This document shows positions 1-64,000 of a DNA stretch of 64,000 bases, in pieces. The stretch is from Deltaproteobacteria bacterium (GTDB lineage Bacteria > Bdellovibrionota_B > Oligoflexia > Oligoflexales > Bog-1112). The stretch covers positions 2,666 through 66,665 of the forward strand of contig CANIBL010000005.1 of the NCBI GenBank assembly GCA_947466225.1. Direction: 5' to 3'. Numbering within the stretch: the first letter of the stretch is position 1; every line of letters begins with the position of its first letter. Under the pieces are notes generated by a model. That model searched no databases and had not been told where the DNA came from. It saw only the letters and a list, made by a program, of their open reading frames with translations. The position numbers and the translations under genes are program-made.

Positions 1-1296
1 AATAACGGGATTTATACTCAGGGTTTTTCCACTCAAGATGGAACCTATTTGCTGGAAAAAAATCAAGATGGAATCTCCACGTTTCTCGTGGAGGAGAAAA
101 AAATCCGATTGGTATCTGTTTTACATGCATTTCCTTTGTCTACAAATTCTCCTGCAAAAGAAGGTGCAGATTCGCTTCATATGGTTATGCAATCAGGGAC
201 TCCTTACTTATTTGGAAAAGAAGAGGGTCATTTTTATACCTATGTGTTCTTTAAAAATACATGGGAGCTACTGGTTCGTTATAAAGCATCTGATTCTAAG
301 GATGGGTTTGGTTCTATAAAAAAAGAAAATTCATATAGTTTTTCTTTTCAAGATCAAATTCATTTGGCTATTGCTGGAGATAAATATCTTGTTACTTTTC
401 ATTTTGAGAAAAATCGGTGGAGAAAAATTTCTCGAGTTGAAGTGGATGAAAAAGTTTTTTTGCATAAAGATATGCATTTTCTTCCTATTTCTACTTACAA
501 ATCAAATTTTGTTAAAATTAATACGCCGTTCGACCCCACTAAATTTCAGCCAGTTTTAGCAGGCGCTTATCTAAAAAAAACGGTGAGTGTTGGTTTCTCA
601 CTGTCAAAAAATAATTATGAGATGGATCAAGAGAAATATGAGCTTTTACTGCGAAAATCAAATCGCTACAGATTTATTGGAACATCAAAAAACCCAAGTG
701 GATATTTAGGGTCTGGGCAGCAGGGGGATGTTTTTATGGTTCAAGATGTAGTTGAAAATATGGTGTATGCAGCTAAATTTATAAGAGATCAGGAGCAGGG
801 CCAAGACTTCTATGAAATTGATGCTAATTTAGCAGACGATGTTTCTTTTTATATGGATTTTTTATATAGAGTAAAAACGGAGAGTAAGTTTGTGCTTGTT
901 AAGACATATATTCCTGGGGATACATTATACTCGCTTATTTGGTCAGGAAAATTATTTTCATCAGATGAAGGAGTGGAAATGAGAAAAGAGCTGTTTCTTT
1001 TTATAAGAAAGCAGCTTGATCAGAAAATTTTATTTGAAGATATGAATGCTAGTAATATTGTTTTTAATTCAACGATAAGAAAATGGGTTGTACTTGACGG
1101 AAGCGGTGTGAAATCTTGTCCCTCAAAAGAGGAGTGTCTGGAATATTTTGAAAATCATTATGCAATGCAATCCCCCGGTTTTCGTTGGTTGTATTGGGGA
1201 GCTTCCAATGGAAAAAGTAAAGAAATGAAAAAAATAATGAATCCGCAGATAGTCTCTTTTCTGCTTCAACTTGTAGAAGAATTAAAGCATGAGTAA
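1..1296 (+). CDS. Protein-kinase-like domain protein (atypical), 5'-truncated by the window edge
   Basis: Frame 1 is open from nt 1 (the listed start is TTG 49, so the gene probably begins upstream); stop TAA 1294-1296. The C-terminal half has kinase-like motifs in the expected order: GSGQQGDVFMV..YAAKF (Gly loop + Lys), LVKTYIPGDTLY (hinge-like), ILFEDMNASNIVF (catalytic-loop D and N kept, HRD->FED), VLDGSG (DFG->DGS). Confidence 0.65.
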   Translation, partial: NNGIYTQGFSTQDGTYLLEKNQDGISTFLVEEKKIRLVSVLHAFPLSTNSPAKEGADSLHMVMQSGTPYLFGKEEGHFYTYVFFKNTWELLVRYKASDSKDGFGSIKKENSYSFSFQDQIHLAIAGDKYLVTFHFEKNRWRKISRVEVDEKVFLHKDMHFLPISTYKSNFVKINTPFDPTKFQPVLAGAYLKKTVSVGFSLSKNNYEMDQEKYELLLRKSNRYRFIGTSKNPSGYLGSGQQGDVFMVQDVVENMVYAAKFIRDQEQGQDFYEIDANLADDVSFYMDFLYRVKTESKFVLVKTYIPGDTLYSLIWSGKLFSSDEGVEMRKELFLFIRKQLDQKILFEDMNASNIVFNSTIRKWVVLDGSGVKSCPSKEECLEYFENHYAMQSPGFRWLYWGASNGKSKEMKKIMNPQIVSFLLQLVEELKHE

Positions 1297-1501
1297 AATT
1301 TAGGAGTTTTAATTATGTATAAAATGGAATGGAAAGACTGGAGAAACATACCGATTTAAATCATTTTTAGTAAATGAGGCTAGTGAGTTTCGAGATTTTG
1401 ATCGAATGAATGGAGATCCTACTGTTCGGTGGTTAAATTGGCGGCCCATTTTTCAATGGATTGAGAAGGTTTATCTGCAACATTGACAGCGGGGGAATAA
1501 A

Positions 1502-1951
1502 ATGGGATTTATGTATGGAGTATATCTAGTTCTTCTAACGCCAATGTTATCTTCTTGTCGGAAAAATTCGATGGAAGAACCAGTTGAGTTGCATAATGAA
1601 GAATACGAAAAAATAAATAAAGAAAATATGGAAAATATTTCTTTATTAGAGAAAAAAATTTCAGATGCTAAGCTTGAGTTGGATCAATCTTATGCTGTAA
1701 AAATGGGGAAAATTCTGGATGCAGTTATACCTGGCGACGTGTGGAGCAAATTTAAAGATCATTATCATTCAGATTTGTTTCTTTTCCATCAAAACCAGTT
1801 TTCTGATACTTTGTTAAATAAAACCGTTGTAATTGGTTCGATATCTGATGCTGAGGTGTTTGAATTTCCTGATGAGAAATTTTCTTCTGCTGTGGAAAAA
1901 GAAAAGTCTACTTCGAGTATGAAAGAATATGGATTTTCCTTATCGGGTTGA
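1502..1951 (+). CDS. Small lipoprotein, function unknown
   Basis: ATG preceded by GGGGGA. N-terminus MGFMYGVYLVLLTPMLSSC has a hydrophobic core plus a lipobox-like LSSC. Its stop overlaps the next start. Confidence 0.6.
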   Translation: MGFMYGVYLVLLTPMLSSCRKNSMEEPVELHNEEYEKINKENMENISLLEKKISDAKLELDQSYAVKMGKILDAVIPGDVWSKFKDHYHSDLFLFHQNQFSDTLLNKTVVIGSISDAEVFEFPDEKFSSAVEKEKSTSSMKEYGFSLSG

Positions 1952-2808
1952 TTTATGGGGGAAAATCGATAAAGAGTGTGTATGGAATAAAAAAGCTTGA
2001 ATTTAAAGAAAATAAATCAGAGCTTCAAATTTTAGAAGAAATGAAGTTATTCGAAAATGCCGTTTTTTCTGTCTTGGTTGAAGCTGCGAAAGAGGGTCCT
2101 CAGAATATTGTCATAGGACCACTAAGTACAAATGAGGGAGTCTACTCTTTTGAGCAAAATGAAATGATGTATATGTATCTTGTGCGAGCTTTGCTTCGAT
2201 TTGTGGGCGAAACGGATGGTCCGTATCCAATCTTGATGCCGTATAACTGGGTTCAAATTAGAGCTGCAGTCGACCGATTGATTTCTGTTGTGTTTACTAA
2301 TTACTATGAGGGGGTTGAAGAGGGGCTTCCTCCTGTCAACTGTTTTACTCCGAATGAAAATTTTCAACTGCCCTATTTGCATTTTGATCGGGAGATGTTG
2401 TTTGGCTCTACCTATCGGTATGAATTTTCAGGAAAAACAACAAAAATCCTGAGTGAGAAAGAGGCCCGGAAGTATATTGTTACAGTTCAATCGGATGGGA
2501 AATTTTACGATGTCGATATGAATTTACTTGAGGAAACAGGAAAATATGTATTTAAATCGAATGGTTGTATTTACTGGAAGAAAGAGGAGCCGCAATATAT
2601 AAGTCATGTGGGCTTAACACGGGGGAAAAAAATACTATCTGGAGGATGGATGAAGTTTGTGCATGGGAAAATTACCTGTGTAAGTCGTGCAACAGGGCAT
2701 TATAGAGCAAATGAAGAGAATGTAGATATTGTGGTAAAGTATCTTCAGAGGCGAAGTATTGATATGACAAATGTGAAGATAGGAGGGCCAAATAGTCAAT
2801 GCCGTTAA
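1948..2808 (+). CDS. Hypothetical protein (286 aa)
   Basis: Long ORF with a TTG start overlapping the upstream TGA (translational coupling). I recognise no motif. Confidence 0.55.
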   Translation: MIYGGKSIKSVYGIKKLEFKENKSELQILEEMKLFENAVFSVLVEAAKEGPQNIVIGPLSTNEGVYSFEQNEMMYMYLVRALLRFVGETDGPYPILMPYNWVQIRAAVDRLISVVFTNYYEGVEEGLPPVNCFTPNENFQLPYLHFDREMLFGSTYRYEFSGKTTKILSEKEARKYIVTVQSDGKFYDVDMNLLEETGKYVFKSNGCIYWKKEEPQYISHVGLTRGKKILSGGWMKFVHGKITCVSRATGHYRANEENVDIVVKYLQRRSIDMTNVKIGGPNSQCR

Positions 2809-4595
2809 TGTACTTTTCGTATGATGGATTCCTCATATATTTCTGTGATTTTCTCTATTGCCCCACCGCTTGCCAGCCAGTCATATTTTTTGGCCTCTTC
2901 TATCAAGCGTTGACTGACGAAATTTTTTGTTTCTAATGAAAGCTTATAGTAAGTAAAAGCTTTCTGAATAGAAATACTTATGCGCGCTTGGATGCTCTCC
3001 CTGCCCGCCACAGTTCGATATTCGTTCGAATCTTCGTTGTAGTTAAAAGAGTTTCCTTGTGCTGTGTCATCAAGTGCCAGCTCCTGCATGGTGTCTTGCA
3101 GTCCACTGATGCGAGATGTGATGGGTATTGATCCAAGAGAAAGAAACTCCAGCGGTACAAGCCCAAAAGCCTCTTCATGAGAAGGCACCAGGGCAAAGTC
3201 GGAGGCGGCTCTGATGAGCATCCCGAGATTTTTAGGCCCGAATTGCTCCTCTTTAGGAGCTCCCTTCATGATGTAGATGTTTTTATGACTCGCATATTTC
3301 TTGTGCAATGCCTGCATAATGCCCTCAGCCTCTGAAAATCCTTTGACCCCCATAATGATGCAATTGCCGTGATTTTTGTTGATTTCTTCTAGCATGGGAT
3401 CGAGAAAATCGATGCCCTTTTCTACTGCATATCGACCTACGAAGACAAATAACGGACGTGTTGGATCTTGGATAAGTCCAAGTGAGGCAAGGTGATTTTT
3501 TATCTTTTGTTTGCTATGTACGATGTCCGAAGTGAATTGAAAATTTTCTTTGGAGGTACTGGTTTGCAATCGCGTGGGGGCAAAAGGATTGTACTCTTCA
3601 TAAGAGATCCCATTTGGGAGCAAAAAAAGTCGAGTTTTGTGAAAATCAGGGCGATAGAGCGCGGTGTAGCTTGCCTGAAGCCCAAAATTCTTCCGAGGAT
3701 TTGAGGATAATCCATCTTGAATCATAGTATTTGAGATTGCGATAGAGGCATCGGCATATTTCATACCGAGTTTCATCATGTTGATCGGTTCTTTGTTGAA
3801 AGTAAAGTTGGAAAAGCCCCCTTGGTCTTGATTGAGACTATGAAGATGAAAGAGTTGAGGAGGGGAGTTGGGAAAAAATTTTTTGGTAATGGCAGGAGTT
3901 AGGGCAAAAAAATAGGAGTGAAAGTGGGCGATGTCAAAGAAGAATCTGTGATGTTGGTTGCGAAAATGGTACAGCAAGGCAGCGGCGGCAGACCCGCAGT
4001 AGAGTTGACGATTGGCATAGTCAACGCCTGCATGATTGGGGAGAAATAGGGTTTGATAGGAATTGGGCTCAAGATCAAAAAAGTGAGGCAGTCGAGGATC
4101 TGCCTGTAATAAAATAACGTGAATGGGCTTTCCTTTTACCATTTCTTCGCCAAGAAACAGCTTAGAATGCACCGGATGACCATTATAGATGTGAGTAAGC
4201 GTACCCAAAAATTCGCTTTTTGTGGTTGTGCCGGTGAAATATGGGAACAAGACAAAAGGCACGATATGGTGATGGGGTGGCATTTGAGTGGATGACAAAG
4301 CGGCTACCATGCCGTTTACCACATATCCCACCCCGCCCCAGGTAAATTTTCCAAATTCTGGAGAACCGATAAGTACACGAAATTCGTTTTCGGGTGGAGA
4401 GGATATTTTTGCAAATACGCTTTCATTTGGGGTGAATTTACTGAGAGAGGGAAAATCGACCATCGTGGTGGCAAGATCAAGTTTTTTTTCCATATTGTAC
4501 AGTGCAATATTATCGCCAAAAGAAGCATCCCGACGAATCGAACCACAGGCAGATAGCATGCCGAAAAGAAAAAGATAGAATGTAAGCAATCTCAT
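2805..4595 (-). CDS. Glycogen/starch-synthase-like glycosyltransferase (GT5/GT-B) with an N-terminal lipoprotein-type signal
   Basis: Collinear with GlgA motifs: FGKFTWGGVGYVVNGMVAAL (KTGGL region), IAHFHSYFFALTP (HxHDW region), FVFVGRYAVEKGIDFL (RLxxQKG), LVPSHEEAFGLVPLEFLSLGSIPITSRISGLQDT (PSRFEPCGL...GGLxDT). N-terminus MRLLTFYLFLFGMLSACGS. Confidence 0.8.
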   Translation of the reverse strand: MRLLTFYLFLFGMLSACGSIRRDASFGDNIALYNMEKKLDLATTMVDFPSLSKFTPNESVFAKISSPPENEFRVLIGSPEFGKFTWGGVGYVVNGMVAALSSTQMPPHHHIVPFVLFPYFTGTTTKSEFLGTLTHIYNGHPVHSKLFLGEEMVKGKPIHVILLQADPRLPHFFDLEPNSYQTLFLPNHAGVDYANRQLYCGSAAAALLYHFRNQHHRFFFDIAHFHSYFFALTPAITKKFFPNSPPQLFHLHSLNQDQGGFSNFTFNKEPINMMKLGMKYADASIAISNTMIQDGLSSNPRKNFGLQASYTALYRPDFHKTRLFLLPNGISYEEYNPFAPTRLQTSTSKENFQFTSDIVHSKQKIKNHLASLGLIQDPTRPLFVFVGRYAVEKGIDFLDPMLEEINKNHGNCIIMGVKGFSEAEGIMQALHKKYASHKNIYIMKGAPKEEQFGPKNLGMLIRAASDFALVPSHEEAFGLVPLEFLSLGSIPITSRISGLQDTMQELALDDTAQGNSFNYNEDSNEYRTVAGRESIQARISISIQKAFTYYKLSLETKNFVSQRLIEEAKKYDWLASGGAIEKITEIYEESIIRKVH

Positions 4596-5794
4596 ACAAA
4601 AAATCCTTCATGCAGTTGCTGGATACATACGGTAGCCGCTTCAGATTTTACCCCAATGTGCATCACACCTTGTTGCATTTCGAGTAGCAACAAATTTTCC
4701 CCTAGTAGACTTGTTATTGTGTCCAGTAAAGGATGATTTTGAGAAAAACCTCTGCCAACAAGGGATAGAATATGAAGTGGGAGGGAGCTTTTTTGTAGTA
4801 CCTGCTGGCAATGTGCGACCAAAAAATCGAGATAGGCTTGACTGTGGAAGGCACTTAGGGTGACTTGAAGCTCCGATTGGAGCCCTTTTTTCTGCAAATT
4901 CCATAATAGTGGTGTGTCCCCTCGATTGCAGAGCCATTCATATAGGGGTTGAATCGAGGCAGCACCGGGGGAAAATGTGAGCAAAAGATCGAGATATATT
5001 TGATCTTTTTTATCTGTAAGAGCTATGAAATGAGGGGTTTCCATGGTGGTGCTATGTCCTTCAATAAGGGTGCCGGGCTGAGTGGGAGCCAAGCTGGAGC
5101 GAATATGAATGGGAATCTCGTACTTGCATGCCATATTGGCAGCTCGGTCGTGTAAAACCTGTGCACCGGATCCACTGAGTGTACAAGCTGCTTCCCAGCT
5201 AAGGCGAGGTATATGTTGTGCCTTTGGAATGACCCGAGGATCAGCTGTATAAATGCCCTCCACGTCTTTATAGATTTCACACCGATCGGCTCGTAAAGTA
5301 GCAGCAAGTGCTACAGCCGTGAGGTCAGAGCCCCCTCGTCCCAGGGTTGTTACCTCTTTAGTTTGGGGATCAACGCCTTGAAAGCCAGCTACTACCACGA
5401 TTCGGTTAGATTCTAGGCTTTTGCGAATGCGATCGCCGAGAATACGATGAATTTTGGCATTTCCATGGGTGGCATCGGTTAAGATGCCAATTTGAGACCC
5501 CGTGAAAGAAATGGCATGTAACCCCTCTTTTTCCAAGGCCATTGCGAGGAGGGCCGCAGTCATGCGCTCTCCTGCCGTGAGGAGCATGTCCATCTCTCGG
5601 CGTGGTGGGTCCGGGTGTAGGTGGGCTGCAGCTTCTACCCATTCATCGGTAAAGCTTCCCATGGCACTTACCACGACAATGACTTGGGTTGGAGGCTGTA
5701 TGGTGGAACGAATATAGCGTGCCACTTGCTGGATACGATCTACTGTGGCGATGGATGTACCGCCATATTTCTGCACGATCAAAGCGGGAGGCAC
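4592..5794 (-). CDS. lysC: Aspartate kinase
   Basis: GTG start with AGGAGA 8 nt upstream. Motifs KYGGTSI, VVVSAMGSFTD, GRGGSDLTA, plus C-terminal ACT-like regions. Confidence 0.9.
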   Translation of the reverse strand: MPPALIVQKYGGTSIATVDRIQQVARYIRSTIQPPTQVIVVVSAMGSFTDEWVEAAAHLHPDPPRREMDMLLTAGERMTAALLAMALEKEGLHAISFTGSQIGILTDATHGNAKIHRILGDRIRKSLESNRIVVVAGFQGVDPQTKEVTTLGRGGSDLTAVALAATLRADRCEIYKDVEGIYTADPRVIPKAQHIPRLSWEAACTLSGSGAQVLHDRAANMACKYEIPIHIRSSLAPTQPGTLIEGHSTTMETPHFIALTDKKDQIYLDLLLTFSPGAASIQPLYEWLCNRGDTPLLWNLQKKGLQSELQVTLSAFHSQAYLDFLVAHCQQVLQKSSLPLHILSLVGRGFSQNHPLLDTITSLLGENLLLLEMQQGVMHIGVKSEAATVCIQQLHEGFFV

Positions 5795-5895
5795 GACGGG
5801 ATTCTCCTGGTGATGAAACGCAAATGTCTATCATACAAAAAGTAGGGTGGGTATGATGAGTACAGTGCGGCTAGTATACTCACTCTGATGGGGAT

Positions 5896-5940
5896 TGTCT
5901 CGAGGGAGATCCCCGACGGCCTTCGGCCTGGGGATGACGG
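5896..5940 (+). repeat. REP-like palindromic element, copy A
   Basis: TCTCGAGGGAGATCCCCGACGGCCTTCGGCCTGGGGATGACGG. It shares the TCGAGGGAGAT core and the CCCC..GGCC-loop-GGCC..GGGG hairpin with copies at 9610, 30534 and 45115. Confidence 0.7.
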
Positions 5941-5992
5941 AATGGCTGAGGCCTGGGGATGACGGAATGGCTGAGGCCTGGGGATGACGGAA
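5926..5992. repeat. 25-bp tandem repeat, 2.7 copies (GCCTGGGGATGACGGAATGGCTGAG)
   Basis: Units at 5926-5950 and 5951-5975 are identical; a partial third unit spans 5976-5992. It lies in the divergent lysC / MBL-hydrolase intergenic region. Confidence 0.95.
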
Positions 5993-6009
5993 ATAAGAAA
6001 GGATGCCTT

Positions 6010-6819
6010 GTGAGTTTTTCCTTACGAGTTCGGATATTAGGGTGCGGAACTTCTACCGGGGTACCGATTATTGGGTGCAGTTGCCGGGTATGCCAAAGTG
6101 TAGAGCCCAAAAATGCCCGATTGCGCTCTTCCCTTTTGGTTGAGGTACAGTCTCCGACGCTTCGGTTTGTAATCGATACAACCCCAGAGTTTCGGATCCA
6201 GATGCTGCGAGAACGAGTCTCTCACTTGGATGGGGTACTGATGACCCATACCCATGCTGATCACTGCCATGGATTTGATGATCTGCGGGCGTTTTACTTT
6301 TGGCACCCGCGGGCCATGCCGGTGTACATGTCTCATGAACATGTGCGGGATTTTCAGCGCCGGTTTCCCTATTTATTCCAAAAAACTGGGTATTTGGGCA
6401 CGGTGGCCTCCGTGGCGTTGCACACCTTGTCTCAAGAGGCCTTCCGAGTGGAGGGGGTGACCATTGAGCACGCAGAGCTGCCTCATGGTTCGACTGTGTC
6501 TACGGCGTATCGCATCGGGTCTTTTGCCTATGCCACAGATTTTCAGTATGTACCGGAGGCGGTTATCGAGCGATGGAAAGGGAAAATTCATACGATGGTT
6601 GCAAGTGGATTGCGGTTTCATCCCCACCCTACCCATTCCAGCATCCCAGAAACCATTGAATTGTTTCGTCGATTGGGCGTCAAGCGGGGAATCTTGTCCC
6701 ATTTGACCCATGACGTAGACTATGTTCGAGATTCGGTTGGATTACCCTCGGGGGTAGAGTTGGCCTACGATGGCATGGTGCTAGATGTGCTACCGCTTGC
6801 TGGGGGGGCAATTGCGTGA
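6010..6819 (+). CDS. MBL-fold metallo-hydrolase (PhnP-like)
   Basis: THTHADHCHGFDDL (HxHxDH motif) and N-terminal ILGCGTSTGVP. Start chosen at GTG 6010 (AAAGGA 6 nt upstream) because the listed ATG 5959 lies inside the tandem repeat. Confidence 0.8.
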   Translation: MSFSLRVRILGCGTSTGVPIIGCSCRVCQSVEPKNARLRSSLLVEVQSPTLRFVIDTTPEFRIQMLRERVSHLDGVLMTHTHADHCHGFDDLRAFYFWHPRAMPVYMSHEHVRDFQRRFPYLFQKTGYLGTVASVALHTLSQEAFRVEGVTIEHAELPHGSTVSTAYRIGSFAYATDFQYVPEAVIERWKGKIHTMVASGLRFHPHPTHSSIPETIELFRRLGVKRGILSHLTHDVDYVRDSVGLPSGVELAYDGMVLDVLPLAGGAIA

Positions 6820-8324
6820 GATTTTTTACCTCCTCGATGCGAGAGAGTGGCATTCCAATTTCCCTTCGCGTGCTCTTTCTTTCTTTACTCGGCATTGCAG
6901 CCTATTGCAGCGATGGGGTCTTGCATCCGGATGAATATCAGCAAGTCTTGGAGTTCTTTTTTTATAAAAAAGGGGTGCAACAGGACATTTGTTTGCCGTG
7001 GGAGTTTCGGGAACAGATCCGATCTTGGTTGCAGCCCCTCTTCTACTGGGTGGTGAGTATGCCTTTTGGAGGATGGATTTCAACCCCATTGGGATGGACC
7101 CGGTTTTTTCGATTCTTAATGGGCATGATGGGGGGCTGGGGATTTTTATTTTTGAGTCGGCACTACTTGTCTCGTTGGAAAGAGGAGCGTTCTGAAAGAG
7201 GGTTGCAAAAGGTGTATCTAGCCAGTCTCTTTTTTTGTCTATTGCCGTTGTATTTGGTGCGCACCAGCAGCGAAAATTTTGCGGCAATTTTGTTGCTTTT
7301 TCTTATTGGTTTGGTCTTTCGCAATGAGAAAACCGCAGATGTATCCCCTGTGGCGTGGGGATATTATGGGCTTCTTTGTGGGCTCGGGTTTTTAGCGAGG
7401 TATCAATCGGGGATTTGGATTGTCGGGTTTTTTCTTTGGGGTTTATTTCTACACGGGCCGCGCATTTCATGGATAAAGAAGGTTGGATATTTTGCGACCG
7501 CTTTCTTGGGGATGATGCTCGTAGGGTTGTGTCTTGATCGAGTAGGCTATGGGAATTGGGGGTGTGCCCCATGGGGGTATTTTGCGGCAAACATTTTGCA
7601 GGACAAAGCGGCGCAGTGGGGGACTTCTCCTTTTTGGGGCTATATCACGCTATTTATGGATATGGCGCCTCCATTTGGGGGCATGGTATTTTTTGGATCT
7701 CTTGGATTTTTTCTGTTGTTTCCGCGGCATGTGTTGACGTGGATCTTGCTGCCTTATGTTGTGGTACATGCTGCGATTCCCCATAAAGAGTTGCGATTTT
7801 TATTGCCGTTGTTCTATTTTTTCCCGCTTATGGGCGTCGAACTATATCGAAAATGGGCAGGCATTTGCCAGCGAGGCATTATTGCTCATTTCGTTCACGC
7901 TGCCCTTGTTCTGCTTTTGATCTGGAACGGGGTGAAACTCTTTCAGTATGTCTCTCGACCGGTGCAGCGACATTTTTATGTATTGGAAGCGTTGCAACCG
8001 TACTTGCAAAAAGGCCCGGTTCTTCTCTTGGCAGACGAGGCCGATGTTTTTACCTGGCCTGCTATGCCGAGTTTGGATACAAATCTACGGTGGCAGGTGC
8101 AAAAGAAAGAGGATTCTCTGCCCATTCATGTTGAATTCTTTTGGTTTCGCAATCAGAATACAGAAAACACACAGCGCATGAATGGAGAAGTACCCAGAAA
8201 AAATTGTGAGTTTCTGGTCGATCGATATTCTCGATTTCCGGACTGGCTACGGCGCAGTTGGGTCTTTTCTTTCCTCGTGCGCACAGATGTGAACGGGACT
8301 GTGTATCACTGTATGCCGATGTGA
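6816..8324 (+). CDS. Polytopic membrane glycosyltransferase, GT22 (ALG9/PIG-B)-like
   Basis: More than 10 predicted hydrophobic segments. The first loop carries LHPDEYQQVLEFF, resembling the HPDE(x)FQ motif of ALG9-like mannosyltransferases (from memory). Confidence 0.65.
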   Translation: MRFFTSSMRESGIPISLRVLFLSLLGIAAYCSDGVLHPDEYQQVLEFFFYKKGVQQDICLPWEFREQIRSWLQPLFYWVVSMPFGGWISTPLGWTRFFRFLMGMMGGWGFLFLSRHYLSRWKEERSERGLQKVYLASLFFCLLPLYLVRTSSENFAAILLLFLIGLVFRNEKTADVSPVAWGYYGLLCGLGFLARYQSGIWIVGFFLWGLFLHGPRISWIKKVGYFATAFLGMMLVGLCLDRVGYGNWGCAPWGYFAANILQDKAAQWGTSPFWGYITLFMDMAPPFGGMVFFGSLGFFLLFPRHVLTWILLPYVVVHAAIPHKELRFLLPLFYFFPLMGVELYRKWAGICQRGIIAHFVHAALVLLLIWNGVKLFQYVSRPVQRHFYVLEALQPYLQKGPVLLLADEADVFTWPAMPSLDTNLRWQVQKKEDSLPIHVEFFWFRNQNTENTQRMNGEVPRKNCEFLVDRYSRFPDWLRRSWVFSFLVRTDVNGTVYHCMPM

Positions 8325-8351
8325 TCGGTATAGATCAATGCGGGGGATTGT

Positions 8352-9482
8352 ATGATCATCGGAGTGCCCAAGGAAATCAAGATACGAGAAAATCGCGTTG
8401 CCATCGTGCCGGGGGGGGTAAAAATGCTGACCTCCAACGGGCATCGGGTGCTGATTGAAAAGGGAGCTGGTGTCGGGGCTGGGATTTCGGATGGTGTGTA
8501 TCAGGAATCTGGTGCCACCATTGTGAATGATGTGGAGGAACTCTGGGGCAGTGCAGAGATGATTATAAAGGTGAAGGAGCCTATTGAGGCGGAGTATACC
8601 CGTATGCAACCGGGTCAAATCCTCTATACCTATCTTCACTTAGCGGCTGAACCTGCGTTGGCAAAGGTATTATTGCAGCGTCAGGTGCGCGCGATTGCCT
8701 ATGAAACCATTCAGCTGGCGGATGGATCCCTTCCCCTGCTTCGACCCATGAGTGAGGTGGCCGGTCGTATGGCGGTTCAGGTCGGGGCCCAATGTTTGCA
8801 AAAGCATAATGGGGGAAAAGGGATCCTGCTCGGAGGGGTGCCTGGTGTGCGACGAGGTCGAGTGGTGATTTTGGGTGGCGGTGTTGCTGGGACAAATGCT
8901 GCAAAGATGGCGATCGGACTGGGGGCTGAGGTGACTATTGTGGATGTCAATCAGTCTCGGCTTACCTACCTCGATGATATCTTTGGAAATCAAGTGACTA
9001 CGTTGATGTCAACGCCTGAGATCATTGAACGTACCGTACTGGCCTCTGACTTACTGATTGGTACCGTATTGGTTACTGGAGCAAAGGCCCCTCGGGTGGT
9101 TTCAAAAGACTTGGTTCGACGCATGGAGCCAGGGTCTGTGATTGTGGATGTGGCCATCGATCAAGGCGGTTGTGTAGAAACCATTCGACCCACTACCCAT
9201 GATGATCCCATTTACTTCTATGAAGGCATTAGTCACTACGGGGTGACCAACATGCCAGGAGATGTGCCATGTACCAGTGCATATGCGCTGACTAACGTTA
9301 CGTTGTCTTATGCGTGTGACATTGCAAACAAGGGCTTTGATCGAGCCATGCGAGAGTCAGCACCTTTGAGGCTGGGGTTAAACACCTATGAAGGGGAAAT
9401 GACCCACGAGGTCGTCGCGCATGCATTGGGGTATAAAAGACAAGATACCAGCGCGCTGTTTTCACAGAATGTAGCGGTGTAG
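8352..9482 (+). CDS. ald: Alanine dehydrogenase
   Basis: MIIGVPKEIKIRENRVAIVPGGV N-terminus, NAD site VVILGGGVAGTNAA, VDVAIDQGGC. Confidence 0.9.
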   Translation: MIIGVPKEIKIRENRVAIVPGGVKMLTSNGHRVLIEKGAGVGAGISDGVYQESGATIVNDVEELWGSAEMIIKVKEPIEAEYTRMQPGQILYTYLHLAAEPALAKVLLQRQVRAIAYETIQLADGSLPLLRPMSEVAGRMAVQVGAQCLQKHNGGKGILLGGVPGVRRGRVVILGGGVAGTNAAKMAIGLGAEVTIVDVNQSRLTYLDDIFGNQVTTLMSTPEIIERTVLASDLLIGTVLVTGAKAPRVVSKDLVRRMEPGSVIVDVAIDQGGCVETIRPTTHDDPIYFYEGISHYGVTNMPGDVPCTSAYALTNVTLSYACDIANKGFDRAMRESAPLRLGLNTYEGEMTHEVVAHALGYKRQDTSALFSQNVAV

Positions 9483-9609
9483 TCGTGACGGATTGTTTAT
9501 TAAGAGAAAGTAACGCTCTGTTTTTATAAGAAAATTAAATTTCCCCCTCTCTGTTGTCTCCTGAAAAATCAATTTTCTCCGATACTGTACTCAATCAACT
9601 TCCGATTAT

Positions 9610-9666
9610 CATCTCCCTCGATCGAGGGAGATGCCCGTACGGCCGAGACGGCCTGGGCATGACAGG
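9610..9666 (+). repeat. REP-like palindromic element, copy B
   Basis: A perfect 24-nt palindrome CATCTCCCTCGATCGAGGGAGATG (9610-9633) is followed by the hairpin CCCGTACGGCCGAGACGGCCTGGGC and then ATGACAGG. It is nearly identical to copy C at 45115. Confidence 0.8.
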
Positions 9667-9705
9667 AAGAGTACGGACGGTAGGTTTTTTTTCCACGGGG
9701 CATAT

Positions 9706-11304
9706 ATGAAACAGAGACGCATTTTTTGGCTTGGCTCATGGTTGATGCTAGTTGGAGCATGTAAGTCTATGGATCATGCCTCATCTGATGCTCTTCCGCC
9801 GAGTGCATTTGAGACTCAATCTGCAGTGGGAAAGATTTCCTCCAGCGAAAAAGTTTCAGCAGAAAATTTGACGCTTCATACGCTGGAGCTGAAAATACTC
9901 AAATTGGGAAAAAATACGTATCCGTATATTGTGATCGCACAGCCGCCAAAGAGTGATTTTTTCCAAGCAAAGATTTGCACAGACAAAGTTTGTCAAGACC
10001 CACGTGAGACCACACAGTCTTTTATTTTCCTACCTGGGCTGCAACCTGGAGCGTATACCTTCCAAGTGCGTGCTTGTGTCCAGGCCGTACATGCAATAGA
10101 CGCTGGGAATCCATGTGGTACTTGGGTAACGAAAGGACCTTATACCCAAACCCCAGTTTTAGATCCGGATTTGGACAAACTATTGGTGCAGCAGGATCAA
10201 TCGTTACAACAGCTCTCCTTGTATGGAAATTCCATGTACCAGCTGTTGAAGCAGTATGAAGATGCCGTATCTACTTGCGCTGTCTCTGCAGACCAGCGTC
10301 CAAGTGAATTGGACGAAGTTGATATTCACAATGCTCTTGCGCTGGGGCCAGATGCATTTTCGTTCTTAATGTACCCATTGAATCAAACAGCCCCCTATGC
10401 GCAGGTAGATACCTCCGTGCCCTTTTCTTTGTCTGATTATAATGCATTGTCTTATCAACAGAAAAAAATGGCAGATCAGATTTTCCAATCCAAAAAATAC
10501 CAGTTTACCTCTGACAATCGATTGGTAGATGCTCAAGGGACGCGATTGGATTATTACGCAATTTTACAAGGAATTTCCACATCGCTTGATGCCACCTATA
10601 TCACATATCGAGTCTATCTTGCATTGGATGCAAAGGAAAAAAAGGCACTCAGTTTGATCATAGGAGAGGAGAAATATCGTTTTGATGACGAAGTGTTGGT
10701 GGATGGAAAAGGGGTGCCTGTGGATCGGTCTTCTACTCTATCCGATGCAAAAGACCGGGGTCAGACGATATCGGATGATGAGGTTTCGCCACCAGCGGAT
10801 AGTAAAGCCTCCGTTTCTTTGCCCGCACTCTTGGGCTCTATCGCGGGATTTTTCCTGGGTGCATGGGTGCTAAAATCCGGATGGAGTACATGGCAACAAG
10901 GCAGAACCACAACAGAGGGAGCGGTAAAAGATAAGCTAAACGTAGAGGTGGAGACTTTGAAGCAGATCGAATTGAATAAAGTTTCAGGAGCAGGAGCAGA
11001 GAAAATCAAGTCTGCTCAGGAGAAGCTAATGAAAAATGCTCAATCTACAGAATATCGGGGGAACCGGCGTGTTGTACAAGGCAAAGTATTGTTTGGCTTC
11101 GGTGCTGCTCTGGTATTGGCATCCATAATTACCTCTGCTTTGGCAGGAACGGGAAATTTGAACCTTGCAGCAGATGCCAACAGTGGTGTTTGTCCCAATT
11201 TAGATGCCATGCCTTCTCAATTGAAAAAATTGCAATCTGAGATTCAACAGGAAGTGACGAATATGGATGCTTTGGGGAAAACCATTTCGAGTCATCTACT
11301 ATGA
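9706..11304 (+). CDS. Membrane-anchored lipoprotein, paralog family 1 (function unknown)
   Basis: Start moved to ATG 9706 (MKQRRIFWLGSWLMLVGAC, lipobox) because the listed 9631 start lies inside the REP element. It has a Cys-containing Fn3-like module (PGAYTFQVRACV), a late TM segment (IAGFFLGAWVL) and a C-terminal coiled segment. It is a paralog of 27400-28641. Confidence 0.75.
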   Translation: MKQRRIFWLGSWLMLVGACKSMDHASSDALPPSAFETQSAVGKISSSEKVSAENLTLHTLELKILKLGKNTYPYIVIAQPPKSDFFQAKICTDKVCQDPRETTQSFIFLPGLQPGAYTFQVRACVQAVHAIDAGNPCGTWVTKGPYTQTPVLDPDLDKLLVQQDQSLQQLSLYGNSMYQLLKQYEDAVSTCAVSADQRPSELDEVDIHNALALGPDAFSFLMYPLNQTAPYAQVDTSVPFSLSDYNALSYQQKKMADQIFQSKKYQFTSDNRLVDAQGTRLDYYAILQGISTSLDATYITYRVYLALDAKEKKALSLIIGEEKYRFDDEVLVDGKGVPVDRSSTLSDAKDRGQTISDDEVSPPADSKASVSLPALLGSIAGFFLGAWVLKSGWSTWQQGRTTTEGAVKDKLNVEVETLKQIELNKVSGAGAEKIKSAQEKLMKNAQSTEYRGNRRVVQGKVLFGFGAALVLASIITSALAGTGNLNLAADANSGVCPNLDAMPSQLKKLQSEIQQEVTNMDALGKTISSHLL

Positions 11305-12746
11305 ATGCCCGGTGTTGGATTTTTTTACTCAGTTTACTTGAAGTCTCTTGTCGCCATATTTCTACAGGTAGAGATAGCGGGCAAGAGATGACGGGCACAC
11401 AGAGTACAACTCAACAGGCGCTGCAGCCACCTCTAACCCCAGTAGAAAAAGCGCTGCCTGGACAAGGAGAGGAAAAGGAAATCGGCCTCTCTAATTTCTT
11501 GGGTTATTGTCGAGCACCAGGTACGCCGGATGTGCAACATACGATTTCGGTTCTGCTTGCCTATGTGAAAGAGTCCGATTGTATACAGGCAGACAAAGCA
11601 CTCTCTCAATTAACACGACTGATTTTACGAGGCCAAGAGCTCACGGATGTGCGACCATTGGCTGGCTTTACCCAGTTGCAAGAGCTAGATCTCGATAATA
11701 ATAAAATTGAATATATTGCGCCGATTGCTTCGTTTCGAAACAAGTTGACCTACTTTTCTTTCAAACAAAATATTGCCTATGAAATTGAAAAAAATGCGCC
11801 CGTGGTCTATTTGGATGAGCACGAGCAATATAAATTGTCGAGTGCCATGTGGTATCTGCAGCAAGTGAGGGTAGCAGATACGTCTGGGCTAGATTTGCCA
11901 GCATTGGGAAATATGCCTGGAGGGAAAAAGGGAAAAGATAGTTGGTTGTATATTCCAAAAGATCGGCAGTACAAAACTATTGTCGCTGGAAATACCTCTA
12001 CTGCGCATACCTACGTTTTTGTTAAGTACGGAGTGGAGGGCCTATACACGGACATTTTCTATTGGTTTTTTTATCCGTTCAACGGGCCTGGAACGGCAGA
12101 AACATCCTTGGTTCCAGGGTATCGATTTGAAACCTATCCCATTGGGATTCACGAAGGAGATTGGGAACAAATTCAAGTTAGGCTAAATCCCGACCATACG
12201 ATAGAAAAAGTAGGGTTAAAGCGGCATGGGACTACCAACTGGTATCAAACTGAAGACTTGCTATGGGAAGAGACTCACCCCATCATTTTCCCGTCTCGAA
12301 ATGGCCATGCGGCAACCCCTTCCATCGATGGGATTACGTACCATCTTACCGGTGGGGTGGCGTTTTACGACATCGCCTCTTATGGGCAAAGGTTTGAAAG
12401 TTTTAGACCGGAGCATATTATGCTGTGTGCCACTAGCTTACATCCTCAGTTCATTTTTGATCCCACTGTAGCGCAATGGCATCATTTTTTTGGCCGATGG
12501 GGGGCCCCAAAAAAAGGATTTGATGTAAGTGCAGATTCAGAAAGTTTAGTAAATGCGTTGCTGGGGGGAGATCATGTGAGTGGCGTGTTGGATTTTCCCA
12601 TTCGTATGGCTGCGCGAACCCTATTTCAAACCCTTCTGTTAGATGGAAATGTTAGGGAAAAATTGGACGTAGAAACAGGAGGGGGGCCTCCCTCTCCTTT
12701 TGAAGGCTGGAATTCAGAGTTTCCATTACCGGAAGATCAACAGTAG
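11301..12746 (+). CDS. Secreted LRR + Vps62/DUF946-like protein
   Basis: ATGA overlap with the upstream gene. Signal-like N-terminus, LRR units (LTRLILRGQELTDVRPLAGFTQLQELDLDNNKIEYI) and a Vps62-like core (YVFVKYGV..IFYWFFYPFNGPG..IHEGDWEQIQVRL). Confidence 0.7.
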   Translation: MNARCWIFLLSLLEVSCRHISTGRDSGQEMTGTQSTTQQALQPPLTPVEKALPGQGEEKEIGLSNFLGYCRAPGTPDVQHTISVLLAYVKESDCIQADKALSQLTRLILRGQELTDVRPLAGFTQLQELDLDNNKIEYIAPIASFRNKLTYFSFKQNIAYEIEKNAPVVYLDEHEQYKLSSAMWYLQQVRVADTSGLDLPALGNMPGGKKGKDSWLYIPKDRQYKTIVAGNTSTAHTYVFVKYGVEGLYTDIFYWFFYPFNGPGTAETSLVPGYRFETYPIGIHEGDWEQIQVRLNPDHTIEKVGLKRHGTTNWYQTEDLLWEETHPIIFPSRNGHAATPSIDGITYHLTGGVAFYDIASYGQRFESFRPEHIMLCATSLHPQFIFDPTVAQWHHFFGRWGAPKKGFDVSADSESLVNALLGGDHVSGVLDFPIRMAARTLFQTLLLDGNVREKLDVETGGGPPSPFEGWNSEFPLPEDQQ

Positions 12747-13693
12747 TGCTGTGTAGAAAAAATTGCTTCAGTAAACTCTTTTCGGATACGGGCTACCAGT
12801 TCAGCTGTGGTGGGGATATCGTGGATCAACCCTGCGACCTGTCCCACTTCGAGTTCTCCCTCTTCCCAGTCTCCTTCTAGCATACCCTGTTTCGCGCGCC
12901 CTTTTCCTAGTAAGATTGTGAGCTCTTCTGCTGCAGCACCGCGTGCCTCCAGTTCCTGGACTTTATCGTAGAACGGGTTTCGCAAGAGGCGCACGGGCAT
13001 GAGTTTTTTCATACAGAGCATGGTGCCATAGGTTGAGGCTCTCAGTACCGCGGACTTGAAGTTGGGATGGGCACTAGATTCTTGTGTGGCCAGAAACCGG
13101 GTTCCCATTTGCACGCCTTCTGCACCCAAGGCAAAGGCAGCGACCATGCTGGCGCCTGTAGAAAAGCCCCCAGCTGCGAGTACTGGGATGCCTACGGCTT
13201 GTCGAACTTGCGGGATGAGTACGAGGCTGGTGAGTTCATCTCGTCCGTTGTGGCCTCCGGCTTCGAAGCCTTCTGCAATCACGGCATCTACGCCTGCTTC
13301 TTCGCATTTTTTTGCTAGCACAGGGGAGGACACCACATGGAGTACGGTGCAGCCTTCTTGTTTCAACCGTGCGGTATAGGTTCTAGGACTACCGGCAGAG
13401 GTGATGAAAATACGGATCCCGGCGCGCAAGGCGATGTTGATCTGCTCTTCGGTATGTCGATAGAGCAAGGGAATGTTGACGGCAATGGGCCGTGAAGTCT
13501 GTGCCAGGGCTTTATGGATATGGCTTTCGAGAAGCTCCAACGACATGGAACCTGCGCCAATGACCCCGAGAATTCCGCTGTTAGCAGCCGCCACAGCTAG
13601 CTTATATCCCGAAACCCAAACCATGCCGGCTTGGATCAAGGGGAACTCGAGTTGAAGTAGGGTGCAAATGCGGTTGGATGCGGGAGGGTGCAT
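12737..13693 (-). CDS. Nitronate monooxygenase / FabK-like FMN oxidoreductase
   Basis: FPLIQAGMVWVSGYKLAVAAANSGILGVIGAG, AEGFEAGGH, VLAAGGFSTG. Confidence 0.85.
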   Translation of the reverse strand: MHPPASNRICTLLQLEFPLIQAGMVWVSGYKLAVAAANSGILGVIGAGSMSLELLESHIHKALAQTSRPIAVNIPLLYRHTEEQINIALRAGIRIFITSAGSPRTYTARLKQEGCTVLHVVSSPVLAKKCEEAGVDAVIAEGFEAGGHNGRDELTSLVLIPQVRQAVGIPVLAAGGFSTGASMVAAFALGAEGVQMGTRFLATQESSAHPNFKSAVLRASTYGTMLCMKKLMPVRLLRNPFYDKVQELEARGAAAEELTILLGKGRAKQGMLEGDWEEGELEVGQVAGLIHDIPTTAELVARIRKEFTEAIFSTQHYC

Positions 13694-13914
13694 GGCAGGG
13701 GCCTTTCTTCAGGCAGAAGGATGAGCCCCATTTATAGCATGGATGAATCGTAACTCTCTAGGTACCGCAGAAAGCCTATAATCTAGGTAAAAATCAAAAA
13801 AACCGAATACATACCGTTTCATCCCAGGATCTTTCTTTGAAGAACCAGTCAATTGGTTCGCTGTATTATATCATGGCGGAGTATGATACATTGCGGGGCC
13901 GATATTGTACATTT

Positions 13915-13944
13915 CATCCTCTCCCTCGATTGAAGGGGAGGATG
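13915..13944 (+). promoter_or_regulatory. Hairpin that pairs the Shine-Dalgarno of the downstream methyltransferase gene
   Basis: CATCCTCTCCC (13915-13925) / GGGGAGGATG (13935-13944) around a 9-nt loop. GGAGGA (13937-13942) lies 9 nt before ATG 13952. Confidence 0.5.
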
Positions 13945-13951
13945 ATGGCGT

Positions 13952-14824
13952 ATGTTTTTTCTGTTAGGAAAGGAATTTCTTGTGCGTGAGGGATATGAAT
14001 TATTGGATGCGGGGGATTTTCGTAAGTTGGAACAAGTCGGTCCGTATCGGGTAATCCGCCCCTGCCCACAAGCTGTGTGGCATCCACAGCGTTCTACGCA
14101 AGAGTGGCAGGGTGCCCATGGGGAGTTTTGTCGCAGTAGCAGTGGAAATGGAACGTGGAAATTGCGAGGCAAAATCCCTGCCTCTTGGAACATTTCCCTC
14201 TATGGACACCAAGTTTTGGTGCGTCTCACAGATTTTGGCCACCTGGGTTTTTTTCCCGAACACCATCTTCATGGGGTGATTCCCTGGGCGCAACAGCATC
14301 CTGGTAAAAAGAAGATCCTGCATTTGTTTGCTTACACTGGAACCGGGAGTGTGAGCTTGGCTGCATGTGGGATGGATGTGGTACATGTCGATGCTTCCAA
14401 AACGAGCTTGGCCTGGGGCAAGGAGAACGTCGAGTTGACGCCTGTTACCGGATCGATTCGATGGATCCTTGATGATGCGCATAAGTTTGTGCAGCGTGAA
14501 GCCCGGCGTGGGCAGCAATATGATGGTATTCTTCTTGATCCTCCGAGTTTTGGACGAGACCCAGCTGGGAAGGTATGGAAAATTGAAGAGCATTTGCTGC
14601 CGCTCTTAGAAGACCTCAAGTCATTGCGAAGTCCGGAGTTCTCTTTCTTCCAACTGACCTCACACTCGCCTTTTTACACGCCTGTTGTCTTGGAAAATCT
14701 TGTGCAAGATTGGTGGGGATCTGCACCAGGTATCGTGAGCTCATTTGAAATGACGGTGCAAGAAACAAGTTCCAATCGTCGATTGCCGTGCGGTGCTGGA
14801 GCCTGGATTCGGAGGGAATTTTGA
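13952..14824 (+). CDS. Class I SAM-dependent RNA methyltransferase (RlmI/RlmK-like)
   Basis: LHLFAYTGTGSVSLAACGMDVVHVDAS (SAM motif I region) and ILLDPPSFGR (motif IV DPPxF). Confidence 0.8.
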   Translation: MFFLLGKEFLVREGYELLDAGDFRKLEQVGPYRVIRPCPQAVWHPQRSTQEWQGAHGEFCRSSSGNGTWKLRGKIPASWNISLYGHQVLVRLTDFGHLGFFPEHHLHGVIPWAQQHPGKKKILHLFAYTGTGSVSLAACGMDVVHVDASKTSLAWGKENVELTPVTGSIRWILDDAHKFVQREARRGQQYDGILLDPPSFGRDPAGKVWKIEEHLLPLLEDLKSLRSPEFSFFQLTSHSPFYTPVVLENLVQDWWGSAPGIVSSFEMTVQETSSNRRLPCGAGAWIRREF

Positions 14825-15618
14825 GAGAGAAAGAGATTACGAGTCTGCAAAATCCGACCTTGAAGTGGGCCTTGCGGTTGCGAGACTCTCGATTTCGCAA
14901 GCAAGAGGCACGTGTTTTGGTTGAGGGTGCTCGAGAGATTCAACGGGCTCTCGCTTCGGAGTGGACCTTAGAAACGCTGTTTTATTGTGAGGACTCTCTG
15001 TCGTCTGCAGCGAGGAAGATTCTAACGGGATCTCAACAGGTACAAAAGCTATCCTTGTCTGCGCCACTCTACGAAAAACTGTGCATGCGAGAATCCAGTG
15101 ATGGCATATGCGGTATTTTTTTAGAGAAGACCTATAAGTTGTCGGATTTTCTTCCAAAGAAAATCAGCTTGATCCTTGCGGTTGAAGGGATTGAGAAGCC
15201 GGGTAATTTGGGGGCGCTCTTGCGTACCTGTGATGCTGTTGGAGCCGAAGCATTGATATTACTCGGGCCTTGTTTGGATTCCTTTGGGGTTAACGTGATT
15301 CGCAGCAGCCTGGGGGCGCGTTTCACTGTTCCGGTGATTGCTACCACTCCAGATATTTTCTGCTCTTACATGAAGAAGTATGATTTCACCCCCTTTGCTG
15401 CCGTGTTAGCGGAGGATACGAAGCGCTATGATCAGGTTGTGTATCCCCCTCGCTCTGCACTTTTATTGGGGAGCGAGGCCCATGGGCTGCAACCCTGGTG
15501 GAAAGAGGCCGGCGTACAAGGGGTGCAAATACCCATGTGCGGCAAAGTCGACTCGCTCAATGTTTCCGTAGCTGCTGGGATTCTGCTCTATGAGATTGCA
15601 CGACAGCAGGGGTTTTAA
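14821..15618 (+). CDS. TrmH/SpoU-family RNA 2'-O-methyltransferase
   Basis: Start chosen at TTG 14821 (GGAGG at 14811-14815), giving the typical N-terminus ..ITSLQNPTLKW. SpoU motifs LAVEGIEKPGNLGALLRTCDAVG, LLLGSEAHGL, SLNVSVAAGILLYE. Confidence 0.85.
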   Translation: MREKEITSLQNPTLKWALRLRDSRFRKQEARVLVEGAREIQRALASEWTLETLFYCEDSLSSAARKILTGSQQVQKLSLSAPLYEKLCMRESSDGICGIFLEKTYKLSDFLPKKISLILAVEGIEKPGNLGALLRTCDAVGAEALILLGPCLDSFGVNVIRSSLGARFTVPVIATTPDIFCSYMKKYDFTPFAAVLAEDTKRYDQVVYPPRSALLLGSEAHGLQPWWKEAGVQGVQIPMCGKVDSLNVSVAAGILLYEIARQQGF

Positions 15619-15739
15619 TATCTTGTTTTTTTTATTTTATTTCTGACCCACCTGCGAAATTTCTGCAAAAAATACATGATCTAAAGAAATCAAATGGTAT
15701 ACCGCTGCTTTTCAGCAAGCATAATGAGAGGATTTTTTT

Positions 15740-16885
15740 ATGGCAAATATCCTTATTTGGGTGTGGTTCATGCTGGGCTTTTTGATGAGCCCCTATGCAG
15801 AAGGTGCGCCCTATCAACGAGAATGTCGTGCTGCCCCCCAAAATCCATATGAAGAGAAGATGAAAGTCTGTTGCGAGTCAACCAATGAAATTTTCAGTTG
15901 GTCTGAAGGTAAGATTGTTGAACATGCGAAGCAGATCCAAGAGGAATATGCCCAAGTTCGACCCTTTACGACAGGAAAAGGTGGAGCTGCGGTGTACCAT
16001 GTAATCATCCAAAAGCCACCTTATACTCCCTATATACTCAAGGTATTTCCGGAAGCAAACGAATCAGCCTGGCGAGAAATATTTCATACTTGTTTGGTTC
16101 AAGTCTTTCGCGATAAGGCGCCCCAATTTATGCACCATCTTGGGAGTGGGATGGTGGGTAATTCCGATCCGTGGCGAAACATCAGTCCGTTGCTAAAACC
16201 CGCAAAGACAAGGGGGCTCCCCATGATGGTAGCGGAGTATATCGAAGGCACTCCGCTATTGAGCGTAGGGTCTTCCTCTGGAGAAGAAATGTTTGCTGCC
16301 TCTAAGGCTGTAGCGTTGCATCCTCGAGATATTAAATCCATTTTTTTCCAGCTACTCCATGCGATGTCATTGGCGCATGCAAAAGTGGGGTTGAAGCATT
16401 ACGATTTGCATCCAGGTAATGTTTTGATTACCGACCAAAAAATTGAGAAAGATGGATTCCCTGTATTTTCTCTTGAAACACAAGAGGGACGAAGAGAAAC
16501 GTTTACCGGGCAATTGCTGGGAACTCCTTTGATCAAAATCATTGATTTTGGCTTAGCGGAGTCTGTAGAGATGGAGCAAAGTCGGGTAGATCTTTCTCTT
16601 CGATGGACCACAGGTGTGCTTCGTGCCTTTGGGCAAAAAGAGAAGTCAACAGGCGAAAAAATTAAAGGACTCTTTAGCCCCCCTATTGCCCTATCAGTAG
16701 AAAATAAAGATTTGGCTTTTATTTTAACCATGCAAAACACCCTGGCTAAAATGGCGAAGGATCCTCTGCAAATGCCTCTGTTGCAATGCCAGGACTTTGC
16801 TACTTGCTTGGAAAATCCCTGGTTTTCTGAGGTGCGTACCTTAGAAATTGCGCCGCGAGGGTTTATCGTTCCGCCTCCAGAGTGA
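15740..16885 (+). CDS. Secreted protein-kinase-like protein
   Basis: Signal-like N-terminus MANILIWVWFMLGFLMSPYAEG. Kinase motifs GKGGAAVYHV..YILKVF, MMVAEYIEG, HYDLHPGNVLI (HxDxxxxN), IKIIDFGLAE (DFG). Confidence 0.8.
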   Translation: MANILIWVWFMLGFLMSPYAEGAPYQRECRAAPQNPYEEKMKVCCESTNEIFSWSEGKIVEHAKQIQEEYAQVRPFTTGKGGAAVYHVIIQKPPYTPYILKVFPEANESAWREIFHTCLVQVFRDKAPQFMHHLGSGMVGNSDPWRNISPLLKPAKTRGLPMMVAEYIEGTPLLSVGSSSGEEMFAASKAVALHPRDIKSIFFQLLHAMSLAHAKVGLKHYDLHPGNVLITDQKIEKDGFPVFSLETQEGRRETFTGQLLGTPLIKIIDFGLAESVEMEQSRVDLSLRWTTGVLRAFGQKEKSTGEKIKGLFSPPIALSVENKDLAFILTMQNTLAKMAKDPLQMPLLQCQDFATCLENPWFSEVRTLEIAPRGFIVPPPE

Positions 16886-16992
16886 TATCACTTTTTCTCA
16901 GCAAAATAAGAAGCCGCTGGTTCTCCCCTATCAAATGTAGTAGGTGAAAAGACACTAAGAAGTGTCTTGCCCCACTGGGGAGGGAGTCTACC

Positions 16993-18108
16993 ATGCGCGC
17001 AACAAAATCGCCTTCTTCATTGGTACTGGGCCTTGCGGTATTTTCCGTGTTCTTTGGGGCGGGAAATATGATTTATCCGCTCCATGTGGGTGCGTTATTG
17101 AGCGATGCATGGGGCATGAGTGTGGTGGGGTTTCTCTTCTCGGCTGTGGGGTTTCCTTTTTTTGCCATTTGTGTGATCTATTCATTTCGCGGAAACTTGG
17201 AGTCTGTTTTGCGGAGTTTGGGTTCTCGCTTTCGAGTTCCTTTGTTGCTCTTGCTTTGCACTGTATGGATTCCTTTGGGTGCAGGGCCACGCTGCATCAC
17301 CATGACGGTGGGGAGTTTGGAGATGTTTGGCTTGCGGGGGCCGCCCGGTCTGCTCTCCGTTGTGTATAGCTTACTGGTGATGGGCCTTACGTGGCGTCGA
17401 CGTCAAGGGCTGACGTGGCTAGGGGTTATTTTGATGCCCATTCTTTTGCTTTCTCTTTTGGTTCTGGTCTTGCGTGGTATGTGGTTAATGGGGCCTTTGC
17501 CAGAGGGGGCTTTTCAGGGTCATGGCAGCCGCGCATTTCTGAGTGGTCTCTTGGAGGGATGCCACACCATGGATCTTTTTGCGGCTCTCTTTTTTTCTAC
17601 TGCTGCATTGCCGCTGTTTCAAAGAAACTCCCTTTCTTTATTTAGCCTACCGCAATTTATCAAAGGCGGCCTGGGGGCATTGGTGATGTTGGGCATTGTA
17701 TATTTGGGGCTTATGATTTTGGCGGTAAACTATGGGGGGCAGTTGCAATTGGTACCACAGGAGAAAGGGTTGGCTTTTTTGGCTAGTACCTTTCTCGTGG
17801 GTCCATTGGGTTGGATGGCATTGGGCGCAATTGTGCTGGCTTGTTTGACCATGTCAGTGGCGCTTACCCGCGTGTATGCGGATTATATATATACCTATGT
17901 GATCGGATCGTTTGCATGGGGGTCCTACCGAGTAGCAGTGGTGATCACGATTGCAAGCTGCTGGGTGCTATCCCTTTTGGGGTTTCGTGGTATGACATGG
18001 ATACTCACGCCACTGCTAAAAGGGCTATATCCGTTGATGTTGGGGCTTCTCTTGCTGGCGGCAATACGTAGCATGTGGAATTTACAGATGAAAAGGGGGC
18101 GGTTATGA
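16993..18108 (+). CDS. brnQ: Branched-chain amino acid transport system II carrier (LIVCS family)
   Basis: FFGAGNMIYPLHVG signature, about 12 hydrophobic segments, GGAGGGA before the ATG. Confidence 0.8.
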   Translation: MRATKSPSSLVLGLAVFSVFFGAGNMIYPLHVGALLSDAWGMSVVGFLFSAVGFPFFAICVIYSFRGNLESVLRSLGSRFRVPLLLLLCTVWIPLGAGPRCITMTVGSLEMFGLRGPPGLLSVVYSLLVMGLTWRRRQGLTWLGVILMPILLLSLLVLVLRGMWLMGPLPEGAFQGHGSRAFLSGLLEGCHTMDLFAALFFSTAALPLFQRNSLSLFSLPQFIKGGLGALVMLGIVYLGLMILAVNYGGQLQLVPQEKGLAFLASTFLVGPLGWMALGAIVLACLTMSVALTRVYADYIYTYVIGSFAWGSYRVAVVITIASCWVLSLLGFRGMTWILTPLLKGLYPLMLGLLLLAAIRSMWNLQMKRGRL

Positions 18109-18899
18109 CCCTGCGATTCGGGATTTTGGGAAGTTGCTTCCTGCTGTTGATAGGAGGGGTGGGGTATACGCTCTGGCGTCTCACACCGCCTGTTTCTGCC
18201 TTGCAAGGGCCTTTCGTGGAAGTAGTGCGATGGATTCCTCCTGCTGGGCGGCAGGTCGTACAGGTGGGGCCAGCTTCTCCCAATTGGGTAAAAAGTGAGA
18301 ATATATCGAAGCATACGCTGTATGCCATCCTGGTGGCGGAAGATGCCCGCTTTTATGAGCATGGAGCCTTGGATTGGCGCGAAACTTTTCTGAGTTTTCG
18401 TAAAAACTGGGAGGAGGGCAAGATCGTTCGTGGCGGATCTACTATCACCCAGCAGGTGGTGCGCATCGTATTTCTTTCTCAGGAGAAGCGGTATCTGCGC
18501 AAGGTACGCGAAGCTTTGGGTGCCATCGCCTTGGAGTTTTTGCTCTCCAAGGATGAGATTTTGGCGTGGTACTTGAATCTGGTAGAGTTTGGCAAAGGAG
18601 CCTATGGGATTCAGGAAGCCGCACAGCGGCACTTCCATACTTCCCCGGATTTATTGACGGTTTCAGAGTCTATTCACCTTGCGTTGGTGCTGCCAAGCCC
18701 ACATCTTTGGTCCAAAGGATTACAGAAGAAGGACCTCACGGAGTTTGGGCAAAAACGGTTTCAGATGATCCTCGATCGCTTGAGGGAAAATGCCTACATT
18801 ACAGCGGAGCAGTGGCGAAATGTGCGTGCTACCGGTAACTTTGGTTCACCTTTAGACGGGGTCGTGCCCGTTTCTGAGTCTGCCTCTGAGGGCTTCTAA
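18105..18899 (+). CDS. mtgA: Monofunctional peptidoglycan glycosyltransferase
   Basis: AILVAEDARFYEHGALD, RGGSTITQQVV, and an N-terminal TM anchor. Start chosen at ATG 18105 (ATGA overlap with the brnQ stop, AAGGGGG upstream) rather than 18075. Confidence 0.85.
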   Translation: MTLRFGILGSCFLLLIGGVGYTLWRLTPPVSALQGPFVEVVRWIPPAGRQVVQVGPASPNWVKSENISKHTLYAILVAEDARFYEHGALDWRETFLSFRKNWEEGKIVRGGSTITQQVVRIVFLSQEKRYLRKVREALGAIALEFLLSKDEILAWYLNLVEFGKGAYGIQEAAQRHFHTSPDLLTVSESIHLALVLPSPHLWSKGLQKKDLTEFGQKRFQMILDRLRENAYITAEQWRNVRATGNFGSPLDGVVPVSESASEGF

Positions 18900-18975
18900 G
18901 CTTGGAAAATACGCGGGGTTTGTGATAAAGTCCGTCACCAGAATGCGTCTCACCCCGTTCTTCGAAGAGCCACCC

Positions 18976-20745
18976 ATGGAACCTTTTTTCTCCGACGAAG
19001 CCAAAGCCGATATTAGCCGACTTGTGGCCCAATTTTTTGCCGCCCAGAATTTTAGTTATTCTGTTGCCACCATATACAGTTGGATGGAGCGGCCCCCAGA
19101 GTCTCACTTAGGGGATTATGCGCTGCCCTGTTTTCGATTTGCCAAAGAATGTCGAAAAAAGCCGGTGGATATTGCCCAAGAGTTGCAAGTTTTTCTTACA
19201 GCCCAATCCTCTCCCTTGATTCAACGGGTCGAAACCGCTGGAGCTTTCCTCAACCTATTTTTGCAGCCGGCTCAGCTTACGGAGCGCGTCTTTTCTCAGG
19301 TACCATCAGGCGCTTTTTTCACCCGGATGCAACAGAACCCTGAGCATCGCCAGCATCGCGTTATGGTGGAGTTTTCCCAACCCAATACCCACAAGGTGTT
19401 TCACATCGGTCATGCACGGAACGTCAGCTTGGGTGATGGGTTGGCGCGCGTGTTTGCCTACAATGGGTATACGGTATTGCCCGTGAACTACATTGGAGAT
19501 GAGGGTACTCATGTGGCCAAGTGCCTATGGGAAATGCAGGAAGAAGGCGCCGAGCTACCTACAGCGGACTTTGCCCAGTGGTATGGTCAGCGTTATGCGG
19601 CTGCAAGCCAGCGTTTGACAGAAGCAACGCCAGAGGTGCGCAAGCAATACGAGCAAAAGATCTCCACCGTACTCAAAGCCTTGGAGTCGAAGGAGGGAGA
19701 GACGTACCGGTTATGGCAAAAGAGCCGTGCTCAGTGCATGGAAGACTTTGGACGCATCTACGATTGGTTGGGGGTGCATTTCGATCACATTTTCTATGAA
19801 TCCGATGTGTCAGAAGAGTCTCAGGCGATTGTAGAGGAGTACCTCAAAAAGGGACTGTTTTATGAGTCCGAAGGCGCGATTGGGCTCTCGTTGGAAGAAG
19901 AAAAACTGGGTTTTTTCCTCGCGCGAAAATCGGATGGAACGACGCTGTACATCACCAAAGATTTGGCGTTGGCGAAACGAAAATTCCAGGATTTTGCCAT
20001 CGATCGCTCGATCTATGTAGTCGGCAATGAGCAAAATTTTCATTTTCGTCAGTTGTTTGCGGTGCTGAAGAAGATGGGCTTTCCCCAAGCCGAACAGTGC
20101 TATCACTTGAGCTATGCCCACGTAAAGCTGCCGCAAGGTGCTAAAATGTCCTCTCGTACGGGAAATATCGTGTCGTTCTTGCAGCTGGTAGGTTGGGTCG
20201 AGGACGAACTCAAAAAGCACTTGGTCAAGTATGAAGATCAGTGGACCCCCCAGCAGCTCGCCGATACCTTGCACAAGTTGGCTGTGGGTACCATTCGCTA
20301 CGGCATGGTGGATACAGATCCGCATACCGAGATTATTTTTGATCCAGAAGTATGGACCAGCTTTGAAGGCAACACAGGCCCGTACTTGATGTACAGCTAT
20401 GCGCGTTCTCGTTCCATTCTCCGTAAGGGCGAAGCGGAGGGGGCGGTGCCGGATTTTACGGCGTATCATGAGTTGGTGCATCCAGCTGAGTTGGAACTGC
20501 TTCGGGAGTTGTTTGATTTCAACACCGTAGTGGAGAGTGCATGCGTGTGCTACCGCATGTCGCTTTTAACGGGATATCTGTATCGGTTGTGCAAACTGTA
20601 CAATCGGTTTTATGCCCAGGTGTCGGTATTGCGGGCGGAGACAGCAGCGTTGCGAGGGGCGCGTTTGGCGCTTGTATCGTGCTTTGGTAGTGTGCTGGTT
20701 CAAGGGTTGGATCTCATTGGTATAACACCGCCTGAATCTATGTAG
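18976..20745 (+). CDS. argS: Arginine--tRNA ligase
   Basis: HIGHARN (HIGH motif), KMSSRTGN (KMSKS-like) and a C-terminal anticodon-binding region. The start is uncertain (18922, 18943 or 18976 are all in frame). Confidence 0.9.
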   Translation: MEPFFSDEAKADISRLVAQFFAAQNFSYSVATIYSWMERPPESHLGDYALPCFRFAKECRKKPVDIAQELQVFLTAQSSPLIQRVETAGAFLNLFLQPAQLTERVFSQVPSGAFFTRMQQNPEHRQHRVMVEFSQPNTHKVFHIGHARNVSLGDGLARVFAYNGYTVLPVNYIGDEGTHVAKCLWEMQEEGAELPTADFAQWYGQRYAAASQRLTEATPEVRKQYEQKISTVLKALESKEGETYRLWQKSRAQCMEDFGRIYDWLGVHFDHIFYESDVSEESQAIVEEYLKKGLFYESEGAIGLSLEEEKLGFFLARKSDGTTLYITKDLALAKRKFQDFAIDRSIYVVGNEQNFHFRQLFAVLKKMGFPQAEQCYHLSYAHVKLPQGAKMSSRTGNIVSFLQLVGWVEDELKKHLVKYEDQWTPQQLADTLHKLAVGTIRYGMVDTDPHTEIIFDPEVWTSFEGNTGPYLMYSYARSRSILRKGEAEGAVPDFTAYHELVHPAELELLRELFDFNTVVESACVCYRMSLLTGYLYRLCKLYNRFYAQVSVLRAETAALRGARLALVSCFGSVLVQGLDLIGITPPESM

Positions 20746-20759
20746 GGAGAGAGATCTAC

Positions 20760-21722
20760 GTGAAGAAAAAGACAAAGTGCGCGCGCTACTGGTTGTGGAT
20801 CCTGGGCCTCTTCCTAGCGGTAGCAGCTGGAGGCTGGATTCGGCGGATATATTGGGTGCCAACTTTGCAAGTGGGAAGCCACTCTTTGCAGGTGCCTGAG
20901 AAGTCGAGTTATCGCTTTTTTGTTTTGGGTGATACCGGGAGTGGGGATGTTCATCAATACGCGGTCGCGGCATCGATGGAAAAACAGTGCCAAGAGATGG
21001 GTGGCATCGATGGCATTTGGCTATTGGGGGACCTTTTCTATACCCAGGGCGTGAAGGGTTTGGATGATCCCCAGTGGAAACAAAAGATCGAAATTCCCTA
21101 CGGCAGTCCCTGTTTGCAAAAAGCGCCGATTTATCCCGTGTTTGGCAATCATGATTATCGCGGAAATACGGAATCGATGATTGCGTATTCCCAGCATAAC
21201 CCTCGATGGCACTTTCCGGGGCGTTCTTATACTGTGGATTTTGGGCATGTGCTGCGCCTGGTCGCTTTTGACTCTGCCTTTCCCGATTTTTGTTTCTCAC
21301 CCTCGACTTGTTCCGTGGATTACGCGTTGCAACAGGTGAAAGCCTCCACAGCGGCTTGGACCATGGTTACTGCACACAACCCCATGTCCAGCGGCAGTAC
21401 GCTGGGATACTCTCATTCAGGTGGGGTGTTGGGGTTTTTCTTGCGGCAGGCTTTTTGCGGCAAGGTGGATGCCTGGTTTTCTGGGCATGCCCATCATATG
21501 GAGCACCGCCAGGTAGTCGGGTGTGATACTGCGCTTTTCATCTCCGGTGGGGGCGGAGGGGATTTATATACTACGATTCCAGGGGCGGAAAGTGCATTTT
21601 TGCGCTCTGAACATGGGTTTTTGGCTGTAGAGGTGTCATTGTACGACATGGTTGCGGCTTTTTATGATATACACTCTCAGCGAGTATATGAGGTGAAGAA
21701 GAAGACGCACTTGAGAAAGTAA
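20760..21722 (+). CDS. Calcineurin-like metallophosphoesterase, membrane-anchored or secreted
   Basis: FFVLGDTGSGD, WLLGDLFY, VFGNHDY, GHAHHMEH. GTG start; N-terminal hydrophobic segment. Confidence 0.8.
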   Translation: MKKKTKCARYWLWILGLFLAVAAGGWIRRIYWVPTLQVGSHSLQVPEKSSYRFFVLGDTGSGDVHQYAVAASMEKQCQEMGGIDGIWLLGDLFYTQGVKGLDDPQWKQKIEIPYGSPCLQKAPIYPVFGNHDYRGNTESMIAYSQHNPRWHFPGRSYTVDFGHVLRLVAFDSAFPDFCFSPSTCSVDYALQQVKASTAAWTMVTAHNPMSSGSTLGYSHSGGVLGFFLRQAFCGKVDAWFSGHAHHMEHRQVVGCDTALFISGGGGGDLYTTIPGAESAFLRSEHGFLAVEVSLYDMVAAFYDIHSQRVYEVKKKTHLRK

Positions 21723-21730
21723 AGGATCCC

Positions 21731-22609
21731 ATGCAGGCAACAAGACTCAGATCCATCGATATCGCAACCGCTGTTCTTTCCGTCACGTTATGGGGCCTCT
21801 GCTTCCCCCTTATGAAGATTGCAGCCCAGGAAATTACCCCCCTCTTGTCGGTGGGAATCCGGCTGGCTTGTATGAGCTTGCTAAGTATTCCGTTTCTTAC
21901 CATGCCGCGGGGGAAAGACGAGTGGATGAAGCTTTTTTGGCTGTCTATCACATTGTTTGCGATCCCATTTGGGCTCACCACCATTGCTATTTTATACGTG
22001 GATGCGGCCATTGCTGCGTTGATCACAGAGTTTGAGGTGATCTTTGGGGTTTTGCTCAGCCGTATTTTCTTTCGTGAAGCGATCTATCCACGGCAATTTG
22101 TGGGGATGGGGGTTGCCTTTTTGGGTATTTATCTCATCATCGATTCTCCGGAAGTTCGCATCGACAACTTCTGGGCCATTTTGCTCCTGCTGATTGTGGC
22201 CTTTTGCTATGCCTCTGCAGCGCTCCAGGTGAAGGGCATTAACCGCAAACTTTCCTCCTTTTCTGTCACAGCATGGTCTTGTATTCTTTCCTTTCCGTGG
22301 CTCTTTCTCCTTTCCTATTTATGGGAACGGGAGGAATGGGTGCCACTTGGGGCTGTAAGTTATCGAGCTTGGAGCTGTATTGGAATTATGACCGTGGCAA
22401 GCTTAATTGGGCTTTTTATTTGGAACTATCTGTTGAAGCGCCTTCCTGTGAATGTGGTGCTACCATTTGGAATGTTGATTCCGGTTTCTGCGCTGGTATT
22501 TTCGTATTTCTTATTGGGCGAAACCCTAGAGCCTTTGGCACTGTGCGGTGGGGTTTTAACCATCGTTGGGGTGAAAGTACAGATTCAGAGACGGGCCGAA
22601 GAGGTGTAG
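21731..22609 (+). CDS. EamA/DMT-family transporter
   Basis: Ten hydrophobic segments in a two-fold 5+5 arrangement typical of EamA repeats. Confidence 0.75.
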   Translation: MQATRLRSIDIATAVLSVTLWGLCFPLMKIAAQEITPLLSVGIRLACMSLLSIPFLTMPRGKDEWMKLFWLSITLFAIPFGLTTIAILYVDAAIAALITEFEVIFGVLLSRIFFREAIYPRQFVGMGVAFLGIYLIIDSPEVRIDNFWAILLLLIVAFCYASAALQVKGINRKLSSFSVTAWSCILSFPWLFLLSYLWEREEWVPLGAVSYRAWSCIGIMTVASLIGLFIWNYLLKRLPVNVVLPFGMLIPVSALVFSYFLLGETLEPLALCGGVLTIVGVKVQIQRRAEEV

Positions 22610-22627
22610 ACTTAAAGAGGTAAAGAA

Positions 22628-23125
22628 ATGACCAGCTCCGCTTTTTCTTCTAACTCAATGGTGGATCAGTTTTTTTATACCACTCGGCTCAATGAGTTGG
22701 TGGGATGGGCTCGCAAGAACTCCATGTGGCCCTACATTTTTGGCACTGCTTGTTGTGGTGTCGAGTACATGTCGGTACTGGGGCCGAAGCATGACATTGC
22801 GCGCTTTGGAGCTGAGGTCGTACGGTTTTCCCCTCGCCAAGCTGACTTGCTCATCGTAGCGGGTACCATTACGGAGAAGATGGCGCCGGTGATCAAGAAG
22901 GTCTACGATCAGATGGCAGAGCCCAAATGGGTGATGGCCATGGGTGCTTGTGCGTCTAGCGGGGGATTTTATCGCGCTTATCATGTGGTACAAGGCGTGG
23001 ATGAACTCATTCCGGTAGATATTTACGTAGCTGGATGCCCTCCCACTCCGGAGGCCTGCATCGCAGGCTTGATGAAATTACAGGAGAAGGTCGAAGCCCA
23101 GCATCAAAAAGGCGCTGTGAGCTAA
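22628..23125 (+). CDS. nuoB: NuoB-like (NADH-quinone oxidoreductase subunit B / NiFe-hydrogenase small-subunit-like) protein, orphan
   Basis: [51 protein letters not shown]. All four N2-cluster Cys positions are present. No other nuo gene is adjacent. Confidence 0.85.
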
Positions 23126-23718
23126 TGGGAGCAAGAGGTCATGCCCTGTAGGGTTTGATTGTCTAGTAGGTCGAGGCACGGTTGACATTGGGCAGAGCCT
23201 TCATCTGAGGTGTAAGTACCCAAGGGACAGAGGGTGCATTCAGAGGACCCCGCTTTTGCAGAGAAAGTCCCTGGTGAACAAGGGGTGCATTGACTATTCC
23301 CTGGGCCTGAGGAAAAACGCCCTATATCACAAGGCTGTGCAACAGAAGCGTCTGCTGCAACAAAATACCCTGGGGCGGCTGGTTTGCAAGCACCTTTTTC
23401 CAAGTAAGTGCCTGATGGGCAAGTAATGCGCTGGACCGATAGCGGTGTATTGAGTTGAGCGGGAACGCCCTGTATTGGGCTAACAGCGATTGCGTTGGGA
23501 ATCCAGCTTTTTTTAGAGAAGCAATCTGCTGTTGTACAGCTTGCAATGTTGAGAGTACCGAAAGCATCATATAATAAATAGGATTTTTTAGAGAAAGAAA
23601 GCAGGCTTGCATTCATGTTTGCTGGATTTGGATGTAACAACGTCATGATATCCGATTCAGCCTGATGATCTTGCTTCGGTGTAATCCAACTCCACCCATT
23701 TTTGCTGTTTTGTTGCAT
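23122..23718 (-). CDS. Cys-rich protein with ephrin-receptor-like (GCC2/GCC3-type) repeats; probably frameshifted at its 5' end
   Basis: [58 protein letters not shown]. The listed Met lacks a signal peptide, but a lipoprotein signal [13 protein letters not shown] starts at 23753 in another frame (see findings). Confidence 0.7.
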
Positions 23719-23836
23719 CCGCCCAAAACGATAAAAAGTAAAAAAATTCGCATATTTTCTTCTCTATCTTCTTCTCGTATCTCCTCTATCGGACAAAAAT
23801 GCTGCTTCTTGAGGGCGTGAGGGTTTTCAAGATTTA

Positions 23837-26800
23837 TCAGCGCACATGCGATAAGCAAAGTACATGTGCCGTGGTGTTACAGAGAGGAGAGCCGGTAGAA
23901 AACCATCCACCGCTAAATTGGTGTACGGTACCGCTGGTTCCGTAGTGACTTCCCGTTAAATTAATGATCCAGCCGTTGCATGTCGGTGTTGCGGCATTAT
24001 CTCCACTTGAAGTTGAACCAGTCCAAATGATCCAATCGTCTACCAATTCTCGTCCCCATTCCGTATAGATAATCTCGCTGCCTCGAGAGGTAAGCCAGCT
24101 GTAACCACCATCGCTCAAAAATTCTTCCTGTACGCTATAGATAGAGGAGATTCCACTTAGTATAGAAGCCGCAGTAGAGCCTGAGGAGTAGGAAATCAAG
24201 GCTTTCCAGTCGATCGCGGAATTTTCTAGTTTGGCGCGGGATGCGGCCACTTGGCAACGAGTATCTGCAGTTGCGCTTGTTACATCTCCATATGGGCTGC
24301 TCATCTTTCCATCAAAGGCATCTTCGGTAAAGAACGCATAGGTTTTGGGTGTGGCCGGATCTAAGAGAAGAACAGGATCACTGAATGCGGTGTATACCAC
24401 TTGTGACATCGTGTCGTACACGCATAGGGAGTACCGATAGAGTCCGTTTACAGGAGCGTCCGTAAAGGATAGGTTTGTATTGGCTGGCAACTCTGCTGGA
24501 AGATATTGTTTGACAAAAGATCCTGTTCCACAGGCATAGGGTTGTACGCCTAGGTTGCGACTAATTACAATTTTACTGATCAAATTTGTGCCAGATGGGG
24601 TGGTAAAGCCACCGCTCACATGACCAGCAGAGTTTGGCCCTGTAGCAGAGAAGGCGGTGGGAATTACCGGGCCTGGTAGGCTGAGGCAATAGTAATGGAT
24701 GCCGGGACTTGCATTGTCAAAGGAACATGCACTTGTTGTGGTACTGCCGGCCCAATCAGAGGTAGTAGAGAATGGATTGGCTACATAATAGCTAGCTCGG
24801 TTGTAGACAGAGTGAAAATCTCCGCAGCTAGCAGAAATGCCTGCGAGGGAAGCAAAGTCTGTGCTGGGTGCATGGAATCCAAATGCGGTAGAGCCAGAGG
24901 CTAGAATATCGCCTTTCTCCGTATACTTAGGCGCTGCATGCAAAGTGCCGCTAAAAAAAGCGCTTGCGGTGGTAGAGAGAAATTCGGATTCTGATGGAAC
25001 GGGATTTCGCAAATTTACCACAGGACCTAGTAACGGTAGTTGAGTCTCTACAGAAGCAAAAGCGCTTGGTAGCAACATTTTCCATACCAAAACTCTACTA
25101 AGAGAAGGGTTAGTGGAAGCCAAGTTTTGACAGATAGCGTCCCCTGCTATCGCTCCGCTTCTCCCACTATAGGTGAGATTTTGGTTATAGGTAGTAGATG
25201 TAACAAACAGCTGATGAATAAATCCACGTAAATCCATCGTGGTATCCGTGTTGGTACTTGTGTCTGAAGTAGAAGGTGTGGATGCACTTGTGCCTGCACT
25301 GGCGGAATCAGACGGCATGAAAGGTGTATTGGCAGCATAGGTCGTTGCACTGCCGTGATAAGCATAAATGAGCTCACAAAGTGGAATCACAGCAGTAGAC
25401 AAAGAGGACTTTTGCCATGTGTACTGTGCGGTACTAAGGACTCTTTTTCCGGGGCACGCGGTTGTGCTGGTTTGACAGAGAATTTTGCTTGATGTGCTGG
25501 CCATTGTGGACATAGCGGATAGAAATTGGGTGTCAGAGAGGCTCGAAGGAAAAGCAGATTCACAAGCAGTAAAATTTTTTGTGGAAAGAAGAGAAGCCAA
25601 ATTCTGGGCCTGAGAGAAAGCCGAACTTACTTGAGAGGATACATCTGCATCGTTGGCACTTACCCCGTGGGTTTGCAAATTTGTGCTTACAGAGGTATTG
25701 AATTGTCCTTGCATGGAAGCAATATTTTGGGCAGAAGTCCCCCCGGCAGCCAACCCGGAAAGAGAGGCATTCACAAAAGATACCGCGATATTCGGCAGCT
25801 CAGTTTGTGTACCAGCATAAGAGGCGGACATACGATCCAATGCTTTGTTGATCATGGATTGAACGCTGGTAGAGAGATCCGCAGTGGATAGCATGCCAGC
25901 CGTTTGCATCGCACCCAAGCTGAAGAGGGCTCCCTCCATCATCTTCCCAGCAAATGAGGTGATATCCGTATTGGACTTTTCGATTTGAATGCCAGATAGG
26001 GAAGAAATTCCAGAAGCAATAATGTGGTTGCTCAGGGTGGAAACATCACTGCTAGAGATGAAACCAGCTTGTGCGAGAGCTGAAGTGGCCTGTTGGCTGA
26101 TTTGTTTTAAGGCAATTTGCACGGTATCTGAGGTGGAAAATCCTGCAGAAGCCATATTCTGTACTGCACCCGTGATAACATTTCCAATCAAAGTAGTTTT
26201 GTCGGTTGCACCAGAGACACCAGCATCGGGTAGATGTGCAATGGTGGATCCGACCATGGTGGAAAGGTAGGTTCCTTTATCCGATTCAACAGCAGAGAGG
26301 CTGTTTAGGCCGATGGCAGCGGCATTCATCATGCCCTGTAGCATATTTTTTTGTTGCAATACAAGCGGGTCAAGGGAAATTTTAGAGAAAGCTTGCATGG
26401 TGGAGGTGGCAAATTCGTTGATCGCAGAGGATACATTGTCGACGGAAAATCCGGCTGTTTCGAGAGAGGCAACCATGGAGGTGGTCATCTGATTCACAAC
26501 GAGATCAAGAGAAGCAGAGAGGCCCGCTTTTTCTGTATTCGTAATGATGGCGTGAGAAATGGCCCCTACCGTTTCAACGGCCTGCGTTTCCGGAATTTTA
26601 GCGATAGATATGAGCCCATTCAGGGCGTTTTTTGCAATGGAAGCGGAGAGGGCCGTTTTTTCTGCATCGGTATCAGAGGTTTTTCCCACAGAATTCATCA
26701 AACTGCCTACACCAATTCCAATCACAGTTTGTCGAGTGGAAATATCAGAAACTGGAGATGCATCACCGCCAAGGCTTTGCATGACACCGGTGATCACAAA

Positions 26801-27202
26801 GGTGATGGCGTAGCTTGATTGGGTTGGCGTTTCCGTAGGAGTCGTAGTCGTATCTTCTCCAGCAAGTGCAAGGCCGCTTGAAATATTTAGGGATGATACT
26901 TGGCTCACAATGGAGTCCCTGGTTTCTTGAATCACAAGGTTTTTTTGCATATCTGTAAGGGAGGCTCCGATATCCTGTTGTATATCGGCGAGCATGCTAA
27001 GGCTGAGCGCCAGTGTTGAAACATGGAACGATGTACGCTTGTCTGTTGGAAGCAAGTCAGCAATGGCAGAAAGAGAGCCTGGAGATGAGGCTTGTGCGGG
27101 TTTTGCGCTTTGCAAAATTTTGGCATTTCCTGCTGCGATATAGTTACAACCAGATAGCAGCAAGCTGCCCAGAGTTAAAAGGGGGAATGTGGCATTTCTC
27201 AT
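23837..27202 (-). CDS. Giant surface lipoprotein (1121 aa) with helical AG[FLV]S repeats and two DUF1554-like modules
   Basis: MRNATFPLLTLGSLLLSGC lipobox. About 8 degenerate 27-40-aa repeats (..ETAGFSVDNVSSAINEF.., ..ASAGFSTSDTVQIALKQI.., ..AQAGFISSSDVSTLSNHI..). C-terminal modules LFVTSTTYNQNL..GAIAGDAICQNLA and YAFFTEDAFDGKM..TADTRCQVAA. Confidence 0.8.
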   Translation of the reverse strand: MRNATFPLLTLGSLLLSGCNYIAAGNAKILQSAKPAQASSPGSLSAIADLLPTDKRTSFHVSTLALSLSMLADIQQDIGASLTDMQKNLVIQETRDSIVSQVSSLNISSGLALAGEDTTTTPTETPTQSSYAITFVITGVMQSLGGDASPVSDISTRQTVIGIGVGSLMNSVGKTSDTDAEKTALSASIAKNALNGLISIAKIPETQAVETVGAISHAIITNTEKAGLSASLDLVVNQMTTSMVASLETAGFSVDNVSSAINEFATSTMQAFSKISLDPLVLQQKNMLQGMMNAAAIGLNSLSAVESDKGTYLSTMVGSTIAHLPDAGVSGATDKTTLIGNVITGAVQNMASAGFSTSDTVQIALKQISQQATSALAQAGFISSSDVSTLSNHIIASGISSLSGIQIEKSNTDITSFAGKMMEGALFSLGAMQTAGMLSTADLSTSVQSMINKALDRMSASYAGTQTELPNIAVSFVNASLSGLAAGGTSAQNIASMQGQFNTSVSTNLQTHGVSANDADVSSQVSSAFSQAQNLASLLSTKNFTACESAFPSSLSDTQFLSAMSTMASTSSKILCQTSTTACPGKRVLSTAQYTWQKSSLSTAVIPLCELIYAYHGSATTYAANTPFMPSDSASAGTSASTPSTSDTSTNTDTTMDLRGFIHQLFVTSTTYNQNLTYSGRSGAIAGDAICQNLASTNPSLSRVLVWKMLLPSAFASVETQLPLLGPVVNLRNPVPSESEFLSTTASAFFSGTLHAAPKYTEKGDILASGSTAFGFHAPSTDFASLAGISASCGDFHSVYNRASYYVANPFSTTSDWAGSTTTSACSFDNASPGIHYYCLSLPGPVIPTAFSATGPNSAGHVSGGFTTPSGTNLISKIVISRNLGVQPYACGTGSFVKQYLPAELPANTNLSFTDAPVNGLYRYSLCVYDTMSQVVYTAFSDPVLLLDPATPKTYAFFTEDAFDGKMSSPYGDVTSATADTRCQVAASRAKLENSAIDWKALISYSSGSTAASILSGISSIYSVQEEFLSDGGYSWLTSRGSEIIYTEWGRELVDDWIIWTGSTSSGDNAATPTCNGWIINLTGSHYGTSGTVHQFSGGWFSTGSPLCNTTAHVLCLSHVR

Positions 27203-27399
27203 ATCGACTTCTCCAGGTGGAGCCCCGGTTTGGGGAAGACTACGAAACGTTTCGGAACGTTTGGAGGAAAAATGAATCTTGGTGGAAATTGGTATCAGAA
27301 CAGTTTGTTACTTATTTTGCCAAAACGGGAAGGGAACAGTCCTTTTTTACAGGAAAATACCGATAAGAGGGAAGAGAATTTTTTTGGGGGGATGGTATC

Positions 27400-28641
27400 G
27401 TGAGAACCTATTTGGTTCTTCTCTGGATAGGCAGTTGGAGTGTGGCTTGCAAAACAAGCTCACATGCTGCGACTTCTGCTCCCGATCCAATATTTCCCAC
27501 GACTCACCAAGCCTATTCTGCTGCAGAAGTACAGCAATTGTTGGTTGTGCAGGATCTAAAAGTGACAACAATCGCATTGCAGAACAATCAATGGCCCCAG
27601 ATCTCCTTTAGGAGAAGTCCACAAGCGGAGTATATCCGATATGAAGCCTGTTTGGAGGCAGAGCCTACACAATGCATAAAAGGAGATTTGATTGCGGCGC
27701 TTGAACTTACCATTACAGGATTGAAACCTGGGGTGAATACGATAGCGGTCTATGCTTGTGTGCGGAAAGATCAAGTAGAGGCTATGGTGCCTGATTCTTG
27801 TGGGGACCCGGCTTTGGTTCGATTTTTGCAATCAGGGCAAGGGTTTCAAGAGTTGGATGATGCAATCACAGAACGGAGTGTTGTGGAACAAAAGATCCTT
27901 GTCTATGGTCAAACTTTATATAATTCCATCTTGCTGTTTAAGGCGAATCACGGTTCATGTGCAGATCCCAAAATTCAATCTTTTATTTCTGCCGATGTGA
28001 TGGACAAATACCTTGCATTGGGGCCCCATTTTATCGGAGTTGGGTTGGAGGACCCAACGGCACAAATTATTTCCGGAGATGGAAGTGACGGCCATGTAGT
28101 CTTTACCCTCCAGGCTGAAACAACAACATTGCAATCTGGATCTAGTGATGCAAGCTCTGAAAGTTCTTCCGATGGTGGGGGAAGCAGTGCTCTTGAGAAA
28201 GGATTCGGAGTTGCGACACTGACAACCATTGGGCTCTATGGGTTAAAACATGCACTCATGGGAAAATTGACAAAGAGCCCGAGTCCATTAGCTGAGAAAT
28301 CCCCGCTAGGGGTAAACGATCGGGTTAAGATCCTGCCGGAGGCAAAGCAACATGCCGTTGAAGCCATGAAAACAGGATCTAAAGTGGAAACAAAATCTTT
28401 GCTTGCAAAAAACCCGGGAGCTTTGATCGTAGTCGGACTTGTGGTCTTAAATGTTATTATTGATAAAGATCACGATCCATTTAATAGTTTGGGGCTGGCG
28501 GCAACCTCAGCTTCTTGTGTCGTTTGTGAGGATGCAGTTAAAACGATTGTAGATGTGAATGCTCAAACGAAGACGCTTCGTAGTGAGCTGCAACAGATAG
28601 ATCAGAAAATTCAAAGTTTGACAAATTCCACGCCGCCTTGA
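27400..28641 (+). CDS. Membrane-anchored lipoprotein, paralog family 1 (function unknown)
   Basis: GTG start after GGGGGGATGG. MRTYLVLLWIGSWSVAC lipobox. Collinear with 9706-11304 (GVNTIAVYACV vs GAYTFQVRACV; YLALGPHF vs ALALGPDAF; late TM; C-terminal LRSELQQIDQKIQSL vs LQSEIQQEVTNMDAL). Confidence 0.75.
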   Translation: MRTYLVLLWIGSWSVACKTSSHAATSAPDPIFPTTHQAYSAAEVQQLLVVQDLKVTTIALQNNQWPQISFRRSPQAEYIRYEACLEAEPTQCIKGDLIAALELTITGLKPGVNTIAVYACVRKDQVEAMVPDSCGDPALVRFLQSGQGFQELDDAITERSVVEQKILVYGQTLYNSILLFKANHGSCADPKIQSFISADVMDKYLALGPHFIGVGLEDPTAQIISGDGSDGHVVFTLQAETTTLQSGSSDASSESSSDGGGSSALEKGFGVATLTTIGLYGLKHALMGKLTKSPSPLAEKSPLGVNDRVKILPEAKQHAVEAMKTGSKVETKSLLAKNPGALIVVGLVVLNVIIDKDHDPFNSLGLAATSASCVVCEDAVKTIVDVNAQTKTLRSELQQIDQKIQSLTNSTPP

Positions 28642-28668
28642 TTTTTCATTGAATGAGATGCTCGTACC

Positions 28669-30513
28669 CTAATAAAACACCGGCTCCAGGGGGAAAAAAC
28701 GTCCCTGCTTCTCCAACCCAGCAGATGGCAGAAACCTAGGGCCCTCCTGGTCTGCCAAATGGACAAGGTTGTCTCGCAAGGATCGGATCCCCACAAAATC
28801 TGCGTATTTTAGCAGTCCCCCCCAAATTTCGGGAAATCCCAATCCTTCGACAAGCAAAATTTCGATGCTCTCGAGAGAAGCGTATGGATACTGCTCCAGG
28901 TGCGCGCACGTGGCATGCAATAGCACCAATAAAAAGCGGTTGACGATATCGGCCCCTTCCCACTCGAGAGTAGAGGTAGCGGTAGGTGTTGAGGTTTCAC
29001 CTCGTTGTGCCATCCATCGAAAGGGCCCAACGCGGAAGCCAAACTCTTCCAAGGCTTTGTCGATGGCGGCAGTCGAAAGGCCTTTTTCTGCCAACTGAAG
29101 CGCTTCAGAAAAAAAGAGGGTTTCCATATGAGGCAAGAAAAAAGGTCCCTCTGGATAGAGGGTGAGAGGGGTTTTTCCGATGCGATGGAGTCGGGCTTCG
29201 ATCAAAGTACTATCTCCGCCTTTTGGGCAGCAAACCTCAACAAAGTCACTGGGGGATGGCAAAAAGTAGGCCAGAACTGTTGTCGCCCCCGTATGCAGTT
29301 TGGCTGGGCTTTGGGTCAAATCGACTACCCACTCACAATGGGAAAGTCCCGTCTGTGAACGGCACGGAGACAGTCGTGCCATATACTGGGGTACCTTATG
29401 TAGCGCAAGTTCCCTTTTGTCTACTTTTCGCAAGAGAGCTTCGTAGACCTGTCGCAAGAGGCCCCCCATTGCTTCCACATTTTCTTCATACAGCAGGACA
29501 CGATGCCCGTGAGTCACGGCACACAAGGCAAGGTCTCCATTTTGTCGGGAGGCGCCGAGGAGTCCGATGGTAGGACAGCTGGCGGGGGATATGACTGCAG
29601 ATGCTTGTACCCGCCTTCGAATCCGATGCAGGTGGCTGAGGCTTTGAGCCTCTCGCGTGGAGATGGAGGCGGCGAAAAGCTCGGCTTCTTTTTGTAGGGC
29701 TTTGGCCCCCGTAGTTTCGAAGCTGTAGGCCACAGCGTCGAGGCAATGATAGGCGGCCGGTTGACGACCTTGGGTTTTTTCTTCGATGGTTTCTCTCGTC
29801 TTTTTAAAGATCATCTTGCGTCCAATGGGGTTTCCCTCCATAGCCCATTTTGGCAAGCTGCGAGAAAACGCCGAGGTACGTGCAATGGCGGCGGATAGGC
29901 GTTTGTGTTTGCTCACCCGTTGCAGCAACACTCGGCATTGTGATTCCATCAGAGGTGCCGGGACACAGGCGTGGAGAAGGCCGGTTTGATACGCTTTTAT
30001 ACCGGAAATCATTCGCCCGGTGAGAAGCAAATCCAAAGCAGTTTGCAGTCCCACGAGGCGGGGTAAGCGATGGAGGGTGCCCGCTTTGGGGAGAGAACCA
30101 ACCTGGATATCAAGAAATCCGAGTTGGGTGGCCGGGGTTCCGATGCGCCAATCGCAGGCCAATGCCAACTCCAGTGGCATACCGATGCATCGCCCGGGTA
30201 GTAGGCAGACCACCGTGTACGGCAGAGCATGTAGCTGCTCTGCTAGGGCTTGCCAGGTATGGGAATAGGCTTGTGCCGCTTGACGAGAAGGAAAGTGGAG
30301 CACTTCTGCTGCGCTGGTATCTGAGCCGAAGTACAAGGAATCTGTGCTGCGGATCAGGAGACCCACCAGTTTTTTCTGCGCCAATTCTGAAAGAGCCCTA
30401 CGCAACGCAGTTTGGAGCTCCAGTTGCAGCGGGTCAAATGGCTGAGGGAAAAATAGGGTCGCGGTTTGGTCATCTCCGATTTCATAATATAGATCCATTT
30501 TCGTCATGGCCAC
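28669..30513 (-). CDS. Divergent FadJ/FadB-like enoyl-CoA hydratase / 3-hydroxyacyl-CoA dehydrogenase fusion
   Basis: Crotonase-like N-terminal part (LELALACDWRIG, GTLHRLPRLVGLQTALDLLLTG) and a C-terminal HAD-like part. It sits directly downstream of a thiolase gene on the same strand. Confidence 0.7.
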   Translation of the reverse strand: MAMTKMDLYYEIGDDQTATLFFPQPFDPLQLELQTALRRALSELAQKKLVGLLIRSTDSLYFGSDTSAAEVLHFPSRQAAQAYSHTWQALAEQLHALPYTVVCLLPGRCIGMPLELALACDWRIGTPATQLGFLDIQVGSLPKAGTLHRLPRLVGLQTALDLLLTGRMISGIKAYQTGLLHACVPAPLMESQCRVLLQRVSKHKRLSAAIARTSAFSRSLPKWAMEGNPIGRKMIFKKTRETIEEKTQGRQPAAYHCLDAVAYSFETTGAKALQKEAELFAASISTREAQSLSHLHRIRRRVQASAVISPASCPTIGLLGASRQNGDLALCAVTHGHRVLLYEENVEAMGGLLRQVYEALLRKVDKRELALHKVPQYMARLSPCRSQTGLSHCEWVVDLTQSPAKLHTGATTVLAYFLPSPSDFVEVCCPKGGDSTLIEARLHRIGKTPLTLYPEGPFFLPHMETLFFSEALQLAEKGLSTAAIDKALEEFGFRVGPFRWMAQRGETSTPTATSTLEWEGADIVNRFLLVLLHATCAHLEQYPYASLESIEILLVEGLGFPEIWGGLLKYADFVGIRSLRDNLVHLADQEGPRFLPSAGLEKQGRFFPLEPVFY

Positions 30514-30533
30514 GCCGCCTTGGCCGTATGAGA

Positions 30534-30589
30534 ATCTCCCACTATCGAGGGAGATCCCCGACGCTCTCTTCGTTCGGTGGGGCTGACGG
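30534..30589 (+). repeat. REP-like palindromic element, copy D
   Basis: ATCTCCCactatcgaGGGAGAT followed by CCCCGACG..CGGTGGGG and CTGACGG. It lies between the two minus-strand fad genes, antisense to them. Confidence 0.65.
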
Positions 30590-30637
30590 ATAGAAGAGAT
30601 TGTTTTAAGTTGATTGTGTCTAAATATGTCATGGTTT

Positions 30638-31960
30638 TCATGTGAAAGAGGGATTTTGAATCAAGAGTGCCCCACTCATGGCGCCGCTCCCGCAGAGGGT
30701 CACAATGCCCCATTGTCCTCCTCTCCGACGTAACTCATCTGCGATATCCATGATCATACGCAAGCCGGAGGCGCCGTAGGGGTGCCCCAACGTGAGTGCC
30801 CCACCGCGGATGTTCAATTTGTTGAAGGGAATTTCTCCCAGGGCATTCGAAAGCCCCAGCTGGGTGCGGCAGTATTCGGGGGAGGCCAAGGCTTGTTGGG
30901 TCGCCAAAATTTGCACCGCACTGCCTTCATGCATCTCAAACAGATCAATCTGGGACAGGGTAAGTCCATTTCGCTGAAGCAACTGGGCAATGGCAGCAGC
31001 AGAACCAAGTAGAAACGGAGACTCAGGAGAAAAAGCGCAATATACATGGTCCACAAGCCTGGCCTGTGCGTCTAGCCCGCTTGTACGAGCTGTTTCTGCA
31101 TCCGCGAGCAAACAGACGGCTGCGCCATCACAGGGATGGGTGGCATTGCCATGGGTGAGAGTGCCGAACTCTGGGTCCACCACCGGCTCCATGGTGCGCA
31201 AAGCCTCTTGCGTGAGGGGATGCTGCAAGCGATGATCTTGTTGCACACAGTCCGTGTAGTGGGGGCTGGGCCAGATGGAGATGCGTCTTTCTTTCCAGAG
31301 TCCTTGTTTCTCTGCCTCCAATGCGCGGCTGTGAGACAGCCAGGCGTAAGTATCTTGCTCGTTGCGGGTGATGCCGGTCTCTAACGCCAATTGTTCCGCA
31401 TGTGCGGTCAAGGTGATGCCGGTATAGGGCTCCTCCCGTAGAGGGGCCTTGGGGAGCCAGGCCTTGGCATTAAAGTTGGTGATCATATTCAGCTTGGCAG
31501 CAGCTGATTTGGCTTTTGATAACTTGAGCAGAAATTTTCTGGCTTCTCGAGAGTATACGATGGGCACATCGCTCCAGCATTCTGCAGCGCTGGCTAAGAA
31601 GAACCCTTGTTGCCCCGTTCGAATCTGTTGAATGGCGTCCGTGACGACTTGCAATCCAGATAAACATCCGGTGTTTACCGTATACCCCGGGATTTGTGGC
31701 AGACCTAAAAGAAGCAAAGCCTCGCGAGCAACATTGGGATGTTGGGTTTGGGCAATGCTTACGCCAGCAGCCAAATTACGGAGCTGCGAAGTGGGGATAT
31801 GGGTTTCGGTACGCAAAAAGTCTACGGTTCGGCTCAATAGTTCGAGGGTGCTGCAGTCTTCGAATGCCCCGAAAGATTTAGCAAAAGCGCTGCGAACGCC
31901 TGCTAAAAGCAGGGTGACAGGTGGCGTTGGAGTGGGAGTAGATTGGTACATAGACATCAT
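30638..31960 (-). CDS. Acetyl-CoA C-acyltransferase (thiolase, FadA/FadI-like)
   Basis: VNTGCLSGLQVV (active-site Cys), GHPYGASGLRM, TLCGSGAMSG. Confidence 0.85.
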   Translation of the reverse strand: MMSMYQSTPTPTPPVTLLLAGVRSAFAKSFGAFEDCSTLELLSRTVDFLRTETHIPTSQLRNLAAGVSIAQTQHPNVAREALLLLGLPQIPGYTVNTGCLSGLQVVTDAIQQIRTGQQGFFLASAAECWSDVPIVYSREARKFLLKLSKAKSAAAKLNMITNFNAKAWLPKAPLREEPYTGITLTAHAEQLALETGITRNEQDTYAWLSHSRALEAEKQGLWKERRISIWPSPHYTDCVQQDHRLQHPLTQEALRTMEPVVDPEFGTLTHGNATHPCDGAAVCLLADAETARTSGLDAQARLVDHVYCAFSPESPFLLGSAAAIAQLLQRNGLTLSQIDLFEMHEGSAVQILATQQALASPEYCRTQLGLSNALGEIPFNKLNIRGGALTLGHPYGASGLRMIMDIADELRRRGGQWGIVTLCGSGAMSGALLIQNPSFT

Positions 31961-32025
31961 GGAAATTGTGAGAATGCTGATACCTTAACCCTAAAGGTAA
32001 TCAGATAAAAGTACAATCCAAATTT

Positions 32026-32054
32026 TTGGCTGCAGTTGCGAGGGGTGGTATAAT
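32026..32054 (+). promoter_or_regulatory. Sigma70-type promoter candidate
   Basis: TTGGCT (32026-32031), a 17-nt spacer, then TATAAT (32049-32054) with an extended -10 TG (TGgTATAAT). It is about 50 nt upstream of ATG 32105. Confidence 0.45.
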
Positions 32055-32104
32055 GAAGAAAATCGCAATCTGTTGTAACCAAAATTATGCAAGAGGAGAG
32101 GGAT

Positions 32105-33094
32105 ATGCGCAAATCGTGGGTATGGGGTCTGTTGCTGGGTGCAGCGGTGGGGATCGGAGGGACTGGCTGTAAGTCTTCCAAAATGAGCGGAAGTGGCGGA
32201 GGAGCGCCAGCACCGGCACCAGCGCCAGCGCCAAAAAAACCGGATGGCACACCTGCACCCGCACCTGCACCTGCACCTGCTATTACAACTCGTCCAGCGG
32301 ATTGGTGTCGTCTGCGCTTTTTTGCAGGATTGGTACGAAAAGGGGAAACATGCGACGCTTTTGCTGTTCGCATAAAAAATGTAGGGTTATTGTTGGCGAT
32401 TGGTATTACCACCTATACGACAGATGATTACCAACAGTTGCAAGAATTTCCCGCTGATCCTGTGAGTCCAGTTCGCGTGATTGTATATGGGAGTACCTTA
32501 CCTCCAGATGGATATACTCCCCCTCCTGGTATGACGCTGGAAACGACCGTGCCAACCAATTTGGAAAGTGTCTACAAGCTGTTCCTGAATTTGCTTACAC
32601 CGCCTACTAGCGAGGTACATGTGAGTATAAAAGGGAATACCGACGATGCGCTCACCAAAAACTTTGAGTTTGCAGCACCAAAAGCTGCGGATGGAGATGG
32701 GTTGATCGTGAATGGAGATGAAGTTGTCGTTACAATACGGACATATGATCTTCTAACGGCGCAAACAGGGGGTGTTACCGGTGGGATACTGGGAGGAGAT
32801 TCTGGGTTTTGGATTTGTAAGATGAGCCCTGATGGATCCACGCAAAAAGGGGTCGTTACAGTAAAACCCGGTGGTTTCAAAGCGCTTGTCCAGACAGCTG
32901 GTGCACTGCAGGCTCTTGCCGGACAAGAGAGTGGCGGATTTGTTTCAGTGAATGCAAAGTTGGATAAGTTGGATCAAGCACAAAATACCTTGCGTGGGAC
33001 ACCAGAGTCTATCATCGATGCAAAAATTGCAGGGCCGATGTGTGCGCTGGTTTCTTCTGTGTATAATACAACTCGCTTGAAATCTGGCCTCTAG
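32105..33094 (+). CDS. Lipoprotein with a Pro-Ala repeat linker, function unknown
   Basis: Start chosen at ATG 32105 (GGAGAGGG upstream): MRKSWVWGLLLGAAVGIGGTGC, followed by APAPAPAPAPKKPDGTPAPAPAPAPA. Confidence 0.7.
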   Translation: MRKSWVWGLLLGAAVGIGGTGCKSSKMSGSGGGAPAPAPAPAPKKPDGTPAPAPAPAPAITTRPADWCRLRFFAGLVRKGETCDAFAVRIKNVGLLLAIGITTYTTDDYQQLQEFPADPVSPVRVIVYGSTLPPDGYTPPPGMTLETTVPTNLESVYKLFLNLLTPPTSEVHVSIKGNTDDALTKNFEFAAPKAADGDGLIVNGDEVVVTIRTYDLLTAQTGGVTGGILGGDSGFWICKMSPDGSTQKGVVTVKPGGFKALVQTAGALQALAGQESGGFVSVNAKLDKLDQAQNTLRGTPESIIDAKIAGPMCALVSSVYNTTRLKSGL

Positions 33095-33095
33095 T

Positions 33096-34745
33096 CTACT
33101 TCTTTTCCACGCCCAACTTACTTCTCCGTTTGCGATGATGGCCCAAGGCAAACCGATGGGCCTCATCGCGTAAGTGCGTGCAGACTTGGTACATGCTGCT
33201 GCCCTTTTCCAGCGGGAGTGGTAAAGCATCTGGTGCAAGACAGATGCGCTCTTCTGTATACGAAAGGGTTTCGCTTGTTCCCTCTTGTTTCTGCAGCCGA
33301 CTTTTTGCCAAGCTGACGATGGGAATTTCGTTGCACCCCACATCAGCTCGCGCTTGCCAGGCTGCAGCAAGCTGTCCTTTTCCTCCATCTATGACCAAGA
33401 GGTCGGGTTTTCCTTCCGTTGGAATTGCCTGCAAGCGTCGCGTCACAATTTCATAGATACTGGCAAAGTCATCTTGGGTGCGCACTGTCTTGAGGTTATA
33501 GAGTCGGTATAACGATTTTTCTGGTTTTCCCTCTATAAAGCACACACAAGACGCTACGATTGCGGTATCTCGTAAATTAGAAATGTCGATGCATTCCATC
33601 CGACGAGGGAGAGTGGGTAGAGAAAAAGCCTGTTGAATTTGGGCTAAGACTTCTTCTGTCCTTTCGTTTTCGGCTGCCAGTTGGAGGCTGGCATGCTGGG
33701 CGTTTCGTTCACAGAGAGCCAGGATTTTTTTCTTTTCTCCTCGTTGGGGCACGGTAAGACGCAGGGTTGTGTTCCATAGCGTGAGGCAATGGGCTTGATC
33801 CGGTAGTGGCAGTGGTAATACTAACTCTACGGGAAGGGGATGATGTTCATAGTATTGGAGGAGAAACGCTTGCAACTCTTCAGCAGGCGTTCCAGTCGCA
33901 TGTTTCCATAGGAAGGAGAAGTGAGCTTGGATTTGGTGATTGCGAATACAGAGCAAGGAAAAGGCCAGTTGCCCTTCTGTTTCGTAAAAATTCACAGTAT
34001 CACAAGCAGCGACTGTGAAGTGGGTTACCGATTGCTGAGATTTGAGACTATCTAATGCAAGAAGTTGATCTCGGTAGAGAGCCGCTTGTTCATAGTCTTC
34101 TTTTCCAGAGGCTTCCAACATCTTCGCTTTGAGGGCGAGTTGAATCTGTTGGTTTTTGCCTTGAAGAAATTCCATGGCATGATGCACCATCTCCATATAC
34201 AAGGTGCGGTCTACCGGGAGGTGACACGGCGCTAGGCATTTCTTAATGGCATAGTAGTTACAAGGTCGTGTGACATTGGCAAATTCTCGTTCTGTACATC
34301 GAACCAGAGGAAAAACTTTGTACATAAGCTGTAAGGTTTTGCGCAGCTGAAAGCCGCTGGCGTAGGGGCCGAGGTAAACTGCACCGTCCTTTTTTACGCG
34401 GCGTACCAAGCGAAAGCGGGGCCATGGGTCATGCAAATTGATGCGTACAAGAGGGTATTCTTTGTCGTCACGCAAGAGAATGTTATAGAGGGGCTTATGC
34501 TGCTTGATGAACTCCCGCTCCAAGAGCAAGGCATCGATTTCCAATGGCACCAGTACCACTTCTACATCTGCGATTTGACGCACCAGGGTTTGAGTTTTTG
34601 GCGTTTGCCCTTTCTCCACAAAATAGGATGAGACTCGCGCTCGCAAGTTTCGTGCTTTGCCCACATAGAGAATCGTGCCAGATTCGTTTTTGAAAAGGTA
34701 TACGCCAGCAGATGTAGGCAGGGTATGAAGCGGAATGGGACTCAT
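33096..34745 (-). CDS. uvrC: Excinuclease ABC subunit C (short form)
   Basis: GIY-YIG GVYLFKNESGTILYVGKARNLRARVSSYF and a UvrBC-interaction region. The endonuclease region ends ..RDEAHRFALGHHRKRR; ATGA-type overlap with uvrB. Confidence 0.9.
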   Translation of the reverse strand: MSPIPLHTLPTSAGVYLFKNESGTILYVGKARNLRARVSSYFVEKGQTPKTQTLVRQIADVEVVLVPLEIDALLLEREFIKQHKPLYNILLRDDKEYPLVRINLHDPWPRFRLVRRVKKDGAVYLGPYASGFQLRKTLQLMYKVFPLVRCTEREFANVTRPCNYYAIKKCLAPCHLPVDRTLYMEMVHHAMEFLQGKNQQIQLALKAKMLEASGKEDYEQAALYRDQLLALDSLKSQQSVTHFTVAACDTVNFYETEGQLAFSLLCIRNHQIQAHFSFLWKHATGTPAEELQAFLLQYYEHHPLPVELVLPLPLPDQAHCLTLWNTTLRLTVPQRGEKKKILALCERNAQHASLQLAAENERTEEVLAQIQQAFSLPTLPRRMECIDISNLRDTAIVASCVCFIEGKPEKSLYRLYNLKTVRTQDDFASIYEIVTRRLQAIPTEGKPDLLVIDGGKGQLAAAWQARADVGCNEIPIVSLAKSRLQKQEGTSETLSYTEERICLAPDALPLPLEKGSSMYQVCTHLRDEAHRFALGHHRKRRSKLGVEKK

Positions 34746-36760
34746 GGCTTCTTCTCCAATTGGATCCCGCGTAGTTGACCCACTTCATTTCGTAGTTTGG
34801 CAGCTTGTTCAAAGTCCATGGTCAAAGCAGCACCTTGCATGAGTTTGGTTTTTTTCCGGATGAGCTTGTCCAGATCTTTCTGGGTATGAATCCCTATTTG
34901 GGCCAACTGCGCAGCATCCAGCTGTGGCGTGGAGGTTGTGTTTTCCTCTGATGCCAATCCATAGATTACTTTCAAATCCTTGGGGATGTCTTTCTGAATG
35001 GATTTAGGGGTAATTCCATGTTCTGCATTGTGCGCCAGTTGGATGTAGCGTCGACGTTCTGTTTCTTCTACAGCTTGGCGAATGCTGTTGGTAATTTCAT
35101 CCGCGTAGAGAATCACGCGAGAGTCTTTGTTTCGTGCAGCTCGGCCCACGGTTTGAATGATGGAGGTTTTAGAGCGTAAAAAGCCCTCTTTATCTGCATC
35201 CAGAATAGCTACCAAGGTAACCTCGGGGAGATCCAGTCCTTCTCGCAAGAGGTTGATGCCGATGAGCACATCAAAGGTTCCCATACGAAGTTCCCGTAAG
35301 AGTTGCGTGCGCTCTAGGGTGTCGATATCCGAATGGAGATAGCGAACCCGCAAGCCCTGCTCGCGATAGAACTCCGTGAGTTCCTCGGACATTTTCTTGG
35401 TCAAAGTGGTGAGCAATACTCGGCCGCCTGCAGCGATGGCACGCTGGCTTTCCAATAGCACATCTTGGATTTGATTGTGTGCGGGGTGGATTTCAATTTT
35501 GGGATCGATCAATCCTGTCGGGCGAATCACTTGCTCACTAAAGGATCCCTCTATCTCTTGCTCATAGGCGCCCGGCGTTGCGGAAACATGGAGCACCTGA
35601 TCCGTACGTGCCATAAATTCTTCGAAGGTTAAGGGACGGTTATCGAGTGCGGCCGGTAAGCGAAATCCGTACGCCACCAAATTTTCTTTTCTCGCGCGAT
35701 CCCCTCGGTACATACCGCGAATCTGAGGCACAGTGATATGACTCTCATCCAAAATTGTGAGAAAAGAGTCAGGAAAATAATCCAGCAAACATGCAGGTGG
35801 CTCTCCTGGCGCTTGGCCGGTGAGGTAGCGAGAGTAGTTTTCGATTCCTGGGCAGTAGCCGAGCTGTTCGAATAGCTCCAGATCTTCGAGGGTGCGTTGT
35901 TCGAGGCGAATGGCTTCCTTCTCTTTATGCAAGGCGTGTAACTCTCGTAACCGCAGGCCCAAATCATGGCGAATTTCTGTGAGGATCTCTTTTCGGTCGC
36001 TGCGTGGGGTAATGTAGTGGCTATTGGGAAAGAGGCAGACTTCGGAAATGGGCTGTACTTCTTTCCCGTCGGCTACGCATAACTTGTGCAAGCTTTCGAT
36101 TTCATCCCCAAAGAATCGCACGCGAATGCCAAATTCTTTATCATGGGCCGGCAGAATGTCGATGACATCACCACGCACGCGAAAGAATCCCCGTTCTAGG
36201 ACGCGATCATTGCGAGAATATTGGATGTCGATGAGGCGGCGTATCAGTTCTTCTCGCTCCATGGCCATGGGTGTTTTGAGAGAAAGCATCATCTTGGCGT
36301 AGGAGGTCGGAGATCCCAATCCATAGATGCAGCTTACGCTGGCTATGATGATGGTGTTGGGTTCCTCGACCAAATAGCGTGTAGATTCGTGGCGCATTTT
36401 GTCGATGTCTTCATTAATGGCGCTATCTTTGGCAATATAGGTATCGGAAGAGGGTAAATATGCTTCCGGTTGATAGTAGTCGTAATAACTCATAAAGAGG
36501 CCCACGTGGTCCTCCGGGAATAAGGATTTAAACTCGGTGTAGAGTTGTGCAGCCAGGGTTTTGTTGGGGGCAATGATCAGTGCAGGCTTTTGCATCGTAG
36601 CGATGACATGGGCCATGGTGAATGTCTTACCTGATCCAGTCACGCCGAGGAGCACATGTTGCTTTTTGCCTTGCTGGAAGGCTTCCAGAATGGAGGCGAT
36701 GGCTGTGGGTTGATCCCCTTCAGGGGTGAAGGGAGAGGTAAGTTTGAATGGTTGTTTCAT
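34742..36760 (-). CDS. uvrB: Excinuclease ABC subunit B
   Basis: GVTGSGKTFTMA (Walker A), DESH box, helicase motifs, C-terminal UVR domain (DFEQAAKLRNEV). Confidence 0.95.
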   Translation of the reverse strand: MKQPFKLTSPFTPEGDQPTAIASILEAFQQGKKQHVLLGVTGSGKTFTMAHVIATMQKPALIIAPNKTLAAQLYTEFKSLFPEDHVGLFMSYYDYYQPEAYLPSSDTYIAKDSAINEDIDKMRHESTRYLVEEPNTIIIASVSCIYGLGSPTSYAKMMLSLKTPMAMEREELIRRLIDIQYSRNDRVLERGFFRVRGDVIDILPAHDKEFGIRVRFFGDEIESLHKLCVADGKEVQPISEVCLFPNSHYITPRSDRKEILTEIRHDLGLRLRELHALHKEKEAIRLEQRTLEDLELFEQLGYCPGIENYSRYLTGQAPGEPPACLLDYFPDSFLTILDESHITVPQIRGMYRGDRARKENLVAYGFRLPAALDNRPLTFEEFMARTDQVLHVSATPGAYEQEIEGSFSEQVIRPTGLIDPKIEIHPAHNQIQDVLLESQRAIAAGGRVLLTTLTKKMSEELTEFYREQGLRVRYLHSDIDTLERTQLLRELRMGTFDVLIGINLLREGLDLPEVTLVAILDADKEGFLRSKTSIIQTVGRAARNKDSRVILYADEITNSIRQAVEETERRRYIQLAHNAEHGITPKSIQKDIPKDLKVIYGLASEENTTSTPQLDAAQLAQIGIHTQKDLDKLIRKKTKLMQGAALTMDFEQAAKLRNEVGQLRGIQLEKKP

Positions 36761-36790
36761 TTTATATTTCTCGTTTTATTTTTTTTTCAA

Positions 36791-37025
36791 GGGAACCAGC
36801 TGCGCAGTTTCCCCATACCCCTCCTTGCTGGGGACGGGAGAGAGAGGGTGATCAGAAAGATCGGATATAAGCCCAAGGCCGGCGCGATGATCGGATCCTC
36901 CCAACTCTCAAAATCGCAGGCAAAATTTCCGTCAAGGACCTACTACTCTTACTTGCGATTTGTGACCCGTCGGGGCCCACCGATCTGCTGCCCTTGGGCT
37001 TATATCCGATCTTTCTGATCACCCT
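36791..37025 (-). repeat. Twin element copy 1 (candidate structured RNA/leader, read on the minus strand toward uvrB)
   Basis: A perfect 34-bp helix (36845-36878 / 36992-37025) encloses a conserved interior with an inner AAATCGCA/TGCGATTT stem (36911-36918 / 36954-36961). The 53-nt tail (36791-36843) matches copy 2 at 52/53 positions. Confidence 0.75.
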
Positions 37026-37051
37026 CTTTTCCCTCCGAAGAGGAGAAGAAC

Positions 37052-37294
37052 ACGAGAGCTTGGGAAAAAATCCCAGATAAGACACGGGCAGCCAGACAGA
37101 AGGGGCCCAACGGGTCATAAATCGCAGCCATAGAATTGGCTGCCCATGACGTGAGTTCAATCTGCGATTTTGAGAGGTGGGAAGATTCTGTCTGAGCGCC
37201 GGCCGTGTCTCCTCATAGGATTGTTTCCCAAGCTCGCGTTTCTCTCCCGTCCCCAGCAAGGAGGGGTATGGAGAAACTGCGCAGCTGGTTCCCC
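37052..37294 (+). repeat. Twin element copy 2 (candidate structured RNA/leader, read on the plus strand toward actA)
   Basis: A helix of about 31 paired positions out of 36 (37052-37087 / 37203-37239) has a different sequence from copy 1. It has the same interior blocks, an inner stem at 37119-37127 / 37162-37170, and a tail at 37241-37294. Confidence 0.75.
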
Positions 37295-37451
37295 ATAATA
37301 AGAAGATAGCAAAAAAACCAACGCCACAGGCAACTTTACCCCAAACCACATTTTTAGATAGAGTTTCCCATTTTTCCATGTAAAATCCGAATTCTGTATC
37401 GAATGATGGGCGAAAGTGCCTCCCGGTGCACAAAGGGTTATTTCCTATCAT

Positions 37452-38096
37452 ATGCAAAAGGGTAAGCCGTTGAACAAGCAGCCACTCCTTCTTCTTTTGA
37501 TTCTGTTTTTTGCCGCAGGCTGTCAGTGTGAGAAGAAAAAAGAAGGGCTCATTCGCGGCTGGTGGATGTGGACGCCTGGTGGGCATTCAGATGATGGAAA
37601 CGACTCCAAACTGGTTTCTGGCTATCATCCCGATCAGCCCATTCCCTTTAGCCACAAATTACATGCCGGCGATCGGAAAATAGACTGTGAGTATTGCCAT
37701 AGCGCTGCGCGCCGTTCTACCGTTGCTGGGATTCCCTCCTTAAATACCTGCGTGGGATGTCACAAAATTGTGAATACTGATGCAGAGCCCATTAAAAAGC
37801 TCAACGAGCATTTCAAGAACAATGAGCCTTTCCCGTGGACCTTGGTGCACAAGTTGCCCGAGTATGTTCGCTTCTCTCATAAGGTACACGTCTTGGCCAA
37901 GGATGCACAGGGGCAATCTAGGCTGAAATGTCAGACGTGTCACGGGGACGTGGAAAAAATGACCACGGTGTCACAAGAAAAATCGCTTCTTATGGGTTGG
38001 TGTGTGGATTGTCATAGCACGATCAAAGAACCTGCCACTCCCTTTAAGAAGGCGACAACCTGGGCACCGATCACATGTAATACTTGCCACTATTAG
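37452..38096 (+). CDS. actA: Alternative Complex III subunit ActA (pentahaem cytochrome c)
   Basis: Five CxxCH sites (CEYCH, CVGCH, CQTCH, CVDCH, CNTCH). Start chosen at ATG 37452 (MQKGKPLNKQPLLLLLILFFAAGC). Confidence 0.85.
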   Translation: MQKGKPLNKQPLLLLLILFFAAGCQCEKKKEGLIRGWWMWTPGGHSDDGNDSKLVSGYHPDQPIPFSHKLHAGDRKIDCEYCHSAARRSTVAGIPSLNTCVGCHKIVNTDAEPIKKLNEHFKNNEPFPWTLVHKLPEYVRFSHKVHVLAKDAQGQSRLKCQTCHGDVEKMTTVSQEKSLLMGWCVDCHSTIKEPATPFKKATTWAPITCNTCHY

Positions 38097-38153
38097 TGTA
38101 CGTAGTAGATGGTCTTACACTTGTAACGCGAATTTTGCAGGAAAGGAGTTTAA

Positions 38154-41100
38154 GTGGGAACTCCAACCACGGACGAACTCGAGAAGCTCGAAAAACAATC
38201 CCTTGTCGAGGCGCCTCATGAAGATTTTGAGCGTCCCGCTGAGTCCTTTGTTCCGGGGCCATATTATGCTGCTGCAGAAGAAGTGCTTGCAGAGCTAGAG
38301 GAAGGCGTACCTGCCCATGTGGCAGGTGTAAAAGCTTCCAGTAAAGGCTTGGACTTCTCTGTAGATCGTCGAGATTTCATGCGTCTCTTCACTGTAGCCA
38401 CCGCAGCCACAGCTGCCGCCTGTGTGCGTCGTCCGGTGGAAAAAGCAGTGCCCTATGTGCATCAGCCTATCGATCAACTTCCTGGCGTTCCCACCTTTTA
38501 CTCCTCTACCTGCGGATCTTGTGCTGCGAGTTGCGGTATTGTGGTGAAAACCCGAGAGGGTCGCCCGATCAAACTCGAGGGCAACCCGGAGCATCCTGTG
38601 AATCAGGGTGCCTTGTGTGGATTGGGGCAAGCCCAGCTTCAAGCTTTGTATCATCCGGAGCGCCTCAAAGCGCCCATGCAGCGCCATGGTCAACGTCTGG
38701 ATCCCATCCAATGGGACGATGTGTACAATATTCTCGGAGAAGCGGTTAAGAAAACCCAGAAGATTGGGATTTTTACCGGTGGTACCACCGGCCATCGCCA
38801 TGAATTTTTCCGTGAAGCGCTCGAGCGCCTTGGCGCACCAAAGACCGCGCTGTATACTTGGGAGCCCAACTCTTTGTGGAGTTCCACTGCACGGGCTCAT
38901 GAGATCGCCTTTGGCAAAGCGGTAATTCCACGCGTGGATATAAAGCATGCGGATCTTCTCGTGGGTATCGGTAGCGATTGCCTCGAAGTGGGATTTTCAC
39001 CTGTGGCTGCCGCGAAAAGTTTGAGTGCATTTCGTGCATACTACAATGGGAAAACCGGGCGATTTGTTCAGTTTGAAACCAATCTTTCGATGACCGGCTC
39101 CAATGCAGACAAGCGTTGGGTGATTGCCCCCGGTAGTGAGATGCAAGTTGCGCTTCTTCTCGTGCGCGCTCTCTATGAAAATGCATCATCCAATAAAAGC
39201 GGCTTGGCGCGAAAAATTGCAGAGAGCTTGTTGCGAAAGCACCAAGCCGAGCTTGATCGCGCGTATGGGACTTTGAATATTCCAAAAGCCGAGTTTGAGG
39301 CTCTTGCTGCTGAAATGCTTCAAGGTGGCGCTGCGCTGTTAGTTGGTGGTTCTTCCATGTTCTCTCAAGACGCGACGAAGTTGCAACTTGTGGGGATTTT
39401 GGGGAACTTGTTGATTGGATCATACGAAAAATTTCTGTTTATCGATCGCGGTTGGATGAAGCCTCCTGTGATATCCGGCGATTTGGAACGATTCCTCGCA
39501 GATGCGCCGCAGCTCGATATCATTTTTGTTATCGACAGCGATCCGGTCTTTACCGTGCCTCCTTCTTGGGGACTTCGCGCGGCTCTGGAAAAAATTCCCA
39601 CCGTAGTATCCATTCAAGCCTTTCCTGCGGATACAGATCGTCTGGCGCATTTTGCGTTGCCAGCTCATCACGCGTTGGAGTCTTGGGGTGATGAGGAGCC
39701 GGTTGAGGGATTTTGGTCCATACGTCAGCCGGTCATTCGGCCTACCACAGATAGTCGACAAGCAGAAGATATGCTGCTGTGGATTTTGGCCACCAGCGGT
39801 AAAAATTTACCGTACGCAGATTACCATGCCTACTTATATAAAAAGTGGGAGGTCGTGCAACAGTTCACAGGCAATTTGTCTGTGGTCTACGACATGTTCT
39901 TTAAAGCGGTATTGAGACGCGGATTCATTGGCAAGCTTATGGTGCAATCCCTTTCTGCACAGCTAAAGAATTTTGCGGCTGAGTTGCAAGAACTGCGGGT
40001 AATGCCAACAGGATTACAGTTGTTATCCCCCTTGGATCATCGCTTCCATGATGGACGTGGCGCGCATTTGCCTGTGTTGCAAGAGACTGGCGATGCGGTC
40101 ACAACGGTGACGTGGGATACTTGGGCGGCAATCAATCCCAATACCATGACCAAGCTAGGACTAAAGCGCAACCAGCTCGTGGTGCTGTCGACAGCAGCCG
40201 GCAAACTTACGGTTCCCGTATATCCATTGCCTGGGTTGCACCCCGATGTCATCGTATGTCCCCGTGGAAACGGTCGCGATGATGAACGCAGTACCATCAG
40301 TTATAATGCAGGCTTAAATCCGTTGGTTCTATTTCCTAAGGCCCAGGATCCTTTAAGCAAGGAGCCTGTTACAGCTGGTGAAGCCGTACAGCTCACAGCT
40401 ACGGCGGAGTGGTTTCGATTGGCTGCCTTGCAGAAGCACCATGACATTGCCAATAGAAAAGACATTGTCAAAAAAATTGATCTGCCCTCATTGAAACATG
40501 CAAAGAAGAAAAATTTGGATCAAGTCCCCGATCTCTTTCCCAAGTTGGAGGAAAGCGAATATCGCTGGGGGATGGCCATCGATTTGGATAAGTGTACAGG
40601 TTGTGGTGCATGTGTTGCGGCTTGTTCCATCGAGAATAACGTACCCCAAGTGGGCCGTGAGCAGGTGATTCTGGGTCGGGAGATGACTTGGATTCGCATC
40701 GATCGCTATTTCTACGGGGATGTTAATTCTCCTGAGGTGAGTTTTCAGCCTGTCAATTGCCAGCATTGTAACCATGCGCCTTGTGAAGCTGTGTGTCCGG
40801 TTTTTGCCACGACCCACGATCCAGAGGGCCTCAATGCGATGACGTATAACCGATGTGTGGGGACGCGCTATTGCGCCAACGCATGTCCGTACAAGGTACG
40901 TCGGTTTAACTGGTGGACTCACAAATGGGGCGATATGGGCAAGCGTGCCCAGGATCGAAACCCTCGCGCGATGAACCCGGATGTCACGGTGCGAACCCGT
41001 GGGGTTATGGAAAAGTGCAGCTTGTGTGTGGGGCGTCTGCGAGATGCCAAGCACGTAGCCAAGGAAACCGGCCGTAAGATCCCAGATGGGGGCGTGCAGA

Positions 41101-41330
41101 CGGCATGTCAGCAAACCTGTCCATCCAATGCCATTGTCTTTGGGGATCTGCATGATACCGAGAGTCGGGTGAGCCGGGCTCGACAAGACCCGCGTGCATA
41201 CCTGATGTTGGGCGGAGATCCAGAGAATGGGCACTATGGGTTGAAAACTTTGCCAAATGTGAGCTACCTCTCAGAGGTGGTGCGCTACGGCTCTCATCAG
41301 CCAGAACATGGGCAACCTCATAACCAGTAG
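38154..41330 (+). CDS. actB: ACIII subunit ActB (molybdopterin-oxidoreductase-like + 4Fe-4S ferredoxin fusion)
   Basis: GTG start after AAAGGAG. Twin-arginine motif RRDFMRLF, N-terminal Cys cluster CGSCAASCG, C-terminal ferredoxin motifs CTGCGACVAAC, CQHCNHAPC, CVGTRYCANAC. Confidence 0.9.
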   Translation: MGTPTTDELEKLEKQSLVEAPHEDFERPAESFVPGPYYAAAEEVLAELEEGVPAHVAGVKASSKGLDFSVDRRDFMRLFTVATAATAAACVRRPVEKAVPYVHQPIDQLPGVPTFYSSTCGSCAASCGIVVKTREGRPIKLEGNPEHPVNQGALCGLGQAQLQALYHPERLKAPMQRHGQRLDPIQWDDVYNILGEAVKKTQKIGIFTGGTTGHRHEFFREALERLGAPKTALYTWEPNSLWSSTARAHEIAFGKAVIPRVDIKHADLLVGIGSDCLEVGFSPVAAAKSLSAFRAYYNGKTGRFVQFETNLSMTGSNADKRWVIAPGSEMQVALLLVRALYENASSNKSGLARKIAESLLRKHQAELDRAYGTLNIPKAEFEALAAEMLQGGAALLVGGSSMFSQDATKLQLVGILGNLLIGSYEKFLFIDRGWMKPPVISGDLERFLADAPQLDIIFVIDSDPVFTVPPSWGLRAALEKIPTVVSIQAFPADTDRLAHFALPAHHALESWGDEEPVEGFWSIRQPVIRPTTDSRQAEDMLLWILATSGKNLPYADYHAYLYKKWEVVQQFTGNLSVVYDMFFKAVLRRGFIGKLMVQSLSAQLKNFAAELQELRVMPTGLQLLSPLDHRFHDGRGAHLPVLQETGDAVTTVTWDTWAAINPNTMTKLGLKRNQLVVLSTAAGKLTVPVYPLPGLHPDVIVCPRGNGRDDERSTISYNAGLNPLVLFPKAQDPLSKEPVTAGEAVQLTATAEWFRLAALQKHHDIANRKDIVKKIDLPSLKHAKKKNLDQVPDLFPKLEESEYRWGMAIDLDKCTGCGACVAACSIENNVPQVGREQVILGREMTWIRIDRYFYGDVNSPEVSFQPVNCQHCNHAPCEAVCPVFATTHDPEGLNAMTYNRCVGTRYCANACPYKVRRFNWWTHKWGDMGKRAQDRNPRAMNPDVTVRTRGVMEKCSLCVGRLRDAKHVAKETGRKIPDGGVQTACQQTCPSNAIVFGDLHDTESRVSRARQDPRAYLMLGGDPENGHYGLKTLPNVSYLSEVVRYGSHQPEHGQPHNQ

Positions 41331-41339
41331 AGTGATTTC

Positions 41340-42683
41340 ATGAGCGATCTTGTAGCGTGGGACAAAACGATTTCGGATGTGAATGAAGGCATTCTTGTGG
41401 GGTTGAAGAAACCTCACCCGGCTTTTTATGTCGCTCTTTCGATCTCTATCGTATGTATGCTCCTGGGAGCTGTGTGTTGGGGGATCCTGATTACCTATGG
41501 TATGGGGATGGCCGGATTGAACAACCCGGTGTATTGGGGGGTTCTCATCACGGACTTCGTGTTCTGGGTGGGGATTGGCCATGCTGGGACATTGATTTCA
41601 GCTATTCTTTTCCTATTTCGGGCTAAGTGGCGCAACAGCATCAATCGATCTGCGGAAGCCATGACCGTATTTGCCGTGATCACAGCGGGGCTCTTTCCCT
41701 TAATTCACGTGGGTCGTGTATGGGTTGCCGCGTACTGGATGCTACCCTTGCCCAACACCCATAACATTTGGGTGAACTTTCGCTCTCCGTTGATGTGGGA
41801 CGTATTTGCGATTTCTACCTATCTGACAGTATCGCTACTATTTTGGTACATGGGCTTGGTGCCGGATTTAGCCTCTATGCGGGATCGGGTGAAGGGGTTC
41901 AAACGCATCGTCTTCAACTTTATGTCCTTTGGATGGACAGGGTCTCTTCGACAGTGGCATCACTACGAAACCGGATATGGGTTTCTTGCGGCGCTTGCGA
42001 CACCTTTAGTATTGTCCGTTCACTCTATTGTGTCTTGGGACTTTGCTATGTCCATGCAACCCGGCTGGCATACTACGATTTTCCCTCCGTACTTTGTCGC
42101 CGGTGCCATTCTCTCCGGATGTGCCATGGTGTATTCCCTGGTGTTGCCCTTGCGTTGGATGTTTCATCTAGAAGGGTTTATTCGCAAGGAGCATCTTGAG
42201 GCATTGATTAAGCTCACGTTGCTTACCTCTACGATCGTTGCCTATGCATACGGTGTGGAATTTTTTGTCGCTTGGTATTCTGGTAATGAATATGAGTGGG
42301 CTATTTTCCAAAAACGAGCTGCAGGTCCCTATGCTTTCTACTTCTGGGTGATGGTGGCGTGTAACTGTGTATTTCCTCTTCTCTTTTGGTCTAGAAGGCT
42401 GCGCACCAATCCAACGGTATGTTTCATCGTATGCTTGCTTGTAAACGTAGGGATGTGGTTTGAACGCTACAACATTATTATCTCCAGTTTGGTAGAGGAT
42501 TTCTTGCCTTCGGCCTGGGGGCATTACGAGCCCACATGGATCGAGATGGGGATTACCTTGGGTAGCTTTGGGTGGTTTTTCACCTGGCTCTTGATTTTCT
42601 GTCGTTTCTTCCCATTGGTCTCCATGTCGGAGTTAAAACTGATTATGCCGAAGCCATTGCGTAGAAAAGCGGGGGGGCACTAG
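41340..42683 (+). CDS. actC: ACIII subunit ActC (NrfD/PsrC-like quinol-interacting membrane subunit)
   Basis: About 10 TM segments, NrfD-like, and in the position expected within the act operon. Confidence 0.85.
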   Translation: MSDLVAWDKTISDVNEGILVGLKKPHPAFYVALSISIVCMLLGAVCWGILITYGMGMAGLNNPVYWGVLITDFVFWVGIGHAGTLISAILFLFRAKWRNSINRSAEAMTVFAVITAGLFPLIHVGRVWVAAYWMLPLPNTHNIWVNFRSPLMWDVFAISTYLTVSLLFWYMGLVPDLASMRDRVKGFKRIVFNFMSFGWTGSLRQWHHYETGYGFLAALATPLVLSVHSIVSWDFAMSMQPGWHTTIFPPYFVAGAILSGCAMVYSLVLPLRWMFHLEGFIRKEHLEALIKLTLLTSTIVAYAYGVEFFVAWYSGNEYEWAIFQKRAAGPYAFYFWVMVACNCVFPLLFWSRRLRTNPTVCFIVCLLVNVGMWFERYNIIISSLVEDFLPSAWGHYEPTWIEMGITLGSFGWFFTWLLIFCRFFPLVSMSELKLIMPKPLRRKAGGH

Positions 42684-42684
42684 G

Positions 42685-43203
42685 ATGAGTCAGCACAAAA
42701 AAGGCCTGGTTGCCAGTTTTCAGTACCTCGATGACTTTTGCGATGCCATCAAGTCGATTAAAGGTAAGCCTGAATTTCGGGGACATGAAATTTATAGTCC
42801 AACTTCGTACCATGAGCTGATGGAGCATGCGGAAGACACCATGGGTCCCAGTCAGGTGCGCTGGTTTACCCTTGTGGGGGCCCTGACCGGTGTGACGGCA
42901 GGTTTTGGGATGTGTTTACTCTTGGACTATGACTGGCCCATCGTGGTGGGGGGGAAGACTGCAGGGATTTATTCGTTGCCTGCGTACTTCATCTTTGGCT
43001 TTGAGGTCATGGTGCTCTTAGGTGCGATTGCTACGATCACGGGCATGTTGTTTATGGGCCGGTTGCCCAACCCTCGCTCCTGGGTGTTGCATCCACGCAT
43101 TACCGATGATCGGTTTGTGATTTTTGTGCCGGATGTTATGGCAGACGGAGATGAGGCGCAGTTGCTGAGAGAGTTTGGTGCAGAAGAAGTGTACGGGGTT
43201 TGA
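42685..43203 (+). CDS. actD: ACIII subunit ActD
   Basis: Small protein with central TM segments immediately after ActC, as in known act operons. Confidence 0.75.
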   Translation: MSQHKKGLVASFQYLDDFCDAIKSIKGKPEFRGHEIYSPTSYHELMEHAEDTMGPSQVRWFTLVGALTGVTAGFGMCLLLDYDWPIVVGGKTAGIYSLPAYFIFGFEVMVLLGAIATITGMLFMGRLPNPRSWVLHPRITDDRFVIFVPDVMADGDEAQLLREFGAEEVYGV

Positions 43204-43223
43204 TTTTGGCGAGGAACTTTTTC

Positions 43224-43787
43224 ATGATCACAAACAGGTCGATAGCGTGGCAAGCCAGCATGAGATGGTTCTCTCTCGGCCTTCTCTTTTTCTGGCTGAC
43301 CTCTTGCAAGTGTGAGTTTGACCGCAATAAGACCAAACTCCAGTACATGCCAGATATGGTGACCGCACCGGTGGCCCGTGCGCAACGAGAGTATCTCGAT
43401 CCTCCGGTGGGCAGTGTATCTAATGACGCCATTTTGTATCCCAAGACCCCGGAAGAGGCAGAAACGTTGCTGATCAATCCGTTTACAGGGCGATGGGACG
43501 AAGATACACAGATGGCAAGTGGGAAGCGGTTGTTCGGTATCTATTGTTCGGTATGTCACGGGATGGATGCGAGAGGGCACGGTAATATTCAGGATAAATA
43601 TCCGCCACCGCCTGATTTGACTTTGGATTTATACAAGAATCGCAAGGATGGATTCTTCTTCCATCGCATTACCTTTGGATCGGCAATCATGCCTAGCTAT
43701 GGGCATGCTACCTCTCCCCACGAGCGTTGGCAGATCATTCTGCACCTACGTGATTTACAGAAGGCGTCCGCAAATGGATCGAAATGA
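43224..43787 (+). CDS. actE: ACIII subunit ActE (monohaem cytochrome c lipoprotein)
   Basis: Single CSVCHG haem site and lipobox LTSC. Start chosen at ATG 43224 (GAGGAA 7 nt upstream); TTG 43200 is also possible. Confidence 0.8.
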   Translation: MITNRSIAWQASMRWFSLGLLFFWLTSCKCEFDRNKTKLQYMPDMVTAPVARAQREYLDPPVGSVSNDAILYPKTPEEAETLLINPFTGRWDEDTQMASGKRLFGIYCSVCHGMDARGHGNIQDKYPPPPDLTLDLYKNRKDGFFFHRITFGSAIMPSYGHATSPHERWQIILHLRDLQKASANGSK

Positions 43788-45021
43788 TTTTTATGCCCAA
43801 CGCAACCGCTTCTTTTTAACCCTTACGCCTGCAGGTCGAGGGGGGCTGTACCTTTGTGCCTTGCTCGGGATTGCCACTTTTGTTGCAGGTATGATGTTGG
43901 GTGATACCCAGCGTACATGGGGCAGTTTTCTCTTCAATCTATTCTTCTTTTTCTGTATCGCTCTGGGCGGTGTTGCCCTTGGATCTATGCAGGATGTGAT
44001 CGGCGCTGTGTGGGGGCGGCCCATTCGTCGGATCCATGAAGCCTTTGGGGCTTTTGTACCTATGGCACTTATTTGTTTTGCCGGGTTTTTGATTTGTCTC
44101 AAGCTGAATGTATGGGAGGCAAAATCTCTCTACAAATGGATTGTGAACCCAGAGATGCTCCATCATTTTCCGGGGAAGAGCACGTGGCTGCAAGAAAATT
44201 TTATGTTGATTCGTAACGGGGTCGCCCTGGTTTTGCTTGGGATTCTCACAGGGTGGCAAGTTAGCCTGGGGGTGAAACGAGACTTGGCATTGGTGGCAGG
44301 CGATCGGCAAAAAGCGACAATGTTAGGTGAAAAAGCCCGGCATATCTTGCGCTATTGGGCAGCGCCTGTCATGGTAGCCTACTCGCTTCTCTTTTCGCTA
44401 TTGGTCTTTGATTTGCTGATGTCACTCGCACCTACTTGGTTGTCGACGCTATGGGGCGGGTGGTGCTTTTCGATTATGATGCAAACCCTATTTGCTTCGT
44501 TGCTGCTCATGATGTTCTTTTTACAACGTTCTCCACTGGGAGCATTCTATGGACAAAAGCAGTTTCACGACGTAGGTAAGTTGCTGCATGGGTTTACGGT
44601 CTTTTTTGCGTACCTGACTTTTGCCCATATTTTGACTTACTGGTATACCAACATTCCCGAAGAAACTTCCTATTTCATCGATCGGTTGAAGGAGCCTTGG
44701 ATTTACTTGGTGATCGTGTCTCCCTTTCTCACTTTTGTATTTCCGTTTTTTATGCTGATCCCCAAGGCTAGCAAGTGGTTGGCGCCGGTGACGATCCCCA
44801 TCGCTTTCGTTGCACTAGCCGGGCAGTGGCTTTCGTTTCTCTTGGTAGTGATGCCAGAAGTAACGGATGGAAAAGGGCTGGTCTTTCCGTGGATCGAGAT
44901 CGGGATCTTCTTGGGCTTTTTGGGCTGTTTTCTTGCGTCTTTTTTTCGCTTTGCCAGCAAAGTTCCTATGCTGCCCATCGCAGATCCTTTGTTAAAAGAG
45001 GCGTTGGCTTCTCATCATTGA
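43774..45021 (+). CDS. actF: ACIII subunit ActF (NrfD-like membrane subunit)
   Basis: Polytopic membrane protein. Start chosen at ATG 43774 (MDRNDFYAQRNRFF), overlapping the actE end by 14 nt; the listed 43648 start lies inside actE. Confidence 0.8.
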   Translation: MDRNDFYAQRNRFFLTLTPAGRGGLYLCALLGIATFVAGMMLGDTQRTWGSFLFNLFFFFCIALGGVALGSMQDVIGAVWGRPIRRIHEAFGAFVPMALICFAGFLICLKLNVWEAKSLYKWIVNPEMLHHFPGKSTWLQENFMLIRNGVALVLLGILTGWQVSLGVKRDLALVAGDRQKATMLGEKARHILRYWAAPVMVAYSLLFSLLVFDLLMSLAPTWLSTLWGGWCFSIMMQTLFASLLLMMFFLQRSPLGAFYGQKQFHDVGKLLHGFTVFFAYLTFAHILTYWYTNIPEETSYFIDRLKEPWIYLVIVSPFLTFVFPFFMLIPKASKWLAPVTIPIAFVALAGQWLSFLLVVMPEVTDGKGLVFPWIEIGIFLGFLGCFLASFFRFASKVPMLPIADPLLKEALASHH

Positions 45022-45114
45022 GTAATAGGGGAAACTACCCGTGGCGTTTCCCTTTATACCTTGCCTCGCTTTATCTTGCCTGATCTTCGCCTTTTCTATG
45101 CCATGTAGGTACTT

Positions 45115-45167
45115 CATCTTCGATCGAGGGAGATGTCCATGCGGCCGAGGCGGCCTGGGCATGACAG
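45115..45167 (+). repeat. REP-like palindromic element, copy C
   Basis: CATCTTCGATCGAGGGAGATGTCCATGCGGCCGAGGCGGCCTGGGCATGACAG. It lies between the convergent actF and glutaredoxin genes. Confidence 0.8.
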
Positions 45168-45192
45168 AATTAGATTGAAATGATTGCCTAAA

Positions 45193-45579
45193 TCAACCCT
45201 CAGGCCCTGCTAGTAACATTCCATCCAACTTCCCCTCATAATCGAGTTCTGTCAGCTCGGAATATCCCCCGATATGATGATTGTTGATGAAAATTTGCGG
45301 TACCGACATTTTACCCCCGGTACGTTGCAGCATTTCCATGCGCCGCTCCGGTTGGGTGCGATCCAATTCGATTTCTTCAAAGGGGGCCCCTTTGCCTCGC
45401 AGGAGATCCTTGGCTTGTACGCAGTAGGTACAACTGGCCTTGGAGTAGATCTGTACGGTTGCTTTGATGGAGTGAGGGTCTAGCGTATGTACAGGATGCT
45501 GGGGTTTTTTCCAAAAATAGGCCCCTGCGCTGAGTGCGCCGAGTACGAGGGGCAGTGCGAGGAGCTTACGAGTCACCAT
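45193..45579 (-). CDS. Glutaredoxin with an N-terminal signal/anchor
   Basis: VQIYSKASCTYCVQAKDLL (CxxC), VPQIFINNHHIGGYSEL. N-terminus MVTRKLLALPLVLGALSAGA. Confidence 0.8.
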   Translation of the reverse strand: MVTRKLLALPLVLGALSAGAYFWKKPQHPVHTLDPHSIKATVQIYSKASCTYCVQAKDLLRGKGAPFEEIELDRTQPERRMEMLQRTGGKMSVPQIFINNHHIGGYSELTELDYEGKLDGMLLAGPEG

Positions 45580-46036
45580 TTCGTTTTCCTTCGGTCTTTT
45601 CCATGAGCGCCGTGAGGCGGTTCAGTTCATCTGCTAGCTCTACAAAAGCATCCCCTTTTCTGAGGTGGATGCGATCTTGAAAGTTGCCGTCACACAGTTT
45701 GCGGACATGAGCGCGAAAGGCCACGGTGGGGCCCACCAGCCGATGGGTAATTACGATTGAAACGAGCAGGTTGGCAACAAAATACAGCAAAACCGTATAC
45801 GCCAACCACCAGCGTGTATGTAACATATAGGACGCAAAAAGTTCGCGTACTTCCCCCTCCGAATCAGTGAGTGCCATTACGATGTCGGAAAAATCCGAAA
45901 GATTGATGTATAAAATGCTAAAGACGACGCAGGCAAATACCACGGACAAGCCGATGGAGTAAAAGCCAAATCGGGTTTGAAGGGAGGGTTGCAGGAGGAA
46001 ATTCCGAATTTTTCTTCGATTTTGGGTCTGTGCCAT
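45566..46036 (-). CDS. Small two-TM protein with a HAMP-like domain only
   Basis: Start chosen at ATG 46036 (MAQTQNRRKIRNF..). It has two hydrophobic segments, then LVGPTVAFRAHVRKLCDGNFQDRIHLRKGDAFVELADELNRL. The listed longer ORF would overlap the divergent flippase gene. Confidence 0.55.
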   Translation of the reverse strand: MAQTQNRRKIRNFLLQPSLQTRFGFYSIGLSVVFACVVFSILYINLSDFSDIVMALTDSEGEVRELFASYMLHTRWWLAYTVLLYFVANLLVSIVITHRLVGPTVAFRAHVRKLCDGNFQDRIHLRKGDAFVELADELNRLTALMEKTEGKRNGDS

Positions 46037-46166
46037 GGCAAAAACTCTCTTTTGTAAGCTCTGAATTACTCTTGCGCCTATTGTATCATCGGATGGTACA
46101 CACCCCCTATCTCCCCCTCCCTTACGATAACGCGTAGCGGTGGATGGCATTTCTTTGAGGATATCC

Positions 46167-47579
46167 ATGATTGCAAAAAAGCGGCTCTCCCTTACCATTT
46201 TCAGCAGCTTGATAGCCGAATTATTCGGGAAAATTGCGCCATTAGCGATTTTGGCCATGGGACAGCGCCGTCTGGGCATTGAGACCCTGGGATTTGTCCT
46301 GGTGGGCATCACGCTGATTGAGGTGTGTTTTCCGTTTATTACCTTTGGCTATAACCAATATGCCACCATCGAGTGGGGTACCCTGCGTACAGACGAGGCG
46401 CGTCGTCAAATGGTGCGCAATTTATGGGTGCTCAAAGGGCTGCATGCGCTGGTTGCCTGGGGCTTTTTATTGGGGCTCTGCTGGTTCAGTGCGGAGTATC
46501 ACCCCTACCTATCGCTGATGGTAGCCTTGGGTTTTATGTTGTTTCTCGCCGCTGTGGAGTGTCTGTGGATTCAGGTGGCCACCCAAAAGATTGCGATGTA
46601 CGGGCTGTTCAACAGCATGGCCAAAATTGTGAGCGTGATTTTTATCTATCTATGGGTCAAAACGCCGGCAGATGGCACCCTCTATGCCATAGGGGTGTTA
46701 GGGGCAAATGGGTTGGTTTGTCTATTTACCGTATTTGCTTGTCGAAAGTGGATTTCCCTTGGAGCCCCTCATTTTTCTCAGTTGGTGCCCATTTGTCAAC
46801 GCGTGAAAGGGTATGCAGTGGTTGCCATTTGGCTGATTTGGATGGACCGCGTGGATATGTTCTGGGTGAATCATCAGTTCAGCGCCCATGAAATTGGGTT
46901 GTATGCAGGGGCCAGTCGATTGAACCAAGCCTTGCTGCAACTGATCTGGATTTTGGCGTGGGCTTTTTTCTCCGAGGCCGTAGTAACGGTGGGGAAAAAG
47001 GCCTTGTCTCATCATTTGCAACTGGCCACCTTTACCGTATTTTCTTTCTTAGCCCCGATTTCTGTCGGGATTTTTTTCTTTGCGGAGGATTTTTTACGTT
47101 TGTTGGTGGGGCCTGATTATACGGGCATGGCGCTACCGCTATCGCTCTTGGTGTTGGGTAGCATCGGGACAGCAGGGATTTTGCTGCTGGGGCAGCAAGT
47201 GTTGCAGCTGCGGCAGTCGGTGGGGAAAATGTTTGCCGCTCTTGCTATGGGATTTATCCTGTCACTGGCGATGGCCTTCCTTACGACCTCACACTGGGGC
47301 TTATCTGGCGTAGCAGCCAGTCAGCTTGTAGGGAAGCTCTTTGCTGCTGCCTGGATGCTCTATTGGGCGTGTCCATTTCTGGATCGGGTGCCATGGCGGG
47401 AAATGGGTACTTGCTGGGTACCTGCCGCGATCATGGGGATGGGGCTGTATCTATTCCCTCAATCCCAGTGGGTCTGGCGCATGGTGTTGGCTTTTGGGAT
47501 CTATGGGGTGAGCTTTGTGGCGATAAACCATCGCCGGTTGAGAGGGTGGAGGGCAGGATTGCTTACGCCAGACCTGTGA
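46167..47579 (+). CDS. Wzx/MOP-family polysaccharide flippase
   Basis: Start chosen at ATG 46167 (MIAKKRLSLTIFSSLIAELFGKI). About 12-14 TM segments typical of oligosaccharide flippases. Confidence 0.7.
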   Translation: MIAKKRLSLTIFSSLIAELFGKIAPLAILAMGQRRLGIETLGFVLVGITLIEVCFPFITFGYNQYATIEWGTLRTDEARRQMVRNLWVLKGLHALVAWGFLLGLCWFSAEYHPYLSLMVALGFMLFLAAVECLWIQVATQKIAMYGLFNSMAKIVSVIFIYLWVKTPADGTLYAIGVLGANGLVCLFTVFACRKWISLGAPHFSQLVPICQRVKGYAVVAIWLIWMDRVDMFWVNHQFSAHEIGLYAGASRLNQALLQLIWILAWAFFSEAVVTVGKKALSHHLQLATFTVFSFLAPISVGIFFFAEDFLRLLVGPDYTGMALPLSLLVLGSIGTAGILLLGQQVLQLRQSVGKMFAALAMGFILSLAMAFLTTSHWGLSGVAASQLVGKLFAAAWMLYWACPFLDRVPWREMGTCWVPAAIMGMGLYLFPQSQWVWRMVLAFGIYGVSFVAINHRRLRGWRAGLLTPDL

Positions 47580-49158
47580 GCATTTCCGAGGTTGTATGGA
47601 ACTGCAGAGCTGGGTACCGCTCTTGGTGAAACTTCAGGCGCCAATCGTGATCGAGGAGGAGCGCGGGTTGCCCATGAGAATCTAGGCATACGTTATTTTG
47701 CTGCTCATGGAGGAACGTTTTGAGCTTGAGATCTTCCCCAGAGGATACCCATCGAGCGGCAGTGTATGGCAGTGGTACCATTTTGACATCTACCCCATAC
47801 TCCGCTTGAATGCGGTAGGCAACGACATCGATCTGCAGTACGCCCACCACACCCAAGTATTGGTCATTTCGGTGCAAGGGTCGAAAGACCTGCACAGCCC
47901 CCTCTTCGGACAGCTGATCGAGTCCCTTATTCAGTTGCTTGGACTTCAAGGGCTCTAGCAGTTGCACCCGCACAAAATGTTCGGGTGCAAATACGGGGAT
48001 TCCTTTGAAGTGCAGCGCTTCTCCCTCGGAAAGCGAGTCTCCGATCTTGAAAATGCCCGGGTCATGGATCCCCACGATATCCCCCGCAAAGGCCTCGTCT
48101 ACCAAACTGCGGTCCTGGGCCATAAACTGGGTGGGACGGCCGAGACGCAGGTGTCGTTTTTCCCGTACATGAAACGCTTTCATGCCCCGAAGAAACTGTC
48201 CGGAGCAGATGCGAAGAAAGGCCACGCGATCCCGATGATTGGGGTCCATGTTCGCTTGGATCTTAAAAATGAACCCGGTAAATGGGGTTTCAGTGGCAGA
48301 GACCGTACGCTCAACGGCTTCGCGTGATAGGGGGGAGGGCGCCATCTCCACCAGGTATTGCAAGAGAGTATCCACGCCAAAAGTTTGCAGTGCACTGCCG
48401 AAGAACACAGGGACCAGTTCTCCTGCGAGGTACCGGTTCAGATCGAAAGCATCCCCAGCCCCTTCTAAGAGGGAAATATCGTCGTGCAAGGTCTGGTATG
48501 CCTCATGCCCGATTCTGGCTTCAAGTAGAGGGGAGTCTACGGGGAGTACATCCCAATCCAACTTTTTGGTGCGGTCCATGGCGGGTTCATAGAGTTGCAC
48601 CTGTTGGGTCAATCGGTTGTACACGCCTTTGAAGAGCCCCCCACTGCCGATGGGCCAGGTAATGGGGTACGTTGCAATTTGGAGGACTTGCTCGATTTCT
48701 TCTAGGAGATCGAAGGCTTCTTTTCCGTCGCGATCCATCTTATTGATAAAGCCCATGATGGGAGTGTGCCGCAACCGGCATACTTCAAAGAGCTTTTTGG
48801 TCTGTGCCTCAACCCCATTGGCCACGTCAATCAGCATGAGGGCGCTGTCTACAGCCGTCAGGGTGCGGTAGGTGTCCTCGGAGAAGTCCTGGTGACCAGG
48901 GGTGTCGATGAGGTTGATCTCATGGTCAAGATAGGTAAATTTCATCACCGAACTGGTGACCGAAATCCCCCGTTGTTTTTCTAGCTCCATCCAGTCTGAT
49001 GTAGCGAATTTTTTGGATTTTTTGGCCTTTACACTACCGGCTAAATTGATTGCCCCCCCGTACAACAGGAGCTTTTCCGTCATCGTGGTCTTACCCGCAT
49101 CGGGGTGGGAAATAATGGCAAAGGTCCGTCTGCGGCGGATTTCTTTTTCGTGGGTCAC
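47563..49158 (-). CDS. prfC: Peptide chain release factor 3
   Basis: RRRTFAIISHPDAGKTTMTEKLLLYGGAI, DTPGHQDF, NKMDR. Confidence 0.95.
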   Translation of the reverse strand: MTHEKEIRRRRTFAIISHPDAGKTTMTEKLLLYGGAINLAGSVKAKKSKKFATSDWMELEKQRGISVTSSVMKFTYLDHEINLIDTPGHQDFSEDTYRTLTAVDSALMLIDVANGVEAQTKKLFEVCRLRHTPIMGFINKMDRDGKEAFDLLEEIEQVLQIATYPITWPIGSGGLFKGVYNRLTQQVQLYEPAMDRTKKLDWDVLPVDSPLLEARIGHEAYQTLHDDISLLEGAGDAFDLNRYLAGELVPVFFGSALQTFGVDTLLQYLVEMAPSPLSREAVERTVSATETPFTGFIFKIQANMDPNHRDRVAFLRICSGQFLRGMKAFHVREKRHLRLGRPTQFMAQDRSLVDEAFAGDIVGIHDPGIFKIGDSLSEGEALHFKGIPVFAPEHFVRVQLLEPLKSKQLNKGLDQLSEEGAVQVFRPLHRNDQYLGVVGVLQIDVVAYRIQAEYGVDVKMVPLPYTAARWVSSGEDLKLKTFLHEQQNNVCLDSHGQPALLLDHDWRLKFHQERYPALQFHTTSEMLTGLA

Positions 49159-49303
49159 AATGGGCCTCTATACATACACAGGGTGAAAGGCAGACTATAC
49201 CTGTCCGGGCCTCATTTGCAACTGTTGTGGGGGGTGTGTTGAGTGGGGATAGAGAGAATTTTTATTTCACCGGGAATCCCCTTCGTTCACGGAGGGGAGG
49301 ATG

Positions 49304-51016
49304 TCAAGGAGACAGCGTATCTTTGAGTAACACAGGTGGGTAGGCAGGTAAAATAAGAGAGCCTCCTGCAAAACTAGAAAGAGGATAGCTAAAACCATGC
49401 GGGAGTTGGAGAGCATAACGAGAGGTGCCAATTCCTCGGTATGTGAACCACAACCGATCTAGATACACAGTGGTGATGGTACCAAAAAAAGCACTCAACG
49501 GTTCAATAGCGGGAAACAGTGGCTCACTCTCTGTCCATCCATCACTTCTTAAGCAACCATCCGTAAGTCCGCTACAGTGAAGCAATCGGGTGGTGTCTGT
49601 GAGAACATAGAGCTGCTCATTTATTGGGACTATAAAAGGGGCGCCATCTGCTTGACCAATCACGATGGGAGAAGAGAAAGCCCCTGCCTGGCAACTGACA
49701 GTGGTGCAAGTAAATAGCCTGGTATCATTGGTTAAATCGGCGTGATAGACCATATAGAGGAAATCAGCCGTTGAGGCAGCTGACAGTGAGCTAACATTGC
49801 TGCCGATGGCGGGTTGATACTGCGTCCATGCTGGCCCTCCAATGCAAGCTACACTGCCGGTTGTCATGGGGCAGACCGAAACTTGGAGGGAAGCACTGCC
49901 AGGTGTCTGCTGGAAAATTTGAATGAGGTTATTTCCATTGGATACGACCTGTAGGCCTGTACCTCCACCACCAAGACCGTCATTTCCAGTCCAATTTCCC
50001 GCTAGCGCGCAGTCTGTATTTTGACTGCAGGCGTAGACACCGCGGGTATTTGAAAGACCCTGATAGAAAAACACAAACAAGGAACCAGTTGCACTAACGA
50101 GTATGGTGTTGTCGATGGCCCCTGGTATACTTGCCGTCACCCCGGTCAGCCAGTTTCCCGGCTGGGTGCAATCACGGGCCTCTCCGCAAGAAAGGGTAAC
50201 GAGTTGGGTCCCTCCATTAAAGTAGGAGAGATACATCAGCTTGCCAGATCTGGAGATGAAAACCGTTCCCGATAGGGAAGTTATACCAGCAGCAGTGACC
50301 AGGGTTTGTGGACTGGACCAATCTGAAGCTGCTATACACAGTTTTGAAGAGGAGGGCACACAAGTGGTGATATACAGATGGGAGCTATCCAAATAGGCAT
50401 GAAATAACGTCGCTTCCTCCCCCAAATTCAGCTCCAAAATCACGTCTCGTTCGCCATTGTCAGCCCCCCAATTTTGCATCAAATTCTGACAGGCTCCGCC
50501 ATCTTGGGTGCTCAACAAAGGGGAAAATACTGCAGTTGCAGTTGTGAGACGGTAGAGGGATTGCTGATCTGGGGTTTTGGCTGGATCGTTGAGTCGGTAG
50601 ACAAAAGGTGGTGAATTATCCACTGTGGGGCGGAGGCTGTGTATGAAGCTAGGTCCTGTGCATCCAGCATCGGCAAAATGCACAGGGGTACTTTGGGTAA
50701 GCCCAGTGGTTTTATTTACAGAGAAGAAATTTTGTCTGTCAGTATCTTGTAGAAAGAAAAAATCTCCGTCCTCATCGAGAAAGAGACCCACGATTTTTGA
50801 GGTTGCGTCTCTTACAATCTCCAACAGGTCGGTATTTACAGAGGTTTGCGTAGAAGTATCCGAAGCTGTGGTTGTCGTGGAAGCTGTAGCTACGGCGTTC
50901 TTTTTTTGCACAGCCTCTATATTTTGTGTACTAACTTGTAGGTTGGAGGCCTCTCCGCCGCATCGAACCGGTGCCAACCCAAGAACCAGTATGATTTTCG
51001 TGAAACGGTTTACCAT
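49304..51016 (-). CDS. Secreted repeat protein (six C..C..W units, beta-propeller-like), function unknown
   Basis: Start chosen at the Met giving MVNRFTKIILVLGLAPV. Six units of about 50 aa, e.g. LVTLSCGEARDCTQPGNW, GVYACSQNTDCALAGNW, RLLHCSGLTDGCLRSDGW. Confidence 0.7.
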   Translation of the reverse strand: MVNRFTKIILVLGLAPVRCGGEASNLQVSTQNIEAVQKKNAVATASTTTTASDTSTQTSVNTDLLEIVRDATSKIVGLFLDEDGDFFFLQDTDRQNFFSVNKTTGLTQSTPVHFADAGCTGPSFIHSLRPTVDNSPPFVYRLNDPAKTPDQQSLYRLTTATAVFSPLLSTQDGGACQNLMQNWGADNGERDVILELNLGEEATLFHAYLDSSHLYITTCVPSSSKLCIAASDWSSPQTLVTAAGITSLSGTVFISRSGKLMYLSYFNGGTQLVTLSCGEARDCTQPGNWLTGVTASIPGAIDNTILVSATGSLFVFFYQGLSNTRGVYACSQNTDCALAGNWTGNDGLGGGGTGLQVVSNGNNLIQIFQQTPGSASLQVSVCPMTTGSVACIGGPAWTQYQPAIGSNVSSLSAASTADFLYMVYHADLTNDTRLFTCTTVSCQAGAFSSPIVIGQADGAPFIVPINEQLYVLTDTTRLLHCSGLTDGCLRSDGWTESEPLFPAIEPLSAFFGTITTVYLDRLWFTYRGIGTSRYALQLPHGFSYPLSSFAGGSLILPAYPPVLLKDTLSP

Positions 51017-51176
51017 AGAGCAGCATCCTTTCGTCGTAAATAGGGGTTGTTCGCGTCTCCTTTGTATCGGTTTGAGGTGTCTGCTACCCAAATAGCGACG
51101 TATTTGACGACAGAGAAAATTTGTAATCAACTGTTTTTCATCCGATTTTTTTGCTGCGCGTGTCTGCTTTTCAATT

Positions 51177-51216
51177 CTTTCCTACCCATACAGCCGAGGC
51201 AGTCTGGGCAGGAAAG
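51177..51216 (+). repeat. Degenerate REP-like element, copy G
   Basis: CTTTCCTACCCATACAGCCGAGGCAGTCTGGGCAGGAAAG; compare copy B CCCGTACGGCCGAGACGGCCTGGGC..AGGAAG. It lies about 60 nt upstream of ATG 51279. Confidence 0.5.
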
Positions 51217-51278
51217 AGAAAACAGGACGTGGAAAAATCAGGGTATACTAAAAGGAAACTCTACCAAGGAGCTCTTGT

Positions 51279-52280
51279 ATGAAAGTCGGAATGGCTATTT
51301 TGATTTTTGCCGCAGGTCTCGGGGCTTGTAGCAAAGGAGTTGGGACATTGGTCACTACGAACCAATCAAATACCAATGCTGGGACTGCGATTTCACCTGG
51401 GAGTCAAGCGGGGGCAATTGGCTCCTCTACGACAGGTGCTAGTACGATTGCCTTGACGACCGATCCGCAGGCTGCTCTCTTCTTAGCCCAATTGATCACC
51501 CAGCTCAGCAACACGAGTCTGCTGAATACCATTTCCAATGATATTGATACGGAAGCCTTATCTTTGGCAGATACGACGGCTGATGCCGATGTAGAGCAGG
51601 CACAGAAGAGTGAAATTTCTGCTTTCATCAATTATTTCTTTAGTAATCCCGATATGGTGATCTCGGGGAAGACCTGTTCGCATATTACCGATCACATGGA
51701 TGTACGAATTTCCCGTGCCCAAAACTGGCTCTCTTACATGGACGGACGCTTGGGGTGTATCGATAAAGCAGCCCCTTCTATAGGCGCTTGTTGGGGGGCA
51801 GCCAGCGCAACGGATGCTACCCGTCCTTATGGGGCTTGGAAGCAGGTACAATCCATTTTGACTGCAGTGGTTGCACAGGTACAAAACAACGAGACCACGG
51901 TAAAAGATCTTTGCAAGACCTATTTTGCGCAAAATCCGGCAGCCACGATCAATAAAGTAGATTTCCTGGCTGCTATCACCGCTATTGTGGTATCTGCTGG
52001 AACAACCATTGCGGCAGGTGCCACCGTGGATCCTACACAAGCAGACTCTTCTGCTACCCTCAGTAGTTTGGTCTCACATGCGGACTTGGCACAGAATACC
52101 CAAGTCCTGGTGCAGCAAGCGTGGACCTTGCACAGTCAACTTATCTCTGACCTCAAATATACCGCCAGGATTTGTACGAGTAAATTGCCCCTTGAGGAAC
52201 GAAAGCCCTTTGAGGCATGCTGGATGGCCGTATCTCCGACTCTTCCCGTCACGACATCGACAGAGTCCGTGACTCCATAG
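51279..52280 (+). CDS. Lipoprotein, function unknown
   Basis: MKVGMAILIFAAGLGAC lipobox and AAGGAG upstream. No motif recognised. Confidence 0.7.
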   Translation: MKVGMAILIFAAGLGACSKGVGTLVTTNQSNTNAGTAISPGSQAGAIGSSTTGASTIALTTDPQAALFLAQLITQLSNTSLLNTISNDIDTEALSLADTTADADVEQAQKSEISAFINYFFSNPDMVISGKTCSHITDHMDVRISRAQNWLSYMDGRLGCIDKAAPSIGACWGAASATDATRPYGAWKQVQSILTAVVAQVQNNETTVKDLCKTYFAQNPAATINKVDFLAAITAIVVSAGTTIAAGATVDPTQADSSATLSSLVSHADLAQNTQVLVQQAWTLHSQLISDLKYTARICTSKLPLEERKPFEACWMAVSPTLPVTTSTESVTP

Positions 52281-52372
52281 TCTGTGTTTCTTCCTTTCTC
52301 TTCCTCTTTCCCTTTGATACGATACCCGAAATAAAACCATACGAAATCATTCCGTTTTACAGGATTGCGGGT

Positions 52373-61502: not shown

Positions 61503-63029
61503 ATGGCTATGTCAGCGATTGTCTGGCTCTTTATGAGCTGGCAGTTTTTTATGGCCTGTAATTCAGGCGGTGCTTCTTCCGCCTCTCCTGCTTCTTCGCA
61601 TGCACGCAGTGTTCCTGTTGAGCAAACGGCTTCACCTGCTCCGACGAGCACGCTGGTTTCTGTTTCTGCTGCTGCTTTAGATCCTACTTCTGCTGCACCG
61701 CAACCCTCCTCTGTGGAGGAACCTCAAGCAGCGATAGAGAATAATCAACTGGAAAATGTCGGAAGTACAGAAGAGTTAGCGCAATCTCCCCTTGAAAGTC
61801 AGGCAACTCCCGACGGGGGGATTGAGGGCTCAACTTCCGCGAATATAGCGGCTACGGATCTATTTTCTGTCCAGGATCAGACATTATCCTCTACTGCTCT
61901 TACAACCTCAGGATGTACCGTATCGTGGTCACCGCCTGGAGATGCTTCCTCCAGTACAGAAGGGTTGACATACACATTGTACTATTCTACCGAACAGAGT
62001 GCGGTATCCAGTCTTTCTCAACTGGCAACCAAGATTTCTGTACCAAAAAATGCCACTTCTCTTACTGTTTCAGGGCTGTTGCCCAAGACGATCTACTACA
62101 TCGCTCTCGTTGTAACCAACCAAGTGGGTAGCGCTGCCATGTATAAACTCAAAACCATCACAACATACGGTGGTCCTGCCGTTTCAGGCGTACTTACTCT
62201 CTCTGCTCAGAGTTCTACCTCTATAACCCTAGCTTGGACTGCGGCTTCCAGTGATGTGCCTGCAGCGAGTATGCAATATCGAGTATACGGTTCTGCTCTA
62301 GATAATATTTCAACTGCAGTAGATATGAGAAAAAACGGCACTCTGTTGGGAAATGGGCTTACGAAACCCACCGTGCAAATTACTGATCTTGTGCCGGGGG
62401 GCACGTATTATTTCAATGTACTTGCGGTCGACAGCATGGGAAATATAGCCGCTTATCAGATGATAGGCCCTCAAACCATGCCCAATACTATTTATGTATT
62501 TCCCTATGGAGCCCATGATGGAAATATGGGGGGTCGAACAGGGGCAGATGCATTATGCAATACGGTTCGAGCTGCTTCTACTTCCATATCAGCCTCTTGC
62601 CCGTTTTCTGCTACCACACATGCTTTCTTGCTATTGCCTGGGGAAACCGGATTGATGGGACGTCCTTCTTCTGCTTCTTCCGGTGTGGTGCAATATGCTG
62701 CGACAAAAGCCCAAGTTTCTCCCAGTTGGGAGAGCTTTCAAAACGATATTACCGCATGTCCCTCTTATGCGGCTGCTCCAACATGCAATGTCTCTTTACG
62801 TGTCGTCCTTCCCTCTCCAACCTCACTCAGAATTTGGTTTGGTTCTACCAAAGCCGAGTCTCAAGATCAAAAATTCCATAGTTGCTATGGATTTACCAAT
62901 AATATTAGTACTGTGGAGAGTAATGGAGCTTCGGGGAATGCCAGGGTACTAGATGCAAAAAATACGTCTATGCTGACGGTAAATAGCTTTTGCTCCGAGG
63001 AAAATCAGCTTATTTGCTACTGTTGGTAG
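61503..63029 (+). CDS. Lipoprotein with Fn3-like domains and a C-terminal DUF1554-like module
   Basis: GGAGG before ATG 61503; MAMSAIVWLFMSWQFFMAC lipobox. It has an S/A/P-rich linker and two Fn3-like units (..SWSPP..YTLYYS.., ..LAWTAAS..YRVYGS..). The C-terminal module reads IYVFPYGAHDGNMGGRTGADALCNTV. Confidence 0.75.
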   Translation: MAMSAIVWLFMSWQFFMACNSGGASSASPASSHARSVPVEQTASPAPTSTLVSVSAAALDPTSAAPQPSSVEEPQAAIENNQLENVGSTEELAQSPLESQATPDGGIEGSTSANIAATDLFSVQDQTLSSTALTTSGCTVSWSPPGDASSSTEGLTYTLYYSTEQSAVSSLSQLATKISVPKNATSLTVSGLLPKTIYYIALVVTNQVGSAAMYKLKTITTYGGPAVSGVLTLSAQSSTSITLAWTAASSDVPAASMQYRVYGSALDNISTAVDMRKNGTLLGNGLTKPTVQITDLVPGGTYYFNVLAVDSMGNIAAYQMIGPQTMPNTIYVFPYGAHDGNMGGRTGADALCNTVRAASTSISASCPFSATTHAFLLLPGETGLMGRPSSASSGVVQYAATKAQVSPSWESFQNDITACPSYAAAPTCNVSLRVVLPSPTSLRIWFGSTKAESQDQKFHSCYGFTNNISTVESNGASGNARVLDAKNTSMLTVNSFCSEENQLICYCW

Positions 63030-63055
63030 CGGATAGAACGCGCCAGACTCTGCTG

Positions 63056-64000
63056 TTATCGAGAAAGAGTTTGTAGGATATCTCGAAACTCTTGAAAGAA
63101 CGGATAGCAGTCAAAGGGGATCATCTGGGTGACAAACAGTGCCGTGCGTTTTTTCTCATAGTTAAGCAAGAAGAAGGTATTGGCTGCCCCAGACCAAAAA
63201 AATTCCCTGTCAATATGAGGGGGGCACAGATGTTGGGCAAGACCCAATCCAAATCCGATGCCCTTGGATATGGAGATGGGATGAGTAGGTAACCTACAGG
63301 TTGCCAAGTCGTCCCACAGTTGTTGGGTGGTCATCTGTCGCACAGCGTCTTCTGATAGCAGACATGCACCCTTATGCACACCTCGTGCGAGCAGAAAATC
63401 CAAAAATTGTTGGTAATCTGCAAGGGTCGTGACAAGGCCGCCCCCAGGAGAGGTCCATTTGGGTGCAGTGGACAGAATGGAGTCTGAGGGGCGATCCAGG
63501 CAGATCCACTCGGGATTTGGGCTGGTGCTTTTTGGTGGGAAAATCTGAAAATGCCCCGGTGTCATCTTGGCTTGGGTGCCATAGAGTGTCATGAGCCGAT
63601 CTAGTCGCTCCGGTGGGGCCCAAAACCCAGAATCCTTCATGCCGAGGGGGGTGAAGAGCTTTTTCTGCATAAGCTCGGCAAAGGAAATTCCGTAGGTACG
63701 CTCGAGAGCAGCGCCCAATATATCGGTGCTGTAGCCATAGCCCCAGTGGGTACCGGGTTCAAATTGCAACGGAGCTTGTGAAAGGATTTCGACCAAACTC
63801 GTGAGGGTATTATCCGGATTTCCACATCGCAGAATGAGGTCGTGGTAGCATTTTTCTACTGGGGTGATGTTGTAGTATTCGTAGGAGAATCCTGCTGTAT
63901 GGGTCAGTAGATGGAAAATTGTAGGAGGATTTTGTACCGCACGATAAGGGGATTTCTTGGGTAATGTTGGATCATAGACTTGGAGTGAGGCAAATTCCGG
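63056..64000 (-). CDS. Beta-lactamase-family serine hydrolase (5' end beyond the window)
   Basis: The frame stays open upstream of the listed Met to nt 64000 (..LLTHTAGFSYEYY..). C-terminal part PLQFEPGTHWGYGYSTDILG. Confidence 0.8.
   Translation of the reverse strand, partial: PEFASLQVYDPTLPKKSPYRAVQNPPTIFHLLTHTAGFSYEYYNITPVEKCYHDLILRCGNPDNTLTSLVEILSQAPLQFEPGTHWGYGYSTDILGAALERTYGISFAELMQKKLFTPLGMKDSGFWAPPERLDRLMTLYGTQAKMTPGHFQIFPPKSTSPNPEWICLDRPSDSILSTAPKWTSPGGGLVTTLADYQQFLDFLLARGVHKGACLLSEDAVRQMTTQQLWDDLATCRLPTHPISISKGIGFGLGLAQHLCPPHIDREFFWSGAANTFFLLNYEKKRTALFVTQMIPFDCYPFFQEFRDILQTLSR

Follow-up and report, generated by a model that had tools for sequence, protein, structure and literature searches.

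The copies flagged here are genuine and belong to a small repeat that is non-coding and forms hairpins. The window, which is the whole stretch of 64,000 nucleotides that was analysed, holds a dispersed family of five units at four loci (A, B, C and D). All of them match one covariance model, with scores of 52.7-76.5 bits and E-values from 2e-13 to 4e-20. The family is best read as a mobile element of the REP/REPIN kind that is non-coding, non-autonomous and specific to its lineage, and this reading is given a probability of roughly 0.55.

A dispersed family of two-tier hairpins

The covariance model, R1, was built from nine units of the window and its close relatives. When it was run over the whole window with filters off, no other match scored above 21.5 bits, and the runners-up were reverse readings of the palindrome in B. 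A sequence-only reading of this DNA had proposed four clear copies, A to D, and these are borne out both by reading the loci and by the R1 matches (Table 1). They share one layout, in which TCGAGGGAGAT is followed by a GC-rich hairpin and then by ATGACRG.

The family is non-random. Both TCGAGGGAGAT and the 16-mer GGCCTGGGSATGACRG occur exactly five times in the window. If one mismatch is allowed, TCGAGGGAGAT occurs six times against about 1.3 expected, a count that 0 of 100 shuffles reach. Copies made as fragments of one duplicated segment, the alternative that the sequence-only reading itself had raised, would share extended flanking homology. Since the copies are alike only over about 55-60 nt and their flanks are unrelated, segmental duplication is excluded. 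The element has no coding capacity.

Table 1. Copies of the repeat in the window and their parts (L numbers denote contigs of relatives)
Feature	Position	Strand	Description
Copy A	5880..5989	+	110-nt insert; BLAST breakpoints against the empty alleles of L100 and L112; R1 52.7 bits
A, full unit	5894-5945		One full unit, preceded by left-arm remnant TCACTCTGATGGGGAT and a short spacer
A, tandem array	5925-5992		Distal half-hairpin plus tail in 2.7 perfect tandem 25-nt copies (TRF)
Copy B	9608..9673	+	R1 76.5 bits; fold z = -4.3
B, hp1	9610-9633		Palindrome
B, hp2	9631-9660		Hairpin
B, tail	9659-9666		ATGACAGG
Copy C	45114..45169	+	Same type as B; R1 73.4 bits
Copy D	30495..30620	.	126-nt insert, inverted doublet; R1 60.7 and 60.0 bits
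D, left unit	30495-30551	-	
D, centre	30534-30555		Imperfect palindrome
D, right unit	30538-30596	+	
D, outer segment	30597-30620		24 nt
Copy G	51172..51222	+	hp2-like but degenerate hairpin ACCCATACAGCCGAGGCAGTCTGGGC, lacking the motifs GGGAGAT and ATGAC; fold z = -3.9

The basic unit is about 45 nt long and consists of (TC)GAG(GGAG)AT, a two-tier hairpin and then ATGACRG. The hairpin has a lower stem of 6-7 bp, a conserved 5'-side bulge (R)(T)AC, an upper stem of 4-6 bp that is free in sequence, and a loop of 3-5 nt. The lower stem takes in the AT of GGGAGAT, which pairs with the AT of ATGAC. The consensus fold is an 11-bp two-tier stem, and all units fold alike.

The stems are kept through sequence change. 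Variants GCCC/GGGC, CCCC/GGGG and GTCC/GGGC of the hp2 stem, which had been noticed before, are confirmed in the sequence, as is the perfect 24-nt palindrome in B. Upper stems differ completely between subfamilies and always pair (GGCC/GGCC, GGCTGC/GCAGCC, GGTCCC/GGGACC and GCGAAC/GTTTGC), and the lower stem shows a clean swap between CG and GC. Paired cells amount to 86.9%, against 31-50% (at most 49.5%) when the partners are slid, a level that none of 500 shuffles attains.

The bulge and the terminal heptamer are conserved across genomes of about 74% identity. The invariant foot and terminal motif reads GAT...ATGACGG (reverse complement CCGTCAT), and the GTAG tetranucleotide of enterobacteria is absent from the hairpin foot. 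In known REPs the literal foot motif is lineage-specific, so the absence of GTAG is a weak criterion.

The contexts of the copies differ, as had been suggested from the sequence. Some lie 5' of genes, one lies 3' between convergent genes and one lies inside a coding start, and the neighbouring genes are unrelated. The neighbours of A are genes for an aspartate kinase and an MBL-fold hydrolase, and B is located between the gene for alanine dehydrogenase (AlaDH) and a gene for an unknown protein. Copy C is found between convergent genes, one ActF-like (the last gene of the Alternative Complex III, or ACIII, cluster) and the other for glutaredoxin. It is 92% identical to B over 48 nt, and the left half of its hp1 has a 3-nt deletion.

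Copy D has as its neighbours a thiolase gene and a fadB-like gene for enoyl-CoA hydratase (ECH). It is indeed present at 30534-30589, where it had been described as a clear copy, but it is an inverted doublet that carries an extra reverse unit. The statement that all copies are intergenic also has to be corrected for D, which sits in codons 7-8 of the downstream gene relative to close relatives.

One rival reading takes the elements as a cis-regulatory RNA (a riboswitch, leader or attenuator) or as an intrinsic terminator recurring near several genes. Copies A, B and G do lie 5' of genes in the sense orientation, and their hairpins are stable, with the z-score of B as an example. However, Rfam gave no matches at gathering thresholds over the whole window, and relaxed thresholds returned only generic long-hairpin (miRNA) noise. 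No T-run follows the hairpins on either strand, the tails being ATGACRG and ATCTCCC, and terminator and promoter scans at B and C returned no sites. In addition, the neighbouring genes are unrelated, their orthologues in relatives are without the element, and C lies between convergent genes. The cis-regulatory reading is largely refuted, with hardly any probability left to it.

Three further hairpins had been put forward as degenerate or possible members. Copy G can stand as a degenerate hairpin relative, which by eye agrees with B in 20 of 26 hairpin bases. Its place as a copy is weakly supported, with scores of only 12.1 and 7.9 bits against R1. It is framed by an inverted repeat of its own, CTTTCCT/AGGAAAG. 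Neither its fold (z = -1.1) nor R1, which gives no match there, supports the hairpin at 49277-49307, and the one at 13915-13944 was not accepted, being a separately conserved hairpin of a single locus.

The hairpin at 13915-13944 (ATCCTCTCCCT...AGGGGAGGAT) holds GGAGG in its 3' arm, about 10 nt before the start codon (ATG at 13952) of a SAM methyltransferase gene. It is kept in L112 with compensatory changes (A-T to C-G, T.G to C-G) and is absent from L116. This hairpin may sequester the Shine-Dalgarno sequence.

A strain-variable segment adjoining prfC (RF3), 49200-51256, has copy G at its edge. In the window this segment carries a 608-aa minus-strand ORF without a Pfam match. A gene of 1098 aa on the opposite strand is found in L125 and L126, and L121 has nothing there.

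All five units of the singlet type (A, B, C, G and a copy named B2 in relatives) are on the + strand (two-sided sign test, p about 0.06). The GC skew of the window is positive over its whole length, and the leading strand is therefore presumed to be the + strand.

Two exact occurrences of the 10-mer CAATCAACTT are found in the window, against about 0.1 expected, at 9592-9601 (+) and 30607-30616 (-). Both sites are just outside a left terminus, one in the native-looking left flank of B and the other in the outer segment of D, and they have the same orientation relative to the element. The pair could reflect a target preference, a longer element, or copying together with flanking DNA.

Inverted doublets and turnover among relatives

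Contigs of relatives were found in freshwater metagenomes by exact-protein look-ups. One of these metagenomes, ERR3761200, comes from the Rimov reservoir (Czech Republic). Nucleotide identity to the window is 99% for L115, 92-93% for L112, 91-97% for L103, 90-92% for L101 and L102, 89% for L100, 87-88% for L113 and L114, and 70-80% for L116-L124 (NCBI GCA_947475005.1 and kin).

The complete element is an inverted doublet, with two units arranged around a short spacer. This form is found in D and in three copies on L116 (about 74% identity), where R1 finds three pairs of inverted matches, each in an intergenic region whose counterpart in the window is empty or different. The L116 elements are 91 nt long and have one fixed asymmetric architecture, CCGTCATCCCAAGG-[TCCCGAAGGGA]-CCGTATGGGATC-[CCTGCGTTTTTATCGA]-GATCCCATACGG-[CTGCnnnGCAG]-CCTTGGGATGACGG, with two copies in one orientation and one in the other. 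Their units are homologous to those of the window in a unit-by-unit alignment, and their termini are CCGTCAT...ATGACGG.

Copies A, B and C look like derivatives in which the left arm is largely or wholly missing. At their left end, B and C read TCAT-CTCCC..., which would be the left terminus of the doublet (cgTCAT) joined to the spacer once the left hairpin had been lost. Of the left arm, copy A seems to have retained 16 nt (CTGATGGGGAT; cf. CGTATGGGAT), and it also seems to have amplified its distal half in tandem.

Among relatives with identities of 87-99%, both filled and empty alleles are found at four sites (A, B, B2 and D), with clean breakpoints at A (110 nt) and D (126 nt). At site A, L100 and L112 read GTATAC-ATA-GAAAAAAGAAAGG, with only ATA in place of the insert of the window. 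The insert is also present in L113 and L114, where it has two tandem units instead of three. Site B is filled in L112 and L115 and empty at that position in L100. At site B2, directly 3' of the AlaDH stop, a copy is found in L100, L113 and L114, and there is none in the window, L112 or L115. Site D is empty in L101 and L102. At site C, a 78-nt segment of the window that holds the copy is replaced in L103 and L104 by a gene cassette of 1.8 kb.

The window, L113, L100 and L112 between them show all four combinations of presence and absence at A and B2, which requires repeated gain and loss, or recombination. Turnover of the element is fast. Some empty alleles differ by small replacements and are not exact excisions, so deletion or recombination could be behind some of the polymorphism. 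Short-read contigs end inside copies (L001 in B, L113 and L114 in B2), which suggests further loci. The start of L001 also lies inside A, where the tandem array alone could cause the break.

Density is four to five loci in the 64-kb window and three loci in 21 kb of a relative; REP families typically have tens to hundreds of dispersed copies in a genome. The pattern TCGAGGGAGATN{12,40}GGGSATGAC was too loose and, in genome contigs, gave about 98 chance or coding matches among the matches listed, from unrelated high-GC taxa. A tighter pattern gave only 7 chance matches in JGI metagenomes, and two scans of viral contigs gave none.

The elements could also be structures maintained by the host, such as mRNA-stabilising hairpins or sites for nucleoid or regulatory proteins, which are spread and lost by recombination, gene conversion and slippage. 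This would suit the conservation of the bulge and heptamer across distant genomes, the empty alleles that are small replacements rather than clean excisions, the tandem amplification in A, and the 10 nt CAATCAACTT in D, which match the left flank of B as if copied with flanking DNA. On the other hand, copies are missing at orthologous sites of very close relatives with no sign of change in the neighbouring genes, their contexts vary (some lie 5' of genes, one 3' between convergent genes and one inside a coding start), and they are associated with no consistent class of gene. Host maintenance with spread by recombination is a minor rival and improbable.

A serious rival, if on balance an unlikely one, is a MITE of the terminal-inverted-repeat (TIR) type. 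Such an element would be an internally deleted derivative of a DDE insertion sequence (for example IS630/Tc1-like, with TA duplication), moved as double-stranded DNA by cut and paste. Its arms would be terminal inverted repeats and not functional hairpins. The size and the lack of coding capacity fit, and the L116 doublets have long inverted termini, CCGTCATCCCAAGG.../...CCTTGGGATGACGG. The terminal inverted repeats of D are CGTCATGGCC / GGGGCTGACG, and at its site, the one exact filled/empty pair, the insert is bordered by a duplication of TA (or ATTTA/ATCTA). Copy B is bordered by TA in L112.

Against a TIR-type MITE, the three L116 doublets have no duplication at their ends (GA/AT, CT/CA and AT/AT), TA is common in these AT-rich spacers, and no insertion sequence with matching ends was seen. 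Furthermore, the upper stems are self-complementary within each arm but unlike between the arms, which points to selection on local hairpins and not on identity from arm to arm.

The REP/REPIN reading remains the preferred one, and mobilisation would then occur in trans. The hairpins would extrude in single-stranded DNA, and a transposase encoded elsewhere in the genome, preferably of the HUH/Y1 RAYT type, would recognise the hairpin foot and the terminal heptamer. It would then excise the element and re-insert it, and effects on neighbouring genes would be incidental, except at D. A RAYT-type Y1 transposase is the preferred guess because of the doublet plan, the separate hairpin with covarying stems in each arm, the invariant foot and terminal motif, and the lack of duplications at the L116 copies.

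REPINs are composed of two inverted REPs and a spacer, and singlets are decaying remnants of them (PMC3337134). The doublet plan, hairpins and foot motif found here, together with the L116 ends without duplication, fit the REPINs so described (PMC3337134, PMC3116915). RAYTs act in trans, are usually single-copy and occur in about a quarter of species (PMC5581495; PMC3337134).

Pfam scans of about 40 ORFs of the window show no RAYT, other transposase or integrase, in agreement with the sequence-only reading, which had seen no RAYT-type transposase there. Among the Pfam calls in about 150 kb of related contigs, a small sample, there is likewise no RAYT (PF01797) or other family-linked transposase. 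Besides the missing RAYT and the lack of GTAG, some points count against the REPIN reading. The TA (or imperfect 5-nt) duplication and the outer sequence of D, which carries 11 and 31 nt beyond its CGTCAT...CTGACGG termini, are untypical of clean REPIN transposition, and several empty alleles are inexact. Taken as a whole, the claim that this is a dispersed family of REP-like palindromes and not the regulator of a single gene agrees with the limited homology, the site polymorphism, the doublets in a relative, the kept stems, and the negative results for Rfam, terminators and promoters.

Several other features were observed in the window and its relatives. A non-coding element of 525 nt (36780-37304), located between uvrB and the ACIII cluster, has terminal inverted repeats of 64 nt (91% complementary, GGGAACCAGCTGCGCAGTTTCC...) and nested internal inverted repeats. 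A shorter relative of it is found in L125 and L126 (3159-3400) between glpX and an M13 peptidase gene, where the gap in the window is 19 nt. L121 has a terminus similar to its own at about 11620, upstream of a DDE_Tnp_1 gene. The 525-nt element probably represents a second family of MITEs, of the TIR type. As a partner of the hairpin elements, the one DDE gene that was found (L121, 12014-13426) was considered and rejected, since its upstream sequence and its ends are unrelated to theirs.

The 1.8-kb cassette (L103 1637-3395, corresponding to window 45100-45180) lies between glutaredoxin and the last ACIII gene, and carries HTH_17, DUF4258 and two unknown ORFs. In L116, a MazE/PemK toxin-antitoxin pair (8338-8900) is found between the AlaDH and NMO genes. 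Its counterpart in the window (9706-12746) consists of two large genes, one unknown and one Vps62/LRR. Positions 1-2000 of the window have a G+C content of 0.34, against about 0.49 elsewhere in the window, and their ORFs have a weak Pkinase match or none. This part may be foreign DNA.

Copy D at a stop-start junction

In the relatives with an empty site D, the ECH gene starts within the stop of the thiolase gene, the two sharing ATGA, and the ECH protein starts MKTMTHLYYEIGDD. In the window, D is inserted after codon 7 of the ECH gene. The original ECH ATG (30641) now opens an ORF of 45 codons that runs across D and ends at the TGA at 30506-30504. This TGA overlaps the ATG at 30507, which belongs to the terminal cATGAcg of D and is in frame with the remaining ECH (MTKMDLYYEIGDD).

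The insertion thus broke the ECH start, and the terminal cATGAcg of the element rebuilt a stop-start overlap that is predicted to restore translation. This follows from the reading frames, since the ATG of the element is in frame with ECH and overlaps the TGA of the new ORF.

ORFs that begin at the ATG of the element are also seen at A (5984-6013, 9 codons) and B (9659-9709, 16 codons). They end on TGA codons that overlap the downstream starts, GTG (6010) at A and ATG (9706) at B.

A general role can be imagined from this, in which cATGAcg and the upstream GGGAG form a portable module for translational re-initiation that allows insertion at operon junctions or first codons without polar damage. 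If such a module were general, there would be selection for ends compatible with coupling, which would be a novel way for hosts to tolerate REP-like DNA. However, the short-ORF geometry at A is not kept in L113, and for that reason a general coupling role is considered very doubtful. A Shine-Dalgarno and start module made of GGGAG, hairpin and ATG was considered separately. It is weakened both by the loss of this geometry and by the pairing of the A and T of the ATG in the lower stem.

Comparison with known elements

Whether of the REP/REPIN or the MITE type, the family is ordinary mobile "junk" DNA that has not been described before in this lineage, and knowledge of this class of element is unchanged by these results. 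It is a well-delimited REP/REPIN-like family in an uncultured bacterium of freshwater reservoirs and its relatives, and the exact filled and empty sites make its turnover visible. The element can be used as a strain marker and can explain assembly breaks in these metagenomes. It also offers a clean test case for REPIN-RAYT pairs in this lineage. Copy D illustrates neatly how an insertion into a coding start was rescued by the element's own ATGA motif.

TIR-type MITEs of bacteria include the Correia elements of Neisseria, RUP and BOX of pneumococci, and Nezha of cyanobacteria. They resemble the present family in being about 60-130 nt long and non-coding, with inverted termini, in their intergenic sites and operon junctions, in the occasional expression signals that they bring to neighbouring genes, and in their polymorphism between strains. 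Unlike them, the family described here has no consistent target duplication, no parent insertion sequence was seen, and both arms form hairpins of their own, in which the stems covary.

PATEs, which are derived from IS200/IS605, have hairpin-bearing ends and a presumed single-strand mechanism in common with this family. Their ends have subterminal hairpins in direct orientation on one strand, and their target is a fixed tetranucleotide. Here the arms are inverted, and the left flanks differ (TAC, TTA and ACT).

In BIMEs two types of hairpin, the Y and Z REPs, are paired, and here too one doublet pairs two types. The REP, BIME and REPIN systems with RAYT (Y1 HUH) of Enterobacteria and Pseudomonas (PMC3116915, PMC3337134, PMC3479197) differ from the family in several ways. 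Here the Pfam calls for the window and for about 150 kb from related contigs show no RAYT, the foot motif is CCGTCAT/ATGACGG instead of GTAG, and the hairpin has two tiers and a bulge conserved on one side. A TA duplication may be present at one insertion, which also carries extra flanking DNA, and the host is an uncultured freshwater bacterium. In both cases, however, the elements are short, imperfect, extragenic palindromes that are dispersed. Inverted doublets with a spacer are the complete form, singlets are apparent remnants, and the foot motif is conserved. Both also have a lineage-specific sequence that diverges between related genomes, and both are present in some strains and absent from others.

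Follow-up and report, generated by a model that had tools for sequence, protein, structure and literature searches.

A candidate REP- or MITE-like foldback repeat, arranged as a rod-and-tail doublet, between uvrB and the ACIII operon

The intergenic region between uvrB and the ACIII operon, within the 64-kb stretch of DNA analysed here (the window), holds a segment of ~515 nt in which two diverged rod modules of ~185 nt each are mirror-arranged between inverted tails. We put at about even the chance that positions 36791–37305 represent a single member of a composite palindromic repeat family that is dispersed, non-coding and of the REP/REPIN/MITE type. Such a foldback repeat accounts better for the data than does a locus-specific leader RNA, since the doublet is absent in the next relative, has a different location in a further assembly and is inverted in a sister strain. 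If this reading is true, the element belongs to a new and unusually elaborate REPIN/MITE-like family in a poorly studied lineage, and provides a natural example of a stem that drifts neutrally with its pairing perfect, beside a constrained core.

Architecture of the doublet

Copy 1 reads on the minus strand (37027–36791, the reverse complement of 36791–37027) and copy 2 on the plus strand as written (37052–37294), both with one common architecture. An initial annotation of this DNA had reported two such collinear copies, and we confirm them, with copy 1 beginning at 37027 rather than at 37025. The rod module of copy 1 (36843–37027, minus strand; 197.8 bits by covariance model) is closed by a 36-bp helix, P1, with its 5′ arm at 37027–36992 and its 3′ arm at 36878–36843. 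Inside P1 lie the GGGCAGC/GCGCCGGCC junction, helix P2 (GATCGG/CCGATC) and the CGGGTCA/TTGAGAG loops, followed further in by P5 (AAATCGCA/TGCGATTT) and a variable apical stem-loop. The rod module of copy 2 (37052–37239, plus strand; 191.4 bits) is built in the same way, with P2 as GACAGAA/TTCTGTC and an imperfect closing helix of ~30 pairs with bulges. The REP-like tail of copy 1 (36791–36842, minus strand) makes up the terminal inverted repeat on the left side and carries the box GCAAGGAGGGG at 36818–36828, then a hairpin GGGGAAAC-TGCGCAGC-TGGTTCCC at 36791–36816. Its counterpart in copy 2 (37240–37294, plus strand) forms the right terminal inverted repeat, with GCAAGGAGGGG at 37256–37266 and the hairpin at 37267–37294. 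The central spacer between the rods, TTTCCCTCCGAAGAGGAGAAGAAC (37028–37051), is kept in loci L094 and L095.

The whole doublet (36780–37304) is bounded by a 64-nt inverted repeat of 91% complementarity, which a repeat finder placed at 36780–36843/37241–37304, together with the arms of copy 1 (36843–36883/36987–37027; 41 nt, 95%) and of copy 2 (37052–37073/37218–37239; 22 nt, 91%). Its conserved motifs occur at just two places in the window, against a shuffle expectation of 0, and two tails and two rods are all that the 64 kb contain. The two halves are ~71% identical to each other, compared with 83–87% for orthologous halves. Recounting altered three figures given earlier: the tails match at 51/52 positions instead of 52/53, the block after the inner stem at 29/41 (ungapped) instead of 33/41, and the arms, described as barely alignable, share ~60% identity (23/36 and 21/36). 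Each copy does have a complementary closing helix of its own, unbroken in copy 1 and bulged in copy 2, and the conserved asymmetric interior is real as well.

Both flanks lie outside the element. On the left, uvrB (34742–36760, minus strand) has its ATG 30 nt from the copy-1 tail, which adjoins an A-run. With only this distance between tail and ATG, the uvrB transcript probably starts in the element or runs through it, which counts against a pure DNA-repeat reading. On the right, the spacer beside actA (37306–37451, plus strand) is conserved, with 0/146 nt differences from L094, and is recognisable both in L012, where the element is missing, and in L093; this spacer probably serves ACIII as promoter or leader.

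Folding and covariation

Each copy, when folded as the initial annotation had proposed, gave a strong rod-like structure, of −124.1 kcal/mol for copy 1 (z = −8.85; 0/200 shuffles as good) and −108.2 kcal/mol for copy 2 (z = −5.85). A rather unlikely alternative to a DNA repeat is the one put forward by the initial annotation, namely that rod and tail form a structured non-coding RNA, transcribed outward from the centre and acting alone or as a 5′ leader for uvrB or actA. Selection on RNA folding would then maintain the closing helix, a protein or the ribosome would be bound by the conserved internal loops and by the tail hairpin, in which AAGGAGG is exposed, and the repeat-like spread would come from RNA genes present in many copies or from an RNA on a mobile element. 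Omega and bridge RNAs are examples of RNAs carried by mobile elements.

Several results favour such an RNA. Aligning four copies gave 94.6% paired cells and 19/60 pairs altered on both sides, a strong P1 and P2 covariation that was reached by 0/500 shuffles (slid controls gave 0–5). P2 pairing is kept in four sequence types (GATCGG/CCGATC, GACAGA/TCTGTC, GaTTGG/CCAAaC and GcTTGGG/CCCAAaC), the distant L093 and L066 included, as would be expected if selection acts on the fold of a single strand, be it RNA or ssDNA. The orientation of rod relative to tail is constant in 8/8 copies, the forward strand is the better fold in 4/6, and the distance from tail to uvrB ATG leaves no room for a promoter of the gene's own.

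The covariation does not discriminate RNA from DNA, because palindromic DNA repeats show the same pattern. G·U pairs, numbering 27 on the forward and 29 on the reverse strand, are without strand bias, which counts against an RNA. The initial annotation took a conserved interior with a diverged, self-complementary stem as the signature of selection on RNA or ssDNA structure; the P2 covariation does fit a folded strand, but the signature is not specific to RNA, since REPIN mobile DNA likewise shows compensatory arm changes (PMC3116915). The implication is one of caution: closing helices that differ between copies around a conserved interior do not suffice for an RNA call. Against the DNA-repeat reading, P2 covaries between loops that stay asymmetric in all lineages, which goes beyond arm-to-arm correction and would be equally well explained by RNA.

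Transcription signals were not found: neither a sigma-70-like promoter nor an intrinsic terminator was recognised on either strand of 36600–37600, and after the tail hairpin come A-runs instead of U-runs. Of the Rfam 15 families (6S, Y RNA, HEARO/omega RNA, riboswitches and others), 0 matched the window at their gathering scores, and over 36300–37800 the best match reached 18 bits (E = 2.6) in eukaryotic families, with nothing credible at E ≤ 10; the earlier statement that no known RNA family was recognised is thus borne out, and the missing match also counts against an RNA. A retron ncRNA finds no support, as no adjacent reverse transcriptase gene was found among the window ORFs tested.

Rates of change

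Between the window and L094, 46/303 fourfold sites differ in uvrB and 113/480 in actB. Over the same comparison copy 1 differs at 3/81 positions in the core, 0/53 in the tail and ~18% in P1, where we counted six compensated pairs, one G·U pair and none broken; nine compensated P1 pairs separate it from L095. The copy-1 closing helix hence changes at about the synonymous rate and stays paired, with core and tail constrained. The apical loop also changes at about this rate, while core and tail are 4–5 times more conserved than fourfold sites. The last figure suits a non-coding RNA; however, a stem evolving at the neutral rate with transversion pairs among its double changes (4/14) is unusual for RNA, and changes between copy-2 orthologues are mostly uncompensated.

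The tail as a dispersed REP-like repeat

The tail is a separate, REP-like motif. A 20-mer search returned 71 metagenome loci, from which we collected 44 distinct full tails on contigs of related bacteria. The unit spans ~45–53 nt and consists of the GCAAGGAGG box and a hairpin whose loop (AAACTGCGCAGCTGGTT) is invariant and whose stem is variable and covarying; the stem extension gives 5.0 contiguous pairs compared with 3.15 for shuffled partners (maximum 3.68). As in REPs, a short (~20–50 nt) imperfect palindrome thus recurs at many extragenic sites of these metagenome contigs. The unit also occurs alone at many intergenic sites of related bacteria, and most tails elsewhere are single rather than inverted pairs. 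Inverted doublets with a spacer and compensatory arm changes, as in REPINs, were found in the window, L094 and L095, and L032 is a minimal inverted-tail doublet.

The housekeeping genes between which the metagenome tails sit have all orientations, with 20 tails upstream of a start and 18 at a convergent stop. With gene starts and convergent gene ends faced about equally, a leader or promoter role of the tail was rejected. So was that of an intrinsic terminator, the hairpin being followed by A-runs rather than T-runs, and the T-run of the other strand preceding it. A mini-ORF in the tail (AAGGAGG-GGT-ATG GGG AAA CTG CGC AGC TGG TTC CC) was rejected because its NTG is part of the covarying stem and is TAG in some copies; the reading frame moreover differs in L066-type tails. 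A literature search for the tail sequence found no paper.

Distribution among relatives

In L012 (UvrB 89%), which keeps the actA–uvrB synteny, the doublet is absent. The 268-nt spacer there holds one unrelated 34-bp hairpin, having only the octamer CTGCGCAG and CCCAAGGC in common with rods or tails. L093 (ActA 85%) has a single rod between two degenerate inverted tails. L095, by contrast with L012, carries a complete doublet, collinear with 36791–37305 at 82.6% over 523 nt; this copy lies 70 nt upstream of tRNA-Ala(GGC), with unrelated flanks. The proposal of a leader or RNA tied to uvrB–actA does not survive these two loci, and a leader role of the tails cannot be general, given the L012 spacer and the absence of a preferred orientation to genes. 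Both points count against a non-coding RNA.

When the 71 tail loci were searched with the rods by BLASTN, L011 alone was retrieved. A covariance-model search, which the initial annotation had called for, did detect rods that BLASTN missed, in L093 (43 bits) and L066 (33.5 bits; GC 0.67). In L066 a tail directly follows the rod; the same distant high-GC organism also contributes L068 and L070, and it has rod-and-tail copies at three or more loci. Rod-and-tail singlets (L066) and tail singlets outnumber doublets. The core pattern TGCGATTTTGAGAGNTGGGA gave chance 20–23-nt matches only in GTDB species genomes (Pseudanabaena, Virgibacillus and others), and viral contigs, plasmids and phages contained no match to the element. 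Exact look-ups of the window ActA (two candidate starts), P0241 and P0244 returned no record; the closest named UvrB relatives, ~60–63% identical, are Bdellovibrionota and Oligoflexales MAGs.

A cousin family (L019, L039 and L064) has the same layout of closing helix, core and GCAAGGAGG-hairpin tail. Its core scores 42.0 bits against Rfam TwoAYGGAY RNA (RF01731; gathering score 43), a near-match that speaks for the RNA alternative. There is also a broader reading, which we consider quite unlikely: rod and tail would represent a class of structured, functional RNA or ssDNA not described before, in which a constant 3′ module, the handle for a protein partner, is set on interchangeable helix-closed cores, and the two modules at this locus would make a recurrently invertible cassette between a DNA-repair and a respiratory operon. 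The 3′ module would be the GCAAGGAGG box with the hairpin of invariant loop AAACUGCGCAGCUGGUU, common to unrelated bacteria, and the cores so far would be the rod described here and the TwoAYGGAY-like hairpins of the cousin family. Were this true, the shared module would point to an RNA- or ssDNA-binding system spanning phyla, and the uvrB/ACIII flip would be a new kind of invertible element.

Inversion between strains

L094 comes from a sister strain with 95.7% uvrB DNA identity (4.3% divergence, compared with 8.4% for L011), and its flanks are collinear with those of the window at 93–96%. The doublet interior, however, is inverted: 36791–37306 aligns with L094 2842–2319 at 86.8% in reverse and at ~71% when collinear. 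Copy 1 faces uvrB in the window and L011 but actA in L094, so that the closest pair, the window and L094, have opposite orientations.

It is improbable, in our judgement, that this reflects an inverton, in which the segment between the 64-nt inverted tails flips reversibly within populations, swaps which half faces the uvrBC and which the ACIII operon, and thereby alters their expression. The tail core GGGGAAAC-N10-GTTCCCC would then be the site of a recombinase encoded elsewhere, and the tail, in which inverted arms enclose an asymmetric spacer, does resemble the core site of a recombinase. Both orientations among close strains are in keeping with an inverton, as are the homogenised window tails (51/52) beside L094 tails that differ in their inner half, a pattern expected after recombination with conversion. 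Short-read contigs also end exactly at the 25-nt repeat, though k-mer assemblers break at inverted repeats anyway. The orientations come from different strains and not from one sample, and ordinary homologous recombination across a 64-nt inverted repeat, or reinsertion in the opposite orientation, could have produced them. Moreover, the window encodes no recombinase, the segment contains no recognised promoter, its interior is pseudo-symmetric and tails elsewhere are mostly single.

Very improbable is a deletion derivative of a larger transposon, with the tails as terminal inverted repeats, copies 1 and 2 as the left and right subterminal transposase-binding regions and the 24-nt spacer marking the lost coding part, for while the doublet moves as a unit with a tail at each end, its halves are old paralogues and its spacer is conserved, no ORF lies between rods or tails at any locus in 427 kb, plasmids, phages and viral contigs are without a match, rod-and-tail and tail singlets are commoner than doublets, and no target-site duplication is seen.

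Mobility and mechanism

We found no transposase, RAYT or recombinase among the 34 ORFs of the window, the 131 that lie no more than 2.5 kb from a tail and the 20 that adjoin one, nor any enrichment of transposases or recombinases near tails. REPINs have a cognate RAYT (a Y1 HUH transposase) in the genome, typically with REPs on either side; no Y1/RAYT family turned up in these three sets of contig ORFs. None of the window ORFs tested has an RT domain, the neighbours being uvrB/uvrC and ACIII genes, and the earlier remark that no transposase, RT or integrase lies nearby holds for them. An autonomous transposase-encoding relative was absent from a limited search space of 427 kb of related loci, plasmids, phages and viral contigs, and the loci compared yielded no clean empty site.

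The check for target-site duplications that had been advised gave none in the window (TTTTTTCAA/GGGAACC ... GGTTCCCC/ATAATAAG, the slash marking each doublet boundary) or in L095 (GCTACT/GGGG ... CCCC/TATAAAAAG): there is no direct repeat, just A-rich sequence outward of each tail. Many near-identical copies with such duplications had been named as the mark of a plain MITE; copies do occur elsewhere, but no duplication was seen, and those in this lineage are not near-identical.

Returning to the dispersed foldback repeat, we postulate that its spread, whether ongoing or past, takes place at the DNA level and involves an intermediate in the form of a folded single strand. A trans-acting enzyme, HUH/RAYT-like or other, may recognise its shape and conserved loops, in which case stem pairing would outweigh stem sequence; the perfect arms could additionally be held identical by arm-to-arm correction. 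The flip may be the product of recombination between the 64-nt inverted tails, and any effect on uvrB or ACIII expression would be a by-product of the landing site.

Comparison with known systems

REPINs are inverted REP doublets with a spacer, in which compensatory hairpin changes are common and singlets are remnants; those described are ~70–110 nt long, are mobilised by RAYT transposases and fold into a long hairpin in ssDNA or mRNA (PMC3116915). Our element resembles them in that a short extragenic palindrome is dispersed, an inverted doublet with spacer is the functional unit, singlets are common, hairpin changes are compensatory and non-coding copies lie among housekeeping genes. At ~515 nt, however, the doublet is far larger and more elaborate, which counts against a REPIN. 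Its spacer comprises two nested rods, each with its own closing helix and conserved asymmetric core, its tail carries an additional conserved GCAAGGAGG box, two tails occur in the 64 kb of the window, and no RAYT occurs in the sequence examined.

Invertons are invertible promoter segments flanked by inverted repeats. The likeness here is a ~400-nt segment between inverted repeats, in both orientations in close relatives and between two divergent operons; the differences are the lack of a nearby recombinase and a recognisable promoter, orientations that come from different strains, and the pseudo-symmetric interior. Among RNAs, TwoAYGGAY is approached by the cousin family, near the gathering score, and the window rods do not match it.

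Classical MITEs have conserved terminal repeats and target-site duplications, and bacterial MITEs that fold as hairpins, often co-transcribed, include Correia, ERIC/IRU and RUP. Like these, the doublet is a non-autonomous intergenic repeat with terminal inverted repeats, is present or absent between relatives and has inserted beside genes. Terminal inverted repeats are conserved in its outer tails but not in the closing helices of the rods, each copy having its own. There is no visible duplication, and the parent transposase was not found; closing stems that vary freely around a conserved interior are the reverse of a classical MITE and count against one.

Integron attC and the ends of IS200/IS605, examples of sites that recombine as folded single strands, offer a resemblance only, in that shape and a few unpaired or loop bases are conserved and stem sequence is free. 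No integrase, TnpA or cassette array accompanies the element, and attC conserves its outer ends around a varying centre, the opposite of the arrangement described here.

Architecture of the uvrB-actA spacer

The spacer between uvrB (34742–36760, minus strand) and the first gene of the ACIII respiratory operon, a multihaem cytochrome with its likeliest start at ATG 37452 and followed by ActB (38154–41330), holds two mirrored copies of one architecture, each a rod (closing helix P1 and core) ending in a tail. Copy 1 (36791–37027) lies in reverse complement and copy 2 (37052–37294) forward in a mirror arrangement, and sequence, repeats and folding agree with the initial annotation on this layout. 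Both copies proved strongly structured when folded as it had proposed, each forming a rod, with –124.1 kcal/mol (z = –8.85) for copy 1 and –108.2 kcal/mol (z = –5.85) for copy 2; the closing helix runs for 36 bp without interruption in copy 1 and comprises ~30 pairs, with bulges, in copy 2. Some of its figures needed revision: the tails are indeed near-identical, although at 51/52 rather than 52/53 positions, the block after the inner stem is shared at 29/41 positions ungapped rather than 33/41, and the arms, described as barely alignable between the copies, in fact align with ~60% identity. The copy-1 and copy-2 motifs have no further occurrence across the 64-kb window, and Rfam gave no match to a known family at or above the gathering score in the window, and in the region itself a cut-off of E ≤ 10 brought up nothing credible, in keeping with the earlier view. 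Other inverted repeats of ≥18 nt within 600 nt occur in the window only at 61281–61394 (19 nt, 89%) and 16490–16602 (18 nt, 83%).

Relatives at the uvrB-actA site

UvrB of the window shares ~60–63% identity with MAG proteins labelled Bdellovibrionota, Oligoflexales or Oligoflexus, and nearer relatives were found at 97%, 89% and 78%. In L012, the 89% relative, actA and uvrB are still divergent neighbours, with a spacer of just 268 nt that contains neither rods nor tails. At L093, a locus with an ActA of 85% identity, a single homologous rod faces actA between two degenerate inverted tails, and the sequence of its closing helix differs again. Since L012 is without the element and L093 has one rod, the element was inserted or acquired within a narrow lineage and is not a conserved leader. 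Conservation of the actA-proximal ~100 nt in element-free L012 would likewise place the ACIII promoter region outside the element. The 146 nt next to actA (37306–37451) show 0 differences from the sister strain L094, where fourfold sites differ by 9–23%, and are recognisable in L012 and L093 (TTTACCCCAAA..TTTTAGATAGAGTTTCCC..TGTAAAATCCGAA); this stretch probably serves as promoter or leader of ACIII, or else a recent recombination tract produced it. The orthologous spacer of L012 bears at 3854–3937 a different, unrelated perfect hairpin of ~34 bp (TCATCCCAAGGCTGCGCAGCAGCCGTATGGGATC ... GATCCCATACGGCTGCTGCGCAGCCTTGGGATGA), whose sole common sequence with the tails is the octamer CTGCGCAG, suggesting that the site acquires palindromic elements repeatedly.

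Mode of change

In a four-copy alignment of the rods 94.6% of cells were paired and 19/60 pairs had changed on both sides, a count reached by 0/500 shuffles (slid controls, 0–5). Between the window and L094, a single strain pair with heterogeneous local divergence, fourfold sites differ at 46/303 positions in uvrB, 113/480 in actB and 8/88 in actA, and copy 1 differs at 3/81 positions in the core, 0/53 in the tail, ~18% in P1 and ~30% in the apical loop. We read this as purifying selection on core and tail, and as perfect copy-1 arms that drift at the neutral rate yet stay identical. P1 of copy 1 has six compensated pairs, one change to G·U and none broken against L094, and nine compensated pairs against L095, a doublet-bearing contig. 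Four strains have four sequences for this helix, which is perfect in all three with both arms known (window, L094 and L095). Transversion pairs, for which a wobble intermediate is impossible, make up 4/14 double changes, and G·U pairs are equal between strands (27 versus 29). Unlike copy 1, the copy-2 orthologues show one compensated pair and several that are one-sided or broken. Small as these numbers are, DNA-level arm-to-arm correction would be an easier explanation of the copy-1 arms than slow compensatory evolution of an RNA. Such correction is no explanation for the short inner helix P2, which covaries though its flanking loops have stayed asymmetric in every lineage, a behaviour that points to selection acting on a single strand, RNA or ssDNA, in its folded form.

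Only 30 nt separate the copy-1 tail from the uvrB ATG, so the uvrB transcript probably starts inside the element or crosses it, and copy 1 is thus likely to be transcribed to some extent under any reading of the element. That the element is itself a transcribed structured RNA or leader, which the behaviour of P2 would suit and the element-free L012 spacer would not, seems to us rather unlikely.

Movement and inversion of the doublet

L095 (762 nt), for which the bait was a translated spurious ORF spanning the element, reads tail (reverse complement), copy-1-like rod, spacer, copy-2-like rod, tail, collinear with 36791–37305 of the window (82.6% over 523 nt). Its flanks are unrelated to uvrB and actA, and the doublet sits upstream of a tRNA-Ala(GGC) gene at a distance of 70 nt (L095:37–112); mobile DNA commonly lands at tRNA genes. 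A collinear doublet in unrelated flanks shows that the doublet bounded by inverted tails is a unit, present in at least two contexts. Between this doublet and the tRNA gene lies a TTGACA-containing stretch.

L094, a close relative (95.7% DNA identity in uvrB, 93.3% in actAB), has the doublet at uvrB-actA with its interior inverted: window 36791–37306 matches L094 2842–2319 at 86.8% in reverse and ~71% collinearly. As the more distant L011 (8.4% uvrB divergence) has the copy-1-like rod on the uvrB side, same as the window, at least one inversion occurred within this narrow clade. Tails are homogenised in the window (51/52) and differ in their inner halves in L094, a pattern that fits recombination with conversion between tails. 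All Logan contigs of this species (L001, L011, L089–L092) end inside the tail, at a 25-nt exact inverted repeat GGGGAAACTGCGCAGCTGGTTCCCC, and the doublet interior is thus missing from those assemblies; such short-read breaks are expected from k-mer assemblers and uninformative on switching. A reversible inverton would account for the opposite orientations, and we consider it improbable.

Dispersed tails and distant homologues

Scanning metagenomes with the 20-mer GGAACCAGCTGCGCAGTTTC gave 71 loci, and many of these belong to a lake sample in which the 78%-UvrB relative also occurs. The 44 distinct tails have a sharp left boundary and the common form GCAAGGAGG(G)G, 2–4 nt, GGGGAAAC-TGCGCAGC-TGGTTCCCC, then an A-rich run. 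Their loop is invariant within reach of the search pattern, and the outer stem is variable, with covariation (TTTGGGG/CCCCAAA, TCTGGGG/CCCCAGA, GTGGGG/CCCCAC, CTCGAGGGGG/CCCCCTCGA), with a mean of 5.0 contiguous pairs versus 3.15 for shuffled partners (shuffled maximum 3.68). The neighbours are ordinary housekeeping genes, relative to which the tails show no preferred orientation; 20 tails have a gene start downstream and 18 adjoin a convergent stop, in many cases just past that gene's terminator. BLASTN detected no rods beside the dispersed metagenome tails.

A short GC-rich hairpin often comes after the post-tail A-run (L066, L078, L068, L070, L055, L042, L041, L030), and on the other strand it reads as the convergent gene's intrinsic terminator (hairpin and T-run). 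A/T-runs seem to be the places where tails lie or beside which they insert. Partial tail copies adjoin the match at L018, L025, L029, L033, L045, L051, L063, L074 and L075; many tails have one to three tandem partial 5'-half copies ahead (e.g. GCAAGGAGGGGTTTGGGGAACATG, twice), others a partial 3'-half copy behind (GCGCAGCTGGTTCCCCA..), a picture resembling what recombination or slippage at the loop would leave behind. L032:1282–1390 is a minimal, REPIN-sized (~100 nt) head-to-head doublet of tail (reverse complement), ~20–50 nt and tail, without a rod. Incidentally, an unrelated high-GC contig has a c-di-GMP-I riboswitch (67.7 bits, E = 3.6e-11; L076:1304–1423) at a distance of ~480 nt from a tail.

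A covariance model from four rods, an approach also proposed in the initial annotation, was run against 427 kb of retrieved loci and matched, beyond known copies, L093 (43 bits, E = 3e-6) and the metagenome locus L066 (33.5 bits, E = 2e-4, GC 0.67). The L066 rod lies ~30 nt upstream of a tail in the same orientation, and because the model held no tail information we estimate the chance of this adjacency at ~0.3%; the 33.5-bit match, conserved motifs and tail adjacency together make L066 a putative homologue. Two more loci of that metagenome, L068 and L070, share with L066 the 3' half of the rod and the tail and differ in their downstream flanks, so the L066 organism carries rod and tail at three or more loci. 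All rod lineages keep 5' GGGCAGC, GGCC..CGGGTC, 3' GAGAG and GCGCCGGCC, and also helix P2, whose sequence is of four types, each complementary.

Two further motifs were seen. A second family on the minus strand (L019:417–622, L039:~1227–1500, L064:~447–700) has the layout of rod and tail, with a closing helix (e.g. CTGCCCTAATCA/TGATTAGGGCAG in L019), a core of hairpins with AGGAG, AGGAC or CGGAC loops on covarying 9-bp stems, then GGCAAGGAGGCGGG and the hairpin GGGGGAAACTGCGCAGCTGGTTCC; L019 506–572 scores 42.0 bits against Rfam TwoAYGGAY (gathering score 43). The third, a conserved non-coding motif of other metagenomes (L031, L043, L050, L053, L057, L065, L067, L069, L072, L073, L077, L079, L080, L083, L085), contains this 20-mer but lacks the GCAAGGAGG box (..ACCGTCAAGTCRCTACTGTTGTTATGGAAACTGCGCAGCTGGTTCCAAGCCAATTTAAAAACTTT), so that the 20-mer recurs in unrelated contexts; the four loci tested matched nothing in Rfam.

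Comparison with known elements

That a larger transposon has decayed and left the copies as its two ends, as inverted tails might suggest, is very improbable. Unlike a REPIN, the element spans ~515 nt, contains two nested rods with a conserved asymmetric core in each, and has a tail bearing the GCAAGGAGG box; no RAYT or other enzyme was found among the ORFs of the window and around the tails, and the target-site duplications raised in the initial annotation were not seen. The pattern nonetheless matches that of REPINs. Singlet units are dispersed, with inverted doublets as the larger unit. The interior forms hairpins with compensated changes. The neighbours are housekeeping genes, and presence varies among relatives. 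Given this pattern and these differences, we place the element, with roughly even confidence and as an unproven member, among elements of the REP/REPIN/MITE kind.
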